From Candidatus Magasanikbacteria bacterium RIFCSPHIGHO2_01_FULL_41_23 (GTDB lineage: Bacteria; Patescibacteriota; Patescibacteriia; Magasanikbacterales; UBA922), in the NCBI GenBank assembly GCA_001782805.1, contig MFPT01000008.1:13162-77161 (forward strand): a stretch of 64,000 bases of DNA, in the 5' to 3' direction. A program made the position numbers and the translations under genes. Under the pieces are notes generated by a model that made no database searches, was not told the DNA's origin, and saw only the letters and a list, made by a program, of their open reading frames with translations. Shown piece after piece: positions 1 through 64,000 of the stretch; the stretch's first letter is position 1; the number at the start of each line of letters is the position of its first letter.

Positions 1-2
1 CT

Positions 3-2096
3 GCTGAAGTTCGTGACGTGGTTCACCGCGCGCGTAAATTATATTTACTGGCCGGTTTGGAATTGGAACAAGTTGATATCAAAAAAACAGCCGAAAGTCA
101 GATTGAAAAATTAACGGGTAAAAAAATCGGTTGGCGCAAATTTGTCTATGGAGCCGGTGGGGCAATTGGCGGTTTGCTTCTTGGTAAAGGAATTGAAGCG
201 TATAGAAATCTGATGGGTTTTGGGCAACCAACCGAGAGCTTTAAAACTACAGAGGATAATACTGCTGTGGCTAACCATGAAGCCGTCGCGCCAACAGTTG
301 TTGTGGCACCAGCTTTAGAAGCGCTTGAACCAGCATCACCAGAAGTTCCAGTTGAATCTGGTCCGGCACCAATCCAAAATATTTTTTCTGAAGCACTTAC
401 CGCTGGCAAAGGACATACCAGCACATTGGCTATGCTTGATGATGCCCGAGGAATGGAAACTCAGGGATTATCTGATGATTTGTCTGCAAAATGGGAAGCT
501 CTAACAAAATCTCCCGGCAAATTCCACACTTGGGAAATGCAACAGCTCAAAGATTTGGGCTATGTGTACAAAGATGGCCAATGGGGACATCCATTTACTG
601 TTCTTACTGGCGCCAAGCTAAATATATCTTGGGATGAAGCGGCCAATAATGGCCAAGGTGGTTTTAAAGCCGAATACGAAAAACATGATTTGGGTTTTAG
701 CGAGGCGCAAAAACGTGGGGGAGTACATTTCCGTGATTCTGGTGCTGGCAAAAATACTGCGTCACCCAATGTAGAAGCAAGTGCAAAAGCCGAACGAGTT
801 TTGCCAACAGGAACCAAAGAAATGTCTCCCGCAGATAAGTCAGCGTTCTTGACACAGTATAAATCTCAATTTCAAGGATTATCTACCACCGAACAGACTT
901 CAGGCAACACTTCACCAGACACTCAAAAAATCCAAATTGATCCTACAAAAAATCATTTTGAATTGTATCCAAATGATGTCGTGGGAGAACAAACGCCAAT
1001 AGTTCCCCGAGGAGTTCCCATTACCGGAGTGGAATTTTTTAATAACGGAACTTTGGCCATGAGTTTTGACGGATCAAATAAGTCTGTGCTTCTTGAACCA
1101 GTTTTGTCCGGATCAAACGAAGTTATTAAATTTATGCCTGTTAGTGCGGCTCGTGAGGCATTACCTTCTGTTACTAACACGGCTCCAAATAGTTCGGTAA
1201 ATCTTGGATATAGTGGAAGAGTGGCTAGTGCCGGAGGCGGTGGAGTTGCGCGCATGGCATTTTATGAATCCTACAAAAATTCCGCCAATGCTCCTGCGAC
1301 AAATGCGACAAGAGTCGAGTCAGGAGGAGGGAAAGCGGATACTGTTGAAGCGCCGAAAGCTGTTGAAAACAAGCCAGAAGTGCCTAAAGCTGGTGAAGTT
1401 AAATCAGGTGCAAGTGGTGCGGATAAAGCTGTTAAACCAGAAGTTGTTAGTGACAAAAAAATAGTTGGAGGGGCAAGCGCGGAAACAGAACCTGTTGATG
1501 ACCGATCTCGGGCTGAGGCATCATCAAAAACCGACAAAATTTTAACAAATGAACAAATTGGCAAAGCAATTGCAGGTTTTGAAAGGCAAATTAGGGTAAA
1601 TTTTATTGACGATATACAAGGATCAGGCACGAATATTCAGAGATTATGGAAAGACGTTCAAGATGGTTTAGTAACTTTGGCAGCAACCGACAACAATTTA
1701 AAAACTATTCTTTCTATCCCAGATGAAATTGATCGTGCTGCAGCAATCATGGGTTATATTGAGAATAGCCCCCGATTCACACCTGATCAAAAATTACTAC
1801 TGACACCGTTTGAGGGTAATGAAGAAACTACAAGAGAAATTCTCGTTGAAGCTAAAGGTAATACAGGATTGGAAAGAACATCTGCTTTAGTGGCACCAGA
1901 TGACACTGGTCGTGGAGTCAAGGTTTTTTATAAGGGGAACGAATATTTTTTTACCGTAGATACTGGAACTATAGGGTATAATAGACAAGGCTTGGTGGTT
2001 GTACATCAACCTGGTGCTGAGGATCTATTGTTGGGTTTACATATTGAGGAGAATACCAAGCCAACTTTAAAATTTTTACAAATCAAGAATACCTAA
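3..2096 (+). CDS. Large hypothetical protein, 5'-truncated by the window edge; one Gly-rich hydrophobic segment followed by low-complexity linker regions
   Basis: Frame open from base 3 to TAA at 2096; GAGGAIGGLLLG segment; P/E/K/A-rich linkers; native AT-rich codon usage. Confidence 0.8.
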   Translation, partial: AEVRDVVHRARKLYLLAGLELEQVDIKKTAESQIEKLTGKKIGWRKFVYGAGGAIGGLLLGKGIEAYRNLMGFGQPTESFKTTEDNTAVANHEAVAPTVVVAPALEALEPASPEVPVESGPAPIQNIFSEALTAGKGHTSTLAMLDDARGMETQGLSDDLSAKWEALTKSPGKFHTWEMQQLKDLGYVYKDGQWGHPFTVLTGAKLNISWDEAANNGQGGFKAEYEKHDLGFSEAQKRGGVHFRDSGAGKNTASPNVEASAKAERVLPTGTKEMSPADKSAFLTQYKSQFQGLSTTEQTSGNTSPDTQKIQIDPTKNHFELYPNDVVGEQTPIVPRGVPITGVEFFNNGTLAMSFDGSNKSVLLEPVLSGSNEVIKFMPVSAAREALPSVTNTAPNSSVNLGYSGRVASAGGGGVARMAFYESYKNSANAPATNATRVESGGGKADTVEAPKAVENKPEVPKAGEVKSGASGADKAVKPEVVSDKKIVGGASAETEPVDDRSRAEASSKTDKILTNEQIGKAIAGFERQIRVNFIDDIQGSGTNIQRLWKDVQDGLVTLAATDNNLKTILSIPDEIDRAAAIMGYIENSPRFTPDQKLLLTPFEGNEETTREILVEAKGNTGLERTSALVAPDDTGRGVKVFYKGNEYFFTVDTGTIGYNRQGLVVVHQPGAEDLLLGLHIEENTKPTLKFLQIKNT

Positions 2097-2154
2097 TGTT
2101 TTTGCCTCATTTTAACTAAGATATAGTATACACAACTTATCCTCATTATAGGCC

Positions 2155-2183
2155 TTGACAAAAGTTCTATTTTTTGGTATTCT
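2155..2183 (+). promoter_or_regulatory. Sigma70-type promoter with extended -10
   Basis: TTGACA (2155-2160), 17 nt, TATTCT (2178-2183) preceded by TGn; predicted start ~2189 coincides with the first base of a hairpin. Confidence 0.75.
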
Positions 2184-2282
2184 CACCAGTCAATTTAAAT
2201 GGTAAGTTGTGGGAAGAATCCTACCTTACCTATTGACGCCGCTCATTACAAATAATTTATCTGGAAAACAATCAGCAGAGCT

Positions 2283-2415
2283 TTCCTGGTGGCTAACAAG
2301 CAAAGAATTTTTTCTTTCTTTATTACCCACCAGGAAAACCACCCCATCAGGGGGCTTTGCCTCGACTTGGTCGGGACGAAGTTTACTTCATCCCGAAGGT
2401 CGGGGTGAGCTTCCT
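2283..2415 (+). ncRNA. Putative structured leader RNA motif, copy A (unknown family)
   Basis: TTCCTG..CAGGAA hairpin, ACCCC-N4-GGGG hairpin, long stem ending GGGGTGAGCTTCCT; same architecture and length as 4951-5082. Confidence 0.7.
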
Positions 2416-2701
2416 ATGTGGATACGAGGGTTACCTAAACATACGATTCGTCGTACTGGGTTTTCCCCTCGGCTTGGACTAGATCTGAACTTTTCTCACG
2501 CCAATACTTGTGGAGTGACCGGCATCCAGACATGAAGTTTGGATTCGCTACCGCGATTAACTCCCCGTTCCCACCGTGGAACAAGGGAATCGTGCAAGCG
2601 TTAAAGCTGTGAACAACAACAAGGAGTGATGAGAGCTCATAGAAGGTTTGAGTGGTGTTTCATTCAACGACGGGGCTTTCGAAAAGCCCCAGGAGTCACT
2701 C

Positions 2702-3442
2702 ATGAACTGCACCGCTGGACATCTCCTCCCGACCCCGACTCCCGCCTTCTGCCCGACCTGCGGGGTGGCCGTCGTCGCCCCCCCCCCGACCACCTTGACG
2801 GTGACCATCCCGGTCACTGTTCCCCCTGCCAACCTCACGTTCGGGGGGTTGACCCCCCCCCCGACCACCGGGACGACGGCGACCGCGGCGACCACGACCC
2901 CGACGGGCTTCTGCCCCGACTGGATCGTCCGCGGTCTGATCCTCCTGCTCCTTCTGGCCGTCGCCTATGGTCTGATCAAGACCGAGAACCACGCGACGAA
3001 GCAGGACGTGGCCGAGGTCGGGCTGACCACCAACGCCATCCTCGCGATCAGCGTGGAGGCGAGTGGAGCCAGCGTCGACGAGAACGGGACCTACATCGTC
3101 CCGCGTCTCGCGGGGAAGGCCGACCTCGCTGGTCTGGCGAAGAAGTCGGATCTCTCCGGTCTCGCGACCAGTTCGGCTCTGACGGCGCTCGGCAACGAGG
3201 TCGACGGCAACGAGGCGGCGCGAAAGGCCGACGCGAAGGCCTTCCGATCGGCGGTCTACCGCGCCTCGAAGCGGCACGCGACGGCTCTCGCCGCGCTTCC
3301 GCCGCCTGCCACGACCGACCTTTCCGGCCTCGCGACGAAGCAGGACGTGGCCGAGATTCGCGCGGCGATCGACGACGCCCGCGCCCAGGTCGTCGTGACG
3401 CCCGCCGCCCTCCCCCTGCCCGCCCTGCCCGAGGCGCCCTAA
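2702..3442 (+). CDS. High-GC membrane protein: N-terminal Zn-ribbon-like motif, P/T linker, one TM helix, ATKQD-type coiled-coil repeats
   Basis: AGGAG at 2691 six nt before ATG 2702 (in frame with ORF 2648..3442); CTAGH...CPTCG; GLILLLLLAVAYGLI; ATKQDVAE twice; strong GC3 bias in this frame. Confidence 0.8.
   Translation: MNCTAGHLLPTPTPAFCPTCGVAVVAPPPTTLTVTIPVTVPPANLTFGGLTPPPTTGTTATAATTTPTGFCPDWIVRGLILLLLLAVAYGLIKTENHATKQDVAEVGLTTNAILAISVEASGASVDENGTYIVPRLAGKADLAGLAKKSDLSGLATSSALTALGNEVDGNEAARKADAKAFRSAVYRASKRHATALAALPPPATTDLSGLATKQDVAEIRAAIDDARAQVVVTPAALPLPALPEAP
2992..3355 (+). repeat. 25-bp exact direct repeat (2992-3016 and 3331-3355) encoding ATKQDVAE
   Basis: cgcgacgaagcaggacgtggccgag read at both positions. 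Confidence 0.9.
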
Positions 3443-3717
3443 AGCGCAGGGCAACAAACCCCTCCAGATAAACGCCCACCCGACGGTCGTGCAGCGCAAT
3501 AGCGTAGCACGACCGTCCCTCAACCTTTCTTCATCAACCTAATTGGTGGAGAGCTATATGAGGCTACCAGTTCTTTAAAAAATTTTGCACACAGAAGAGT
3601 GATATTGACAGAACGCCATTTGGCGCAAGTTTAAATAGTAGTCTTCTGTGTGCGAATCAATCTACATTAACCGTAACCGCAACCGCCCCGTGGTCGGGGC
3701 AAGACTGGAGTTGAAGC

Positions 3718-4362
3718 GTGAAGGCGACTTTTTTTTCTTTGCTTTTTTTTCTTTTCCTCAACAACACCCTCAACCCCCGGCTCGCCGCCGGCCAGACGCC
3801 TCCGACCACGACCGTCAGCTGTCTCGGCTGCACGGTGCGGGTGCATCTGCCCCCTCCCGTCGCCCCCCTCCCGTCGCCGTTGCCTCGTGTCCACCTGTCG
3901 GTCGGCGCCAGTGGGGTTTACCTCACGGGCACCACGCTCGGGCAGTACGGATCCGGTTCCGGCGAAGCGAACGTTGAGTTCGTGTTCCCCCTCGGACGAG
4001 TGCGTTGGTTCGAGATTATCGGGCAAGCCTCGTTCGGCGGTGCCTCCGGTGTTCTCTCGGGCTCGGGATCGGTCGGTCTCGGATTCGTCCTCAACGGCGA
4101 CTCGGACATCCGACCGCTCGGCAGCACCCGCCTCTCGACCCTCTTCACCACCCGCGGCCGCGGAACCGGAGACTCCCAGGACTTGCTCACCCTCGGTGGC
4201 AAGCTCCAAATCAACGTCTCGCTCGGTACTACGGCAGGTGTCCAGTGGAATTACTTCCTCGCCTGCGAGGCAGGTAGTTCCATCTATAAGGACGCTGACG
4301 GTCGATCTCACAACGACGGCTGGTACGTCGCTCCCTCCACTGGCCTCCTCCTCCGCCTCTAG
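3718..4362 (+). CDS. High-GC secreted protein, probable small outer-membrane beta-barrel-like fold
   Basis: GGAG 7 nt before GTG; signal peptide MKATFFSLLFFLFL; alternating strands (VHLSVGASGVYL, ANVEFVF, GSVGLGFVL, KLQINVSL, AGVQWNYF, GLLLRL-end). Confidence 0.7.
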   Translation: MKATFFSLLFFLFLNNTLNPRLAAGQTPPTTTVSCLGCTVRVHLPPPVAPLPSPLPRVHLSVGASGVYLTGTTLGQYGSGSGEANVEFVFPLGRVRWFEIIGQASFGGASGVLSGSGSVGLGFVLNGDSDIRPLGSTRLSTLFTTRGRGTGDSQDLLTLGGKLQINVSLGTTAGVQWNYFLACEAGSSIYKDADGRSHNDGWYVAPSTGLLLRL

Positions 4363-4579
4363 CGCCCCCCCTACACCCCACCTTGTGCCCCCCCGCACCG
4401 TAAGAGATGGCATCGCAAGACGTCATCAATTCGGTCATCGGCACCCCCGCGCGTCGCAAGACCTCGGGATCCCTCTGGGTTAATGAGTTTGACTCGTTAA
4501 TCAAGAAGGATAATGTTCATTAAAACAAAATAAAAAAACAACCTTGTTATTTTCAAAGTTGTTTGATTTATTTATGTAG

Positions 4580-4652
4580 TGGACCGGACGGGAGTTGAAC
4601 CCGCGCCACTCCGTGTCAAGAGGAGCATGCTGACCGTTAACACTACCGACCC
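4580..4652 (-). tRNA. tRNA, most likely Val(GAC), with an atypical anticodon arm; CCA not encoded
   Basis: GGGTCGG/CCGGTCC acceptor stem, D-arm GTGT..GCAT, T-arm GCGGG-TTCAACT-CCCGT, 4-nt variable loop, anticodon arm CTCC-TCTTGACAC-GGAG; TATAAT upstream (4674-4679, minus strand). Confidence 0.8.
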
Positions 4653-4950
4653 ATAATCCACTACACAAATGAGATTATACTACAAAACTCTTCCGGATGG
4701 AAGAGTCGTAGTGACACGGAGTATGAACCGGCATTTGCCAGCTTGTCCTCTATGTAAGTTAGAATAACACGAGGGGAATTGATTGTCAAAATTGTCAATG
4801 TGTATAACTGTCGCCCGCGCTTTGTTTCTAACATTTAGAACCAGAGCACGCGTGATAACGCGATCGACTTGCTTTAAACTTGTTTATTCTGAGCATATCG
4901 AAGAGTCGAAGAGATCTTTACAACATAAGCAAATATTTTAATTAATACAA

Positions 4951-5082
4951 TTCCTGTGAAGCAAAATGCTGACTACAATAGTCATCAGCTTGCCTCACAG
5001 GAATAGCACCCCGCTTGGGGAGCGAACCCCGACTCGGGGGTGAAGTTCTGCTTTACTCCGGCTAGTCTGGGGTGAGCTTCCT
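4951..5082 (+). ncRNA. Putative structured leader RNA motif, copy B (unknown family)
   Basis: TTCCTGTGA..TCACAGGAA, ACCCC-GCTT-GGGG, long stem ending GGGGTGAGCTTCCT; compensatory differences relative to copy A. Confidence 0.7.
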
Positions 5083-5125
5083 GGCGGAAGGTATGTTCTG
5101 TTCTGTTTTTTTTCGGAGGTGTCTT

Positions 5126-6817
5126 ATGGCGAAGTTCGCCATCAACATCGTCGGCCTCTTGGCCGTTGCCCTCGTGGGGTGTATGCCTCACGTGGATTCC
5201 AACAACCCCAATCCCTCCTCGGTGGTGGTCAACACCGGGGACAACATCAGTCTGACCGTCGACCACGATGGCGACGGCTGGACCGACTTCAAGGACAAAG
5301 TGGAGGCCTGTCTGGCCACCACCTCGTCCAAGAAGGAGTACGACATGTGTCTCGACCAGTTCGAGGTCGCCCTCATGACGGGGGCGCTCAAGACCGGTGA
5401 CTGCGACGACGACAACGCGCTCGTTAAGCCGGGAGCGATCGAGGTGTGCGACGGCAAGGACAACAACTGTGTTGGCGGCGTAGACGAGGGATGCACGGAC
5501 GCATCCTGCGCCGACACCAACGCGTGTACCGACGACGACTTCGTCGTGGGCAAGGGGTGTGAAAACACCACCAAGTCCTGCGACGACGGCAACGTCTGCA
5601 CGACGGATTCGTGCAACCCCGCGACCGGCTGCACGACGACGCCGAACACGGTCATCTGCAACGACGGCGACGCGTGTACGGACGACAACGTCTGCTTTCA
5701 AGGCGCCTGCATCAGCGGCGCCGAGAAGGACTGCGACGACGGTAACGTCTGTACGACCGACGCGTGCAACCCCGCGACCGGCTGCACGACGACGCCGAAC
5801 ACGGCCACCTGCAACGACGGGAACGTCTGCACGACCGGCGACGTCTGCAAAGACAGCGCCTGTACGACAGGGCTGGTCGTCACGATCTGTGACGACAAGA
5901 ACCCGTGTACCACGGACTCGTGTGACCCGAAGATGGGTTGCAAAAACGTGGACACCGTCGACGGCTCGTGTTGCTTCGGCAACACAGGCAAGTACGGCGA
6001 TGCGTTCTGTGTCCCGTCCGAGCCGAAGCCTCCCTCCTCCCTCCCTCTTCCAACCGGTTACAAGTGGGGGTGCATGGGCGGCGCCACCGTGTCCTCTCCT
6101 GGCCACTGTACGAGTTGCAAGGAGGCGGACGACGACGGTGTCTGCGCGATCGGGGAGCTCTGCTCGAACGATCTCGACGACGACGGCGACGGACTCGTTG
6201 ATTGCGAGGACAGCGAGTGCGCGGCCAACACGGCGTGCAACCCGGTCTGTGCGACTAACGCCGACTGCGACGACGCCGATCCGACCACGGTTGACACCTG
6301 CACCCTCACCGGGTGCTGGCACGTCAAGCCGGTTCCTCCCGCCTGCACTCCGGCCTGCGCTGGCAAGACTTGCGGCGACGACGGCTGTGGCGGATTCTGC
6401 GGTGCATGTATCGGCGGGCAAATCTGCCAGCTCGGTGCGTGCGTCGCTCCACCCTCCACGTCTGAGTGCGTGGTCGACAACGACTGCGCGCCCGGCGGCC
6501 AGTACGCCAAGTGCTGGCAGGGGAAGTGTGTCCAGGTCTTGCCGGGTTCCTGCGGACCTTTCTCTATCTCGGTGATCGCACCGAGTGCAAAGAAAGTGGA
6601 TCTGGAATGGTACAAGCAGAGTGGTCCAGCCTCCACGACGGAGTCGGTGAGCACGGGTACCTTCAACAGCCACACCGGCGAGTGCTCGGTCGTGGCCTGG
6701 GGGTTCGTCGCCCCCAACGGGTGCACGTGCGAGTCCCTCTACGGGACGTCGCCCTGCGGTCAGCAACCTGCCTCTCCTGGGGTCTACGGATGCTGGCATA
6801 ACAAGCCGGCTCAGTAG
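5126..6817 (+). CDS. High-GC Cys-rich repeat lipoprotein (MopE-like metal-binding motif, Dictyostelium/myxobacterial CxDGNxCTxDxC repeats)
   Basis: GGAGGT at 5115-5120, ATG 5126; lipobox LVGC; GDCDDDNALVKPGAIEVCDGKDNNC; repeated CDDGNVCTTDSC; CGDDGCGG motif. Confidence 0.9.
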   Translation: MAKFAINIVGLLAVALVGCMPHVDSNNPNPSSVVVNTGDNISLTVDHDGDGWTDFKDKVEACLATTSSKKEYDMCLDQFEVALMTGALKTGDCDDDNALVKPGAIEVCDGKDNNCVGGVDEGCTDASCADTNACTDDDFVVGKGCENTTKSCDDGNVCTTDSCNPATGCTTTPNTVICNDGDACTDDNVCFQGACISGAEKDCDDGNVCTTDACNPATGCTTTPNTATCNDGNVCTTGDVCKDSACTTGLVVTICDDKNPCTTDSCDPKMGCKNVDTVDGSCCFGNTGKYGDAFCVPSEPKPPSSLPLPTGYKWGCMGGATVSSPGHCTSCKEADDDGVCAIGELCSNDLDDDGDGLVDCEDSECAANTACNPVCATNADCDDADPTTVDTCTLTGCWHVKPVPPACTPACAGKTCGDDGCGGFCGACIGGQICQLGACVAPPSTSECVVDNDCAPGGQYAKCWQGKCVQVLPGSCGPFSISVIAPSAKKVDLEWYKQSGPASTTESVSTGTFNSHTGECSVVAWGFVAPNGCTCESLYGTSPCGQQPASPGVYGCWHNKPAQ

Positions 6818-7109
6818 GTTCCCTCCCACCTCACGATCTCGTACGCAAGTACTTGAGATCACCACGCCACCTGTCGTGAAGAAAACAACAGGCAATCCAC
6901 ATTTTTTATTTTTCTATTAAGGAAAGTAGAAAGTGCAGATTCAAATAATCCTCTTTACAATTTAGGTTTTAACTAGGCCAGTGATTATAACAGTAATAAT
7001 TTAGTGTTTTAATCGCTGGCTTAGTTTTGTTTTACCGCATGAGGGATTTCGTAGCTGGCATTCCTTACACCAAAATGCGGTTCAACTGCAAACGAGCAAG
7101 GAGCTCCAA

Positions 7110-9149
7110 ATGCAGCGTTCTATGTTTCTTATCGTGACCCTCTGGGTCTTGGCCCTCGTTGGCTGTGCTGACGAGAACATCATCAACCTCGTGGCCCCGG
7201 ACAACGACCACGACAACTACACGAGCCTGACGGAGGAACAGGCTCACGAGATGGGTTACGCGTCAGTGGACGCTGCCCTCAAGTTCGGCGACTGTGCCGA
7301 TGCCAACCCGGCCATCAACCCGGGTGCGGCGGAGGTGTGCGACGGCAAGGACAACGACTGCGACGGCAAGACCGATGGGCAGGACGACAATCTCGTCGCC
7401 TGCAACGACGGTAGTGCCTGCACCACCGACGCCTGCACGAGCGGTCAGTGCGTGAGCACGGCCGTGACTTGCAACGACAACTCGGCCTGCACCACGGACT
7501 CTTGCGACCCGGCGACGGGCTGCACGAACACCGCGGTGAACTGCAACGACGGCAACGTGTGTACGACGGACGCGTGCGATCTCGTGCTGGGATGCACGCA
7601 TTCGAACAACACGGCGCAATGCGACGACAGCAACGTGTGCACGACTGAGGTGTGCAACTCGCTGACTGGCGGTTGCACCTACGCGGCCAACAACTGCAAC
7701 GACGGCAACGTGTGTACGACGGACGCGTGCGATCTCGTGCTGGGATGCACGACGACGCCGAACAACACGGCGCAGTGCGATGACGACGATGCGTGCACGA
7801 TAGAGGACGCCTGTTTTCAGGGGTTCTGCATCGGCGGCGCCCCGGCACAGTGCGACGACGGCAACGTCTGCTTCGACGATGCATGCAACGACGGAGCTTG
7901 TGTTCAGGGTTCGTCGATCGCGTGCGATGACGGCAACGCCTGTACGACGGACTCGTGCGATCCCGCGCTGGGATGCACGACCGCGGCAGTCAACTGCAAC
8001 GACAGCAACGTGTGCACGACCGACTCCTGCGACACGGACACGGGTTGTGTCAACACGAACAACGCGTTGACCTGTACCGATTCAAACGCCTGCACCACCG
8101 ACGACTTCTGTCTCGGCGGTGCTTGCGTGTCCGGCGCAACCACCAACTGCAACGACAGTTCGGCCTGCACCACGGATTCGTGCGATCCCGCGCTGGGATG
8201 CATGAACACCGCGGTGGACTGCAACGACGGCAACGTCTGCACGACCGACGCCTGTGACGCGGCGACCGGTTGCAAGCACACCGACAACACGGCGCAGTGC
8301 GACGATGGGAACATGTGCACCGTTGACACCTGCGACGGGGTGGACGGGTGCGAAAACGCACCAATGCCCGACTGCTGTGTCGGGGACGCCATGTGCGCCG
8401 GCTCTGAGCCGGCTGGGCTTACGGCTGACTTCCGGTGGGGATGTACGGTCAACTCCGGTCCCCCGACCGGAACCTGCGTGTCCTGCTTGGACTCGGACGG
8501 GGATGGCTGGTGCGACTCGCCTACGGAGTCGGACTGCGACAACACGTTCGACGAGGACGGCGACGGACTCGTGGACTGCGCTGACGCGGACTGCGACAAC
8601 GATGCGGCCTGTGTCGTCCCCTGTGTGCCCGATTGTACGGGCATGGAGTGCGGCGACGATGGTTGTGGCGGTTCGTGCGGATCGTGCGCGGACGGCGACA
8701 AGTGCAACGCAACTTTCCAGTGTGAGGAGGAGCCTCGGCTCTCGATCACCTGGACCGCTCCCATGAGCGGTGTGCCCCAGAACGCGGGCGGGCAGTTGGT
8801 CCTCCTGGCCAAGTGCTACGACGCGGTTGGGGGAACGGTTGTGTCGTGGGGCGTCAAGGCCTACGGCCCCACCGCCTCCACCTCTCTCTCATGGACGGCT
8901 GACACCTGGTTCGAGCCAGCCGACTGCATCGCCCAAGTCGTGGAAGTGGTCGGCGGCAAGACCGTCTGGTATGCGAACGGACTCTACGGAGTCCTGTCGT
9001 ACATCTGGGATGGTCTCGCCGTCACCACTGTCAAGGGCAACGGCACGTCGGGCTGGCCCTTCTTCCCAGACACGGACAGCGACGGTGACTGCACGCTCGA
9101 TGGCGCCGACGCGTGCCCGTTCGATGGCTACGACACCTGCGTCCCGTAG
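7110..9149 (+). CDS. High-GC Cys-rich repeat lipoprotein, paralog of 5126..6817
   Basis: AAGGAG at 7098-7103; lipobox LVGC; GDCADANPAINPGAAEVCDGKDNDC; more than a dozen CNDGNxCTTDxC units; DGDGLVDC and CGDDGCGG motifs. Confidence 0.9.
   Translation: MQRSMFLIVTLWVLALVGCADENIINLVAPDNDHDNYTSLTEEQAHEMGYASVDAALKFGDCADANPAINPGAAEVCDGKDNDCDGKTDGQDDNLVACNDGSACTTDACTSGQCVSTAVTCNDNSACTTDSCDPATGCTNTAVNCNDGNVCTTDACDLVLGCTHSNNTAQCDDSNVCTTEVCNSLTGGCTYAANNCNDGNVCTTDACDLVLGCTTTPNNTAQCDDDDACTIEDACFQGFCIGGAPAQCDDGNVCFDDACNDGACVQGSSIACDDGNACTTDSCDPALGCTTAAVNCNDSNVCTTDSCDTDTGCVNTNNALTCTDSNACTTDDFCLGGACVSGATTNCNDSSACTTDSCDPALGCMNTAVDCNDGNVCTTDACDAATGCKHTDNTAQCDDGNMCTVDTCDGVDGCENAPMPDCCVGDAMCAGSEPAGLTADFRWGCTVNSGPPTGTCVSCLDSDGDGWCDSPTESDCDNTFDEDGDGLVDCADADCDNDAACVVPCVPDCTGMECGDDGCGGSCGSCADGDKCNATFQCEEEPRLSITWTAPMSGVPQNAGGQLVLLAKCYDAVGGTVVSWGVKAYGPTASTSLSWTADTWFEPADCIAQVVEVVGGKTVWYANGLYGVLSYIWDGLAVTTVKGNGTSGWPFFPDTDSDGDCTLDGADACPFDGYDTCVP
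7539..7751 (+). repeat. 60-bp exact intragenic direct repeat (7539-7598 and 7692-7751), period 153 nt
   Basis: Identical aactgcaacgacggcaac...ctgggatgcacg; a similar ~42-bp repeat with the same 153-nt period occurs at 5610/5763. Confidence 0.9.
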
Positions 9150-9304
9150 ACGCGCCCTCCCACCCGCTCTTTCCTTCTCCACCGCCCTCCTGAGGCATGC
9201 GGTGGCACACGATAGTGTGAGCCTCTCCCTTTGCGCAAGCCAAGGGACTCTCATCATTTTCTTCATCTGGAATGGAGAAACGTGACTAGAGTCATGTTTG
9301 ACGT

Positions 9305-9351
9305 CACACCGAAATTATAACTTGACATATTATAATTTCGGTGTGTATACT
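9305..9351 (+). promoter_or_regulatory. Sigma70 promoter embedded in a perfect 16-bp inverted repeat (probable operator)
   Basis: CACACCGAAATTATAA (9305-9320) / TTATAATTTCGGTGTG (9330-9345) around TTGACA (9322-9327); TATACT at 9346-9351. Confidence 0.8.
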
Positions 9352-9359
9352 TATCCTGT

Positions 9360-10595
9360 ATGGTTATAAAAATACGACAATTATCCCAAAAATTGGTACA
9401 GGCGGCACGATCCTTTCCGGCGGTTGTTATCACTGGTCCGCGCCAATCCGGCAAGACGACACTGGTGCGTAATTTGTTCAAAAAAACGCACAACTATGTT
9501 AACTTGGAAGATCCTGATACGCGCGCCCGTGCCCTCTCTGATCCACGGCTATTTTTTGCATCCTTCAATTCGCCGCGTCTTATCCTTGACGAGATACAGT
9601 ATGTACCGCAACTTTTATCGTATGTTAAATCTGCTATTGATGAACACCGTACTTCCGGGCGTTTCATCATAACTGGATCACAGCAATTTAGCCTGATGCA
9701 AGGAGTGAGTGAATCATTGGCCGGCAGAGCCGCTATCCTGACTTTATTGCCGTTTTCGTATGGTGAAAGGATTGGACAAGGAGAAAAATTATTACCTTTC
9801 ACTAATTGGACAAACCGTCTGGCTCAAAAAAAAATAAATACCAGTCCGCATCCCTCGATTGCTTCGCTGTTGGTGCGAGGATCATATCCAACACCAACTC
9901 GCTCTTCTGTGGATTATTCTTTATGGTACGGTTCGTATTTGGCTACGTACCTTGAACGGGACATTCGTAATCTGTCTCAGGTGGGTGATCTTCAGCAATT
10001 TGAACATTTTTTGCGCTTATTGGCGAGCCGTACCGGACAGATACTGGATTTGGCCGGCTTAGCACGTGATTTAGGAATTTCTCAGCCAACTGCGAAACGC
10101 TGGTTGTCTATTCTTGAAACTGGCTACCAAGTTTTACTCCTCTATCCTTATTTCAAAAATATAGGTAAGCAGGTAGTAAAGCGCCCTAAAGTTTTTATCA
10201 CTGACACTGGTCTCGCTTGTTACTTACTAGGGATAAATGATCCTAAAACTTTAACGAACCATCCACAATTTGGCTCGCTGTTTGAAACCTTTGTAGTGAC
10301 CGACATCTGGAAGAGATCTTTGCACAGCGGTATCAAGCCGCGTTTATATTATTTTAGAAGTCACGATGATTTGGAAGTTGATCTGGTGATTGAAGACGGT
10401 AAGGGGCTGCACTGTGTTGAAATTAAAAGTTCTATGACTGTAAAACCCCAACACGCCTCGAGTTTGGTTCGTTTTATCCGTACGCCAACAATTGCTCGAT
10501 ATATTCAATCGTCATCCTTAATATCTTTATCTACTACCGGCCCGATTTCTGCCGGAATTGTGAATTATCATTGGTCAGATTTCTTCTCTATCTAA
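9360..10595 (+). CDS. AAA+ ATPase, AAA_14 + DUF4143 family
   Basis: Walker A GPRQSGKT, Walker B LILDEIQ, TGSQ, DTGL, C-terminal EVDLVIE..EIK nuclease-like motif. Confidence 0.92.
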   Translation: MVIKIRQLSQKLVQAARSFPAVVITGPRQSGKTTLVRNLFKKTHNYVNLEDPDTRARALSDPRLFFASFNSPRLILDEIQYVPQLLSYVKSAIDEHRTSGRFIITGSQQFSLMQGVSESLAGRAAILTLLPFSYGERIGQGEKLLPFTNWTNRLAQKKINTSPHPSIASLLVRGSYPTPTRSSVDYSLWYGSYLATYLERDIRNLSQVGDLQQFEHFLRLLASRTGQILDLAGLARDLGISQPTAKRWLSILETGYQVLLLYPYFKNIGKQVVKRPKVFITDTGLACYLLGINDPKTLTNHPQFGSLFETFVVTDIWKRSLHSGIKPRLYYFRSHDDLEVDLVIEDGKGLHCVEIKSSMTVKPQHASSLVRFIRTPTIARYIQSSSLISLSTTGPISAGIVNYHWSDFFSI

Positions 10596-10603
10596 AAGAA
10601 GCT

Positions 10604-12124
10604 ATGTTAAATTTTATTTCTTCAACTATTCCTGATTTTTTACTGCCGGGATTTTTTTTATTTTTTATTTTTGCCTTACTGATTTTTTTCTTAATCAGAG
10701 AACGCAAAACCGAATATGTTTTGTACGCGTTAATGATTTGGTTCCCACTGGAAAATTTCGCGCTTAATTTTGTGAGTCCGTATTGGTACGATGTTTTCAA
10801 ATATGTACCGGAAGTAATTTTATATTCTATTTTAATCGGTCTTTTTTTTAAACATTGGTCTCGTAATCGGACTGTTATATTACCACAATCACTCCGTCGT
10901 CCTTTTTTATTTTTTATTATTGTGGCAATTTTGTCATTACTATTTAATTGGTATGATCCGACAATTTGGCTTTTGGGTGTACGACAATTGATTCGTTTTG
11001 TGGCGGTTTTTTTGATTGTGTTATTGGCGTCATATTCTGAATCAGTCCGACGCACATTGTTAAAGTTGATGATTGGGATGGTTATGTTTCAGGCCTTGTT
11101 TGGTTTAGTGCAATTTGCGTTTGGTGGTCGACTAGATGTTTATTTATTTCCCGTTCGGGTAGTAAGTATCGGAAATTTGGCAACGGTTGGTGGTAATGAA
11201 TTATTTTGGACACCGGGCACACGAGTGTTTGCCACTATGGGGCGGTATGATCAGTTGGGAAGTTTTTTAATGCTTGGATTAATTGTGGTTGTTTCTTGGC
11301 TTGTGGTATATAAAAAAATAATCACGACAAATCTGGAAAAAAAAGTATTTCCTCCGCTCGCAATAACCGTGTTAGGATTATTAGTGAGTGTTTTAATTTT
11401 AACAAAATCTCGCGCCAGTTGGACTGCTGTGCTTGTTTCAATCGTATTGACTAGTTATTATTTATTTAAAAACAAAAAAATTATTTATTTAATTTCCACC
11501 GGTGTCGTTGTACTTACTTTATATGTGTTTGGTTTTATTTTAACGCATGATAATATAATGGCTTTAACCGAAAAAGATAATCAAACTGTGGCCGAACGAA
11601 TTATTGAAGCGGGAAGTTGGCGCGCGTGGCAAGAAAGTTATGAAGGCTATGGCCGAATTTTTTTTATGGTGAATACGCCGCGCGTGGTGGTGGCTGATTC
11701 GCCGGTTTTTGGGGTTGGTCCGGGAAATTATGGTGGGGGAGTTGCCGCGGCACTGGGGAATACTAAAGTTTATGATCGGTTACATTTGCCGTTTGGCGTG
11801 CAAAATACCTATGGACAAATTGATAACAGTTGGTTTAGTGTTTGGGGGGAATTTGGTACAATGGGATTGGGAGTGATAATTTGGATTTTTATTATTATGG
11901 GTAGAGATGCCAAAAAAATATATGGCGAAACGTCTCATGCGGACACAAAATTTTTGTCCGCCACGTTGTTTGGCTTGATTATTGCGATTGTGGTGATTGG
12001 TTTTTTTGGGCCTTATTTTGAATTCCGAACACTGATGTTTAATTTTTGGTTGATTGTGGGATTATTTTATACTACTGGCCAGCATGAAACTAGATCGGCT
12101 AATTTTCTTTTTAGAAAAGTTTAA
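10604..12124 (+). CDS. O-antigen ligase/polymerase-like polytopic membrane protein
   Basis: About 12 TM segments, RVFATMG, LTKSRASW, PVFGVGPGNY, DNSW..GEFG. Confidence 0.8.
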   Translation: MLNFISSTIPDFLLPGFFLFFIFALLIFFLIRERKTEYVLYALMIWFPLENFALNFVSPYWYDVFKYVPEVILYSILIGLFFKHWSRNRTVILPQSLRRPFLFFIIVAILSLLFNWYDPTIWLLGVRQLIRFVAVFLIVLLASYSESVRRTLLKLMIGMVMFQALFGLVQFAFGGRLDVYLFPVRVVSIGNLATVGGNELFWTPGTRVFATMGRYDQLGSFLMLGLIVVVSWLVVYKKIITTNLEKKVFPPLAITVLGLLVSVLILTKSRASWTAVLVSIVLTSYYLFKNKKIIYLISTGVVVLTLYVFGFILTHDNIMALTEKDNQTVAERIIEAGSWRAWQESYEGYGRIFFMVNTPRVVVADSPVFGVGPGNYGGGVAAALGNTKVYDRLHLPFGVQNTYGQIDNSWFSVWGEFGTMGLGVIIWIFIIMGRDAKKIYGETSHADTKFLSATLFGLIIAIVVIGFFGPYFEFRTLMFNFWLIVGLFYTTGQHETRSANFLFRKV

Positions 12125-12131
12125 TTTTTTT

Positions 12132-13130
12132 ATGTCTTCAATTCCGCTTCCAATTGACTGTGTGATTGGCATCAATTATATTTGTAATTCGCGTTGTGTT
12201 ATGTGCGATATTTGGAAAATAAAATCATTTCCGGAATTGTTGCCCGAAGAATATCTTAAATTACCGGCCAGTTTGTTGGATGTGAATATTTCCGGAGGCG
12301 AAACATTTTTGCGCAAAGATATTCCGGAAGTGATTAGAGCAGTACGAACGGCTTGTCCCCAAGCGCGGGTGGTTATTTCCACCAATGGTTTTATGCCCGC
12401 GTTCATTGAACAACAAATGAAAAAAATTTTGGAAATTGATCCGACCATTGGCGTGGCCATATCGATTGACGGGGTTGGTGCAATGCATGAAACCGTTCGC
12501 CGAATTCCTGATGCGTATAAAAAATCAACGGAAACTCTGGAACGTTTGCAATCGTTGGGCATGAAAAATTTACGATTTGCGTTTACGATTATTCCGGAAA
12601 ACGTAACGCATTTCAGTAAAGTGTATGATGATGCCTGTGAGCGGCGGATTCAATTTACACATTCGTATGCCCAGAGTTCGGATAATTATTTTGGCGGTAT
12701 CCATATTATGAATGATCCGGATTTGCGGGTGTTGCGCCAACAATACGAACATATTATCGGGCGTGAATTGCAATCGTGGAATCTAAAGCGCTGGGCGCGG
12801 GCTTTTTATGCGTATAGTTTGTATCGGTTTATCAATGAAAAAAAACAAGTTTTAAATAATGATCCGGGGACACGGTTTTTCTTTATGGCGTCTGACGGAG
12901 TGGTATATCCATCGGTTGTTCACAATTACGCAATGGGGAATTTGAAAAATTTTAATTCGTGGGGAGAATTGTGGAATAGTGAGGAAGCTGAAACCGCGCG
13001 CGCAAAAGTACGAACTGAAGGCAAACCAGCCTGGATGATTTGTACAGCGCGGACGGCGATTAAAAAACATCCGTGGCAGGTAGCGAGCTGGGTGGTTAAA
13101 AATAAATTTTTTGGTTTGGAATTGGTTTGA
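12132..13130 (+). CDS. Radical SAM protein with degenerate SPASM-like tail
   Basis: CNSRCVMC, SGGE, STNG, ISIDG. Confidence 0.88.
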   Translation: MSSIPLPIDCVIGINYICNSRCVMCDIWKIKSFPELLPEEYLKLPASLLDVNISGGETFLRKDIPEVIRAVRTACPQARVVISTNGFMPAFIEQQMKKILEIDPTIGVAISIDGVGAMHETVRRIPDAYKKSTETLERLQSLGMKNLRFAFTIIPENVTHFSKVYDDACERRIQFTHSYAQSSDNYFGGIHIMNDPDLRVLRQQYEHIIGRELQSWNLKRWARAFYAYSLYRFINEKKQVLNNDPGTRFFFMASDGVVYPSVVHNYAMGNLKNFNSWGELWNSEEAETARAKVRTEGKPAWMICTARTAIKKHPWQVASWVVKNKFFGLELV

Positions 13131-13135
13131 TTTTT

Positions 13136-14341
13136 ATGCGAGTTTTGCTCGTCAACAAATTTTGGTATCATCGGGGTGGAGCCGAGCAAGTGGTTTTTGT
13201 GACCAAGCAATTGTTGGAAGGAGCTGGGCATACGGTGGCGATTTTTGGAATGCATGATAGTCGCAATGAAATTACTGAACCGTATTTAGCTGATTTTGTT
13301 GATACGGCCAAACCGAGTTGGCGTGATGTTTGGCGAATTTTGTATAATCGCGAAGCCAAGAATAAATTTAGTGAACTTATAAAAAAATTTAAACCTGATA
13401 TTATTCATTTTCATAATATTTATCATCAATTATCTTTTTCCTTGATTGATGCGGGGCGAGAACTGGGGATCCCGATGGTGATGACACTGCATGATTATCA
13501 TTGGTTGTCGCCAAATTATAAATTGTTTCATCATGGACAGATTGATCAAAAATTAATCGGGAAAAAGTTTTTTCGGCCATTATTTACTAATTGTTTGGAG
13601 GATTGGCAAAAAACAGTGGTTGGGATGATTGATTTTATATTTCGTTCGCAAAAAAAATATAGAAATGCGATTGATCAATTTATTTGTCCCAGTGAATTTA
13701 TTAAACAGCTTCATGTGCGCGCCGGATGGAATGAAAGTCAACTGGCAGTGGTTGGTAATCCGATTAATCAATTTAATCAATTGCCTGATACGGATAATTT
13801 TGTGGATGGTTTATATGTGGCCTATGTTGGGCGTCTGGCCAAAGAAAAGGGGATTGAAACATTTATTTTTGCGGCAAAAATCACACCGGAGATTCCGTAT
13901 AAGATTTTTGGGACTGGTCCGGATGAAAGTAGATTGCGCGCGTTGGTAGAAAATAACGGAGTAGCTAATGTTTCGTTTGCCGGTTTTAAAATCGGTGTGG
14001 AATTAAAACAGGCGATTAACAACGCTCGCATAGTGGTTGTGCCGTCGGTGTGGTATGAAAATGCGCCGTACAGTATTTTGGAACCAATGGCATTGGGTAA
14101 AATTGTTATTGGTTCTAATATTGGCGGTATTCCGGAATTGTTACCAAAAGAATTTTTGGTGGAGCCGGGCAATCCCGAAGCTTTGGCAATCGTAATAAAA
14201 ATGTGGTTTAACAAATCTCTTGAAGAGCGAAATAGGTGGGGGAATGTTTTGCGCACAGAGGCGTTGGCGCGTCACGATTCTCATCTGTATCTTAAAAAAA
14301 TTGAAGATTTATATGAAAAATTGTTAATAAATGCCGGTTGA
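13136..14341 (+). CDS. Glycosyltransferase family 4
   Basis: GGAE, TLHDY, GRLAKEKG, PSVWYENAP..LE, GGIPE. Confidence 0.92.
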   Translation: MRVLLVNKFWYHRGGAEQVVFVTKQLLEGAGHTVAIFGMHDSRNEITEPYLADFVDTAKPSWRDVWRILYNREAKNKFSELIKKFKPDIIHFHNIYHQLSFSLIDAGRELGIPMVMTLHDYHWLSPNYKLFHHGQIDQKLIGKKFFRPLFTNCLEDWQKTVVGMIDFIFRSQKKYRNAIDQFICPSEFIKQLHVRAGWNESQLAVVGNPINQFNQLPDTDNFVDGLYVAYVGRLAKEKGIETFIFAAKITPEIPYKIFGTGPDESRLRALVENNGVANVSFAGFKIGVELKQAINNARIVVVPSVWYENAPYSILEPMALGKIVIGSNIGGIPELLPKEFLVEPGNPEALAIVIKMWFNKSLEERNRWGNVLRTEALARHDSHLYLKKIEDLYEKLLINAG

Positions 14342-14365
14342 CAATGGATTATTTTTTAGTATACT
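14338..14365 (+). promoter_or_regulatory. Sigma70 promoter of the TA pair
   Basis: TTGACA-16 nt-TATACT. Confidence 0.65.
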
Positions 14366-14367
14366 AG

Positions 14368-14631
14368 GTGTATATGATGATGAAAATTGAGAGAAATAAC
14401 AATAGGTTTGATCAGATAAAATCTTGGATTCATTCTTTATTTTGCAATGAATCAGATAAATCGGTTAATTTTCAAACCAAACAATTACTCAATCAAAAAT
14501 TTAGTGATAGTTGTGACATCGTTTCATTTTCTGACTCGGCATCAGCTATAAATCATCTTGATGCTATTATTAAAAAACAACAAGGAGGGTATGGAGATAC
14601 ATTACAGGAGGAGTTTTATCAAAGAATTTGA
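14368..14631 (+). CDS. Putative antitoxin (small protein upstream of RelE-like toxin); start uncertain
   Basis: Position after promoter, overlaps toxin start; FSDSASAINHLD resembles antitoxin C-terminal segments. Confidence 0.4.
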   Translation: MYMMMKIERNNNRFDQIKSWIHSLFCNESDKSVNFQTKQLLNQKFSDSCDIVSFSDSASAINHLDAIIKKQQGGYGDTLQEEFYQRI

Positions 14632-14848
14632 AAAAGTACCACTAAAAATTCAAATAGCTTGTCGAGATCGGATTAAACTTTTTTCTTCAGATCAATTTCA
14701 TCCGCAACTTCATAATCATGCCTTATTGGGGAATTTTTTAGGATATCGTAGTATAAATGTTATGGCTGACTGGCGAGCAATCTTTGTCAAAGAAGGCGAA
14801 GACTGTACATTTTTTTATGTTAGGACACATAGTCAGTTGTACCACTGA
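14591..14848 (+). CDS. RelE/YafQ-family mRNA interferase toxin
   Basis: MEIHYRRSFIKEF..LHNHALLG..YRSINV..DWRAIF..THSQLY. Confidence 0.85.
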   Translation: MEIHYRRSFIKEFEKVPLKIQIACRDRIKLFSSDQFHPQLHNHALLGNFLGYRSINVMADWRAIFVKEGEDCTFFYVRTHSQLYH

Positions 14849-16847
14849 AAATAAAAAAAACGCGCGCTTTTTGGGTTTATTTTTGCTAATTTTTTTGGGT
14901 ATTTGTGCTCCTATTTTTGTATATCAAACAAAAGCTCAAAGCGGGGGAGCGAAATTGGTGAACTATCATTTAGGTCAGCTATATTCTGGAATGACCAATG
15001 ATTTATCTAAGTATGACATATTGGTGCTGTCTCCGGCACAGATTGCGACTCATCAAGGAATAATGGGCGATATAAAAAAGTTGAATCCACAGATAATTAT
15101 TTTAGCATACGTCCCAAGTCAAAGTTATAACACTAATTATTGGCCAAGAGATGTGGTTTTTAGTGCTCTTAACGTGTCTGATGCTTGGTGGTTGCGCGAT
15201 AGTCGTGGCAAAATTATATCAGCGTGGCCCGGTATAAAAAATATAAATTTGGATCAAACATGGAGTGAATATTTTCTTCCATTTGTGCGGGATCATATTA
15301 GCGTCCTCTCCGGAGTGGATGGGATTTTTTTTGATATGGTTTCGCCTAATATTTCGTGGTTGAATAATGGTGACATTGATTTGAATGGCGATGGTGTGCG
15401 TGATATTTCCAGTCAAGCCGATGCACTGTGGCTTAATCGCACTGAATATTTTTTTAAGCGAGCCAAAGAAATAATGCCTACGATGTATATTGTTGATAAT
15501 GGAACTTCCGCTGCTGTGGTTCAGCCTTATGTTCATGGTCGGATGTATGAAAATTTTCCTACGCCTTGGGAAGGCGATGGTTCGTGGGGTACGGTAATGA
15601 ATCGAGTGCATGAAACACAAAAAAATAATCGTGTTCCTCATATTTCAATTATAAATTCCAATACTGCTAATACTGGCGTACAAAATTACCGTGATGTTCG
15701 GTTCGGTTTGGGGAGTGCGCTATTGGAGAACGGTTATTTTTCCTATGATTATGGTGACCAAAATCATGGTCAAACATGGTGGTATGATGAATATAATGTT
15801 CGACTTGGCCAGCCAATTGGTGGTTCAGTATCGCGGGCGAATTATGCAACGTATCAACCGGATCTGTGGCATCGGGATTTTGATCATGGTTTGGTGTTGG
15901 TAAACAGTACGCCGCAATTGGTGGCTGTGGATTTGGGCGGGGATTATGAAAAAATTAATGGCAGACAAGATCCGACGGTTAATGATGGCTCAATTGTGTC
16001 TGAAGTTGAGATTGCTCCCAACGATGGATTGGTTTTGTTGAAAACCACTTCGCGGCTTGATGATGTGATTTTTTCCAACGGTTCTTTTGCGCGGTTTTAC
16101 AAGCCTGATGGCATCCGTGTGCGGAATGGTTTTTTTGTTTTCGATGAGGAATATAAAGGTGGCGCGCAGATTTTATATTTTGATTTTGATGGCAATGCAA
16201 AACATGATACTTTGGTTGCGAGCGGGAATAAAATTACGGCCACGCGCGACGATGGTCAGCCGTTTTTCAAAATTTATCCGTACACGGCGAATTATTCCGG
16301 CAATTTAGTCTTGGCGGTTGGTGATCTTGATAACGATGGTTTTGATGAACTGTATGTTGCGCCGGATAAAGGGTCGTATCCGATTAAAATTTACAATTTG
16401 TTTGGCGAAGAAATTTTGCCTGAAGGCTGGTATCCGTTTGGTAAAAAATATCAGGATGGTTATTCTTTGGCAATTGCGGGCAAAGGATATGATGGTCGGT
16501 TAGTGATTGGAGCGAATCATGCTACGGGTCAGAATGATCATGATTCAACCGTCGGACTATATGATGCCGGATTAAAAAAAACCGCGGAATGGTCGATTTT
16601 TAAACAATCAAATCATGAACTAATGGTTGGAGCAGGGGATTTGGATGGTGATGGTATGCCGGAGATTGTCGCCGGATTTGGTAGTGGACGAAAGCCGACT
16701 CTTAAATTATATACACTTGAAGGAAAAGAATTTGGTCAGCCGATTATTTTTGCCGGTGAAATTTTTCGGAACGCGCAGATTCAAATTACTGATGTTAATT
16801 TTGATGGCGCGGCCGATATTGTGCTTCTGACAAGTGGGGCTTTATAA
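14817..16847 (+). CDS. Secreted putative glycoside-hydrolase-like TIM barrel with C-terminal FG-GAP repeats; start uncertain
   Basis: N-terminal TM; DGIFFD, GRMYENF, WWYDEY; GDLDNDGFDEL, GDLDGDGMPEI, DVNFDGAADI repeats. Confidence 0.75.
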   Translation: MLGHIVSCTTENKKNARFLGLFLLIFLGICAPIFVYQTKAQSGGAKLVNYHLGQLYSGMTNDLSKYDILVLSPAQIATHQGIMGDIKKLNPQIIILAYVPSQSYNTNYWPRDVVFSALNVSDAWWLRDSRGKIISAWPGIKNINLDQTWSEYFLPFVRDHISVLSGVDGIFFDMVSPNISWLNNGDIDLNGDGVRDISSQADALWLNRTEYFFKRAKEIMPTMYIVDNGTSAAVVQPYVHGRMYENFPTPWEGDGSWGTVMNRVHETQKNNRVPHISIINSNTANTGVQNYRDVRFGLGSALLENGYFSYDYGDQNHGQTWWYDEYNVRLGQPIGGSVSRANYATYQPDLWHRDFDHGLVLVNSTPQLVAVDLGGDYEKINGRQDPTVNDGSIVSEVEIAPNDGLVLLKTTSRLDDVIFSNGSFARFYKPDGIRVRNGFFVFDEEYKGGAQILYFDFDGNAKHDTLVASGNKITATRDDGQPFFKIYPYTANYSGNLVLAVGDLDNDGFDELYVAPDKGSYPIKIYNLFGEEILPEGWYPFGKKYQDGYSLAIAGKGYDGRLVIGANHATGQNDHDSTVGLYDAGLKKTAEWSIFKQSNHELMVGAGDLDGDGMPEIVAGFGSGRKPTLKLYTLEGKEFGQPIIFAGEIFRNAQIQITDVNFDGAADIVLLTSGAL

Positions 16848-16858
16848 ATTATAAAAAT

Positions 16859-17989
16859 TTATGCTTTGTACATTTCAATAATCCGCGGCATAATTGCGTC
16901 CCACCGATACTGTTTTTCAATAATCAATACATTTTCTTCGCCAAGTTTTTTTTGTTCATCAGATGATAATGATAAAAATGTGTTTAATTTGGTTTTAAGA
17001 TCAGACGAATCATTTTGATTAAAAATAATTTTTGGATTATTGATTAATTCCAAATGTTCCGGAATGTTTGACAGCAATACCGGTTTAGCCCAGTTCATGG
17101 CTTCAAGCACTGTAATGGGCAGGCCTTCATTGAGTGAAGGATGCACCAAGACTTTGGCATGGGCAAACAATGTTTCCAATGCTTGGCCACTTTGAAAATC
17201 AGTAAACACAATGTCATTGCATAAATTGGCCTTCTGATGAAGATTTTTTATATACTCATTGGTATACGCCGATCCGCCGACAATTACCAATTTTAAGTTG
17301 GTGATTGCCGGATTATTTATGTTTTGTTTGAGAGCGCTAAACGCATCAATTAAAATATGCGCTCCTTTGTGCGGTACGAGACGCGCGACCATAAGGATAT
17401 ATTGACTACTGACTAATCCAAATTTTTTCAATAATTCTTCCGAATTAATTGTTTCAACTTGGTTTACTGCATTCGGAATGTACGTTGTTTCTCGATCAAA
17501 TTCATTCAGGCAATATAATTGTAAACTGCGCGACACCGTGATTGTTTTGTGCGCAAATAAAACCGTTGCCTTTTCACCGATCCGTAAAAATAATTTTGCG
17601 ATCAGCCCCCATTTTTGGTGATAGCGGTCAATGGAGTGAAATGTTGTTATCACTTTTGTTCGTGGCGAAAAAAGACGAGGGATCCAAGACACAAGTGCCG
17701 GACCAACTCCATGATAATGGATTACGTCATATTTTTGACTCAGGGCATGTAGTGAAGACAAGAGGGTGTGCGTAAACGTATCAAGATGTTTTGTTTTAAT
17801 TGATGCGAGATGTTTGATTATTACGCCGTCAATATTTATTGTTCCTTGGTTTTTGGTGTACCAAGATCGGCCATAGACAGTTACGTCATGGTTCAATTTT
17901 GCCAAATGCACTGCCAGGTCGTGGACATGGCGTTCCACTCCACCAAAGCTGGCCGGCATTCCTTTTTGTCCGATCATGGCGATACGCAT
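16859..17989 (-). CDS. Glycosyltransferase family 4
   Basis: MRIAMIGQKGMPASFGGVE, RLVPHKG, PSLNEGLPITVLEAM. Confidence 0.93.
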   Translation of the reverse strand: MRIAMIGQKGMPASFGGVERHVHDLAVHLAKLNHDVTVYGRSWYTKNQGTINIDGVIIKHLASIKTKHLDTFTHTLLSSLHALSQKYDVIHYHGVGPALVSWIPRLFSPRTKVITTFHSIDRYHQKWGLIAKLFLRIGEKATVLFAHKTITVSRSLQLYCLNEFDRETTYIPNAVNQVETINSEELLKKFGLVSSQYILMVARLVPHKGAHILIDAFSALKQNINNPAITNLKLVIVGGSAYTNEYIKNLHQKANLCNDIVFTDFQSGQALETLFAHAKVLVHPSLNEGLPITVLEAMNWAKPVLLSNIPEHLELINNPKIIFNQNDSSDLKTKLNTFLSLSSDEQKKLGEENVLIIEKQYRWDAIMPRIIEMYKA

Positions 17990-18062
17990 ATTGTTTAACT
18001 AACAAATAACAGAGTATGATAGCCCAGTTTTGGTTTTTTGTCAATGGAACGGAGGCTAAAAA

Positions 18063-18140
18063 ATCCTAACCAATAGCCCGGCCTCGCCCTCCCGTATAGG
18101 TATGTTGCGTACCTTTCGAGACGAGCCATTGGTTAGGGTC
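18063..18140. terminator. Branched stem-loop / probable terminator downstream of the polyprenyl synthase gene
   Basis: CCTAACCAAT..ATTGGTTAGG closing stem with T-runs on both sides. Confidence 0.5.
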
Positions 18141-18142
18141 TT

Positions 18143-19204
18143 TTAGACCCCGGAATATTCTTGAACCAAGCCAACAAATTGGTGAAACAGACGCCGGTTT
18201 TGTTTTGAGATTGGCAGGTCATGAACCAAGTCATGACAGAGACCGGTATGATCCTGAACCATATCAAGAATTTTTTCGCGAATTTTATATTTCCCGCATA
18301 GTTCACGAACATAATTGGCCTGTGACAAAGGAATTTGATCCAACCAAAATGTATAGTTGAATTTTTCTTTTTCTGAGCGATTTAACTCAGGCAAAAGCAG
18401 TGCGCACCACAGCGTTGGTTGTTTATTGTTAAGATCCTCAATGAGGTTTTTACTGTTACCATTTTCATTGAAGCCGGCCAGATCATCAAGCGCTTGGAAA
18501 GCAATACCAAGAGATTCACCTATGGCTTTCAGAAATAAGCGGGTGGTTTCATCTGGCGTATGACTTAGTATAAATCCGGATACCAGCGGTAAGACAAAAC
18601 TATATGCTCCGGTTTTACTTTCGTATAAATGCAAGACGTCGTCTATGTTATGTGTTGGTTCATGAGCCACGGCATCATATACTTGCGCGCGTGTAGTACG
18701 AGTGAGTATGTTCAGAAAAAGAGTTAGTAATTCCACTTTGGTTTCATTGGCGCATTCCAAACTAATCAGTTGATTCAGTACAAATTGGATTAAATAATCT
18801 CCGACCGCGATAGCAGTGCCAACCCCATGTCGTTCATATGCCAACACGCCTCGTCCTTCAAAAATTGCTTTTAGACGAGCGGGAAAACTTAAGGTATCGC
18901 GTCTGATGGGGCTTTCATCAATAATGTCATCATGAATTAAGAGCGCATAATGCAAGACCTCGATTAATCCGGCGACTTGTTCTACGATTTTTGTTTCTTT
19001 TGCGCCAAAACTCTCTGCTGACAACAGACAAAGACCGCCTCTCCAGGCTTTGCCGATTTGTGAGGCGAGCTGTAATTCTTTAAAAATATAATGGTCGTTC
19101 GAAAAATCTTCGCGTGCTTGATTTTCTACATCATCAATAACAGTTCTTACTTGTGCGGCAATATTTTGTCGCCATGTTGCCAGATTGCGCTCTATGTCTT
19201 TCAT
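18143..19204 (-). CDS. Polyprenyl (FPP/GGPP-type) diphosphate synthase
   Basis: GKAWR, FARM HDDIIDESPIRR, GD, KT, second motif FQALDDLAG. Confidence 0.9.
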   Translation of the reverse strand: MKDIERNLATWRQNIAAQVRTVIDDVENQAREDFSNDHYIFKELQLASQIGKAWRGGLCLLSAESFGAKETKIVEQVAGLIEVLHYALLIHDDIIDESPIRRDTLSFPARLKAIFEGRGVLAYERHGVGTAIAVGDYLIQFVLNQLISLECANETKVELLTLFLNILTRTTRAQVYDAVAHEPTHNIDDVLHLYESKTGAYSFVLPLVSGFILSHTPDETTRLFLKAIGESLGIAFQALDDLAGFNENGNSKNLIEDLNNKQPTLWCALLLPELNRSEKEKFNYTFWLDQIPLSQANYVRELCGKYKIREKILDMVQDHTGLCHDLVHDLPISKQNRRLFHQFVGLVQEYSGV

Positions 19205-19206
19205 AA

Positions 19207-21099
19207 CTAATTATAATGTTTGATTAAAGCTTGCATGGTTTGATGTTCGCGCATTACTGTGTGCAGAGCATCTCCCAATCGGTTAATGGTTTTAGAAAGC
19301 ATAATTGGTGCGGAAGCACGCCATGATATTTTTTTCATTATGTATAGCGCTTGTTCGATTTCTTGTTGTGCCTGACGAATGGCAATTACAATCCCTTCTT
19401 CCCAAAATATTTCTTTTGCCGCTCCACTATTATTGAGCGCGGGGAAAGCATAACATGACAGAAATAATGGCTTGGTCACGCCGGTCAGACGATTGGCCGC
19501 ATAATCTTCATTCCAATCATGTAAATCATCGCACATCTGGCGCGCGTTCAGATAATGGGTAAATAGTTTTTTTAACTGCTGTTGCGTTTCTTTTGTTTGG
19601 CGAGAAATAATTGAAATTAATTGTGGTCCCAGAGTGTGACCAAACGAGCGTTCGCATAAATTAAGAGTCGTGGATCCGAGCAATTCTTTGGCATACGCAG
19701 AATCCGCAAAAAAATGAGTTCGTTCTTTCAATTCATGGGCATGAGCCAAATCAATATGATCAAGAGTGTCAGTTACCAATTCGGTTGGTATGCGATATTC
19801 GGTTGCGACTGCATGGTATCCCAGTGTTGCTTCGCGCAAACAAATATTGGCCAATGATAAATTTTGGGAAATAGTTCCCTCGTCATAGCATCCATCGTAC
19901 AATTGATATGAGAGCCAGCCCCACAAATTGGCTGTTCCCAGTTCGATGTATAATTGCAAAGGGAGTTCAGCTTCAAACGCGCGAGCAATATCAAAACTGA
20001 TTAGGGTAATTTCGCGTGCCAGTGGTGTACCGACTAATGTACTGAATTCTTGCAGGCCTACGGTGAATAAATTATGATCAAGCTTGTTTAATTTTCCGGC
20101 CACTGTGGTAATTATTACATCATGGAGCTGATTTTCCACTGATGAAATGATTGGTGATTTACTGCATCTTCCTACTTCATAATCATCATAATAGTTTATC
20201 GCGAGCGCGCAAACCGTGGCTGTTAATGCTACGCATCCGGATATTTCCGTGGTTGCATTCTCTTGTTTTTCCAGAATGCACGGATCAGCGGCATATGCTT
20301 GTCCGGCTCCAATTATTTTTTTAGCGTATTCAGTAATTATTATGGAGTCACTGCCGATTTTTATCATGAGTATTAATGTTAATCCCAATTCCAGAAGTGA
20401 TAATCCATCAATTTTTTGTGAATAACCATTTACTATTTTTTTAATCTCCGTGTCACACTGGCCATTTAATCCTCGATCCAATAAAAATAACATTAGTGGT
20501 TCAGAGACATAATATGGTGATCGCCAATTATTAGTGGCTATTCTATCAATAATATAATTATTCAAATTGTTTAAAACAACGTCTTGTTGTTTTAACGCGT
20601 AAGCAATTCCGGCATTAACCACCGGATCAATGTCAGACCATTTTTCCTCGTTTTTAGTCATTATCCATGTTTTGTATGGTCCGCCCGGTTTTTCTTCGTT
20701 ATTTGTGAGAGATTGGATGTACTGTATTAATGTTTGTATTTCCAGATTTTTGGTTACTGATTGAACCACAATCGCCAGACTGCTGTCATCAAGATCAGCC
20801 GGATACGGAAATTGCGTATTGTGCGTATCTGTTTGTGCCCAATATGACCATAGTTCGTTGTCAGATTTTTCTGATTGCAAAAAATAATTTATTTTTTTTA
20901 TTATATCGTGCGTTTCTTTTCTTTTGAGCATAGCCAGTATGCTGCCAATTAAGGCGGGATAGAAAATAGTACTATGGTTCACCGGAGATTTGTCCAATGA
21001 ATTACGCGTTATACTGGTAAAACCGCCATCATTGTTTTGATTGTGGGTAACAAAAATAATTGCGGAGCGCACATACTCGGCGCTATCAAAAATAGGCAT
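19207..21099 (-). CDS. Fused class II terpene cyclase-like domain + class I isoprenoid synthase/prenyltransferase-like domain
   Basis: QNNDGGF (QW-like), PADLDDSS (DxDD), DIDPVVNA, SPYY; C-terminal YDGCYDE and QMCDDLHDWNED aspartate-rich motifs. Confidence 0.75.
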   Translation of the reverse strand: MPIFDSAEYVRSAIIFVTHNQNNDGGFTSITRNSLDKSPVNHSTIFYPALIGSILAMLKRKETHDIIKKINYFLQSEKSDNELWSYWAQTDTHNTQFPYPADLDDSSLAIVVQSVTKNLEIQTLIQYIQSLTNNEEKPGGPYKTWIMTKNEEKWSDIDPVVNAGIAYALKQQDVVLNNLNNYIIDRIATNNWRSPYYVSEPLMLFLLDRGLNGQCDTEIKKIVNGYSQKIDGLSLLELGLTLILMIKIGSDSIIITEYAKKIIGAGQAYAADPCILEKQENATTEISGCVALTATVCALAINYYDDYEVGRCSKSPIISSVENQLHDVIITTVAGKLNKLDHNLFTVGLQEFSTLVGTPLAREITLISFDIARAFEAELPLQLYIELGTANLWGWLSYQLYDGCYDEGTISQNLSLANICLREATLGYHAVATEYRIPTELVTDTLDHIDLAHAHELKERTHFFADSAYAKELLGSTTLNLCERSFGHTLGPQLISIISRQTKETQQQLKKLFTHYLNARQMCDDLHDWNEDYAANRLTGVTKPLFLSCYAFPALNNSGAAKEIFWEEGIVIAIRQAQQEIEQALYIMKKISWRASAPIMLSKTINRLGDALHTVMREHQTMQALIKHYN

Positions 21100-21105
21100 A
21101 GAAAT

Positions 21106-22608
21106 TTAATTTTTTGACCACGAGATGATAAAAGAAGTACCTTTCGTCGGTTCGCTCTCGACTGAAATATCCGCACTTAATTCCTGACGCAATAATTCTT
21201 GAGCGATATTTAAACCAAGTCCTATCCCTCGTTCAGATTTGGTGCTAAAAAACGGATCAAAAATAAATGGTAAAAGTTTTGAATCAATTCCGCATCCCGT
21301 ATCCTTAATAATCAATTGACATTTTTGTTTATCTCGAGCGATTTGTCCTGAGTGGCTTGTGGTGAGCGACTTGTGGTGAGCACAGTCGAACCAAGTCGAA
21401 CCGAGTCGAGGGAAATCGATGGATTCAATCGTGAATGAAATAAATACGGTTCGTTCGCGATCGATTGGATTTTCCGCACAGGATTCAATGGCATTGGTTA
21501 AGATATTCACCCAAGCTCGGTACAGACGCAGTGGATTGGCAGTTACTTTACACGATGCGAAATCAGGGCACTCAATTTTTGTACTGACCTGATTTGCATT
21601 ATATTGTACTGCGTGAATGGCTTGTTTGACTGTTTCTCCAATTTCAATTACCCGTGATTCATTTCTATTTGATAATTCGCGTCTTATTCTATCAATCAGT
21701 TCTGACAACTGATTGGTCGCCGATAAAGCGACATTAATTTGTTCGCGTATTTCTCCTGCGTTAATGGAATTATTTTTACTTAATTGATCAATATGCATGG
21801 TTACGGCCGTGAGCGGATTAATTAAATCATGCATCAGTCCGGCTGATAATTTGCCGATTTCAGTTAGTCGCGATGTTTCTTTTAATCGCTCCAGCTGTGT
21901 ATGCTCCAATTCTTTGGTACGGGCAAGAACGCGCTCTTCCAGTGTGTCTCTTTCTTTTTTAACCAATACTTCGGAACGTCGCGCGCGACGAAGACTATTT
22001 TCAATCTCTTGATACGCGAGCCAAGTAATTCCGGAAATTACCAATAATATAATCGTAATTTCCATACTGTAATTGGCATACAATGTATTGTGCATCCAGC
22101 TTTCATCCACCGATATAAGGTTGTGCTGGTGTGCATAATCAAGGAGGCCAAGATAACTACCCAATGCAATCGCCATTATAATCGCTGATCGCGTATTTAA
22201 TAGAATACCAATCAAAACAATAATCAGACTAAGAGTCAAAAGCGGTATTGGTAATAGCGTACCCCAGCGGGTGAGTGAATATAGGGTTGGTATAATCAAC
22301 AGACCCAAAAATGCGTATGAGGAAAATTTCCACCAGCCTTTTCTGGCTAGGTATAACAGACCAAGAAAAAGGCCGGAAATTATGACTGATATCCAAATAG
22401 GAATTCCTCGCGGCGACGTTCCCGGTATGGTTGCTAAAGAAGCCACTGAAACAGTGAACAAAATTGAAAGAGCTGACAAAAAGATGAGCAAGACGCATAA
22501 AATATATTCGCGCCGCGCATCATCCTCTCGTCGTGAGGTTGGCTGAGTTATTTTTTGCCAAAATGTCCTCAGCCGGAAAAGAATGGAAAAGAAAAAATCT
22601 TTTGACAC
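21106..22608 (-). CDS. Membrane sensor histidine kinase (about 6 TM, HisKA + HATPase)
   Basis: H-box MHDLINPL, N-box NILTNA, DTGCGI, FDPFFSTK, GIGLGL. Confidence 0.93.
   Translation of the reverse strand: MSKDFFFSILFRLRTFWQKITQPTSRREDDARREYILCVLLIFLSALSILFTVSVASLATIPGTSPRGIPIWISVIISGLFLGLLYLARKGWWKFSSYAFLGLLIIPTLYSLTRWGTLLPIPLLTLSLIIVLIGILLNTRSAIIMAIALGSYLGLLDYAHQHNLISVDESWMHNTLYANYSMEITIILLVISGITWLAYQEIENSLRRARRSEVLVKKERDTLEERVLARTKELEHTQLERLKETSRLTEIGKLSAGLMHDLINPLTAVTMHIDQLSKNNSINAGEIREQINVALSATNQLSELIDRIRRELSNRNESRVIEIGETVKQAIHAVQYNANQVSTKIECPDFASCKVTANPLRLYRAWVNILTNAIESCAENPIDRERTVFISFTIESIDFPRLGSTWFDCAHHKSLTTSHSGQIARDKQKCQLIIKDTGCGIDSKLLPFIFDPFFSTKSERGIGLGLNIAQELLRQELSADISVESEPTKGTSFIISWSKN
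21328..21423 (-). repeat. Nested REP-like TCGAC...GCTC elements inserted in frame in the kinase
   Basis: Left halves CCCTCGACT, GGTTCGACT, GGTTCGACT followed by right halves GCTCACCACAAG x2, ACTCAGGACAAA, GCTCGAGATAAA. Confidence 0.8.
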
Positions 22609-22610
22609 AT

Positions 22611-22721
22611 CTAGCCTGACCAGGGGGGTGTATTAACCGCTGTCTTTTGGGCAAGACTGGCTAACATTTTCTTTTGACGACCTTCGGTGCTTTCAAGAAT
22701 TGCGCTAATGAGGTTTGACAT
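22611..22721 (-). CDS. 36-aa peptide MSNLISAILESTEGRQKKMLASLAQKTAVNTPPWSG; candidate ComX-like pheromone precursor
   Basis: AAGGAG-ACAT-ATG start; stop 2 nt before the kinase GTG; single Trp third from the C-terminus. Confidence 0.65.
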   Translation of the reverse strand: MSNLISAILESTEGRQKKMLASLAQKTAVNTPPWSG

Positions 22722-22823
22722 ATGTCTCCTTATATTAGTAAATAAATAGGGTGCAAGCGATGTCGACCTAGTGCAATCGCTGTGATTTTCCCTATAGAAC
22801 ATTAATTGTTTGTTCCTATATAT

Positions 22824-22870
22824 ATCATAGCGGTTTTGAGCTTAAATTTTCTTCAATTATTTCTTAAATT
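22824..22870 (-). promoter_or_regulatory. -10 element plus three direct repeats, candidate response-regulator binding site
   Basis: TATGAT (22824-22829, minus); AATT(T/G)AAG at 22841-22848, 22851-22858, 22863-22870 in place of a consensus -35. Confidence 0.5.
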
Positions 22871-22917
22871 CTTTTTTCATAAAAAAGTTACAACACAGCC
22901 TAGTTTTTACCATAGTC

Positions 22918-23592
22918 TTAAATTTTTACGCTCAAACGATAACCGCGACCTTGAACCGTGTGGATAAGTTTGTGCCGATTGCCAATGTCCAATTGTTTAC
23001 GCAACTCGCAAATATGCGCTTCAAGCGTGTTTGACCACACATCAGCATTCATATCCCACACATGCTCCATAATTTGCGCGCGGGTTATTATTTCATCGGG
23101 TCGACGGATGAGATATTCCAAAAGCATATATTGTTTGCGTGACAAATCAACAAAATATTTTCCGCGATGAACAACTTGCTTGGCTGTATCCAATACCACA
23201 TCATCGATTTTGTAAATGGTGTTATTCGGTAGGCTTGGTCGACGAGTCAAGGCTCTTAAGCGCGCCAGTAATTCTGCGGTGGAAAATGGTTTGGTCAAAT
23301 AATCATCAGCGCCAAGATTCAAGAGACTGACTTTTTTGTCCACTTCATGATTAATTGATAAAACCAAAATGGGAACATACTTGCCTCGGCCGCGAATATG
23401 AGAGCAGACTTGTTCGCCATTTTTCTTGGGCAAATTATAATCCAGAATGATAAGATCATAATCATTCACACAGGCTAATGACGTCGCGGTTTCACCGTCA
23501 CCGGCGGTATCAACAGCGTATGATTCATACTTTAACGCTGTTTTAAGACTGCTGAGGAGAATGGGATCATCATCAACAATAAGAATTCGCAT
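22918..23592 (-). CDS. OmpR/PhoB-family response regulator
   Basis: MRILIVDDD, DLIILD, GADDYLTKPF, winged-helix tail IHTVQGRGY. Confidence 0.95.
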   Translation of the reverse strand: MRILIVDDDPILLSSLKTALKYESYAVDTAGDGETATSLACVNDYDLIILDYNLPKKNGEQVCSHIRGRGKYVPILVLSINHEVDKKVSLLNLGADDYLTKPFSTAELLARLRALTRRPSLPNNTIYKIDDVVLDTAKQVVHRGKYFVDLSRKQYMLLEYLIRRPDEIITRAQIMEHVWDMNADVWSNTLEAHICELRKQLDIGNRHKLIHTVQGRGYRLSVKI

Positions 23593-23696
23593 AGATTGTA
23601 ATTGTACCGCACTTATGGCACTGGGCACAAAAATTTTATGCGCAATGGGGAAGACGGACGATTCGGAAAAAATCGTCCGTGCCGATTGAGGTGGGT

Positions 23697-24680
23697 TTAG
23701 CCGTTGTTTCCATCCGGGTCGCAGGTGTCCCCGAAACCCAAACCATCAGCGTCGTTATCAATTTGCGTCGGATTGAATTTCCAGGCGCAATTGTCAACAG
23801 CGTCAGGAATGCCGTCGTTGTCGTCGTCTATGTCGATATTGTTTGGAACTCCGTCGTTGTCCAAATCCGTGTCACATCCGCCGAAGATTCCATCTTGGTC
23901 ATTGTCTCCCTTATTGTACACACATTCGGATTTCGAGGGATTGCACACTCCTATGTAACAGGGGATCGACTCAGGAATGACGCAAACGTACGGACTTCCG
24001 GCGCATTTACCAGACGTACAGACATCGTTTTCTGTACACCAATTACCATCGTCACATAAAGCGACGTTGGCCACAAACGAGCAACCAATCTTTGGATCAC
24101 AGGCATCGTTAGTGCAGGAGTTTTTGTCATCGCAGTCAAGATCCACACACTTGGGAAGTTCTATTACTTCAGGTGCACTAATCGAACCATGGTCTGATAT
24201 TTGATTAGTGTCATCTGAAATATCGTTTGACCACGTTTTAATGTCATTGTCGTAGGTATCCACAATTTCATTTTCAGACGTGGTCGTGGTATCAACATTA
24301 AGGACATCATTAATCACATCGCTCGTGTCCGAGACATTAATGTCCATCGACGTTTCAAAATTTTCCGAAACATCGGCATCGTTGTAGGATCCATCTGCAG
24401 TATCATTCGGCCTGAACACTTCGTCCGTCATCGTAACGATGTCTTTCTGATCCGTATCCTGCTGCGTCACGTCTTGATACGTCGTCTCGGTTTGAGACAT
24501 CACGTCGGGCAACACGCTGGACACATCGTCCGTAACATCGCTCTGGAACACGAAAGTCGCCTGCGCTTCTTTGCCTACATCAGCAGACATTTTTCGTTGG
24601 AAAGAGATTTCATCGATATTTCTGTCAAACACGCATCCGGCTAGAAAAAAAATAACGAACAAGACAATAAAACTTCTCAT
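23697..24680 (-). CDS. Lipoprotein with Asp/Thr linker, Cys-rich repeats and thrombospondin type-3-like Ca-binding repeats
   Basis: Lipobox LAGC; CDDKNSCTNDACDPKIGC, CDDGNWCTENDVC; DNDGIPDAVDNC..NPTQIDND; AGGTGG upstream of ATG. Confidence 0.85.
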   Translation of the reverse strand: MRSFIVLFVIFFLAGCVFDRNIDEISFQRKMSADVGKEAQATFVFQSDVTDDVSSVLPDVMSQTETTYQDVTQQDTDQKDIVTMTDEVFRPNDTADGSYNDADVSENFETSMDINVSDTSDVINDVLNVDTTTTSENEIVDTYDNDIKTWSNDISDDTNQISDHGSISAPEVIELPKCVDLDCDDKNSCTNDACDPKIGCSFVANVALCDDGNWCTENDVCTSGKCAGSPYVCVIPESIPCYIGVCNPSKSECVYNKGDNDQDGIFGGCDTDLDNDGVPNNIDIDDDNDGIPDAVDNCAWKFNPTQIDNDADGLGFGDTCDPDGNNG

Positions 24681-24785
24681 TGGATTTTTTCCACCTATTC
24701 AAAAGGCTATGGTCTAAAGAACAATATTTTAACCATAACACAAACAACCTTAAGGAAGTCTTAAATTTTCAAAGTTATCAACAGG

Positions 24786-26639
24786 TTATTGTACAAGCAC
24801 ACCTTTTTTTCGGGCGATTGCATCATCGGGTAAACTAGTATCAATATTAGAACCAAAACCAATAACTGTTTTATTAATAAATGTATCCCATCCTGAAATA
24901 TGTACATTAGCAAGAAGAGGTAAAATTGTACCGCGTTCGCTTGGTGTTGGCATAATTGCCAATTCAAAATTTACTTGCGCACTTTCGTGCGCCGAAAGAT
25001 GGGAAATTTCCCAGGAAACAGTGCGATTTTCCGGAGAATAGATTGGTTCTCGTCCTTGATTCACGCTTGTTTTTCCTGTCCAATTAACTCCTGACGGCAA
25101 AGTCGCTGTTAGTTTGAGTCCGGAAACAGCACTCGTTCCATTTTGGATTTCCAAAAGTGCCCAATATTTTGTTTCTTTTCCAACCACTGGAGGCAAATGT
25201 CCGCGGCCAATTTGATCACCTTCCGCAGAATAATAATGCGCGCTCGCATTGATGTTTAGACTTGTACCAATTGCCAAAGGATTTAATTGTGCGTTTGTTT
25301 CAAACAATTGAGTAATTCCAACTACTTCAGCAGTAATTTTTGGATTAAGGACAAGATTAAGATTCGTCGCTCCACTTGGATGTAAGGAAATGGGAATTAT
25401 TATGGGGATTTGTATTGCTGTGCCGCGAGCGAGAAAATTAAGTTCGGGGAATTTTTTTTGCGATATGATTAAATTTGATCCTTGGCTGGAAAAATTGTTT
25501 TTTTGTCGAGCCGCAGCTATTGATACGAGAGCTGAAGGCAGAGGAATACTCAAATTAAGATTTTTTAAATCAACGCTCCCAGTATTTTTTAGCCGGATTA
25601 TTATTTGGGCTATGTCTCCGGGACTGGCTGTATTGACTGACCATTGGCCGGAGATTTCAATATTCGGATGGGCCACTGCACTTTTGGCCGCAATTTTATT
25701 TTGATTGAATATAGTACCGTTAATTATAATTGATGGCGTCAACTCAAGAGAAATCGTGTCAATATTTTTTGGTACGGAAGCCGTAATCGTCAGAGTAGTA
25801 GTCGCACTTTCATTGGCATTCAGATGGGGAATATACCATTTTTCTCGATCGATTTTCCCCGCTGTAGTTGAGTCTATTTTGTAACTCGTATATTTATTGG
25901 ATTCGACGGGAATAACAATATTTTCCAAATCATGATGATTGTTATTTTTTATTACCAGTTCACTTTTCCAACTACTGTTTTCAAAAATAGTCGCGGGTGC
26001 GGATAATGATCCAATCAAAGTGGAATCTCGAAGTGTGGCGATTACTCCTGTAGTCACAACTTCAAAAATGTTACGATTTTTTTGCCGGTAGACCAATTCA
26101 ATTCCCGTAGGATAATTATGATTTGGTTCACCGAAAAATTGACCGGCAAATATAATTTCACCTTCAGTTTTTGGCTCAATGTTTGGCACGCTAATTGAGT
26201 GAGTGTTGGTAACAAAATTTTTGCCGTTTACATTAAATAGAATAAAACCAACAGGGAAATTAATGTGCATTATTGGGTCAACCAATACTACCTCGCTATT
26301 ATTTTTATAGGTGACGGAAAAAAATAAATGCTCGCCACTCTGGACTCGATTTAATTCACTTTGCTCATGTCCATTGATTTTTATTGAAATTGCGACATTT
26401 TTTTGAACAGTTGGATCATACCAGTGCCAAAAGAGGCCGATACCACCAATAATAAAAATACTGGCCAAAAGTAGCATGTCAAACAAAAAAAGTTTGCGAG
26501 CATGGGCAAACCGCAGATGATATTTTTTTTGATAATGAACTTCCAGCGCATGAATCGGGGAAATCAAGAAAGCCAGAAACCATTTGTGCGGAGCATGAAG
26601 AAGGTGATGTTTGGTAAGATGATTGGAGACATACCTCAT
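24786..26639 (-). CDS. Single-pass membrane protein with repeated Ig-like (DUF11-like) domains
   Basis: One TM; VTYKNNSE, LKNTG, GHLPPVVGKETKYW, LPSGVNWTG. Confidence 0.75.
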   Translation of the reverse strand: MRYVSNHLTKHHLLHAPHKWFLAFLISPIHALEVHYQKKYHLRFAHARKLFLFDMLLLASIFIIGGIGLFWHWYDPTVQKNVAISIKINGHEQSELNRVQSGEHLFFSVTYKNNSEVVLVDPIMHINFPVGFILFNVNGKNFVTNTHSISVPNIEPKTEGEIIFAGQFFGEPNHNYPTGIELVYRQKNRNIFEVVTTGVIATLRDSTLIGSLSAPATIFENSSWKSELVIKNNNHHDLENIVIPVESNKYTSYKIDSTTAGKIDREKWYIPHLNANESATTTLTITASVPKNIDTISLELTPSIIINGTIFNQNKIAAKSAVAHPNIEISGQWSVNTASPGDIAQIIIRLKNTGSVDLKNLNLSIPLPSALVSIAAARQKNNFSSQGSNLIISQKKFPELNFLARGTAIQIPIIIPISLHPSGATNLNLVLNPKITAEVVGITQLFETNAQLNPLAIGTSLNINASAHYYSAEGDQIGRGHLPPVVGKETKYWALLEIQNGTSAVSGLKLTATLPSGVNWTGKTSVNQGREPIYSPENRTVSWEISHLSAHESAQVNFELAIMPTPSERGTILPLLANVHISGWDTFINKTVIGFGSNIDTSLPDDAIARKKGVLVQ

Positions 26640-26660
26640 ATATTAGAAGTATAACAATAA

Positions 26661-26698
26661 AAAAATCCTTCGCCTATCTCTAGGTCTAAAGGATTTTT
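26661..26698. terminator. Intrinsic terminator-like hairpin
   Basis: AAAAATCCTT..AAGGATTTTT inverted repeat right after the HTH gene stop. Confidence 0.6.
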
Positions 26699-26699
26699 T

Positions 26700-26990
26700 T
26701 TATTCCGGTTTAATTGACTTGTTGCTGGGAGAATAGAGTGTATTACTGATTTTCCATTGATCCACGAATTGTCCTATTCCCTTTTGATTTGTTTTATTTT
26801 TAACCGTTGTTTTGCGTTGCGACCATTTGATGAGACTTTCAAAATTTATTTTGTAGCGTCCGGCCACTACCACATAGGTAATTTCTTGATCTCTGATAGC
26901 GCGCCGAACAGTTTGGGGATTAACACCAAACAAACGAGCTGCTTCTGAGATGGAAACGCGGATTAATTCTTTCTGTTTATTTGGCTCCAT
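26700..26990 (-). CDS. Excisionase/MerR-like (HTH_17) DNA-binding protein
   Basis: VSISEAARLFGVNPQTVRRAI; TTGACA-17-TAATAT upstream on minus strand (27051-27023). Confidence 0.85.
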   Translation of the reverse strand: MEPNKQKELIRVSISEAARLFGVNPQTVRRAIRDQEITYVVVAGRYKINFESLIKWSQRKTTVKNKTNQKGIGQFVDQWKISNTLYSPSNKSIKPE

Positions 26991-27274
26991 AAAGCATTGT
27001 TTGGATACATTTGTATACACAGATATTAACAAAAAACAGTACTTTTGTCAAGTATATTTTATAGTTTGCTTACTTGTAAAAAACAAGTATTCTTGATCGG
27101 TAAAAGTATACACTAGTCTATACTTTTAATAATATTTGTATACACTAGTGTACTCTTTTAAAAATATCTAAAAAATTTTTGTTATTTAGATTTTTCCCTA
27201 TTTTTCATGTTGCCATATTTACTTATACTGGTTTTTATTATACTATATATAGAAGTGTGCAAGTGTTCCTTAGG

Positions 27275-27300
27275 TGTAACACTTTTTTATTCTCCACGTC
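27275..27300 (+). promoter_or_regulatory. ECF-type promoter, probably autoregulatory and leaderless
   Basis: TGTAAC-16 nt-CGTC, 7 nt before the sigma factor ATG. Confidence 0.65.
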
Positions 27301-27307
27301 TTCTATT

Positions 27308-27856
27308 ATGCCAGCAGAGATTAATCAGAAAAAACTGGTTTACCGAATTATCAAGAATCATGATCCTGAGGCATACGGACAATTATACGATTTGTTTGTT
27401 GCTCGTATTTATCGTTTCATCTTTTTCAAAGTCGGAAGTAAAGAAGAAGCTGAGGATTTGACCAGTGATGTTTTTTTGAAAACGTGGCAGTATTTAACCA
27501 AAAATAAAAGTTTAGAAATTAAAAGTTTTAGCGGTTTGATTTATCAGATCGCGCGCAATGCTTTGGTTGATTTGTATCGAGCAAAAGCAAATCGCCAAGA
27601 ATTTTCGTTGGATCTGGCAAATGAATTTATTATTGATGAGGAAAAATTTGGGGCCATTGACGCGAGCCACGATGTAGCTAGAATTTTACAGGCTTTGAAA
27701 AAAATTAAACAAGAGTATCAAGAAGTGTTGGTATTCAAATATATTGAAGAGTTATCAATCAAGGAGATCGCGGAAATCTTAAAAAAGACACCGATTAATG
27801 TACGCGTCACATTGCATCGGGCAATGATTGTTTTAAAAAAGTCGCTCAAAGTATGA
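27308..27856 (+). CDS. ECF (sigma-24) RNA polymerase sigma factor
   Basis: AEDLTSDVFLK, IARNALVDLYR, LSIKEIAEIL..VRVTLHRA. Confidence 0.93.
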   Translation: MPAEINQKKLVYRIIKNHDPEAYGQLYDLFVARIYRFIFFKVGSKEEAEDLTSDVFLKTWQYLTKNKSLEIKSFSGLIYQIARNALVDLYRAKANRQEFSLDLANEFIIDEEKFGAIDASHDVARILQALKKIKQEYQEVLVFKYIEELSIKEIAEILKKTPINVRVTLHRAMIVLKKSLKV

Positions 27857-29019
27857 ATCATGTTAAGCGACAATTAAGGCAGATAAAAGAAATAAAAGGT
27901 TTGGTTAATCCCGATCTTTTTTGGGTTACAAACAATCGCGCGCGACTGTTACAACAAATTAATAATACCGTAGTGCCGATTGAAAAACCGATAATTGGAG
28001 AAACAGCTCGTGTTTTCTGGTTTCAATTTCGTTCCAGCACTGCCTTCCGTGTTATGCGTCCGGTTTTGACCGCGCTGACTGTGGCTGCGCTCGCAACCAG
28101 TGGCTGGATTGCCAGTGTCAGTGCTTCGTTCAATAGTTTGCCCGGAGATCGTTTGTGGGCAGTCAAACGCGCGGCTCAGAATACTGAAGTGGCAGTTAAA
28201 AGTTTTGGTGCTTCAAACGATAGAAAAGTGCAGTTGCAACTTAATCTGGCAAAAAATCGAGTTGATGATATTAAAAAGGCAGTGGCGCAAAAATTAATTA
28301 ATACTTCGCCCAGTGATTTGAAAAAGGCAGTTAAGGATTTAAGTGTCGCGACACAAGATGTCCAGACCGCGGTCAAACAAGTATCGTCCAACATTGTTGA
28401 TCAGGAAAAAGTAGCCACTACCAAAAATAATCAATTGCAAGTTGTAGAAACAGTAAAAGACGTAGCCAAAGATACGAATAATTTAACCAAAGAATTAACA
28501 TCAACCATTGTATCATCCACAGCCGCTGGAGCGGAGGTGACAAAACAAGTTTTGGAAACGGTTAGAGTGGTAAACCAAACAAGCATTAATGCCATTGAAG
28601 TGGCAGTCAGAAATCAGGATGAGCTCAGTAAGAGCGGAGGAGAAACCGGATCGGCCAGAAATATTGTTTCGGAAAAAGTAGCTGATTTGGTACGATCAAA
28701 CGAAGCTTTGACACAAGAAGTTAAAAATACAAATGATGATTTGAAAATTATCGTTGCTGCACCAACAGGAACAGCCGCAATAATTGTACCGAATGTCAGC
28801 TCAACTCTTCCCGCTACTTTAACAACAAAGGAAATTAGTAGGGAAGCTGAAGAAAAAATAACAGCGACGCGCGAATCAGTCGCCGATATTAGAAAAAATA
28901 TTGACAGTGGAAATTTGCAGGAAGCAGTAAATGGTTTGCGCGCGCTGAACGAAAGCGCGGTCACAGCCCAACAACTTTTGGTAAAAATCAAAACCAAAGT
29001 TGAAATCGATAAACGATAA
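27853..29019 (+). CDS. Putative anti-sigma factor, DUF5667-type helical membrane protein
   Basis: ATGA-coupled to sigma gene; TM followed by SLPGDRLWAVKRAAQ. Confidence 0.75.
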   Translation: MNHVKRQLRQIKEIKGLVNPDLFWVTNNRARLLQQINNTVVPIEKPIIGETARVFWFQFRSSTAFRVMRPVLTALTVAALATSGWIASVSASFNSLPGDRLWAVKRAAQNTEVAVKSFGASNDRKVQLQLNLAKNRVDDIKKAVAQKLINTSPSDLKKAVKDLSVATQDVQTAVKQVSSNIVDQEKVATTKNNQLQVVETVKDVAKDTNNLTKELTSTIVSSTAAGAEVTKQVLETVRVVNQTSINAIEVAVRNQDELSKSGGETGSARNIVSEKVADLVRSNEALTQEVKNTNDDLKIIVAAPTGTAAIIVPNVSSTLPATLTTKEISREAEEKITATRESVADIRKNIDSGNLQEAVNGLRALNESAVTAQQLLVKIKTKVEIDKR

Positions 29020-29187
29020 TGGCCGTTATACTGTATAGCTCTCAGTTTATTAGATTAACAAATTGTGAGCCATACAGTAACGGCTCCCACGACATAAAGT
29101 CGGCGGGCTACTATCACTAAAAGGTCGAATCCCGATTAAGTCGGGAAAGTGTATAGTTTTATTTAAAGATACATTAGTATATTTATT

Positions 29188-32100
29188 ATGAATGATTTGA
29201 AGAAATTCGGTAAGAAGCTCTTCACTATGTCAGTGGTTAGTATGACCATTGCTTGGAGCGTTGGCTTGTCAGCCCTCGTCCCAGCCGGTGTTGTCGCCGC
29301 TACTTGTCCAGAGCTTGAAGCCGGAGACTTGTTCAAAGTTAAAGGGAACGCAGCAGTATATCTGTTGAATTCCAACATGGAACGTATGTACTTCCCCAAT
29401 TCGGAAGTTTATAACACATGGTACAAGGATTTTAGTGGTATCACTACCATTGAACCGGCCTGTGTTGACGCGTATCCATCCGGTGGTGGTGTTAACTTCC
29501 GCCCCGGTGCCCGTTTGGTAAAGAGCGCGGTTTCTCCGTCTGTCTTTGCCGTCGGTCCAGACAACATGAAACATAAAATCGCTGATGAGAAAGTTGCCGC
29601 TGCCCTTTATGGCAGTGCTTGGAGCAAACTTGTCCGCGTAATTCCTGATGTTTTTGACTCCAACTACAAAGTTGGCGCAGAACTTAAGGAAGCCAAACTT
29701 CATGATGGTCAATTGGTTATGAAGTCAGGTGATACGACTGTCTACTATGTTTGGATGGGAATGTTGAAGAAAGTAGATGGAACATTGCCTTCTCAGACAA
29801 GTGGTGATGTACGAACGGTTTCCGTTGAAACTTTAGCTTCAGTGTCAATGGACACAGCTACTGTTACCGGCGCAACCGTGACCACAAACCCAGCTCAGAA
29901 AGGTACTGCTACGAGTCCGACTACTCCGACAAGTGCGGGTAAGTTGAAGGTTAGTATTGCCGCCAATACCCCAAGTGGTACTTACGCAGTTAAGAGTGCG
30001 GCTCGCGTTCCATTTACTAACGTAGTATTTGAAAATACGAGTGGCGACACAGTTACCATTGATTCATTTAAAGTTGTTCGCGGTGGAGCTCCAGCAGTAA
30101 ATGCTGACTTTACCACTGTCAACGTAGTTGATGAAATGGGTAATCTTTTGAATGATGCTGGCAAATCACTCAACTCCGAGAATATGGTTACTTTCACCGA
30201 GGACATTGTCCTTACAGCTGGTGCAAAGAAAACCTATACTTTGGTTGGTGATATGGCTGGATCAGGTTTGACCGGTGGCAATGTTCCTACATTGGGTTTG
30301 TATTCGGTAGATACTAAGGCCACTGTTGAAGGTGTTTTACCAATGTATGGTAACGCGGTAGTGACCAATGCTAACGTTACGCTGGGTACTGTTACTTTGG
30401 CCGAAGGTTCAACTATCGGTACGGTAACCAAACAGGTCGGCACTAAGGATGTTAACTTAGCCAGTTTGAAAATTACCGTTGCTACGGAAGATTTTCAAAT
30501 CGGACGGGTTGTATTCTACAACTCCGGTACTGCGGCTGATGGTGACATTGAAAAATTCGTTTTGAAATACAATGGTAACATTGTTGCTCAAGGCGCAATG
30601 AAAAATAAGTATTTGACCTTTGATTTATCCGCTTGTACGGCTGATTGTAAGTTGGAAAAAGGCAATGACAAGACCTTTAATGTCTATGCCGATTTGATCG
30701 CCGGTTCAGCTCGTACCTCAAATCTTGATATCCAGCGGACAGTTCATGTCTTAGCCAAGGATCTTAAGAACAATTACTATGTAACTCCAACCAACAATGC
30801 CTCGGCCATGACCAATACGGTCACCGTGTCACAAGGTAAGTTGGATGTTTCTAAGACTAACAATGTTCCGACAGGCAATGTTCCTCGGAACGCAACCAAT
30901 CAATCACTTGGTACTTGGAATTTCAAGGTTACAGGTGAACCGGTTGATGTTCGTACCATTGTTTTCCGCCTCACGACCACTGGTACCATCGTACCAACCG
31001 GTCTTGACAGCATTACTTTGTACAACGCAGCTGGTAAAGCTTTGATCGGCGGTGTTGATGGTGCTGGATCAGCCAGCCCAGGATACGCCACTAGTACTGA
31101 TTCCTTTACTCTCCCAGTCGGTGATAATATCCTGACTTTGAAAGCAAAAGTTGACAGTACAGCTGTGGCCAATGACACAATTGCTGTGGCCATTGACTTG
31201 ACTAACACCAGCAACTTTGATGCTCGTGGGGTAAACAGTGGTGAAACTATCACTCTGGGAACCTATGCCACACCACAATCAGCAGTGTCGGCTAACACCA
31301 TGACAGTCAAAGGTTCAGCTTTGCGCGTGACCACATTGTCAACTCCTCCCGCCACAACCTATGCGGCTGGTACGAATGACGTGGTCTTTGCCAAAGTTCT
31401 CTTCGATACTTCTGATTCTTCAGAAGATGCCAAAGTAACTCAATTCATCATTACCAATACTACTGCAGGCGGTGCGAAGGGTATAAATATCCAAAGCGTT
31501 CGTTTGTTCGTGGATCTTGACGGAGATAGTTATGATGGAAAAGGCTCAGCAGTGGCATTGACTGAAACCCAAAGTGGAGCACAGTCAACCGCTAACACGG
31601 CCGAAGACCTAACCTTTAATCTTAGTGGCACTGATCAATTCTTGGTCAAAGCCGGTAAGAAAGTAGAAGTATGGGTCAAAGGTAATATTGCTGGTGGCGC
31701 GGCCGCTGGTACTCATACCTTCTCGGTTGATACAGCCAATGATATTGCTGCGACCGGTGCAACTACTGGCGGAACAATTACTGAAGTAATTGATTCAGCT
31801 GCCGGTCAGGCTATGACGGTTGGTGCGGCTGGTGGTACAGTTGAAGTATCGCTTGATCCTTCCAACCAAACTGCCAAGCAGTACGCCGCTGGTACTAAGG
31901 GTGTAACCCTAGCCACTTTCCGTTTCTATGCCACTTCCAGTGAAGACGTAGAATTGGACAAGATTAACTTGACCCAGTTAGTAACCGCCACTGCCAGCTC
32001 ATCGTTCAAAGACTATGATATGGTCTACTTGTACAATGCGGCCGGAGATATGGTTGGTTCAGCCAGTCCAACAAGTACATCGGTCTTCATTGATTTGGCA

Positions 32101-32946
32101 GACAAAGCATTTGTGGCGAAATCAAGTGATACGAGTGGTACATTGTTGGTAATTAAAGCTGATCTTTCCAGTATTGGTCCAAGCCAGAATGTAACTACTG
32201 GTGGACACAGTCTTGGTTATAAGATATTGGCGGCCAGTGCAGTAGGAGCTAAGGGTTCATTGACTGGTTCTACTTCCGTTGTGTATCTTGGTTCCAGTGT
32301 TCCGACTGGTCAAACTCATGTGATGTTTAAGGCTATCCCTACTGTCCAAGTATGTACTGGTACAGTTGATGATGCCTCTAACTGTAAACAAGTTAATGGT
32401 GTCTTGGCTAATGGTTCAAATGACTTGATTCGTTTCCGTGTCAAAGCTAATACCTCTGATGTCGGTCTCTACAAGTTTACCTTTGACATTACCACGACTA
32501 CTGCTAGTGTTACTTCAGTTGAATTGTTCGATACCACTGAATCCAATGAAATATCATTGTATTCTAATACCGCTCTTGCTAGTACTCCTTATGTCGAAGC
32601 TCTATTCGATACGGATAGTAGCGGTGTTACTTCCGGTGGAGAAGAACGAACTGTTTCGGCCGGCACATCTCGTTACTTCGCTTTGCGTGGTACCCTAACT
32701 GCTGTTGCTACAGGAGCCTCAGTTTCTACCCGCTTAGGTGGTGATGCTGCTTCCTCTGCTGGTACAGTAAGTGCTACTCTTATGGATAGTGCTGTTACAG
32801 CTGATTCAACCGCTTTGCACGATGACTTTATCTGGTCAGATCGCAGTGCTGGCGCTCATGCCACCACAACCCTTGACTGGACTAACGGTTATTTGGTTAA
32901 TGGTTTGAACTCAGCTTCATCCACTCCGATTGTTGTCGCGAAATAA
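29188..32946 (+). CDS. Large secreted S-layer-like / cell-surface protein
   Basis: Signal peptide; AVYLL..RMYFPNSEVYNTWY.DF repeat typical of CPR surface proteins; T/A/G/V-rich beta domains; biased codon usage suggesting high expression. Confidence 0.8.
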   Translation: MNDLKKFGKKLFTMSVVSMTIAWSVGLSALVPAGVVAATCPELEAGDLFKVKGNAAVYLLNSNMERMYFPNSEVYNTWYKDFSGITTIEPACVDAYPSGGGVNFRPGARLVKSAVSPSVFAVGPDNMKHKIADEKVAAALYGSAWSKLVRVIPDVFDSNYKVGAELKEAKLHDGQLVMKSGDTTVYYVWMGMLKKVDGTLPSQTSGDVRTVSVETLASVSMDTATVTGATVTTNPAQKGTATSPTTPTSAGKLKVSIAANTPSGTYAVKSAARVPFTNVVFENTSGDTVTIDSFKVVRGGAPAVNADFTTVNVVDEMGNLLNDAGKSLNSENMVTFTEDIVLTAGAKKTYTLVGDMAGSGLTGGNVPTLGLYSVDTKATVEGVLPMYGNAVVTNANVTLGTVTLAEGSTIGTVTKQVGTKDVNLASLKITVATEDFQIGRVVFYNSGTAADGDIEKFVLKYNGNIVAQGAMKNKYLTFDLSACTADCKLEKGNDKTFNVYADLIAGSARTSNLDIQRTVHVLAKDLKNNYYVTPTNNASAMTNTVTVSQGKLDVSKTNNVPTGNVPRNATNQSLGTWNFKVTGEPVDVRTIVFRLTTTGTIVPTGLDSITLYNAAGKALIGGVDGAGSASPGYATSTDSFTLPVGDNILTLKAKVDSTAVANDTIAVAIDLTNTSNFDARGVNSGETITLGTYATPQSAVSANTMTVKGSALRVTTLSTPPATTYAAGTNDVVFAKVLFDTSDSSEDAKVTQFIITNTTAGGAKGINIQSVRLFVDLDGDSYDGKGSAVALTETQSGAQSTANTAEDLTFNLSGTDQFLVKAGKKVEVWVKGNIAGGAAAGTHTFSVDTANDIAATGATTGGTITEVIDSAAGQAMTVGAAGGTVEVSLDPSNQTAKQYAAGTKGVTLATFRFYATSSEDVELDKINLTQLVTATASSSFKDYDMVYLYNAAGDMVGSASPTSTSVFIDLADKAFVAKSSDTSGTLLVIKADLSSIGPSQNVTTGGHSLGYKILAASAVGAKGSLTGSTSVVYLGSSVPTGQTHVMFKAIPTVQVCTGTVDDASNCKQVNGVLANGSNDLIRFRVKANTSDVGLYKFTFDITTTTASVTSVELFDTTESNEISLYSNTALASTPYVEALFDTDSSGVTSGGEERTVSAGTSRYFALRGTLTAVATGASVSTRLGGDAASSAGTVSATLMDSAVTADSTALHDDFIWSDRSAGAHATTTLDWTNGYLVNGLNSASSTPIVVAK

Positions 32947-32968
32947 TTTTGCCTCAACTCGTTCGGAA

Positions 32969-33000
32969 TACAAGACTCCTCCTTTTGGGGGAGTTTTGTA
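32969..33000 (+). terminator. Intrinsic terminator after the S-layer-like gene
   Basis: TACAAGACTCCTCC-TTTT-GGGGGAGTTTTGTA. Confidence 0.7.
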
Positions 33001-33088
33001 TATCCCGAGTTTAGTCGCAGGGGTTATCCCTTGATAATTTATGTGTCCTCTGTTATTATATGGAGGTATAACTTTTTAATTGATAGTT

Positions 33089-33766
33089 ATGGAGAAAAAA
33101 TGGGTTGTTATTTTGCTAGGCATTGCTTTTTTATTGTTTGGTTTGGGAAGTTGGTATTTTTTGTATATACAAAAAAGTGATGATATCTCTGTTAATGAAG
33201 ATCCGTTGGCTGATATTAAAATACCAAATGCAGATGCCACTACAAAAAAAATATACGAAGAAAAAATTAGCGCGACCAAAGAAATGTACCTAAAAATGCC
33301 TGATATTTGGGAAACATGGGTGGCAATTGGTAATTTGAAAAGCCTGTTTGGTGATTATGTTGGTGCATTGGCAGCTTATGAACAATCAGTGGCAATACAG
33401 CCAAATAATATTGTGGCTCAACGTAATATTGCAGTATTGTACGCCGAAAATTTACAGGATTATAAACAAGCAGAAGCGCATTATCGTCTGGCCATCAGGA
33501 ATGAATTAAATAGAGCGGAGTTATACATGGATTTAATTAAAATCCAATGGAAAAAATTAAATAATGAAAACGCGGCCAAAATTACGTTGGAGGAAGGCTT
33601 AAAACGAACAAAGAATGATTATGATTTGGTATATTTTGCCATAGCATTTTATACTGAAATTGGCGATAAAGAAACTGCGGACAGTTATCAAAAAAAACTG
33701 GAAACAATTAGTCGACCGACTACACCACAACCAAGCTTATTGGTTGTGCCAAACCAGAAACAATAA
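33089..33766 (+). CDS. Membrane-anchored TPR protein
   Basis: N-terminal TM; TPR pattern W..IG......GDY..A...YE......P. Confidence 0.8.
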   Translation: MEKKWVVILLGIAFLLFGLGSWYFLYIQKSDDISVNEDPLADIKIPNADATTKKIYEEKISATKEMYLKMPDIWETWVAIGNLKSLFGDYVGALAAYEQSVAIQPNNIVAQRNIAVLYAENLQDYKQAEAHYRLAIRNELNRAELYMDLIKIQWKKLNNENAAKITLEEGLKRTKNDYDLVYFAIAFYTEIGDKETADSYQKKLETISRPTTPQPSLLVVPNQKQ

Positions 33767-33771
33767 TTATT

Positions 33772-35826
33772 ATGAAAAAAAATTATCCGCGCGCGTTGTG
33801 GTGGTTGACAGTGGCAACATTTTTAGTACCACTCATTGTATTGCCGTCATACTTTATTTTTCCGTTTATAGTTCCAAAGGTGTTGGTGTTTAGAACATTG
33901 GTTTTGTGTCAATTGGGAGTATTTTTGCTATGGTATTTTTCTAAACAGACAACGGTTCGGATAAGTCGAACACCGATTTCAATAGCGGTTTTATTTTTTT
34001 TCGCCAGTTTTACCTTATCCACTTTTTTTGGGACAGATTGGTATCATAGTTTTTGGGATAATCACGAACGCATGTTAGGTTTGTTTACGATTGCGCACTA
34101 TGTACTGTATTACTTTATAATTACCACGACTTTCAAAGAAATGGATACGTGGCGTCGGTTATTATTATATTTTGTCATGGCAGCCAGTGTTGTGTTGGCA
34201 ATAGCGTTATGGCAAAAAATTCAACCAAACTTTTTATTGAATAATAATAATGGTCGTACTTCGGCTACGTTGGGTAATGCCATCTATTTGGGAGGATATT
34301 GTGTTTGGCTTTTTTTTGTCAGTTGTTATCTGGCAGTTACGGATACATTGGTGTGGCGACGTTGGTTACTGGGTTGTCTCGCTGTTTTGGCGATTTTGGG
34401 AATTATTGCGAGCGGAACACGCGGTTCAGTCCTTGGATTGGTAGTAGGTTTGGTCATCTTGTTTATCGTCTATTTTTGTATTCTCCCAAAAGAAAAACAG
34501 CGCGAGCGACGTATTATTGGGGTTGGGGGAGCTGTGGCAGTGCTTGGTTTTTTGGTTTTGTTTGCTTTTAGAACCACGTCTCTCGTCGCTCATATTCCGG
34601 CAGTGGGAAGTTTGTTAAATACTAATTTTATCGCCGGCACAGCCAGTACTCGTATCATGGCTTGGAAAATCGCTTGGCAAGCGACGGAAGATCACCCATT
34701 GTTTGGTTGGGGACCAAACAATTTTGTCTATGCTTTTAATAAATATTATAATCCTAGATTTTTGGAACATGGATGGGGAGAAACGTGGTTTGATAACGCG
34801 CATAATATTATTATGAACACTCTGACCACTCAGGGATTTGTGGGACTCTTGGCGTATCTATCATTGTTTGGTGCTACATTTTGGCAATTATTTCGGGCGT
34901 TTAAAAAAAATCATTTGTCAGTTCATTTGGTGGCGCTCAGCTCGGGTTTTTTAGTGGCGCATCTGGTACAAAATATATTTGTCTTTGAAAATATTACGTC
35001 GTATTTGTTTTTCTTTTTTTATCTGGCTTTTATTAATAGTATAACGCATTCGACTGATAAATTAGCCACCAACGAGACAATGTTTCGGTCAGTGTTTGGT
35101 GGTGTGACGAGGGTAGCAATTTGGGTGATGGTGATATTATCAATTTGGGTGACTAATATTAGTCCGGCTCGAGCCAATATGGCCATGATTGATGTTTTTC
35201 GTACGATATATACGCAAGGCGATGTGGTAGCTGCTTATAATGGCGTATTGGCGATTAGTTCGCCTCATCACGATGATAATCGCATGGATATGGCTCGTTT
35301 GATAACTCAATCTGCGTCCGAGTATTTACGGATCGGCAAAAAAGTCGAAGCTCAGCGTTTATTGAATTTGGCAATTTCAGAGTTGGATAAAAATCGGCTT
35401 TTGCATCCCAATGATATTCGCAATCATATTCAAGAAGCGCAATTATTACAAATCACTTTTGATGTGTCTAAAAATCCCGATTATTTGTTTAAAGCGGAAA
35501 GACTTTTGGAAGAAGCGCAGGTTTTTTCTCCGGCACGGCAACAAATTCAGTATGTGTTATCGATTTTGAAGAGTATGCTGGGTAAGCATAATGAAGCGAT
35601 TGCTATTTTACGTAAAAGTGTGGCCGACAGTCCTACAATCCCCGAAGGATGGTGGCGATTAGCATATATTCTGCAAAATGCCAAAAAAATTGAAGAGGCA
35701 CAAAATGTAGTTCGTGAGGCACGAGCTCAAGGAATATTATTTATCGGAGTGGGTGAAAACGTTGTTAACGAGATTTTGCCATTACCGGTTTCACCGACCA
35801 GTACGACCGGAACTAAAACTAAATAG
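33772..35826 (+). CDS. O-antigen ligase-like (Wzy_C) oligosaccharyltransferase with C-terminal TPRs
   Basis: TLGN, SGTRG, PLFGWGPNNF, DNAHN, multiple TM segments. Confidence 0.85.
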   Translation: MKKNYPRALWWLTVATFLVPLIVLPSYFIFPFIVPKVLVFRTLVLCQLGVFLLWYFSKQTTVRISRTPISIAVLFFFASFTLSTFFGTDWYHSFWDNHERMLGLFTIAHYVLYYFIITTTFKEMDTWRRLLLYFVMAASVVLAIALWQKIQPNFLLNNNNGRTSATLGNAIYLGGYCVWLFFVSCYLAVTDTLVWRRWLLGCLAVLAILGIIASGTRGSVLGLVVGLVILFIVYFCILPKEKQRERRIIGVGGAVAVLGFLVLFAFRTTSLVAHIPAVGSLLNTNFIAGTASTRIMAWKIAWQATEDHPLFGWGPNNFVYAFNKYYNPRFLEHGWGETWFDNAHNIIMNTLTTQGFVGLLAYLSLFGATFWQLFRAFKKNHLSVHLVALSSGFLVAHLVQNIFVFENITSYLFFFFYLAFINSITHSTDKLATNETMFRSVFGGVTRVAIWVMVILSIWVTNISPARANMAMIDVFRTIYTQGDVVAAYNGVLAISSPHHDDNRMDMARLITQSASEYLRIGKKVEAQRLLNLAISELDKNRLLHPNDIRNHIQEAQLLQITFDVSKNPDYLFKAERLLEEAQVFSPARQQIQYVLSILKSMLGKHNEAIAILRKSVADSPTIPEGWWRLAYILQNAKKIEEAQNVVREARAQGILFIGVGENVVNEILPLPVSPTSTTGTKTK

Positions 35827-37017
35827 TTTGTTGTATAAAACAGTAGTTTTCGAAATCATTGGCAATAGTGAGTTTGAAAAAGAATTAATCAATATGATTG
35901 ATTTTTTGTCCGAGAGGATGCGGTTAATATTGTCGGTAATAACATTGGCGAGTGTTGTGGCATTATTAGGTTCTGTTAGCTCAAGTTGTGTATAGTGGTT
36001 AGTTAGGCTTGGTAAACCGCCAACTCTGGTCGCGACTATAGGGAGATCCGCGGCCATTGCTTCCAGAATAGTGTATGGCAGGCCTTCTTTGCGCGAAGGC
36101 AAAACAAACAAATCAAATGCCGGCAAGAGTTCGGCTGCGTTGTCGTAATTGCCGAGTAAGTGTACATTGTTACTTTTTTGGGCAGTGATTAAATTTCGCA
36201 AATTGGTTTCTTCATGCCCGGAACCAATAATAAAAAAATGCACGGTTGGCTTGTCCCGAGCAGCTTGTTCCGAGCGGAGTCGAGAGAATTCGAGAGAATT
36301 TTTTTCCATCATTATTTTCGCCGCGGCAATTAAAATATCCAGGCCTTTATTTTTATACAAATTCGCAATCGTGCCAATTAAAAAATCATCATTATTTTTT
36401 AAACCGGCCAACGTTAAAATTTTTTCTCGTGCTTCTTTTTTTGGCAAAAACTGTGGCGGAGCAATCCCAATGGGAATAACAGTTAATTTTTCCGTAGGGA
36501 TATGCAGAATTTTTTCCGCGTCATTTTTTTCTTGGGGCGATAAAACAATGATCGCGTCTTTTAAAAGCGCTGTCCATTTTTCCAAATAAAGATACAGTTT
36601 TTTTATAAACCAACTTCGTGATTCGTGAAATACCCAGCCATGGACTGTATAAATAATTTTCGGTTTATTTTTAAGACCAATTCCTGCGAGGGATCCGAAA
36701 ATTCCCGCTTTTGAGCTATTCAGATGAACAATTGACGGCTGTTGTTTTTTATACAGTAGTCGCAGTTCAAAAATTGCCAAAATATCATGATAGGGATTAA
36801 TAGCTCTGCGCAAATGCTGTAACTGGAAAATTTTGGAGGGATTATTTTTTAGTTTATTTTGCAAATCTTGTGCAGTATTTGGCTCGCCAACAGCCACTGA
36901 AACAGAAAAGTCTTGATTTATTTTGGACGATAAATCAAAAACATAGCGCTGCGCTCCCCCCCAAGTCCCTTGGGTAATTACATAAAGAATCTTTTGTTTT
37001 TCTGATTGACTTTTCAT
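35791..37017 (-). CDS. Glycosyltransferase family 4
   Basis: GGAQRY, HLNSSKAG, YTVHGW, PSRKEGLPYTILEAM. Confidence 0.93.
   Translation of the reverse strand: MKSQSEKQKILYVITQGTWGGAQRYVFDLSSKINQDFSVSVAVGEPNTAQDLQNKLKNNPSKIFQLQHLRRAINPYHDILAIFELRLLYKKQQPSIVHLNSSKAGIFGSLAGIGLKNKPKIIYTVHGWVFHESRSWFIKKLYLYLEKWTALLKDAIIVLSPQEKNDAEKILHIPTEKLTVIPIGIAPPQFLPKKEAREKILTLAGLKNNDDFLIGTIANLYKNKGLDILIAAAKIMMEKNSLEFSRLRSEQAARDKPTVHFFIIGSGHEETNLRNLITAQKSNNVHLLGNYDNAAELLPAFDLFVLPSRKEGLPYTILEAMAADLPIVATRVGGLPSLTNHYTQLELTEPNNATTLANVITDNINRILSDKKSIILINSFSNSLLPMISKTTVLYNKLFSFSSGRTGR
36250..36298 (-). repeat. Two nested REP-like TCGA...GCTC elements in frame within GT4
   Basis: TCTCTCGAA-TTCTCTCGACTCCGCTCGGAACAAG-CTGCTCGGGACAAG encoding SLEFSRLRSEQAARDK. 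Confidence 0.75.
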
Positions 37018-37070
37018 AGAGCCTATAGCATACTATATTCTGTAATAATTTTCAATATTTTGGCTAGAAT

Positions 37071-38603
37071 ATGAGGATATTAGTAACGGGTGGCGCTGGT
37101 TTTATCGGATCGCACTTGTGTGGTCGTCTTCTTCGTGAAGGCCATAATGTTATTTGTATTGATAGTTTTTATAGTGGTAAAAAAGAAAACGTTGCTGAAT
37201 ATTTAGCCAATCCAAAATTTACATTAATTAAACATGATATCCGCCAACCGTTAAATGAAATCAAAAAATTGGATAGAATTTATAATTTGGCGTGCCCCGC
37301 TTCACCGACGCAATATCAATTTGATCCGATTTTAACGATTGAAACAGCGATTATCGGTACGCAAAATATGTTGAAACTGGCTCGTAAAACCGGTGCCAGA
37401 ATGTTACAAGCCTCAACATCTGAAGTGTATGGCGACCCGTTGGAACATCCGCAAAAAGAATCATATTGGGGAAATGTTGATCCGCTTGGTAAGCGTTCCT
37501 GTTATGATGAAGGCAAACGAGCCGGGGAAACACTATGCAAAGATTACGCGATTGAATATGGTGTGGATGTCCGTTTAATCCGGATTTTTAATACGTATGG
37601 TCCGCGCATGATGTTCAATGATGGCCGAGTATTATCAAATTTTATTGTGCAAGCATTGCTTGGCGAAGATATTACCGTGCATGGTGATGGAACGCAAACT
37701 AGAAGTTTCTGTTTTGTAGAAGATTTAATGGAAGGTATGATTCGTCGGTTAGAACACTCGGCTGTTGATTGGTCGCCGATTAATCTGGGAAATCCTGATG
37801 AACGAAGTATTGGAGATTTGGCGCGTTTGGTCAAAGAAACTACGGGATCAAACAGTGAAATTGTTTTTCAATCTTTTTCGCAGATTCCCAATCGTGAAGG
37901 TGATCCTAAACAACGCTGTCCCGATATTACTCGGGCGAAAACAGTATTAATTTGGGAACCAAAAGTTGGTTTTGCACAAGGGTTGGCCACAACGATCGCG
38001 GATTTTAAAAAACGATTGGAGAACAAACCACGTCTATTAATTTTTCTTGGCGTTGACAAAAATCGTTCAGAGATAGCCAGAGAAATTTTGACAAGCGTAG
38101 TTACGACTTCTCCTGGTTGGGAATTTGATGTAGTGACCAATGATAGTTCGCTTAAAGAAATGCTTGGGTTGACTGTTCATCAGGTTTTTAGCACACAGAA
38201 TCCAATTTTGTTCGCGTTTTCATCAGCAAGATTGGCCAAACAATTGCAAAAAAAAAATAATTATCAAGTTGGTTGGGCGATTGCAGTGGGCAAAGCGCAG
38301 ATTGGCGCAGCACTTTTTTCGTGGCGCATGCGTGGTCGCGTCCCTTTACTTTTGACTGTTTTGGAAAGTGAAGTTAGTGAAACAATGCTTAATCGCGGAA
38401 AATCATTATCTCATTGGTATAATATTTTGATGCGATATGTATATCGTTGGCAAGTCGTTGCGCCATTAACTACTGAACAGCAACGTTGGCTGGAAGATGA
38501 ACGACATGTCTCGGCAATCAATTACACAGGCGACACTGATGCTGTGGCGCAAAATGTAAAACAACTTTTTCAAGAATTAGAAATTTTAGCGACGCGTTTA
38601 TAA
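37071..38603 (+). CDS. UDP-glucuronate decarboxylase-like SDR fused to a ~190-aa GT4 N-terminal-like domain
   Basis: [43 protein letters not shown]. Confidence 0.9.
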
Positions 38604-38605
38604 GT

Positions 38606-39754
38606 ATGTCCAAACGCCGAATTCTTATTTTTTCCACGGCGTACGCGCCTTTCGTGGGAGGCGCGGAAATTGCGGTCAGAGAAATTACTGACCGGTTGTC
38701 TAACGAGTTTGACTTTGTTTTAGTTACCGCGCGGATTAATCAGGCATTGTCCGCAAGAGAAAAAATTGGAGTGGTTGAAGTGATTCGTGTGGGCAATGGC
38801 ACTTGGTTTGATAAAATTAATTTGTGGTGGAATGGTTGGAAAGTCGCAGAAGAGAATGGCCAGTTTGATGTCGTGTGGGGAATCATGGCCAGTTACGGTG
38901 GACTGGCCGCGCTTCGATATAAAACCCTTCGACTTCGCTCACTTCGTGGTGACTCGGTGGATCCAGTACAAGAAAAAATTCCCTTTTTATTGACTTTGCA
39001 AGAAGGGGATAGCTTGTCGCGTATTTATTCTCGCGCATTTTTTATTTGGCCGTGGTTTAAACAAATTTTTAGGAAAGCGGATAGAATCCAAGCAATTAGT
39101 AATTATTTGGCAGTTTGGGCCAAAAAAATGGGAGCGACATGTTTGGTTGATGTAGTGCCAAACGGCGTTGCTTTAGCGGATGAGAAAATTTTTTTGCCAG
39201 TGAAAAAATTTAATTCCGGTAAAAAATTAATTTTGTCAGTGTCTCGATTGGTTGAAAAAAATGGTTTGGAATATTTGATTCGTGCTATGATTGATTTGCC
39301 AGAGAGTTATATTTTGGAAATTGTCGGTGAAGGAAAATTGCGGCCTAGATTAGAAAAAATGATTAAGGATTTAGAATTGTCAGAGCGAGTAATTTTAAGA
39401 GGGGAAGTTCCCTATCAAGAAGTCGGTGATTATTATGCGCGTGCTGATGTATTTGTTCGGCCATCGCTATCCGAAGGACTGGGAAATGTTTTTTTGGAAG
39501 CCATGCAAAAAAATGTTCCGGTGATTGCGACACCAGTTGGCGGAATTGTGGATTTTTTGGAAGAAGGCAAAACCGGTTGGTTTTGTCAGGCTCGAGATTC
39601 CCGTGACATTGCGAAGAAAATTGAGTATGTGTTGGCTGAAAAAAATGCGGAAGAAGTGGAACAAGTTAAAGCGCGGGCGAAACAAATGATCAGCGAGAAA
39701 TTTACATGGGAAATAGTCGCCAAACAAATGAAACATATTTTTGATAATATATGA
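38606..39754 (+). CDS. Glycosyltransferase family 4
   Basis: GGAE, RLVEKNG, RPSLSEGLGNVFLEAM. Confidence 0.93.
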   Translation: MSKRRILIFSTAYAPFVGGAEIAVREITDRLSNEFDFVLVTARINQALSAREKIGVVEVIRVGNGTWFDKINLWWNGWKVAEENGQFDVVWGIMASYGGLAALRYKTLRLRSLRGDSVDPVQEKIPFLLTLQEGDSLSRIYSRAFFIWPWFKQIFRKADRIQAISNYLAVWAKKMGATCLVDVVPNGVALADEKIFLPVKKFNSGKKLILSVSRLVEKNGLEYLIRAMIDLPESYILEIVGEGKLRPRLEKMIKDLELSERVILRGEVPYQEVGDYYARADVFVRPSLSEGLGNVFLEAMQKNVPVIATPVGGIVDFLEEGKTGWFCQARDSRDIAKKIEYVLAEKNAEEVEQVKARAKQMISEKFTWEIVAKQMKHIFDNI

Positions 39755-40902
39755 ATATTTTAATCGCGGCAGATATTTTTCCGCCTTTATCTGGTGGTCC
39801 GGCTACTTACGTGGTGGGTCTGGCAAACGCGTTAACTGCAAAAAATGTTGATGTAAAAATCATATCTCTCACACCGCAATCCGACATTACCAAAGTACAT
39901 TGTCCGATTTTTGTGGTCAGACAAAAAAATAAAATTCTGCGGTATTTGGAATATATTGGTTTACTGTTAAAGCATAGTCGTGAAGCTGATTGTATCTATG
40001 CCATGGGGCCGGTGAACGCCGGTTTGCCCGCTCTCGTTGTCTCAATATTGTTACGCAAAAAATTAATTGTTAAAGTTGTTGGAGATTATGCGTGGGAACA
40101 GGGAACGCAACGTTTTGGCGTTACTGATTTGATGGATGATTTCCAAACTAAAAAATATACTGGCGCAGTTGGTTGGTTGCAACGATTGGAACGTTTGGTT
40201 GTTCGACAGGCCGATCAGGTAATTGTTCCCAGCAATTATTTGCGGAAAATTGTTTTAGGTTGGGGCGCGCACGAGGAAAAAATATCGGTAATTTATAACG
40301 CGATTTCTTTATCAGCGTCTAATAATGGGGAGAATGTTTTGGTTAAACCAAATATTGAACAATGGATTGTGACTGTCGCGCGATTAACGCCGTGGAAAGG
40401 CATAAAAGAAATTATTGAAGTCTTGGTTGAATTAAAATCCCAATTTCCGAATGCGCGCTATAAAGTTGTGGGCGATGGGCCGGATTTGGATCGATTAAAA
40501 AAAACAATTCAAGATTGTCGGGCGGAAAATTATGTGGAATTATTGGGAAATCTCTCACATAAATTGGCTTTGGACTACATGAAATTATCTGACCTGGTAA
40601 TTTTAAATAGCGGCTATGAAGGCCTATCTCATGTTTTGGTCGAAGCTCTTAGTTTGGATTGTCGTGTTCTTGTCAGTGATATTGGTGGTAATCCGGAAGT
40701 GGTTATTCCTGGTGAGACAGGTGATGTGTTTCCGTATAATAATAAAGAAATTATTAAAGAAAAAATTGTTTTGGCATTAAACGGGAGTATGCCTAAACCA
40801 TTTAGTGCAAAAATTTCTCGCGCGGATTGGTTTAAAAAATTTACATTTGAGACAATGGTCAGTGAAACTAGAACTTTGTTGGAAAAAATATGCGCACATT
40901 AA
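39751..40902 (+). CDS. Glycosyltransferase family 4
   Basis: GGPATY, RLTPWKG, NSGYEGLSHVLVEA. Confidence 0.92.
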   Translation: MNILIAADIFPPLSGGPATYVVGLANALTAKNVDVKIISLTPQSDITKVHCPIFVVRQKNKILRYLEYIGLLLKHSREADCIYAMGPVNAGLPALVVSILLRKKLIVKVVGDYAWEQGTQRFGVTDLMDDFQTKKYTGAVGWLQRLERLVVRQADQVIVPSNYLRKIVLGWGAHEEKISVIYNAISLSASNNGENVLVKPNIEQWIVTVARLTPWKGIKEIIEVLVELKSQFPNARYKVVGDGPDLDRLKKTIQDCRAENYVELLGNLSHKLALDYMKLSDLVILNSGYEGLSHVLVEALSLDCRVLVSDIGGNPEVVIPGETGDVFPYNNKEIIKEKIVLALNGSMPKPFSAKISRADWFKKFTFETMVSETRTLLEKICAH

Positions 40903-41885
40903 TGCTTAGCCTTGACCAAGAAATTTTGAATCCCGATTCGCGCGTTGCCGCGCGGATGCGTTCGTATGGACAAAATAAAACCATTGATATTATTATTCCA
41001 TCGGTCAAAAATAATACCGTAAATTTGTCTCCAACGGTGACTGCGTATGGTAGTGGAGGAACGAAATGGCAACAATTTTTTTATCTTTTGAAGCGTGGTA
41101 GTGGATTATTACAATTAAATAATTATGAAATAATTACTGCCCAAGATCCTTTTTTGGTTGGTTTTGCGGGTATGCTGTTGAAGCAAAAAAAACAAATTTT
41201 TGAAATTCAAATTCACGGTGATTTTTTTGGCGGATCATATTATCGTAACAGTGGCTTGAAAAATTGGCTTTATTATTATCTGGCGCGATGGCTGGTGATT
41301 CCTTATGCCGATCAAATTCGAGTGGTGGGAGAACGAGTTAAACAGAGTATAATAAAATTAGGAATTCGAGAAGAAAAAATCAGTGTTCAGCCAATCGTCG
41401 TGCCGGTTAAAGAAATTCAAGAGTACATTCCCAAACAAAATGCGCATGATTTGTTTCCCGAATTTAATAAAATTTTTCTATGCCTTGGGCGACTGGATAC
41501 CGTAAAAAATGTAGGGTGGTTGATTGCTGTTTTTAATGATTATGTGCATAATAATCATGTTCCGGTTTTACTCCTCATTGCCGGCGATGGATCAGAGCGA
41601 AATCAGTTGGAAATACAGGTTAAAAATTTGGACGCAAAAAATTACATTCGTTTTTTGGGCGCGCTGAAAAATCCTTTGGATTATTTAAAAACAGTTGATT
41701 GTTTGTTGTTTCCCAGTTTGTCCGAAGGTTATGGATTAGTAGCTATGGAAGCGGCCGCGGCCGGAACCAAAATTATAATGAATGACGTAGGTGTGGCGAA
41801 TTATGAATTAAAAGCCAGTGAACGAGTAACAATTGTGGCGGTGAATGATTGGGTAGAATTTATGACTGCCTTAAAAAACATCTAG
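40890..41885 (+). CDS. Glycosyltransferase family 4
   Basis: GRLDTVKN, PSLSEGYGLVAMEA. Confidence 0.9.
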   Translation: MRTLMLSLDQEILNPDSRVAARMRSYGQNKTIDIIIPSVKNNTVNLSPTVTAYGSGGTKWQQFFYLLKRGSGLLQLNNYEIITAQDPFLVGFAGMLLKQKKQIFEIQIHGDFFGGSYYRNSGLKNWLYYYLARWLVIPYADQIRVVGERVKQSIIKLGIREEKISVQPIVVPVKEIQEYIPKQNAHDLFPEFNKIFLCLGRLDTVKNVGWLIAVFNDYVHNNHVPVLLLIAGDGSERNQLEIQVKNLDAKNYIRFLGALKNPLDYLKTVDCLLFPSLSEGYGLVAMEAAAAGTKIIMNDVGVANYELKASERVTIVAVNDWVEFMTALKNI

Positions 41886-41906
41886 GTATTATGAAAAACA
41901 TTTAAT

Positions 41907-42770
41907 ATGCCGCATTTTTCTGCCGTCATCGTATCACTTCGACCAAAACAGTGGCTCAAAAACAGCTTTGTTTTGGCCGCGGTAATTTTTGTTGGGGCGT
42001 TTAATGATCCAGCAGTAGTGGGAAAAGCGTTAATCGCGGCCGCTATTTTTTGTTTGGCCTCGAGCGCTGTGTATATCGTGAATGATATTCGCGATGCTCC
42101 GGCCGATCGTCTGCATCCGACTAAAAAAAATCGGCCAATTGCGGCTGGCCAAATTTCAATATCTCACGCTTTTTTATTGGCCAGTGTTTTGGGAATCAGT
42201 GCCTTAATATTCGGGTGGTGGTTGCGACCGCAATTTGGCTTGGTTGTTGCTGCCTATATTATTGTGCAGATTTTTTATTCATTGTGGTTAAAGAAAATTG
42301 TCATTATTGATGTGATAACGATCGCTCTTGGTTTTGTAGCGCGCGTCGTGGCCGGTGCCGTGGCAATCAGTGTTTCATTTTCACCGTGGATTATTTTTTG
42401 TACATTTTTCTTGACATTATATTTGGCGATAACTAAACGACGGGAAGAATTGATTGTGGTAAATGGAACAGAGACGCGGACAGTTTTAGCTGATTATACG
42501 TCCGCGTTTTTGGATCAGATGAATGCGATTATTTTGCCTTTGACATTGGTGACGTATACTTTTTATACATTTGGTTCTCAGCATAGCCAGTGGCTCATGG
42601 TAACAGTGCCCGTGGTACTGTATGGATTGTTTCGGTATCAATATGTGAGCAATCGCACTATTGGTAATCACGATGGTCCGACTGATATTGTCTGGCAGGA
42701 TCGGCCGCTCCAGATAACACTTATTTTGTGGATCATGATCGCGGCTATGATTATTTGGTTTTTTGATTAA
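41907..42770 (+). CDS. UbiA-family polyprenyl-phosphate phosphoribosyltransferase
   Basis: LRPKQWLKN, YIVNDIRD..ADRLHPTKKNRPIAAG, KRREE. Confidence 0.9.
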   Translation: MPHFSAVIVSLRPKQWLKNSFVLAAVIFVGAFNDPAVVGKALIAAAIFCLASSAVYIVNDIRDAPADRLHPTKKNRPIAAGQISISHAFLLASVLGISALIFGWWLRPQFGLVVAAYIIVQIFYSLWLKKIVIIDVITIALGFVARVVAGAVAISVSFSPWIIFCTFFLTLYLAITKRREELIVVNGTETRTVLADYTSAFLDQMNAIILPLTLVTYTFYTFGSQHSQWLMVTVPVVLYGLFRYQYVSNRTIGNHDGPTDIVWQDRPLQITLILWIMIAAMIIWFFD

Positions 42771-43242
42771 TATGTCATTTGCCACTGCGCCAATTTTTGA
42801 TCAATTAGAATTGTCCGAAATTAATCGAACAATTATTTTGGATATTGATGGAACATTGGTGCCGGATGGTGAAGAAGATTGTTCGGAAAAGACACGGGCA
42901 AAAGTAATGAACTTAATGAAAAATAATAACGTGGTCTTGTTTTCCAATTCTAAAAATACTGAACGTGGTAAAAAAATGGCCAATGCTTTGGGAATTTCAT
43001 TTTTGTCCGCGGATAAAAATAAGCCAAATCCGGCGGTAATTATGGCCACTGGTCGACGGGTCGGGGATTGTACTGTGATTGGTGATAAATTTTTGACTGA
43101 TTATTTGTTGGCAGTATTCAGTGGCGCGCGCTTTGTGCCAGTACGAAGAATATATTCGGGACGAGAATCGTTTAAAATAAAAATAATTTATTTGGTTGAT
43201 GATTTTTTTAATTTTTTATCCCGACTGGTCGGAATTGGTTAG
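42763..43242 (+). CDS. HAD phosphatase (YqeG-like, subfamily IIIA)
   Basis: DIDGTL, SN, KP, IGDKFLTD. Confidence 0.85.
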   Translation: MINMSFATAPIFDQLELSEINRTIILDIDGTLVPDGEEDCSEKTRAKVMNLMKNNNVVLFSNSKNTERGKKMANALGISFLSADKNKPNPAVIMATGRRVGDCTVIGDKFLTDYLLAVFSGARFVPVRRIYSGRESFKIKIIYLVDDFFNFLSRLVGIG

Positions 43243-43251
43243 TCAAAAAAT

Positions 43252-44307
43252 ATGTTGGAAAATAATTCTGTCCAATTCTATTTAATTACCGGCGGATCTG
43301 GTTTTTTGGGTATTAATTTGACGCGGTATTTGTTGGTGCAAGGACATCGCGTTCGTACCTTGGATTTGTTGCCTTTTGATTATCCTGAATCCGATCGAGT
43401 GGAGGCGATTATCGGTGATATTCGGGATAAAGAATGTGTTGATACGGCGATGAAAAATATTGACATTGTCGTGCATGCGGCCGCGGCTTTGCCGCTGTAT
43501 TCTGAGGAAGATATTATGACGACTGATGTGAATGGAACCGGAAATATTTTGACCAGCGCATTCACGCACAATGTGCAACGCGTTATTCATATTTCTTCTA
43601 CGGCAGTATATGGAATTCCGGATCATCATCCATTGCTGGAAACCGATAAGCTCGACGGTGTCGGCTCGTACGGCCAAGCCAAAATTTTGGCCGAAGAAGA
43701 ATGTTTGAAATTTCGCGCTAATGGCCAATGCGTTCCGATTATTCGTCCTAAATCTTTTGTGGGGCCTGAGCGTTTGGGAGTATTTGCTTTGTTTTATGAT
43801 TGGGCCAAAGACGGACATAATTTTCCCATGATTGGTAATGGTAAAAATCAATATCAATTGCTGGATGTGGAAGATTTGTGTGTGGCGATTTATTTGTGCG
43901 CGATCAAAGATCGCATCGTAGTGAATGATACTTTTAACATTGGTGCCAAAGAATTTACGACTATGGGAGAGGATTATCAGGCAGTTTTGGATCGCGCGGG
44001 TTTTGGTAAAAAAATTATTGGTTTGCCAGCCGTGCCAGTTATTTTGACTTTGCGTTTGTTGGAAGCTTTGAGATTATCGCCACTATACAAATGGGTATAT
44101 GAAACCGCGCATAAAGATTCCTTTGTTTCTATAGAAAAGGCTGAACAAAAATTGGATTGGCATCCCAGATTTTCCAATAAGCAGGCATTAGTCAAAAATT
44201 ACGAATGGTATTTGGCTAACTTGAAAAGTTTTGCCGGAAAATCCGGTGTTTCGCACCGTGTGCCGTGGAAACAGGGGATACTGGGATTGGTAAAATTATT
44301 CTTTTGA
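43252..44307 (+). CDS. NAD-dependent epimerase/dehydratase
   Basis: TGGSGFLG, SSTAVYG, YGQAK. Confidence 0.9.
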   Translation: MLENNSVQFYLITGGSGFLGINLTRYLLVQGHRVRTLDLLPFDYPESDRVEAIIGDIRDKECVDTAMKNIDIVVHAAAALPLYSEEDIMTTDVNGTGNILTSAFTHNVQRVIHISSTAVYGIPDHHPLLETDKLDGVGSYGQAKILAEEECLKFRANGQCVPIIRPKSFVGPERLGVFALFYDWAKDGHNFPMIGNGKNQYQLLDVEDLCVAIYLCAIKDRIVVNDTFNIGAKEFTTMGEDYQAVLDRAGFGKKIIGLPAVPVILTLRLLEALRLSPLYKWVYETAHKDSFVSIEKAEQKLDWHPRFSNKQALVKNYEWYLANLKSFAGKSGVSHRVPWKQGILGLVKLFF

Positions 44308-44325
44308 AGACATCAAGAAATAAAT

Positions 44326-45396
44326 ATGAAATTGTTGGTAATTACTCAAAAAGTTGACAAAAATGATTCTAATTTGGGATTTTTTCACGCTTGGCTGGAA
44401 AAAATCGCTCAGCGCGTGGATTATTTGTATGTCATCTGTTTAGAAAAAGGAGAGTATTCTTTGCCTGAAAATGTTACGGTCTTGTCGCTTGGTAAAGAAG
44501 AAAATCGATCGCGGCTAAAATATCTTTGGCGTTTTTATTTTTATATTTTTAAATATGAGAAAGAATACGATGGAGTTTTGGTACACATGAATCCGGAATA
44601 TATTGTTTTGGGAGGATGGTTGTGGCGGCTTTGGCAGAAGAAAGTTTTATTATGGTACACGCATAAATCAGTGGATTTGAAATTAAAAATTGCGGAAAAA
44701 TTGGTCACAAAAATTTTTACCGCATCAAAAGAAAGTTTTCGTTTAAAGAGCAATAAAGTTGAAATTGTTGGGCATGGGATTAATGTCGCAGAATTTTGGT
44801 CATCAACAAGCTCAGGACGAGCATATTATGACCAGAACTTGGTACTGAAATTAATTACCGTGGGCAGAATCGCTCCAGCAAAGGATTTGGAAACTATTAT
44901 TAAAGCCGTTGTTTATTTAATTGAAAAAAAATCAGGATTGTCTGTTTCGCTCGATATTATTGGCGAAGCGATTTTGCCGCAGGATATTGTGTATCAAGAA
45001 AATTTAAAAAATAAATACGCGCAATTTTCCCAGACGATTAAATTTTTAGGCAAAAGAAATCATCAAGAGATGCCAAAGGAATATCAAAGTCATCAACTTT
45101 TCGTACATTCAAGCAAAACGGGGAGTGTTGATAAAGTTGTGCTGGAAGCTTTGGCCTCAGGCTGCCCAGTGGTGACATCAGGTGAAGCTTATGCCGACGC
45201 TGTGCAACAAGGAGTCGTCTTTGTTTTTCCTATTGGAGATTATAAAAAATTAGCTGAAGCTATTGAAAAAACCCAGAGTTCTGGCATACTTAACTCGGAT
45301 AAATTGCCAAATGTGTCTGCGATTGAATATGTGCGGAAAAATCATAATCTGGATTTATTAATAAATAGAATTCAAGGTTATTTTAGCCAAAAATAA
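44326..45396 (+). CDS. Glycosyltransferase family 4
   Basis: [22 protein letters not shown]. Confidence 0.9.
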
Positions 45397-45397
45397 T

Positions 45398-46093
45398 ATG
45401 AAATTGTCGATTGTGGTGCCAGTGTATAATGAAGCCAAGACAATTATTTCACTTTTGGCCGCGGTTGAGGCGGTGGCTTTGCCTAACCTAGAGAAAGAAA
45501 TAATTATTGTCGATGATGGTTCAACTGACGGCACGTGTGATATTTTAAAAGGATTGTCCGGATCATTATATACAATTCATTTTCAGGGAAAAAATCAAGG
45601 TAAGGGAGCGGCGCTGCGTCAGGGTTTTTCTTTGGCTACTGGCGATTTTATTATTATTCAAGACGCGGATTTGGAATATGATCCAGAAGAGTATCCGTTG
45701 TTATTGGGGCCTCTCCAAAGTGGAAAAGCCGATGTAGTATTTGGTTCTCGTTTTATCGGGGATCGGCCGCATCGAGTTTTATTTTTTTGGCATTCAGTGG
45801 GAAATAAATTGTTGACAATTTTTTCTAATATGCTGACTGACTTGAATTTGACTGATATGGAAACGTGTTACAAAGCGTTTACGCGTGAAGCTTTGCAGAA
45901 AATTTTGCCACAATTAACCGCCAATCGATTTAATATTGAACCGGAAATTACCGCGCGCGTGGCTAAAGCCAACTTAAGGATTTATGAAGTTGGAGTTTCA
46001 TATTATGGTCGTACTTATGAAGAGGGTAAAAAAATTGGCATAAAAGATGGTTTTTGTGCGCTTTGGGCGATTATCAAATTTAACCTCCTTTAG
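45398..46093 (+). CDS. Glycosyltransferase family 2 (polyprenol-phosphate sugar synthase-like)
   Basis: [29 protein letters not shown]. Confidence 0.93.
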
Positions 46094-46095
46094 TT

Positions 46096-47328
46096 ATGGA
46101 AAATAAAGGCAAAATTTTAATTGTTACGCCACGTTTCCCCATACCGACCGCCGGTGCTTGTGAGCAAGACCGGTTGGAAGGGATCAAACAGCTTAAGCGT
46201 CTCGGATATGATATCAGAGTGATAGGAAAAATTTTTGATTTCCAAGACAAAAGTAAAATTGAATCTTTTTCAAAAGAGTTTGGTATCCACGTGGAAACGG
46301 TGCCATATATCTATACAAGGAAAAGAGATCATTTGGAAAAAATACGTTATTATATAAAACGATTTTTGTGGCCACCGTATTGGGACGGCGCGGCCGCTGA
46401 GTTTACTGAGCCGAACATCCGGCGCGTTGTTAGGGAATCTCTGCAAACATTTAAGCCCGATGTTGTTTGGTTTGACTATACCTATCTGTGGCCTTTGTAT
46501 AAGGAAATTAAACAGAAAAATATTCCTATTATTACTCGTTCAATTAATTTTGAACCTCGACATTTTCTTGAAGAAGATGGCCTATCGTTGATCAATCTTA
46601 TTCGTTGCCTCCCCAAGTTTATAAGTGAAATATTGGTAGCCAGGAGGAGTGACTGCATAGTTGCTCTTAATCCCAATGAAGCGAAAATATATGCAGCACT
46701 TGGTGCGAAACAAGTTTTTGTCCTTCCTTTACGAAAATTACCAGCTCTCATCGGAAAAAATACTGATATAAAAGACAATCACCCGTTACATGTTTTATAT
46801 ATGAGTTCTTCTTATACGGTTGCTCATAATCAGAGAGCGCTTCGCCTTCTCTTGAATAAAATAATTCCAATAATTCATCAAAAATATCCTAATCAATTCG
46901 TATTTCATTTTTCTGGATCAAAACTCCCGCCCAGCTTGTTTACTTTTATTGATGGCAAGACAGTAAAATATGAAGGTTATATTCCCATTGACCAGATGGA
47001 GTCTTTTTTGGCGAGGATTGATATTGTGGTAAGCCCATCTTCAAAAAAAGTAGGAATGCAACAGAAAGTCTTTGAGCCTCTAGTGCGGGGAATACCTCTT
47101 GTTACCTCTCCTTGCAATATTGTCGGTTATCCTTTTTATCACGAAGAGTCTGTCCTACTCGCTGTCACTCCGGATCAGTATGTGGATGCTTTACAAAAAC
47201 TTCGAGATTATGATCTTCGTAAAAAATTATCAAAAAATGCGGTGGATATAGCCACTACTTTATTTTCCAGGGAAATAGTAGATTCAACCGGTCAGTCAAT
47301 TATTGACAGTACTAAGAAATTAGACTAA
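46096..47328 (+). CDS. Glycosyltransferase family 4-like
   Basis: GT-B layout; GMQQKVFEPL..G.P. Confidence 0.75.
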   Translation: MENKGKILIVTPRFPIPTAGACEQDRLEGIKQLKRLGYDIRVIGKIFDFQDKSKIESFSKEFGIHVETVPYIYTRKRDHLEKIRYYIKRFLWPPYWDGAAAEFTEPNIRRVVRESLQTFKPDVVWFDYTYLWPLYKEIKQKNIPIITRSINFEPRHFLEEDGLSLINLIRCLPKFISEILVARRSDCIVALNPNEAKIYAALGAKQVFVLPLRKLPALIGKNTDIKDNHPLHVLYMSSSYTVAHNQRALRLLLNKIIPIIHQKYPNQFVFHFSGSKLPPSLFTFIDGKTVKYEGYIPIDQMESFLARIDIVVSPSSKKVGMQQKVFEPLVRGIPLVTSPCNIVGYPFYHEESVLLAVTPDQYVDALQKLRDYDLRKKLSKNAVDIATTLFSREIVDSTGQSIIDSTKKLD

Positions 47329-47369
47329 GATAATCTTTATTAAGTAGTAAATAGAATGATAAAATAAGT

Positions 47370-48653
47370 ATGAAAAAAATACAGGCTAGCACAAAAGAAA
47401 GAAAAACGTGTAGAATCTCAGGAGAAAAATTGATTCCACTTTTCTCTTTGGGTGAATTATTTGTTTCTGATTTTATTGCAGATGGTGTCTCGCCTCAACA
47501 AAAAAAAGTAGAATTACAATTTTGTCTTGCACCAAAATCAGGATTAGTTCAACTCGCACACTCAGCACCCGTTGATGATATGTATAGAAATTATTGGTAC
47601 CGATCAGGGACTAATACTGCCATGAAGGGTGAATTACGACAAATTGCTGAATCAGCACAGGCACTTGTCCGACATGAGAGAGGTGATTTGTTTGTTGATA
47701 TTGGGTGTAATGACGGCACCCTTTTAAGTTTTGTAGACACGACCATGGTTCGAGTGGGGTTTGATCCAGCAAAAAATAACTTTAAAGAGGCATCTAAAAA
47801 ATATGCAAATTTAATTATCAATGATTATTTTACGGCAGCATCTTTTTTAAAATCACGTTTCAAGAATAAAAAGGCAAAAATCATTACATCAATTGCCATG
47901 TTCTATGACTTGGAAGATCCGCACGCCTTTGTAGAAGATGTAAAATCTATCCTTGATACAGAAGGGTTATGGGTCATTCAGATGAGCTATCTTCCTCTCA
48001 TGTTACAGCAGTTAGCTTTTGATAATATTTGCCATGAACATTTAGAATATTATAGTCTTTCTTCATTGAAATTTTTGTTAGACAAACACGGTTTGGTGAT
48101 AGTAGATTGTCAATTAAATGATATAAACGGAGGGAGCTTTCGAATCTATATTAGAAAACAGGAGGCGAACCCGATCACTTTCGCAAATGCTCCGTGGAGA
48201 GATGTGGCTCGGTATCGAGTAGCCAGCATCCTTTCTCACGAAGAAAAATTAAAGCTAAAAGATGTCCAGACTTATAAAGAGTTCTATTTTCAAATAGAAC
48301 TTTTAAAGAAAAAGACTGTTTCCTTCATTAAGAAAGAAAAAGCCAAGGGGAAGAAAATCTGGGCATACGGAGCCTCTACAAAAGGTAATACTTTGCTGCA
48401 ATGGTTTGGACTTGATCATACTCTGATAGATGGTGTGGCCGAAAGACAGTCTACGAAATATGGGCTAAAGACTATTGGTACAAATATTCCCATTTATTCT
48501 GAATCAGTCATGCGCGACGCCAAGCCTGATTATGCTCTGGTCTTGCCATGGCACTTTATAGAAGAATTTCAAAGACGAGAACAGGATTTTTTAAAAAGCG
48601 GAGGAAAATTCATCGTGCCATGTCCTCAATTTGAGATTTTATCCTACTCATAA
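47370..48653 (+). CDS. NDP-hexose C-methyltransferase-like SAM methyltransferase
   Basis: [39 protein letters not shown]. Confidence 0.88.
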
Positions 48654-48666
48654 TGAAGCTGTTCGT

Positions 48667-49656
48667 ATGAATAATAGTAAGAAAGCTTTAATTACTGGTA
48701 TTTCTGGACAAGACGGTAGCTATCTTGCTGAATTATTATTGTCCAAAGGATATGAGGTGCATGGTATTGTCCGTCGATCAAGTAGCGTGGTCAGGGAACG
48801 GCTGGAACATTTGTATCCACAATATCAAAATAAACTTTTATTCCTCCATTATGGCGATATGATGGATGGTAGTAGTCTTGCTCGTTTGCTTTACACTATT
48901 CAGCCGGATGAAATTTATAATCTAGCTGCCCAAAGCCACGTTAAAATTAGTTTTGATATTCCCGAGTATACTGCCGATGTTGGTGCTATCGGAGTTGTTC
49001 GTCTGTTGGAGTCAATACGTGATACCGGTATTAAGACTAAATTCTATCAAGCCTCTAGTAGTGAAATGTTTGGAAAAATTTTAGAAACACCACAAAAAGA
49101 AACCACACCATTTTATCCGCGCAGTCCCTATGCTTGCGCCAAAGCTTTTGCACATTACATTGCGGTTAATTACCGCGAGAGCTATGGTTTATTCACTTGT
49201 GGTGGCATTTTGTTTAATCATGAATCGCCACGCCGCGGAGAGAATTTTGTTACTCGTAAAATTACTCTTGGCGTAGCGAGTATATTGGCCGGTAAAGAGA
49301 AGAATATACACCTAGGCAATTTAGATGCCAAGCGTGATTGGGGGTATGCGCCTGATTATGTAGAGGCAATGTGGCGGATGTTGCAGTACCCTGAACCAGA
49401 TGATTATGTAATCGCGACCGAGGAAACACACTCAGTAAGAGAATTTGCTGAAGAAGCTTTCAAATTGGTAAATCTCGATTGGGAAAAGTATGTAATTGCA
49501 GACGAAAAATATTTTCGTCCTGCGGAAGTCGATTTATTGGTTGGTGATGCTACAAAAGCTCGCGAAAAATTGGGTTGGCGGCCGACTATCAAGTTTAAAC
49601 AACTCGTAAAAATAATGGTAGAGGCGGACTGCGAGACGCTTGGTATTAGTATTTAA
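48667..49656 (+). CDS. gmd: GDP-mannose 4,6-dehydratase
   Basis: [51 protein letters not shown]. Confidence 0.95.
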
Positions 49657-49674
49657 GAGTTAGCGCAAAATTAA

Positions 49675-50658
49675 ATGTCAAAAAAGACGGCTTTTATAAC
49701 TGGAATTACCGGTCAAGACGGCGCGTATCTGGCGCAGTTTTTGTTAGAAAAAAAATATCAGGTAATCGGCTTAACTCATTCCTCGGAACGTCAAAGAATG
49801 TGGCGCTTGGATTATCTGGGTATACACGATCGAATAAAAATAATTTCAGGAAGTCTTCTTAATAACAAGTTCATAAAAAAAATACTGAGCGAGTACCAAC
49901 CACGGGAAATATACAATTTGGCGGGCGAATCAAATGTCGCAAAGTCTTGGGAACATCCGCAGGATACCTTCTTAATTAATAGTTTTGTCGTGGCTCAGTT
50001 GTTGGAGAATATTCGAGTGTACGCCCCTACCACCCGACTATTTCAAGCTTCCAGTGCCGAAATTTATGGCAACTCGTTACAACCAGCTACTGAAGAAATC
50101 AATTCTTTTTCGCCTTTGAATCCCTATGCTACTTCAAAATTGGCGGCACATTTTTTGATAAGAAATTACCGCGAACAATATAATTTATTTTTAAGCAACG
50201 GGGTGTTATTTACACATACTTCGCCGCTGCAAATAGATTCCGCCTTCGTTAAAAATATCGTCCGCGGTGTAGCTAAAATTTTTTTGGGTCAGACGGATTG
50301 TATTATTATTGGAGATATTCGTATGCAAAGAGATTTTTCTTTTGCCGGCGATGTAGTTGGTGCGATGTGGCTGATACTGCAACAAAAACAGCCACGAGAT
50401 TTTATTATTTCTTCCGGCATTACTCGAACTGTAGAAGAGTTTGTTGAATTAGCTTTTGAGTGTGTTGGTATTAAAAAATGGCGTCGGTATATTAGAAAAA
50501 ATCCGGAGTTAATTGGAAAACGAAGTTTACGAAAAATGTCAGGCTCTAACGAGGCTTTAAAAAAAATTGGCTGGAAGCCAAAGGTCAGCCTAGACCAGTT
50601 AGTAAACATGATGATGGATTTTGAGTTAAAAAATACCAAAAAAGATTTTATTTTATGA
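49675..50658 (+). CDS. Divergent Gmd paralog (possibly an Rmd-like GDP-4-keto-6-deoxymannose reductase)
   Basis: TGITGQDGAYL, QASSAEIYG, PYATSK; NHES replaced by THTS. Confidence 0.7.
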   Translation: MSKKTAFITGITGQDGAYLAQFLLEKKYQVIGLTHSSERQRMWRLDYLGIHDRIKIISGSLLNNKFIKKILSEYQPREIYNLAGESNVAKSWEHPQDTFLINSFVVAQLLENIRVYAPTTRLFQASSAEIYGNSLQPATEEINSFSPLNPYATSKLAAHFLIRNYREQYNLFLSNGVLFTHTSPLQIDSAFVKNIVRGVAKIFLGQTDCIIIGDIRMQRDFSFAGDVVGAMWLILQQKQPRDFIISSGITRTVEEFVELAFECVGIKKWRRYIRKNPELIGKRSLRKMSGSNEALKKIGWKPKVSLDQLVNMMMDFELKNTKKDFIL

Positions 50659-52949
50659 ATGAAAAAATATTTATTTCCATTGCCACTTATAATGAAAAGG
50701 AAAATATAGAAAAACTAATTCGAAGAATTTTTGATCTAAAGATTAATAATTTGTCAGTGATAGTAGTGGACGACAATTCACCTGATGGCACTAGTGCAGT
50801 GGTGAAAAAAATGCAAAATCAATTTCCTTCTATTTTTTTGATTGAACGTTCAGACAAGTTGGGTTACGGAGCTGCTCACAAGGTCGCTTTTGTTAAGGCT
50901 CTAGAAAGTGGGGCAGAAATAATTATTTCAATGGATGCGGATTTCTCTCATGATCCAAATGAAATACCGAATTTAATTACTCAAATTGAAAAAGGCTATG
51001 ATGTTGTTGTAGGTTCACGTAAAGTAAATGGTGGAAAAATTGTCGGCTGGGGTTTATGGAGAAAATTTTGTAGCATCGGAGCTACTGTGGTTGCCAGATT
51101 GGTACTGGGTATTAGGACTCGTGATTTGACAACCGGCTTTAGAGCGTACAAAAGAAAGGTATTTGAAATTATCAGTATCGATGAAATCACGAGCACAGGG
51201 TATTCTTTTTTGGAAGAATCCATTTACCTGATAGAAAAATACGATTTTAATGTCAAAGAAATTCCCGTAGTGTTTTTAAACAGGGAGTACGGAAAATCCA
51301 AATTAACGTGGCAGGAAATCATTTATTTTTTTAAAACCATTTTTGAATTAAGAATTAATTCATGGAATAAATTTTTTTTGAATAAACAAAATATTCCTTT
51401 AATTTTATTGAGCGTTTCTTTTTTTATTGGTATATGGCATGCTCTGCCGATGTTAGATGTCGTAGGAGACGAAATGTATTATGTCGGGGGTGTTTTAAGA
51501 GCGATGGAAAACTTTACTTTGATACCCGCGTTCGGAGAAGTGCCCTATGGCACTATAACTTATTTACTGAATTATGTTTTAATTGGCGGATTTGTCTTGA
51601 TACTTTTTTTCTTTTTCGAATTTAATATATACAATTTAAAACTTTTTTTAATACAATCGCCTGGGATAATGTATTTGATACCAAGACTGTTAAGCGCATT
51701 TTTAGCAATGGTTTATTTGGGTTTATTCAACAAAGTCTTAAAAAGAGAAATAAAGGATTATAAAAGTCGGATGTTTATTCTAGTTTTAACATTTACTAAC
51801 ATGCTGATTGTTTCCGTACTTCATACGGGAAAAATGTGGATTTTGAGCACACTCTTAGTTTTGATTTCTTTTTATTACCTTTTTCAAACTTTAGATAGCG
51901 AAATAAATTTGGATAAGAGTAAAAAAAATGGGTACATTTTTTTGAGCATTTTATTTGGTTTTTTGGCTACTGCAAACTTTATTTTTTTTGGTTTTGCCCT
52001 TATAAATATTCCATTACTTTTGATATTTTTTAGACGTGATAAAGAAAAACAAATAAAGATATTGAAATACACGTTTATTTCTTTGTTAGTTTTTGCAGTC
52101 ATTCTTTGTCTGAATTTTGCCAACACCAAGGAATTGATTATGGGGCTGTGGATTGAACGTAATCAGACAGCAGTAGGGCAGAATTTGACTATTATGAGTT
52201 CTTTTTGGCTTTATTTTAAGAAAATTTTAGTTTTTTTCCCATTGCATATTTTGGCTATTGCTTTGACCTTGAAAGAAAATATTAAAAATAAAAAACTCTT
52301 TGTAATCTCAGTTATTTATTTTTTTACTTATTTTATTTTAGTTTCCGTAATTGGTACACGGTCATTCACCGTTTACGCCTATTATCGCTATGTGTTTCCA
52401 CTCGGATTTTTTTTATCCCTGATTTTAATCAGTTTAAATTTTAAATTTAGAAAATATTTTTATATAATCAGTGCGATTTCCATATTTTATTTTATTTTTA
52501 TTCTTTATTTTATTTCCGTTCCTACTACCTATAACAAAGCTCATAATTGGGTTATAAATAATTTGAATCAGGGAAATGTGGTAGTATTAAATGGAATTCG
52601 TCTTTTGGAATTGCCTAAAAATAAGGAATCTTATATGTCGTACCAGAAAGAAGCGTGTGCCACTAAGTGTCGTAATACCATAGATAATAATCTGAATGCA
52701 AGTATAAAATTTTTTACCAAAGATTGGCATAGTGAACCTAGTACGGTACCCGTGGCTGGTAGCGAGGTATATTATATTGAATACGACCAAAATCCGAAAG
52801 TCGGACAGGAACAAGTGGCTGAATTTTCAAACAAGGCGAATAACGCATTTGACCTTGAGACACATGTGGCAAATTATTTTGATCTTGATTTTTTTCATAT
52901 CAAAAATTTTGGATCAGATATTTTTATTTACAAAGATAAAATTAAATGA
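50655..52949 (+). CDS. DPM1-like polyprenol-phosphate glycosyltransferase fused to a GT-C-like polytopic domain
   Basis: TYNEKENI, DDNSPDGT, MDADFSHDP, DLTTGFR; then about 11 TM segments with a luminal DE motif. Confidence 0.85.
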   Translation: MNEKIFISIATYNEKENIEKLIRRIFDLKINNLSVIVVDDNSPDGTSAVVKKMQNQFPSIFLIERSDKLGYGAAHKVAFVKALESGAEIIISMDADFSHDPNEIPNLITQIEKGYDVVVGSRKVNGGKIVGWGLWRKFCSIGATVVARLVLGIRTRDLTTGFRAYKRKVFEIISIDEITSTGYSFLEESIYLIEKYDFNVKEIPVVFLNREYGKSKLTWQEIIYFFKTIFELRINSWNKFFLNKQNIPLILLSVSFFIGIWHALPMLDVVGDEMYYVGGVLRAMENFTLIPAFGEVPYGTITYLLNYVLIGGFVLILFFFFEFNIYNLKLFLIQSPGIMYLIPRLLSAFLAMVYLGLFNKVLKREIKDYKSRMFILVLTFTNMLIVSVLHTGKMWILSTLLVLISFYYLFQTLDSEINLDKSKKNGYIFLSILFGFLATANFIFFGFALINIPLLLIFFRRDKEKQIKILKYTFISLLVFAVILCLNFANTKELIMGLWIERNQTAVGQNLTIMSSFWLYFKKILVFFPLHILAIALTLKENIKNKKLFVISVIYFFTYFILVSVIGTRSFTVYAYYRYVFPLGFFLSLILISLNFKFRKYFYIISAISIFYFIFILYFISVPTTYNKAHNWVINNLNQGNVVVLNGIRLLELPKNKESYMSYQKEACATKCRNTIDNNLNASIKFFTKDWHSEPSTVPVAGSEVYYIEYDQNPKVGQEQVAEFSNKANNAFDLETHVANYFDLDFFHIKNFGSDIFIYKDKIK

Positions 52950-52983
52950 ATTTGAACCCAAGCGGTCAGAAAGATGATTAAGT

Positions 52984-54333
52984 ATGAACTGGAGTATTTT
53001 GAAAAAAATTAAAGATAAAAAATCATATTCAATTATTATTTTCTTGGTAATTTTTTGTGTTACGTTGGGTTACTCGTTCTATCACAGAATCGAGCCTGTA
53101 GTAGACGCCAAAGCGTACGATAAAATAGCAGTCAATCTGGTCAATGGGTTTGGTTTTAGGGAAGATCGTACACAGAACTATCAGTTTGATACGGCAATTA
53201 TTAGGGCTGGTCCGGGCTATGAATTTTTTTTGGCGACTATTTACAACGTGTTTGGCTATCATTATGAAGCAGTCTGGATTATTCAGGCTATTCTTCATGT
53301 ACTTTCCGCTCTTTTGTTATTTTTTATCAGTCGTAAATTATTTGTGGAAAAAGGTGAGCAGATTGGTTTAATTGCCGCCGGTCTCTTTGGCTTTCATCCT
53401 GATCTGATTGAGATTTCTGCCATGCTTATGACAGAGACGCTCTATCTGTTTTTTATTATTCTCGTGGCATGGTTTTTGGTAGATAGCTACCAAGCTTTGC
53501 GACGAACGTTTTGGCACAGCATAGTATTTGGTTTGGTGACCGGCTTTGCCATCCTCACTCGTCCGACCGTTATCTTGTTTATTGTAGTCATTGGAGCTTT
53601 CTGTCTGTATCAAAAAAAATACCGTATTTTATTTTTATTTGGTCTGGGATTGGTGGCAACGCTCACGCCCTGGGTTATACACAATTATCTTATTTTTCAT
53701 CAATTTATCTTGACCACCCTTATTGGGAGCTATAATCTGTGGGTAGGGAATACGCTTTTGGCGAATGGTGGACAAATTGCCGGCGGTTTTAACCCTCTCA
53801 CTACCTATACTGCCGTGCACGGATTTTTTAATTTAAAAGAGCAGGCGAATCAGGAGTTTCTGACCTTTGTTTTTACCTATCCGTTCGTTTTTTTGAAACT
53901 GGTCGCGCTTCGTTTTATCCGCTACTTTAGTCTAATCCGTCCGATGGGTTTTTGGTTTTACCAAACTGGTTTTAGCCAAGCTCTTTTTGTGGCATCTTCG
54001 GCTTTTGCTCAAGCACTACTTTTCGTCTGTGGTTTTTCTGGTATGCTGGTGGCATGGCGAACCAGGCAACTACTATGGCGGTATCTTGTTATTCTGGCTT
54101 TAATGGCACCCATCCCACTTATCGCCACAGTTGTCGAATCACGTTATCGTTTTCAAATTTATCCTTTTTTAGCTTTGTTCGGTGGCTATGCAATAGTGCA
54201 GTGGGAACAAAAACTAAGCTGGTTTAAACAGAGGTATTTTATGATCCCATTTTTGTTTTTTGTAATAGTGAGTATTATCGATTTATTTTTGTTTAGCGAT
54301 GTGGTATTAGAACACTTAAATCGCCTATTTTAA
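52984..54333 (+). CDS. GT-C fold (ArnT/PMT-like) glycosyltransferase
   Basis: DAKAY..IA.NL..G.G, TETL, LTRP, RYR; many TM segments. Confidence 0.8.
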   Translation: MNWSILKKIKDKKSYSIIIFLVIFCVTLGYSFYHRIEPVVDAKAYDKIAVNLVNGFGFREDRTQNYQFDTAIIRAGPGYEFFLATIYNVFGYHYEAVWIIQAILHVLSALLLFFISRKLFVEKGEQIGLIAAGLFGFHPDLIEISAMLMTETLYLFFIILVAWFLVDSYQALRRTFWHSIVFGLVTGFAILTRPTVILFIVVIGAFCLYQKKYRILFLFGLGLVATLTPWVIHNYLIFHQFILTTLIGSYNLWVGNTLLANGGQIAGGFNPLTTYTAVHGFFNLKEQANQEFLTFVFTYPFVFLKLVALRFIRYFSLIRPMGFWFYQTGFSQALFVASSAFAQALLFVCGFSGMLVAWRTRQLLWRYLVILALMAPIPLIATVVESRYRFQIYPFLALFGGYAIVQWEQKLSWFKQRYFMIPFLFFVIVSIIDLFLFSDVVLEHLNRLF

Positions 54334-54336
54334 AGT

Positions 54337-55773
54337 ATGTTTTTTGTTTGGTTGGAACAATTTGTCGAAACACACTACAAAAAAATTTTATTATTTTTAG
54401 TGATACTATTTTTGGGCGTGGCCACTTGGCATGTGTCTGCGAGTCCGGCTACTTGGTTTGACGAGGGAATTAATTTGGGGATTGCCAAAAGTTGGTTGGT
54501 TAATGGTGTTTATAGTTTGCCTTTGGCGCCATATACTTTTGTGACTGATCGCGCTTTTTTGATTACGACTAATTATCCCGTATTGTTGCCCGTGGCTCTC
54601 TCCCTAAAATTATTTGGTTTTTCATTATTCAGCGCGCGTCTGCCAATGATTTTATTTTTATTTCTTTTTGTGTGCGCCATGTATGTATTGGCGCGTCGCC
54701 TGTATGGAAAAAATGCGGCTTTGGTGACCATGGCTTTGGTGATCTCTTTCGCGCCTTTTTATGGAGATGGTAAAGCTGTCTTGGGCGAAGTGCCCGGACT
54801 GGTTTATTTTTTGTTTGGGTTATTTTTGCTGCCAAAAGAATTGGATTCGCGACGTTTATTTTTATCTGGTTTGTTGTTGGGATTAAGCGCTGCTACTAAA
54901 CCATTTTTTTTGATTCTGGCTCCGGCCATTTTTGTGGGTGAGTGGTTTGCGTATTCAATTAAAACAAAAATGTTTTGGCAGAGGATCGGTAGTTTATCCC
55001 TGGGTGCAATTTTGCCTGTATTGATTTGGCTTAAGACAATTTTACCCAGTTTTTCTTGGAACGGAATTTTGACGGCCACGAAGTATTATTCCAATTCGTA
55101 TGCCGGTACTGATTTTTTTGTTTTAATGGCACATAACGTATGGCGTTTTTTTTCTGAAAGTACGCCGTTACATTTTTTGTTTTTACTAATTATCTTTTTA
55201 GGTGGTTTGTGGCAGGCCAAGAAACAGGGAAAAAAAATACATAAAATAGAAATTATAATTCTAACTTTTTGTTTGATTAATTTGGCTTGGTATTTGAAAA
55301 CTCCGGGTTGGTATCGATATTTTTTTACCGCGCACATTTTATTATTTTTATTTACGCCCGCTTTTTTGATCCGACTGATTCCACGCCGCGTGGCGATTGC
55401 GCTATTAGTCGGGTTGTTTATTTTTCAATCCATTCATTTGTTCACACGACGGAATGATTCGCTGTATAATGACGATACTGCCACTGTCTTTAGTCGGCAA
55501 GTTATGACCTTTACCAAGCCGAGCGATAAAATTTTAATTATCAACAGCCCGAGCGCGGCTTTTTTATTGAATGATCGTGAGATATATCAATATTTGCAAA
55601 TCAATCCCAAGCTTCATTTTGGTGACGCGGATTTTTTCAATCAGTATCAGTATATTATTTTGAGCGGGAGTACAGCGGATTTGGATATTCCGGATGTGGA
55701 TACTGATATTTTCAGTCGGTATACTCCTTTGTATGGATCGGGTCATTATATGTTGTACAAAAGACGTCTATGA
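54337..55773 (+). CDS. GT-C fold (ArnT/PMT-like) glycosyltransferase
   Basis: WFDEG, ARL, GE, TKP, RY; many TM segments. Confidence 0.8.
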   Translation: MFFVWLEQFVETHYKKILLFLVILFLGVATWHVSASPATWFDEGINLGIAKSWLVNGVYSLPLAPYTFVTDRAFLITTNYPVLLPVALSLKLFGFSLFSARLPMILFLFLFVCAMYVLARRLYGKNAALVTMALVISFAPFYGDGKAVLGEVPGLVYFLFGLFLLPKELDSRRLFLSGLLLGLSAATKPFFLILAPAIFVGEWFAYSIKTKMFWQRIGSLSLGAILPVLIWLKTILPSFSWNGILTATKYYSNSYAGTDFFVLMAHNVWRFFSESTPLHFLFLLIIFLGGLWQAKKQGKKIHKIEIIILTFCLINLAWYLKTPGWYRYFFTAHILLFLFTPAFLIRLIPRRVAIALLVGLFIFQSIHLFTRRNDSLYNDDTATVFSRQVMTFTKPSDKILIINSPSAAFLLNDREIYQYLQINPKLHFGDADFFNQYQYIILSGSTADLDIPDVDTDIFSRYTPLYGSGHYMLYKRRL

Positions 55774-56507
55774 ATATTTTTGAACTCTCGGTTGTGATTC
55801 CGGTTTTTAATGGCGCTGATTTTATTGGACAGTCGCTATCCGCATTGCGCGAGTGGCGTGATTCTCAAGCATCCAAAAGCGTTGAAATTATTATCGTGAA
55901 TGACGGCAGTACTGATGGCACGGCTAAAATTTTATCTTCTCAAATTCAAAATTTTGTTGGCTTGAAAATTATCAATCTGGATTCGAATGAAGGAAAGGGC
56001 GTGGCAATTCGAGCGGGGTTGCAAATGGCGACCGGTGAATATAGTGTGTATACTGACGCTGACTTGCCCTACGGAGTAAAAGTGCTGGGAAATATGTTGG
56101 AAGAAATGAAAAAATATCCGACATTGGATTTCCTGTATGGCTCGCGGACTCATTTTGAGTCAGGCGTGGAAAAGGAATATGGGCTCGTGCGAAAACTGGG
56201 ACGATTATTTTTTTCTGGCGTGGTGCGCGGCTTGGTTTTGTCTGATATCCCTGACACGCAATGCGGCATAAAAATGATGCGCCAGTCATTGGTGAAATTG
56301 GTTGTGGCAAGATCAGTAATCTCGCGTTTTGCTTTTGACATTGAAGTATTTGTTTTGGTCAAAGCGAGAAAATTGCCGATGAAAGATTTTCCCGTACTGC
56401 TCAATCATCGCAAAGAAAGTAGTGTGCGCATTATCAAGGATACGGCAGTGATGTTGATGGATATTTTTTTAATTAAAAAAAATCAGCGAAAAGGTGTATA
56501 TAATTAG
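55770..56507 (+). CDS. GT2, dolichyl-phosphate glucose synthase-like
   Basis: NDGSTD, GKG, DADL, DTQCGIK, FAFDIE. Confidence 0.9.
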   Translation: MNIFELSVVIPVFNGADFIGQSLSALREWRDSQASKSVEIIIVNDGSTDGTAKILSSQIQNFVGLKIINLDSNEGKGVAIRAGLQMATGEYSVYTDADLPYGVKVLGNMLEEMKKYPTLDFLYGSRTHFESGVEKEYGLVRKLGRLFFSGVVRGLVLSDIPDTQCGIKMMRQSLVKLVVARSVISRFAFDIEVFVLVKARKLPMKDFPVLLNHRKESSVRIIKDTAVMLMDIFLIKKNQRKGVYN

Positions 56508-56508
56508 T

Positions 56509-58293
56509 ATGTGTGGAGTAAATGGTTTTAATTTCAGAGATGAAAATTTGGTTCAGAAAATGGACCAGGTTACGGCACATCGCGGTCCAGATCAAAGTGC
56601 TTTTTGGTGTGATGAAAAAATTTCCTTGGGTCATAATCGTTTGGCAATTATTGATTTGTCCCCGCGTGGTGTTCAGCCCATGTGGGATGCGGCGCATGAA
56701 GTCGTGATTGTCTTTAACGGTGAAATTTATAATTATCAAGAATTGCGTAGTGAATTGGAAGTTGAATACCAGTTTAATTCCCAGAGCGACACGGAAGTTA
56801 TTTTGAATGCCTATAAAAAATATGGCGCCGAATGCCTGAATAAATTCAATGGCATTTTTGCATTTGCGATTTGGGATACGCGCACCGAGGAATTATTTTT
56901 GACGCGCGACAGAATGGGCGTGAAGCCGTTATATTATTTTTTTGATGGTGCACGCTTTATTTTTTCTTCAGAAATTAAAGGGATTTTGGAGCATGTTGTG
57001 TCGCGCGAAGTTGATCGGCAAGCGTTTAATCTTTTTTTTCAATTGCTGTATGTGCCAGAGCCATTGACGATGTTCAAAAATATTTTGAAATTGCCGGCCG
57101 CGCATTACGCGATTTTAAAAGAAAATAAATTGGAAATAAAAAAATATTGGGACAGCGCACCCGATTTTTTACCCTGCCCTAAAAAATCATATCAACAAAC
57201 AGTGGCTGAAATTCGGGAAACTTTTCGCGATAGCGTGAAACATCAGCTGATTTCTGATCGGCCAGTGGGAATTTTTTTGAGCGGGGGATTGGATTCGACT
57301 GCTGTGCTGGGCGCGGCTGTGGAATTCCATTCCGGACCGATTAAAACTTTTTCTGTTGGGTTCAAAGATAGTATTGATCCAAAAAAATTTAATGCTGATT
57401 TTGATTTGGCGCGACAAACTGCGGCGTATTATAAAACCGATCATCATGAATTACTCGTTGGGCCAAATGATATTTGGAATGAGATTGAACAGATTGTTTG
57501 GCATTTGGACGAACCGAATTTCAATCCTACGGCTGGAGCCATTTATTTATTATCAAAATATGCGAAGCAGTCAGTGGCTGTCGTTCTTGGCGGTGATGGA
57601 GCTGATGAATTGTTTGGTGGTTATCCGCGCTATTATTATAGCCGCTTGATGGGTTTATTTTTATTTGATGAAAAGCGCGTGTTGCGTTTTTTGGCGCAGA
57701 AATCCGATCACTTAGAAAAAATTATTTCAGCAAATATCTATCATCCTACGCAAGCCGCGGAGAATTTGCAACAGCGTTATTTTATTAATGCCAAAAATCG
57801 TCCTTGTGATTTTGAAAATTATTTTATGCGTATTGACCGCGAAGGCTGGCTGGCAGATGAGTCGCTTTTGCGCAGTGATAAAATGACCATGGCCAATGGT
57901 GTGGAAGCCCGCGTGCCGATTTTGGATTATCGACTGGTAAAATTAAGTGAAACAATTCCCGTGAAGTGGAAATTTAATTTGTGGCAGAATCCGAAAAATT
58001 TTCAAGGCAAGAAAATTTGGAAAGAGGCGATAAAGTCATATTTGCCTGAGCATGTCTTGAATCAACAAAAACGTGGTTGGTTTACGCCCATGGCCAAATG
58101 GCTACGTGGTGAATTGCGCGCGCCGGTGTATGAAATTTTACAACAAGCCAAACAAAATATCACGCACTTTAATCCGGAAGGAATTGAGGAAATGTGGCAA
58201 AAACATTTGACCGGCCAAGTCTATAATCTGAACAGTATATGGGCAATCGTGATGTGGCAGCTGTGGTATAATAAATTTTTTAAAAAAATGTAA
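56509..58293 (+). CDS. asnB: Asparagine synthase (glutamine-hydrolysing)-like amidotransferase, probably glycan amidation
   Basis: MCG start, HRGPD, RLAIID, FNGEIYN, LSGGLDS, GDGADELFGGY. Confidence 0.92.
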   Translation: MCGVNGFNFRDENLVQKMDQVTAHRGPDQSAFWCDEKISLGHNRLAIIDLSPRGVQPMWDAAHEVVIVFNGEIYNYQELRSELEVEYQFNSQSDTEVILNAYKKYGAECLNKFNGIFAFAIWDTRTEELFLTRDRMGVKPLYYFFDGARFIFSSEIKGILEHVVSREVDRQAFNLFFQLLYVPEPLTMFKNILKLPAAHYAILKENKLEIKKYWDSAPDFLPCPKKSYQQTVAEIRETFRDSVKHQLISDRPVGIFLSGGLDSTAVLGAAVEFHSGPIKTFSVGFKDSIDPKKFNADFDLARQTAAYYKTDHHELLVGPNDIWNEIEQIVWHLDEPNFNPTAGAIYLLSKYAKQSVAVVLGGDGADELFGGYPRYYYSRLMGLFLFDEKRVLRFLAQKSDHLEKIISANIYHPTQAAENLQQRYFINAKNRPCDFENYFMRIDREGWLADESLLRSDKMTMANGVEARVPILDYRLVKLSETIPVKWKFNLWQNPKNFQGKKIWKEAIKSYLPEHVLNQQKRGWFTPMAKWLRGELRAPVYEILQQAKQNITHFNPEGIEEMWQKHLTGQVYNLNSIWAIVMWQLWYNKFFKKM

Positions 58294-58294
58294 T

Positions 58295-58930
58295 ATGCGA
58301 GAATTATTTACTGAATTGTGGCGGGGGAAAGATGTCTACCGAATCTTGATGAATACTGAATGTCGTCGATTTTTTTTGCGCGGTTTGACGGTGGATGTGG
58401 GGAGTGGAAAAAATTTGGCCAGCTATCATCGGTTTTTTCAGTGTACGTCTGAAACAGAAATAAAATGTTTGGATTTGGCACTGGGAAATATTGATTTGGA
58501 GACTGACGCCCTGCCGTACACGGACAATTCCATTGATACGATTTTGGTAATGAATTTATTGGAGCATATTTATAATTTTAAACAGGTGATTTCTGAATCG
58601 CACCGCACTATAAAATCCGACGGACAGGTTATTGGCGTGGTGCCATTTCTGGTAGCCTATCATCCTGATCCACATGATTATTGGCGCTACAGCGAAGAGA
58701 CTTTGAAAAATATTTTTACTGCGGCTGGATTTTCTTCAATTGAAATCAAACCGTTTGGCCGTGGAGTGGGAATCGCCGCTTATTCTCAAATTGAAATTAT
58801 TTTGCCGAAAATTATTAAGATGATACTCCTGCCATTAGTTTTTGGTTTTGACGCTGGGGTTGGTCGGCTCTGTAAGCGATCGAGCGTGCGTCATTATCCA
58901 TTGGGATATTTTTTTGTCGCGAAAAAATAA
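58295..58930 (+). CDS. Class I SAM methyltransferase (type 11)
   Basis: DVGSG, LLEH, HPDPHDYWRY. Confidence 0.85.
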   Translation: MRELFTELWRGKDVYRILMNTECRRFFLRGLTVDVGSGKNLASYHRFFQCTSETEIKCLDLALGNIDLETDALPYTDNSIDTILVMNLLEHIYNFKQVISESHRTIKSDGQVIGVVPFLVAYHPDPHDYWRYSEETLKNIFTAAGFSSIEIKPFGRGVGIAAYSQIEIILPKIIKMILLPLVFGFDAGVGRLCKRSSVRHYPLGYFFVAKK

Positions 58931-58938
58931 AAGAAAAT

Positions 58939-60069
58939 ATGAAAATTATTTATTGTGTCACGGTTCGTCTGCCCACGGAAAAAGCGCATGGTTTGCAAAT
59001 CATGAAAACTAACGCGGCTTTGGTTCAATCTGGGGCAAAAGTCGAGCTGGTGATTCCTGATCGGACTAATCCGATTACGGTTGATCCGTTTGTGTTTTAT
59101 GGTGTGGAAAAAACTTTTTCAATCACGAAACTAAAGTGTCCTGATTTGATTACGAATAATCGTCTGGGTTTGGTTGGGTATTGGTTGCAAAGTTATTTAT
59201 TTGTCCGAGCTATTCGTCGGCACTGCGATTTTAAAAATATTATTTTGTATACTCGTGATTTGCCTTTGGCATTTTGGTTTACCAAGATTAACGCGCCGTT
59301 GTTTTATGAGATTCATAGTTTGCCGAAAAATATAACATTCGTGCATCGGCGCGCATGGAGGAAGGCACGGGGGATTATTGTGATTAGTGATGGGCTACGC
59401 GCTGAATTAATCGCGGCTGGCATGGCATCGGAAAAAATTATTGTAGTGCGCGATAGCGTAGATGTGGCGCAATTTCAAAATGTCCCGAGCAAAAATGACT
59501 GTCGTGATCAATTGGGAATTCCGCTTGATCAAAAAGTCGCCGTCTATACCGGGCATTTGTATGGTTGGAAAGGTGCGGATACTTTGGCACGCGCGGGAAA
59601 ACTGTTGGCGGGGGAAAATATCCACACCTATGTGGTCGGCGGAACTGACGCGGAAATTGTTACATTTCGCGCCGAATTTTCTTCACGATTTGTGCATGTG
59701 ATTGGTCGGCGTGATCATAACGAGATGCCGCGCTGGCTGGCGGCCGCGGATGTGCTGGTTATTCCGAACAGCGCGAAATATAAAATCGGCGCGGTGTACA
59801 CTTCACCCCTGAAATTATTTGAATACATGGCAGCCGGCCGGCCAATTGTGGCCACTGCAGTGCCGGCCTTGCGCGAAGTGTTGGGAGAGAACGCGATTTT
59901 TGCTGAGGCTGATAATCCTGATTCAATCGCTGCTGCCATACAAAAAACTTTTGACAATTATTCGGTTTTGGAAAATCAAGCAAAAAAAATAGCCGAAACC
60001 GTGGCCACAAAATATAGCTGGGAACGGCGCGGAGAATTGATTATTAATTTTATGAAACAACATGTTTAA
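58939..60069 (+). CDS. Glycosyltransferase family 4
   Basis: EKAHGLQI, YTGHL..WKG, SPLKLFEYMAAG. Confidence 0.92.
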   Translation: MKIIYCVTVRLPTEKAHGLQIMKTNAALVQSGAKVELVIPDRTNPITVDPFVFYGVEKTFSITKLKCPDLITNNRLGLVGYWLQSYLFVRAIRRHCDFKNIILYTRDLPLAFWFTKINAPLFYEIHSLPKNITFVHRRAWRKARGIIVISDGLRAELIAAGMASEKIIVVRDSVDVAQFQNVPSKNDCRDQLGIPLDQKVAVYTGHLYGWKGADTLARAGKLLAGENIHTYVVGGTDAEIVTFRAEFSSRFVHVIGRRDHNEMPRWLAAADVLVIPNSAKYKIGAVYTSPLKLFEYMAAGRPIVATAVPALREVLGENAIFAEADNPDSIAAAIQKTFDNYSVLENQAKKIAETVATKYSWERRGELIINFMKQHV

Positions 60070-61555
60070 TTCTATTTGGCTAATGACACTTATCGCTAGG
60101 GTGACTGGACAAGCGTATACCCCGTTGTGGGGGGAAAAAATACCGTTTATACTTTTGGGTTTAGGGTGTTTCAGTTTTTTTATTGTTGCGTTTACTTTGG
60201 CGTACCTGCGATATTTTCGTGAAGATAAATCATGGCGAAAGTTATTTTTTATCACGTCCAGCTTTACTATGGCTGTAGTCGTGGCTAAATATACTGTCTA
60301 TCATTTTGTGAAGGGGTATATACCCGATCGGCTATTACTGTATGCCTTACCATCGCCTCGGGTTGAAAATTTTTTCTGGTTTTTATTACCAATAATTGTT
60401 TTTGGTATTTTTCTGTATTATCGTGAACGTATTGAAAAATTGCCAATTAATAAATTTTTAATAACACTTTGGTTTACCCTAGTGTTATTTTCTTTAAGTG
60501 TGGCTGCAATTCGGAATGGAATTTTTAGTATTTACGAACCGTTCACGCGTACTTACTGGGAGTATACGGGGAATCTGCCGTTCGTTAAGAGTGTTCCTGA
60601 TTTTTTACATAATTACATTATATTACAACCAAAACTTGCACAACACAGTATCACCCATCCTCCTGGTTATACGATTACCCTGTATCTTTTTCAAAAATAT
60701 TTTCACGCTAATCTTTTTGGACTATCGGTTCTGGTGGTGATATTGGGTACATCCGTAATTTTTCCTTTATATTTTTTTCTGAAAAATTTTTTATCCGAAA
60801 AAGATCTTCGACGCGGCTTACAACTTTTTATATTTCTACCAAGTGTAGTTTTGCTCGGAGCAACTTCAATGGAGTTTACGCTACTATTTTTTACGTGGCT
60901 TACCATATATGTCTTATATGCAGGTTGGCAACGCAGTAATTTGATTTCGTTCGTCGGTGGTTTATTAGTAGGGCTCACGTTATTCCAAAATTTTTTGGTC
61001 TTGCTTCTTACCCCGTTATTTTTGGCCTTGCTTCTCCATGTTTATGGTAAAATACAACCAAAGGATCGAAAGTATTTTTGGCTACGTTTAGGATACTCAA
61101 TTATAGGTTTTTTAATATTTTTTAGTGTTCTGCAAATGGAATTTGGTTATTCGATTATCACCAATTTTCTAATTGGTCGACAAGCTAATGCTGAAGTAGT
61201 GGAAAGTAATTGGCGATCAGTTGGCACCTACGGGACATATTTGATCATGAACATTCTAGCTTTTTTTATCTATCTGGGTGTGATTCATATTCCATGGATA
61301 ATTCGTTATTTTAAATCATTTTTTAATCGGCATAATATTTGGCTTAGTTTGGGCTTTTTAATCGTTTTATTTTTTTTACTTATTGGTGTTTTTCAGGGAG
61401 AAATCGAACGACTCTGGCTTTTTATCACACCTTTGTTTATTATACCACTAAGTTCACTGTATCGTGATGTTGAAGGACGCCAGTTTTCAGGGATTTTAGC
61501 TTTACTTTTTTTTCAAATTTTTATAACCCAAATTCTTTTTTATACCTATTGGTAA
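60062..61555 (+). CDS. Polytopic membrane protein, GT-C-like
   Basis: THPPG, GEIERLWLF, about 12 TM segments. Confidence 0.65.
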   Translation: MFNSIWLMTLIARVTGQAYTPLWGEKIPFILLGLGCFSFFIVAFTLAYLRYFREDKSWRKLFFITSSFTMAVVVAKYTVYHFVKGYIPDRLLLYALPSPRVENFFWFLLPIIVFGIFLYYRERIEKLPINKFLITLWFTLVLFSLSVAAIRNGIFSIYEPFTRTYWEYTGNLPFVKSVPDFLHNYIILQPKLAQHSITHPPGYTITLYLFQKYFHANLFGLSVLVVILGTSVIFPLYFFLKNFLSEKDLRRGLQLFIFLPSVVLLGATSMEFTLLFFTWLTIYVLYAGWQRSNLISFVGGLLVGLTLFQNFLVLLLTPLFLALLLHVYGKIQPKDRKYFWLRLGYSIIGFLIFFSVLQMEFGYSIITNFLIGRQANAEVVESNWRSVGTYGTYLIMNILAFFIYLGVIHIPWIIRYFKSFFNRHNIWLSLGFLIVLFFLLIGVFQGEIERLWLFITPLFIIPLSSLYRDVEGRQFSGILALLFFQIFITQILFYTYW

Positions 61556-61560
61556 TTAGT

Positions 61561-62295
61561 ATGGCCTCATTCAATCAATATCAATTCGATGATTTATTAG
61601 TCCGAGATGAAGATGTGTATGCTCAAACCAAGTATGAAATGATTCTGGCAGTGCTCAAAGATAGTGGAATATTGACTATCCTGAATGCTGGTTGCGGTTC
61701 GGGAGAATTATCTTTTCTCTTGGCCGCGGCCGGGCATAAGGTCGTTGGGATTGACCCCTCTTTCGAATATATTGCTTTGGCTGAAAAACGTTGTCCGAAT
61801 CAGCTGTCGGCTCAGTGCAATTTTTTAGTTAGTTCAATTGAAACATTACCAATCACTGAACAGTACGATTGTATTATTGCCACCGATGTCCTAGAGCATA
61901 TTGAAGATCATGTAACGGCTATCCAAAAGCTTGTCCGTCTCATCAAACCGGGTGGAACATTAATTATTACCGTACCGGCTCTCGCGTTTTTGTTCGGGTA
62001 CCATGATGAATTATTGGGTCATTATCGTCGGTATAATCGGGCAAACTTGAATTTTTTAATCAAAAAAAATAATGATATAACCGTTTCTTCTATTCGTTAT
62101 TTTGGTTTCACATTAATTCCAATTTGTTATTTATATAGCAAAATACTTCGTCGGCCATATCCGGTTGCCCCAAAAAATTTAGGAATTATGGCTACTATCC
62201 GCCAACGTATCATCATGTTTATTTTGAGGCTCGATCGCCATCTCCCTATCCCGCTGGGGATCAGTTTATTGGCTATTGGCCGCAAAAATTTTTAA
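61561..62295 (+). CDS. Class I SAM methyltransferase
   Basis: AGCGSG, DVLEHI, KPGG, HDELLGHYRRY. Confidence 0.9.
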   Translation: MASFNQYQFDDLLVRDEDVYAQTKYEMILAVLKDSGILTILNAGCGSGELSFLLAAAGHKVVGIDPSFEYIALAEKRCPNQLSAQCNFLVSSIETLPITEQYDCIIATDVLEHIEDHVTAIQKLVRLIKPGGTLIITVPALAFLFGYHDELLGHYRRYNRANLNFLIKKNNDITVSSIRYFGFTLIPICYLYSKILRRPYPVAPKNLGIMATIRQRIIMFILRLDRHLPIPLGISLLAIGRKNF

Positions 62296-62307
62296 ACAAT
62301 ATTTGGG

Positions 62308-62335
62308 TTGACAATTAAGCCTTTCTTGCTATAAT
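62308..62335 (+). promoter_or_regulatory. Sigma70 promoter
   Basis: TTGACA-16 nt-TATAAT with TGn extension. Confidence 0.75.
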
Positions 62336-62360
62336 TCTAGCAATCAATCTTCAAGTTTCT

Positions 62361-63287
62361 ATGATTTCAATAGTCATTCCCGTCTACAATGAAGAGGATA
62401 ATGTCGCTCTTCTCCATAATAAAATTGTCGCTGTGTGCACTAATTTATCCGAAGAATACGAGATAATTTTTGTCGATGACGGTTCTACTGATCAAACAAT
62501 TAAAAAACTTAAAGAATTGCCCAAAGTTAAAATTGTGGTCTTGGCCATGGACTTTGGTCAGACATCGGCGCTTGACGCGGGGATTCATGATGCCAAAGGA
62601 GACATAATTATTACCATGGATGGTGATTTGCAGAATGATCCCGCTGACATTCCCAATTTGATTGCCAAAATTAACGAAGGCTACGATGTTGTCTCTGGCT
62701 GGCGACAGATGCGAGATGATTCATTTGGACGACGGGTTCTTTCACGATTGGCCAATTGGCTCACCGCACGAATGACCGGTCTATATTTGCATGATTCTGC
62801 CTGTGCACTCAAAGCCTATCGTCGTGAAGTAATTACACAAGTTCATTTATACGGTGAAATGCATGTTTTTCTGCCAGCGTATTTATACGGTCGCGGAGCA
62901 AAAGTTGCAGAAATTCCCGTTCGACATTACGCGCGACAATTTGGTCTTTCCAAACATTATTTTATGAAGGCGGTCAAAGATATTTTTGATCTCCTGACCA
63001 TTAAATTTTTGGCGACCATGACTGGTCGCCCGCTTTTATTTTTTGGTGGTACTGGTTTAGTAGCTTTTTTGATTGGTATTCTGATTAGCGCAGTGGCGGT
63101 GTATCTGAAAATAATAGGTTTAAGAAATTTCGGACAGACACCCCTGCCAATTTTGTCAGTATTTTTTATTTTGTCGGGCATACTGTTTTTTATGTTAGGA
63201 TTTTTGGCTGAGTTGATTCTAAGAGTTTATTTCGAAACCAGTAAACGAACTCCGTATATTATTCGTGAACGGATTGAAAATAAATAA
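62361..63287 (+). CDS. GT2, ArnC/GtrB-like undecaprenyl-phosphate glycosyltransferase
   Basis: PVYNEE, DDGSTD, MDGDLQNDP, two C-terminal TM helices. Confidence 0.92.
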   Translation: MISIVIPVYNEEDNVALLHNKIVAVCTNLSEEYEIIFVDDGSTDQTIKKLKELPKVKIVVLAMDFGQTSALDAGIHDAKGDIIITMDGDLQNDPADIPNLIAKINEGYDVVSGWRQMRDDSFGRRVLSRLANWLTARMTGLYLHDSACALKAYRREVITQVHLYGEMHVFLPAYLYGRGAKVAEIPVRHYARQFGLSKHYFMKAVKDIFDLLTIKFLATMTGRPLLFFGGTGLVAFLIGILISAVAVYLKIIGLRNFGQTPLPILSVFFILSGILFFMLGFLAELILRVYFETSKRTPYIIRERIENK

Positions 63288-63293
63288 TTGTAT

Positions 63294-63968
63294 ATGCAGG
63301 TTATTATTATTGCTGCGGGTGAAGGAATTCGGATGCGTCCTCTAACACTTACTCTTCCTAAACCATTAGTTAGTGTTGGTAATAAGACTTTACTCGATCA
63401 TATTTTTTTAGCATTACCTGACGAAGTTACTGAAGCGGTAATTGTGGTTCGTTATTTGGCAAACAAAATTAAAAATTATTGTGGTGTTACATTTCATGGT
63501 CGTTCGATTATCTATGCCGAAGGCTCATCGCTCGGTAGTGCCTATAGTTTCTTAGCGGCTCAGCCGTTTATAATCGAGGATCGTTTTCTTTTTATTAATG
63601 GCGATGAATTTCCTGATCCGGAAGATATTAAAAATTGTTTATCTTACCCGGTTAGTATTTTATGTTTTAGACCTAATGATCCTTGGAACCATGGTGTTGT
63701 CACGCTTCGGCCTGATGGAACCGTTGAACAAATTACAGAAAAACCTGTTCAGCCCAAAAGTAACCTAGCTTCATTGGGTGTGCTTGTACTTTCCAAAAAA
63801 ATTTTTTCCTATGTCCCTGAAAAAAATGACACAACTGAATTTTTTTTTACTAGTCTTGTTAATCAGTTTCTTCGTGATGAAGACGTTGTGGCCGTAGAAT
63901 CAAAACGTGGTATTGGAGGAATTTCTACAGTGGCTGATGTGGAAAAACTTAATAATTTACTTTTATGA
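63294..63968 (+). CDS. Sugar-phosphate nucleotidyltransferase
   Basis: AAGEGIRMRPLT..PKPL, NGD, EKP. Confidence 0.9.
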   Translation: MQVIIIAAGEGIRMRPLTLTLPKPLVSVGNKTLLDHIFLALPDEVTEAVIVVRYLANKIKNYCGVTFHGRSIIYAEGSSLGSAYSFLAAQPFIIEDRFLFINGDEFPDPEDIKNCLSYPVSILCFRPNDPWNHGVVTLRPDGTVEQITEKPVQPKSNLASLGVLVLSKKIFSYVPEKNDTTEFFFTSLVNQFLRDEDVVAVESKRGIGGISTVADVEKLNNLLL

Positions 63969-64000
63969 TCTTTACTCGTACACCGTTTAGATTGCCGTTG
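63965..64000 (+). CDS. Start of a probable GHMP sugar kinase (HddA-like), truncated by the window
   Basis: ATGA overlap; MIFTRTPFRLPL matches the usual N-terminus of this family. Confidence 0.55.
   Translation, partial: MIFTRTPFRLPL

Follow-up and report, generated by a model that had tools for sequence, protein, structure and literature searches.

The phage morons lom and bor of lambda encode host envelope proteins. A locus with comparable features lies in the window, the 64,000-nucleotide stretch analysed here from the genome of Candidatus Magasanikbacteria bacterium RIFCSPHIGHO2_01_FULL_41_23 (the source genome, G000). Like the morons, it would consist of self-contained promoter-SD-ORF units through which a parasite would provide an 8-stranded barrel and lipoproteins for host machinery. 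Unlike the morons, the units occupy a fixed slot in a cellular chromosome, that of an organism that has ribosomes of its own, and neither a prophage nor any phage match was found for the locus. In Agrobacterium T-DNA and type IV delivery, a bacterium keeps genes formatted for expression in another cell. The genes described here appear similarly formatted, and a TraG/VirB4-like ATPase is encoded (G000:C21:21427-22338, E 2.4e-29). They differ from T-DNA in that the recipient would be a bacterium and in being part of a class that is scattered over the chromosome.

Two further comparisons concern translation and composition. SD-poor Bacteroidia sequester their anti-SD and carry SDs on a few ribosomal genes. 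The present genome likewise retains an anti-SD though its core genes are SD-less, and bS21 gives a weak match under the cut-off; however, the SDs here precede GC-rich accessory genes and persist where the anti-SD has been lost. Under the amelioration model of acquired genomic islands, atypical composition decays towards that of the resident genome. The locus shares atypical composition, variable slot content, and a tRNA within the region with such islands, but its composition shifts gene by gene without decay and no integrase, att repeat, or donor was found. Unlike integron cassettes, the units carry their own leaders. The leaders also recall rrn antitermination by NusB-S10-NusA-NusG, for which the accessible part of PMC13753749 gives the boxA consensus as UGCUCUUUAACA in E. 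coli and AUGAUCUUUGAAA in B. subtilis.

We consider it roughly an even chance (about 0.5) that the four genes represent a second, long-resident class of CPR genes formatted for translation by the ribosomes of another cell, the host.

Composition and organisation of the locus

The features of the locus are collected in Table 1. The four genes had been described in the initial annotation as far richer in GC than the genome, which is borne out by GC contents of 0.71, 0.64, 0.64, and 0.64 for ORF1 to ORF4 and by GC3 values of 0.76–0.89 against a genome median of 0.37, based on 870 crude ORF calls. All four are SD-led as claimed, with matches of 5, 4, 7, and 6 nt, respectively. Genome-wide, an SD of at least 4 nt lies upstream of 20 of the 25 called genes with GC3 of at least 0.52 vs. 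172 of 757 with GC3 below 0.47, taking the best among several candidate starts per gene. Other genes are mostly SD-less, as had been stated, with an SD of this length at 3/78 unambiguous low-GC3 ATG starts, a lower rate than the 13% at internal ATGs. The description of the spacers as AT-rich applies to stretches of 100–200 nt, which fall to 26–34% GC, but not to whole spacers, which have 40–50%.

Table 1. Features of the locus and a further class member in the window (window coordinates).
Feature	Position	Strand	Basis or remark
Sigma70-type promoter of ORF1 (TTGACA, 17 nt, TG-TATTCT)	2155..2183	+	Promoter scan
boxA-like motif GCTCATTACAA, ORF1 leader	2241..2251	+	Motif search
Two-hairpin leader module, copy 1, ending GGGGTGAGCTTCCT	2275..2430	+	Folding, copy comparison
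ORF1, 246 aa; GC3 0.89; SD AGGAG	2702..3442	+	ORF list, sequence reading
Structured trailer of ORF1	3443..3560	+	z -6.6
Structured leader of ORF2, TTGACA 3605 inside hairpin; SD GGAG	3580..3717	+	Folding
ORF2, 214 aa: hydrophobic N-terminus and predicted 8-stranded beta-barrel (residues 54-214); GC3 0.76	3718..4362	+	
C-rich structured trailer of ORF2	4363..4520	+	z -4.2
tRNA gene, called Ser(TGA)	4579..4652	-	Between ORF2 and ORF3; own promoter 4789-4761
boxA-like motif GATCTTTACAA, ORF3 leader	4913..4923	+	Motif search
Two-hairpin leader module, copy 2	4943..5100	+	Folding, copy comparison
ORF3, 563 aa lipoprotein (LVGC), MopE-type and Dicty_CTDC Cys repeats; GC3 0.83; SD GGAGGTG	5126..6817	+	
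Trailer of ORF3, CCCTCCCACC at 6821	6818..6910	+	Folding, motif search
boxA-like motif CCTCTTTACAAT, ORF4 leader	6950..6961	+	Motif search
Two-hairpin leader of ORF4; SD AAGGAG	6960..7109	+	z -6.2
ORF4, 679 aa lipoprotein (LVGC), ten Dicty_CTDC repeats; ORF3 paralog; GC3 0.83	7110..9149	+	
Trailer of ORF4, CCCTCCCACC at 9155	9150..9265	+	Folding, motif search
Fifth class gene in window: 327 aa Cys-rich lipoprotein (LAGC), GC3 0.51, ORF3-related	23697..24680	-	

The hairpin-rich UTRs were also confirmed, as all leaders (z -6.3, -3.9, -6.6, and -6.2 for ORF1 to ORF4) and trailers (z -6.6, -4.2, -3.2, and -2.9) fold well beyond shuffles. Compared with synonymous shuffles, the coding sequences gave z -2.2 for ORF1, -0.1 for ORF2, -4.0/-2.1 for ORF3, and -2.3/-1.2 for ORF4, vs. 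a mean of -0.54 for 22 core genes. At fourfold sites both G and C are raised (0.38 C, 0.34 G). A 3' motif shared by all four genes was not recovered: exact CCCTCCCACC follows ORF3 and ORF4 only, and with up to one mismatch it occurs three times in the window vs. 1.39 expected, with 15/100 shuffles as high. A C-rich trailer is nonetheless real as a general feature (34% C vs. 19%).

In an Rfam search only the tRNA, absent from the initial annotation, reached the gathering score. As read from the sequence it has a short variable arm, G3:U70, and A73, the latter two of which we take to mark an alanine-type acceptor. It is probably an element separate from the four genes, and its 3' end is single-copy with no att duplication. 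The genes flanking the locus are an orphan and an AAA_14/DUF4143 gene, in agreement with the reported lack of an integrase or att repeat. In nine relatives the same slot holds same-format genes beside a surface-polysaccharide (glycosyltransferase) cluster. Slot content varies between genomes, with no clean ortholog of the four genes in 40 stretches; barrel-like and lipoprotein genes recur in it, but the barrels are not orthologous. The wider class also includes a second ProRS at C4:21834-23534 and a response regulator, cytoplasmic functions that duplicate existing ones or have no need for secretion.

Promoters and leaders

The promoter scan identified a full promoter only at ORF1, while a structured leader and trailer are found at all four genes. 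Of the three promoter elements initially quoted, that at 2155 is good, being TTGACA-17-TATTCT with TG. TTGACA at 3605 and TACAAT at 6956 are lone hexamers not called by the scan and were rejected, the former sitting within a hairpin of the ORF2 leader and the latter being the end of a boxA-like motif rather than a -10. Similar promoter stretches were also matched ahead of genes of this class in G001 and G005, and BLAST of the ORF1 leader against 107 genomes matched chiefly the promoter. A third copy of the leader module was found in the same slot of G027, ahead of a Cys-rich lipoprotein gene (E 1.2e-5).

The boxA-like motifs in three of the four leaders resemble GTCCATTACAA in the 16S leader of the source genome. 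Such motifs precede 16/71 class genes vs. 2/201 others, with antisense matches at 1/71, and at held-out loci 7/37 vs. 1/123. In the source genome they lie ahead of only 3/20 class genes, and no enrichment was seen in anti-SD-less CPR genomes. NusB is encoded in the source genome and in 38/41 genomes overall. Unlike rrn boxA, the motif here precedes protein genes, and a family search found Rho in 0/61 genomes. A 16S-like leader-trailer helix was rejected, as 5/71 class genes beat all controls vs. 3.4 expected, including 0/4 window genes, and the 16S control scored 53 against 22–27.

Products of the four genes

ORF1 is an orphan with no Pfam or NCBIfam family and no Atlas match, and protein searches return only ORF1 itself. 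Its sequence reads as an N-terminal CxxC, a Pro/Thr linker, one hydrophobic segment, and an ATKQDVA repeat.

The product of ORF2 is predicted by structural modelling to be an 8-stranded outer-membrane-type beta-barrel. An AF2 model (pLDDT 86.5) shows eight antiparallel strands forming a closed barrel; a model built from two sequences was unusable (pLDDT 38.9). The best structural matches are NspA/OmpW, with a Foldseek E of 5e-5 and, for NspA, a VIA Z of 16.8 (rmsd 2.7 over 142), and an independent Atlas model has a TM of 0.55–0.62 to OMP clusters. Hydrophobic face alternation, judged by eye, can be seen clearly in the majority of the eight strands. The N-terminus is hydrophobic, and those of 4/4 relatives are signal-like. 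The predicted fold thus resembles NspA, OmpW, OmpA, and OprF, from which ORF2 differs in its 7–13% identity, the lack of a Pfam match, its occurrence in an order without BamA, and its C-terminus, GLLLRL, where a final Leu replaces the aromatic beta-signal. Only four relatives were found among 1.84e9 representatives, their DNA context was not found among metagenome contigs, and distant relatives occur in 2/200 other genomes (G004 and G113). Among proteins of related genomes, a signal peptide with a terminal aromatic beta-signal is present in 4/72 GC-rich SD-led proteins vs. 0/241 low-GC3 proteins. None of 12 same-class proteins of relatives exceeded a Pfam cut-off, with one OMP_b-brl match at E 0.044.

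In both ORF3 and ORF4 the lipobox Cys ends a signal peptide. Gly at lipobox position -3 occurs in 0/28 class genes vs. 5/5 credible native lipoproteins. The Cys-rich motifs had been attributed to the genes generally and considered typical of Myxococcota. They are present in ORF3 and ORF4, only these two, and are not Myxococcota-specific, the repeats being common to Phycisphaerae, Binatia, Acidobacteria, and Myxococcota. The best non-CPR matches show 34–53% identity in the best segment, mostly over repeats, and the non-repeat part of ORF4 is matched in short pieces only. Repeat proteins of this kind align unreliably. The Cys-rich family, comprising relatives of ORF4, is found in 35/61 genomes including a one-contig genome, and an SD precedes 45/47 complete Cys-rich genes picked by Cys content alone.

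Residence and maintenance of the format

The four genes are neither an assembly chimera nor a fresh import. Reads breaking off at the GC/AT junctions had been named as a sign of chimerism; instead, contigs from four runs, whose four study codes may belong to a single campaign, cross every junction. The bridging pieces are X5 1500-2788, X6 3411-3837, X6 4127-5639, X5 6452-7368, and X5 8708-10500, the last within a 22.6-kb contig, with no single piece covering the entire stretch. No near-identical high-GC donor was found among sampled sequences, and the amelioration that recent acquisition would predict in relatives was not seen, GC being kept rather than decaying.

In syntenic pairs, silent sites are saturated but remain GC-rich, as in G047/G053, where GC4 is 0.69/0.97 vs. 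0.08–0.18/0.32–0.43 in neighbouring genes. GC3 of Cys-rich genes exceeds that of the core in 27/27 genomes without correlating with it (rho 0.14), but correlates with that of each genome's remaining SD-led genes (rho 0.64, n=17; partial r 0.57). The choice between C and G in class codons tracks that in the core genes of the resident genome (across 24 genomes, mean r 0.40 with a permutation p of 1e-4, which like all p values here overstates significance as the compared genomes are kin). Silent sites that are saturated yet GC-rich, together with a C/G choice that follows the genome's own core, indicate that the format is maintained. A codon match specific to Myxococcota was not seen, as Leu and Gly choice differs from Myxococcota homologs. 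GC3 spreads within single genomes, from 0.56 to 0.79 in G015 and from 0.70 to 0.97 in G005, and family f6 reaches only 0.32–0.54, which could be read as amelioration.

Ribosomes and envelope machinery

The checks proposed in the initial annotation covered the 16S anti-SD, lgt, lspA, and bamA. The first three are present in the source genome and their loss was rejected; the anti-SD is also intact in 21/22 listed tails of the taxonomic class to which the genome belongs, with lspA in 60/61 and lgt in 56/61 genomes. The source genome could therefore itself read and process ORF3 and ORF4. BamA (Omp85) was found in 0/151 genomes of the order, with control genomes positive in 7/14, and a family search of the source genome did not find TamB, LolA, or LpxC.

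SD-led GC-rich genes in CPR genomes that lack the anti-SD favour foreign ribosomes. In G365, an SD of at least 4 nt precedes 16/18 high-GC3 genes vs. 124/361 others, and in G363 one of at least 5 nt precedes 6/7 vs. 12/80. The SDs of the G365 class genes pair with the genome's own 16S tail no more strongly than background (-2.3 vs. -2.7 kcal/mol). One SD-led gene of this genome, G365:C1:107280-107732, belongs to a family present in 25/251 genomes. Two further anti-SD-less genomes, G379 (0/148) and G434 (0/83), have no high-GC3 genes in the parts covered, and G569 yielded no informative counts. CsrA, an alternative reader of GGA, was not found in G000, G001, G365, or G579, and a CsrA regulon was rejected with CsrA in one of five genomes (G363).

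Interpretation and alternatives

An own-type promoter, boxA-like leaders, folded UTRs and coding sequences, SDs, high GC3, lipoboxes, and a barrel are all evident computationally in a genome whose core is SD-less. In favour of translation by host ribosomes we count the barrel in an order without BamA, the signal-peptide proteins with an aromatic beta-signal in relatives, the SDs of Cys-rich genes and of genes in anti-SD-less genomes, the difference at lipobox position -3, the GC3 correlation among SD-led genes, the boxA enrichment, and the TraG/VirB4-like ATPase. Counted against it are the C/G choice of the resident genome, the GC3 spread, the Leu end of ORF2, the boxA pattern, and G379/G434. 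The earlier interpretation as transcripts adapted to a high-GC host is partly upheld by the maintained format, the barrel, and the hints of foreign ribosomes, but the intact anti-SD, Lgt, and LspA and codons unlike those of Myxococcota speak against it.

The best surviving alternative, which we regard as rather unlikely, is that the class is read by the CPR cell's own ribosomes through SD-anti-SD pairing and kept for a programme of contact or dormancy. Stable, storable mRNA would then be what high GC is selected for, the symbiont might display the lipoproteins to adhere to the host or mimic it, and the barrel might be passed as protein to the host periplasm. The intact anti-SD, lgt, and lspA agree with this, as do coding-sequence folding beyond synonymous shuffles in all but ORF2, and the rise of both G and C at fourfold sites with a core-like C/G choice, which would reflect selection for pairing instead of a host tRNA set. 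It is harder to reconcile with SD-led genes in genomes without an anti-SD, lipoboxes unlike those of native lipoproteins, a cytoplasmic ProRS and response regulator in the class, and the absence of CsrA from four genomes.

Repeated capture of host genes, offered initially as the alternative, is weakened to an improbable explanation by the absence of donors among sampled sequences and the maintained GC. It holds that the slot takes genes from GC-rich diderm neighbours, with GC, SD, and barrel as largely unselected donor leftovers. The accessible text of PMC12455944 describes horizontal transfer as common in Patescibacteria, and repeat modules common to the four bacterial groups named above and slot contents that differ between genomes without clean orthologs would fit. 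However, the distant and fragmentary non-CPR matches of the repeat proteins, the four relatives of ORF2 and none of ORF1, the resident C/G choice, the saturated yet GC-rich pairs, and leaders in which the boxA is of CPR type and one RNA module is confined to CPR all oppose it. Least likely, at long odds, an unrecognised outer layer or non-Omp85 insertase would make these that layer's ordinary, separately controlled envelope genes, as the recurrence of barrel-like and lipoprotein genes in a fixed slot next to the surface-polysaccharide cluster of nine relatives might suggest, but the missing BamA, TamB, LolA, and LpxC, a Cys-rich family in just 35/61 genomes and non-orthologous barrels, unlike housekeeping envelope genes, and the monoderm CPR cells described in the accessible part of PMC8871954 argue against this, and it leaves the GC3, SD, and lipobox differences unexplained.

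Returning to translation by host ribosomes, a specific form of it can be put forward tentatively, in which CPR transcribe the class like rRNA and export folded transcripts as mRNA effectors, from which host ribosomes and the Sec, Lol, and BAM machineries make barrels, lipoproteins, and enzymes. In the broader reading, once a GC-rich diderm host is contacted, transcription of the units would proceed in an rRNA-like manner (boxA-NusB/S10), which would suit RNA that is not simultaneously translated. The RNA, or a DNA template of it, would then reach host ribosomes. Host Sec, Lgt/LspA/Lol, and BAM would place the barrel and Cys-rich lipoproteins into the host envelope, where the symbiont could use them for docking, as a channel, or to remodel the surface. 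If mRNA effectors are indeed exported, GC3, SD, and lipobox of the class may, again tentatively, be a genomic readout of host identity.

Significance

CPR make up a large share of bacterial diversity, and it is an open question how they act on their hosts. No description of this gene class was found in the main text of open-access literature, including the accessible parts of PMC6851277, PMC10783764, PMC13059738, and PMC13293708. The weaker reading, too, leaves a genome of 1 Mb that keeps two gene dialects, an SD-less AT-rich core and a folded, GC-rich accessory class led by SDs and boxA, and encodes predicted outer-membrane barrels without BAM, for which no known system accounts. If translation by host ribosomes is true, a cellular bacterium would program the ribosomes of another bacterium as a phage does, and the class would provide an effector list for every CPR genome, with a composition that predicts the host, here a GC-rich diderm.

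Composition and surroundings of the GC-rich genes

The source genome, G000 (992 kb, 24 contigs, ~41% GC, completeness rating 100%), carries a second, maintained gene format in addition to its ordinary AT-rich core genes. Its size, and the failure to find LpxC, BamA or Rho, are as expected for CPR (Patescibacteriota). The largest GC-rich block of the genome is ORF1-ORF4, in the window (C8:13162-77161), where GC at third codon sites (GC3) is 0.76-0.89 against a genome median of 0.37, and each gene has a 4-7 nt Shine-Dalgarno (SD) match, both as the initial annotation proposed. Core genes avoid the SD, with 3/78 unambiguous starts preceded by one vs. 13% of internal ATGs. Genome-wide, SD≥4 precedes 20/25 gene calls at GC3≥0.52 vs. 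172/757 at GC3<0.47, as tallied with a simple gene caller that missed ORF2 and included a few shadow frames.

Strong folding of leaders and trailers was also borne out, and contigs from four runs bridge every AT/GC junction, answering the concern of a chimera. The spacers, described as AT-rich, are 40-50% GC overall, and among the promoters quoted only that at 2155 is complete. The supposed shared 3' motif follows two genes in exact copy, at a frequency within chance for the window.

Coordinates and GC3 of features in the window and elsewhere in G000
Feature	Location	Strand	GC3
ORF1	window 2702-3442		0.89
ORF2	window 3718-4362		0.76
ORF3	window 5126-6817		0.83
ORF4	window 7110-9149		0.83
Fifth Cys-rich lipoprotein	window 23697-24680	-	0.51
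Short-arm tRNA	window 4579-4652	-	
Short-arm tRNA	C21:10503-10577		
Short-arm tRNA	C21:46635-46711		
Short-arm tRNA	C3:84076-84151		
Prolyl-tRNA-synthetase-like	C4:21834-23534		0.72
Oxidoreductase	C4:20516-21829		
Alpha-CTD-like candidate	C17:802-1140		
Response regulator candidate	C2:169769-170137		
2OG-Fe(II) oxygenase candidate	C2:118453-119361		

A tRNA gene absent from the initial annotation separates ORF2 and ORF3. It is one of four short-arm tRNAs in G000 that have G3:U70 and A73 yet carry a Ser(TGA) or Cys(GCA) anticodon. At a distance of 70-130 nt from every one lies a 10-12-nt stretch complementary to its anticodon arm, on the upstream side for two of the tRNAs and the downstream side for the other two, so that the set resembles a module with a regulatory or non-ribosomal role. 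T-rich runs at 3729-3757 encode the hydrophobic N-terminus of the otherwise GC-rich ORF2 and are a possible slippage site. Downstream (9305-9360), the start region of an AAA_14/DUF4143 gene is near leaderless (TTGACA 9322, TATACT ending 9351, ATG 9360) and lies under a perfect 16-bp inverted repeat, likely an operator.

Elsewhere in G000, a second prolyl-tRNA-synthetase-like gene has a 7-nt SD and 40-46% identity to the C19 copy, adjoining an SD-led oxidoreductase; both are named from sequence. Three SD-led, high-GC3 genes are candidates for a role within a host: one resembles the alpha-CTD of RNA polymerase, one a response regulator and one a 2OG-Fe(II) oxygenase.

Encoded proteins and envelope machinery

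ORF1 is an orphan in family, protein, and Atlas searches. For ORF2, a search of 1.84 billion representatives gave four relatives, and an AF2 model built with them has eight strands (pLDDT 86.5) and resembles NspA, OmpW, and OmpA, with which the Atlas is independently concordant. ORF3 and its paralog ORF4 encode lipoproteins whose Cys repeats are of the Dicty_CTDC and MopE types. The best ORF4 matches in the genome collection (76 loci retained out of 117 stretches) are from Myxococcota, Phycisphaerae, Binatia, and Acidobacteria, with 34-53% best-segment identity chiefly over repeats; the best 120 of 522 matches include no full-length relative of its non-repeat part. The fifth lipoprotein, kin of ORF3, occupies a second slot adjoining a response regulator, and GC-rich Cys lipoproteins hold the equivalent place in G002, G003, and G004.

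Omp85/BamA was found in 0/151 genomes of the order, and TamB, LolA, and LpxC were not found in G000. An outer-membrane-type barrel is encoded without an insertase. Lgt and LspA, which the initial annotation also proposed to check, are present in G000. Gly at lipobox position -3 occurs in 5/5 credible native lipoproteins vs. 0/28 class lipoproteins, the class being genes of this format genome-wide and in relatives; the five were picked on inspection among 15 calls that the class tally did not include, the other ten being seven class genes and three implausible calls.

A maintained format

ORF4 relatives occur in 35/61 genomes, from 28 of which 40 stretches around ORF4-relative matches were sampled. 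In nine genomes spanning four families (G001, G005, G015, G027, G031, G038, G044, G057, G059), same-format genes of varying content lie upstream of the glycosyltransferase cluster, the slot of ORF1-ORF4. In relatives, SD≥4 precedes 45/47 complete Cys-rich genes vs. 150/298 others under the same loose rule (best start within 60 codons), the latter set containing further class genes. A signal peptide and aromatic beta-signal coincide in 4/72 GC-rich SD-led proteins vs. 0/241 low-GC3 proteins. L076 (G004:C3:47000-66999), omitted from several tallies, contrasts with the gene-by-gene pattern in being a broad ~19 kb GC-rich block with a 1959-aa Cys-rich gene.

Cys-rich genes exceed core GC3 in 27/27 genomes, with no correlation to core GC3. 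Their C-versus-G choice in fourfold boxes tracks the core of their own genome (mean r 0.40, 24 genomes, permutation p 1e-4; p 2e-4 after removal of overall skew), a sign of long residence. Syntenic pairs, all from relatives and none including G000 genes, have saturated silent sites and high GC. The G047/G053 pair differs at 64% of 61 silent sites, with GC at fourfold sites (GC4) of 0.69/0.97 vs. 0.08-0.18/0.32-0.43 in neighbours; G044/G058 pairs have 0.84/0.69 and 0.76/0.58, and G041/G055 just 0.37-0.48. Coding sequences of ORF1, ORF3, and ORF4, but not ORF2, fold beyond synonymous shuffles. Kinship of the genomes inflates all of these p values. The class genes are maintained rather than relic, and the ORF1-ORF4 block fails the tests for a recent genomic island. 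Repeated capture of host genes is a poorer fit than translation by the host or by the symbiont itself, and is improbable.

SD sequences and the anti-SD

The 16S tail of G000 carries an intact anti-SD, as do 21/22 listed tails of its taxonomic class; according to PMC9297842, just 48% of Parcubacteria have one. The 16S and 23S genes of G000 are unlinked (C3:98660-101010 and C4 near 107800), and a terminator closes the 16S trailer.

Nine genomes have 16S tails without an anti-SD, and parts of six were examined. SD≥4 precedes 16/18 high-GC3 genes vs. 124/361 in G365 (466 kb), SD≥5 6/7 vs. 12/80 in G363 (120 kb), and SD≥6 2/2 vs. 31/359 others in G579 (400 kb; GC3 0.54). Two of four high-GC3 calls in G569 are mis-started ribosomal genes, and the examined parts of G379 and G434 held none. 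Pooled, 21/31 high-GC3 genes have SD≥5, where shuffling of the upstream DNA predicts 8.2. The most frequent spacing is 6 nt, and pairing with the own 16S tail does not exceed background. These genes may have been gained recently from anti-SD-positive CPR; in G365 and in G579 they share one contig with the 16S. G363 also encodes a CsrA homolog (C6:32362-32517).

Leader signals

The ORF1 and ORF3 leaders share a two-hairpin module, and a search of 100 other genomes with a model of this pair yielded a single further copy, which in G027 precedes a Cys-rich lipoprotein gene of the same slot. The motif TC[TA]TT(T)ACA, present in the ORF1, ORF3, and ORF4 leaders, was initially spotted by eye, then counted (16/71 class genes vs. 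2/201 others) and re-counted in previously unseen loci (7/37 vs. 1/123). It resembles the boxA consensus (PMC13753749). The G000 16S leader holds a variant, and NusB occurs in 38/41 genomes and Rho in 0/61. The motif is not enriched in anti-SD-less genomes, and no rRNA-like leader-trailer helix was found around class genes.

Interpretation

We favour, at a probability of about one half, the reading that host ribosomes translate the class genes and host BAM-type machinery would handle the cargo. Host translation would jointly explain SDs in genomes lacking an anti-SD, a GC3 common within a genome yet independent of its core (co-location of genes may confound this), the distinct lipobox, and BAM-type cargo. 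The boxA-like motif would suit either RNA made untranslated inside the symbiont or DNA read in a Rho-containing host, so either may be what is delivered; G000 encodes a TraG/VirB4-like ATPase. A regulon read by the symbiont itself from stable mRNA is the strongest competitor, albeit a doubtful one, and accounts for the intact anti-SD of G000, its Lgt and LspA, and the missing host codon signature. Least probable is an unrecognised outer layer, which also fits less well than either.

Phage morons encode host envelope proteins. They are closest in working to the class genes, which differ in sitting outside any phage. The literature searched contained no description of this class. To the maintained second format of the G000 lineage, this analysis contributes the order-wide absence of BamA, the ORF2 fold, codon tracking, the lipobox contrast, the absence of Rho, and a counted anti-SD test.
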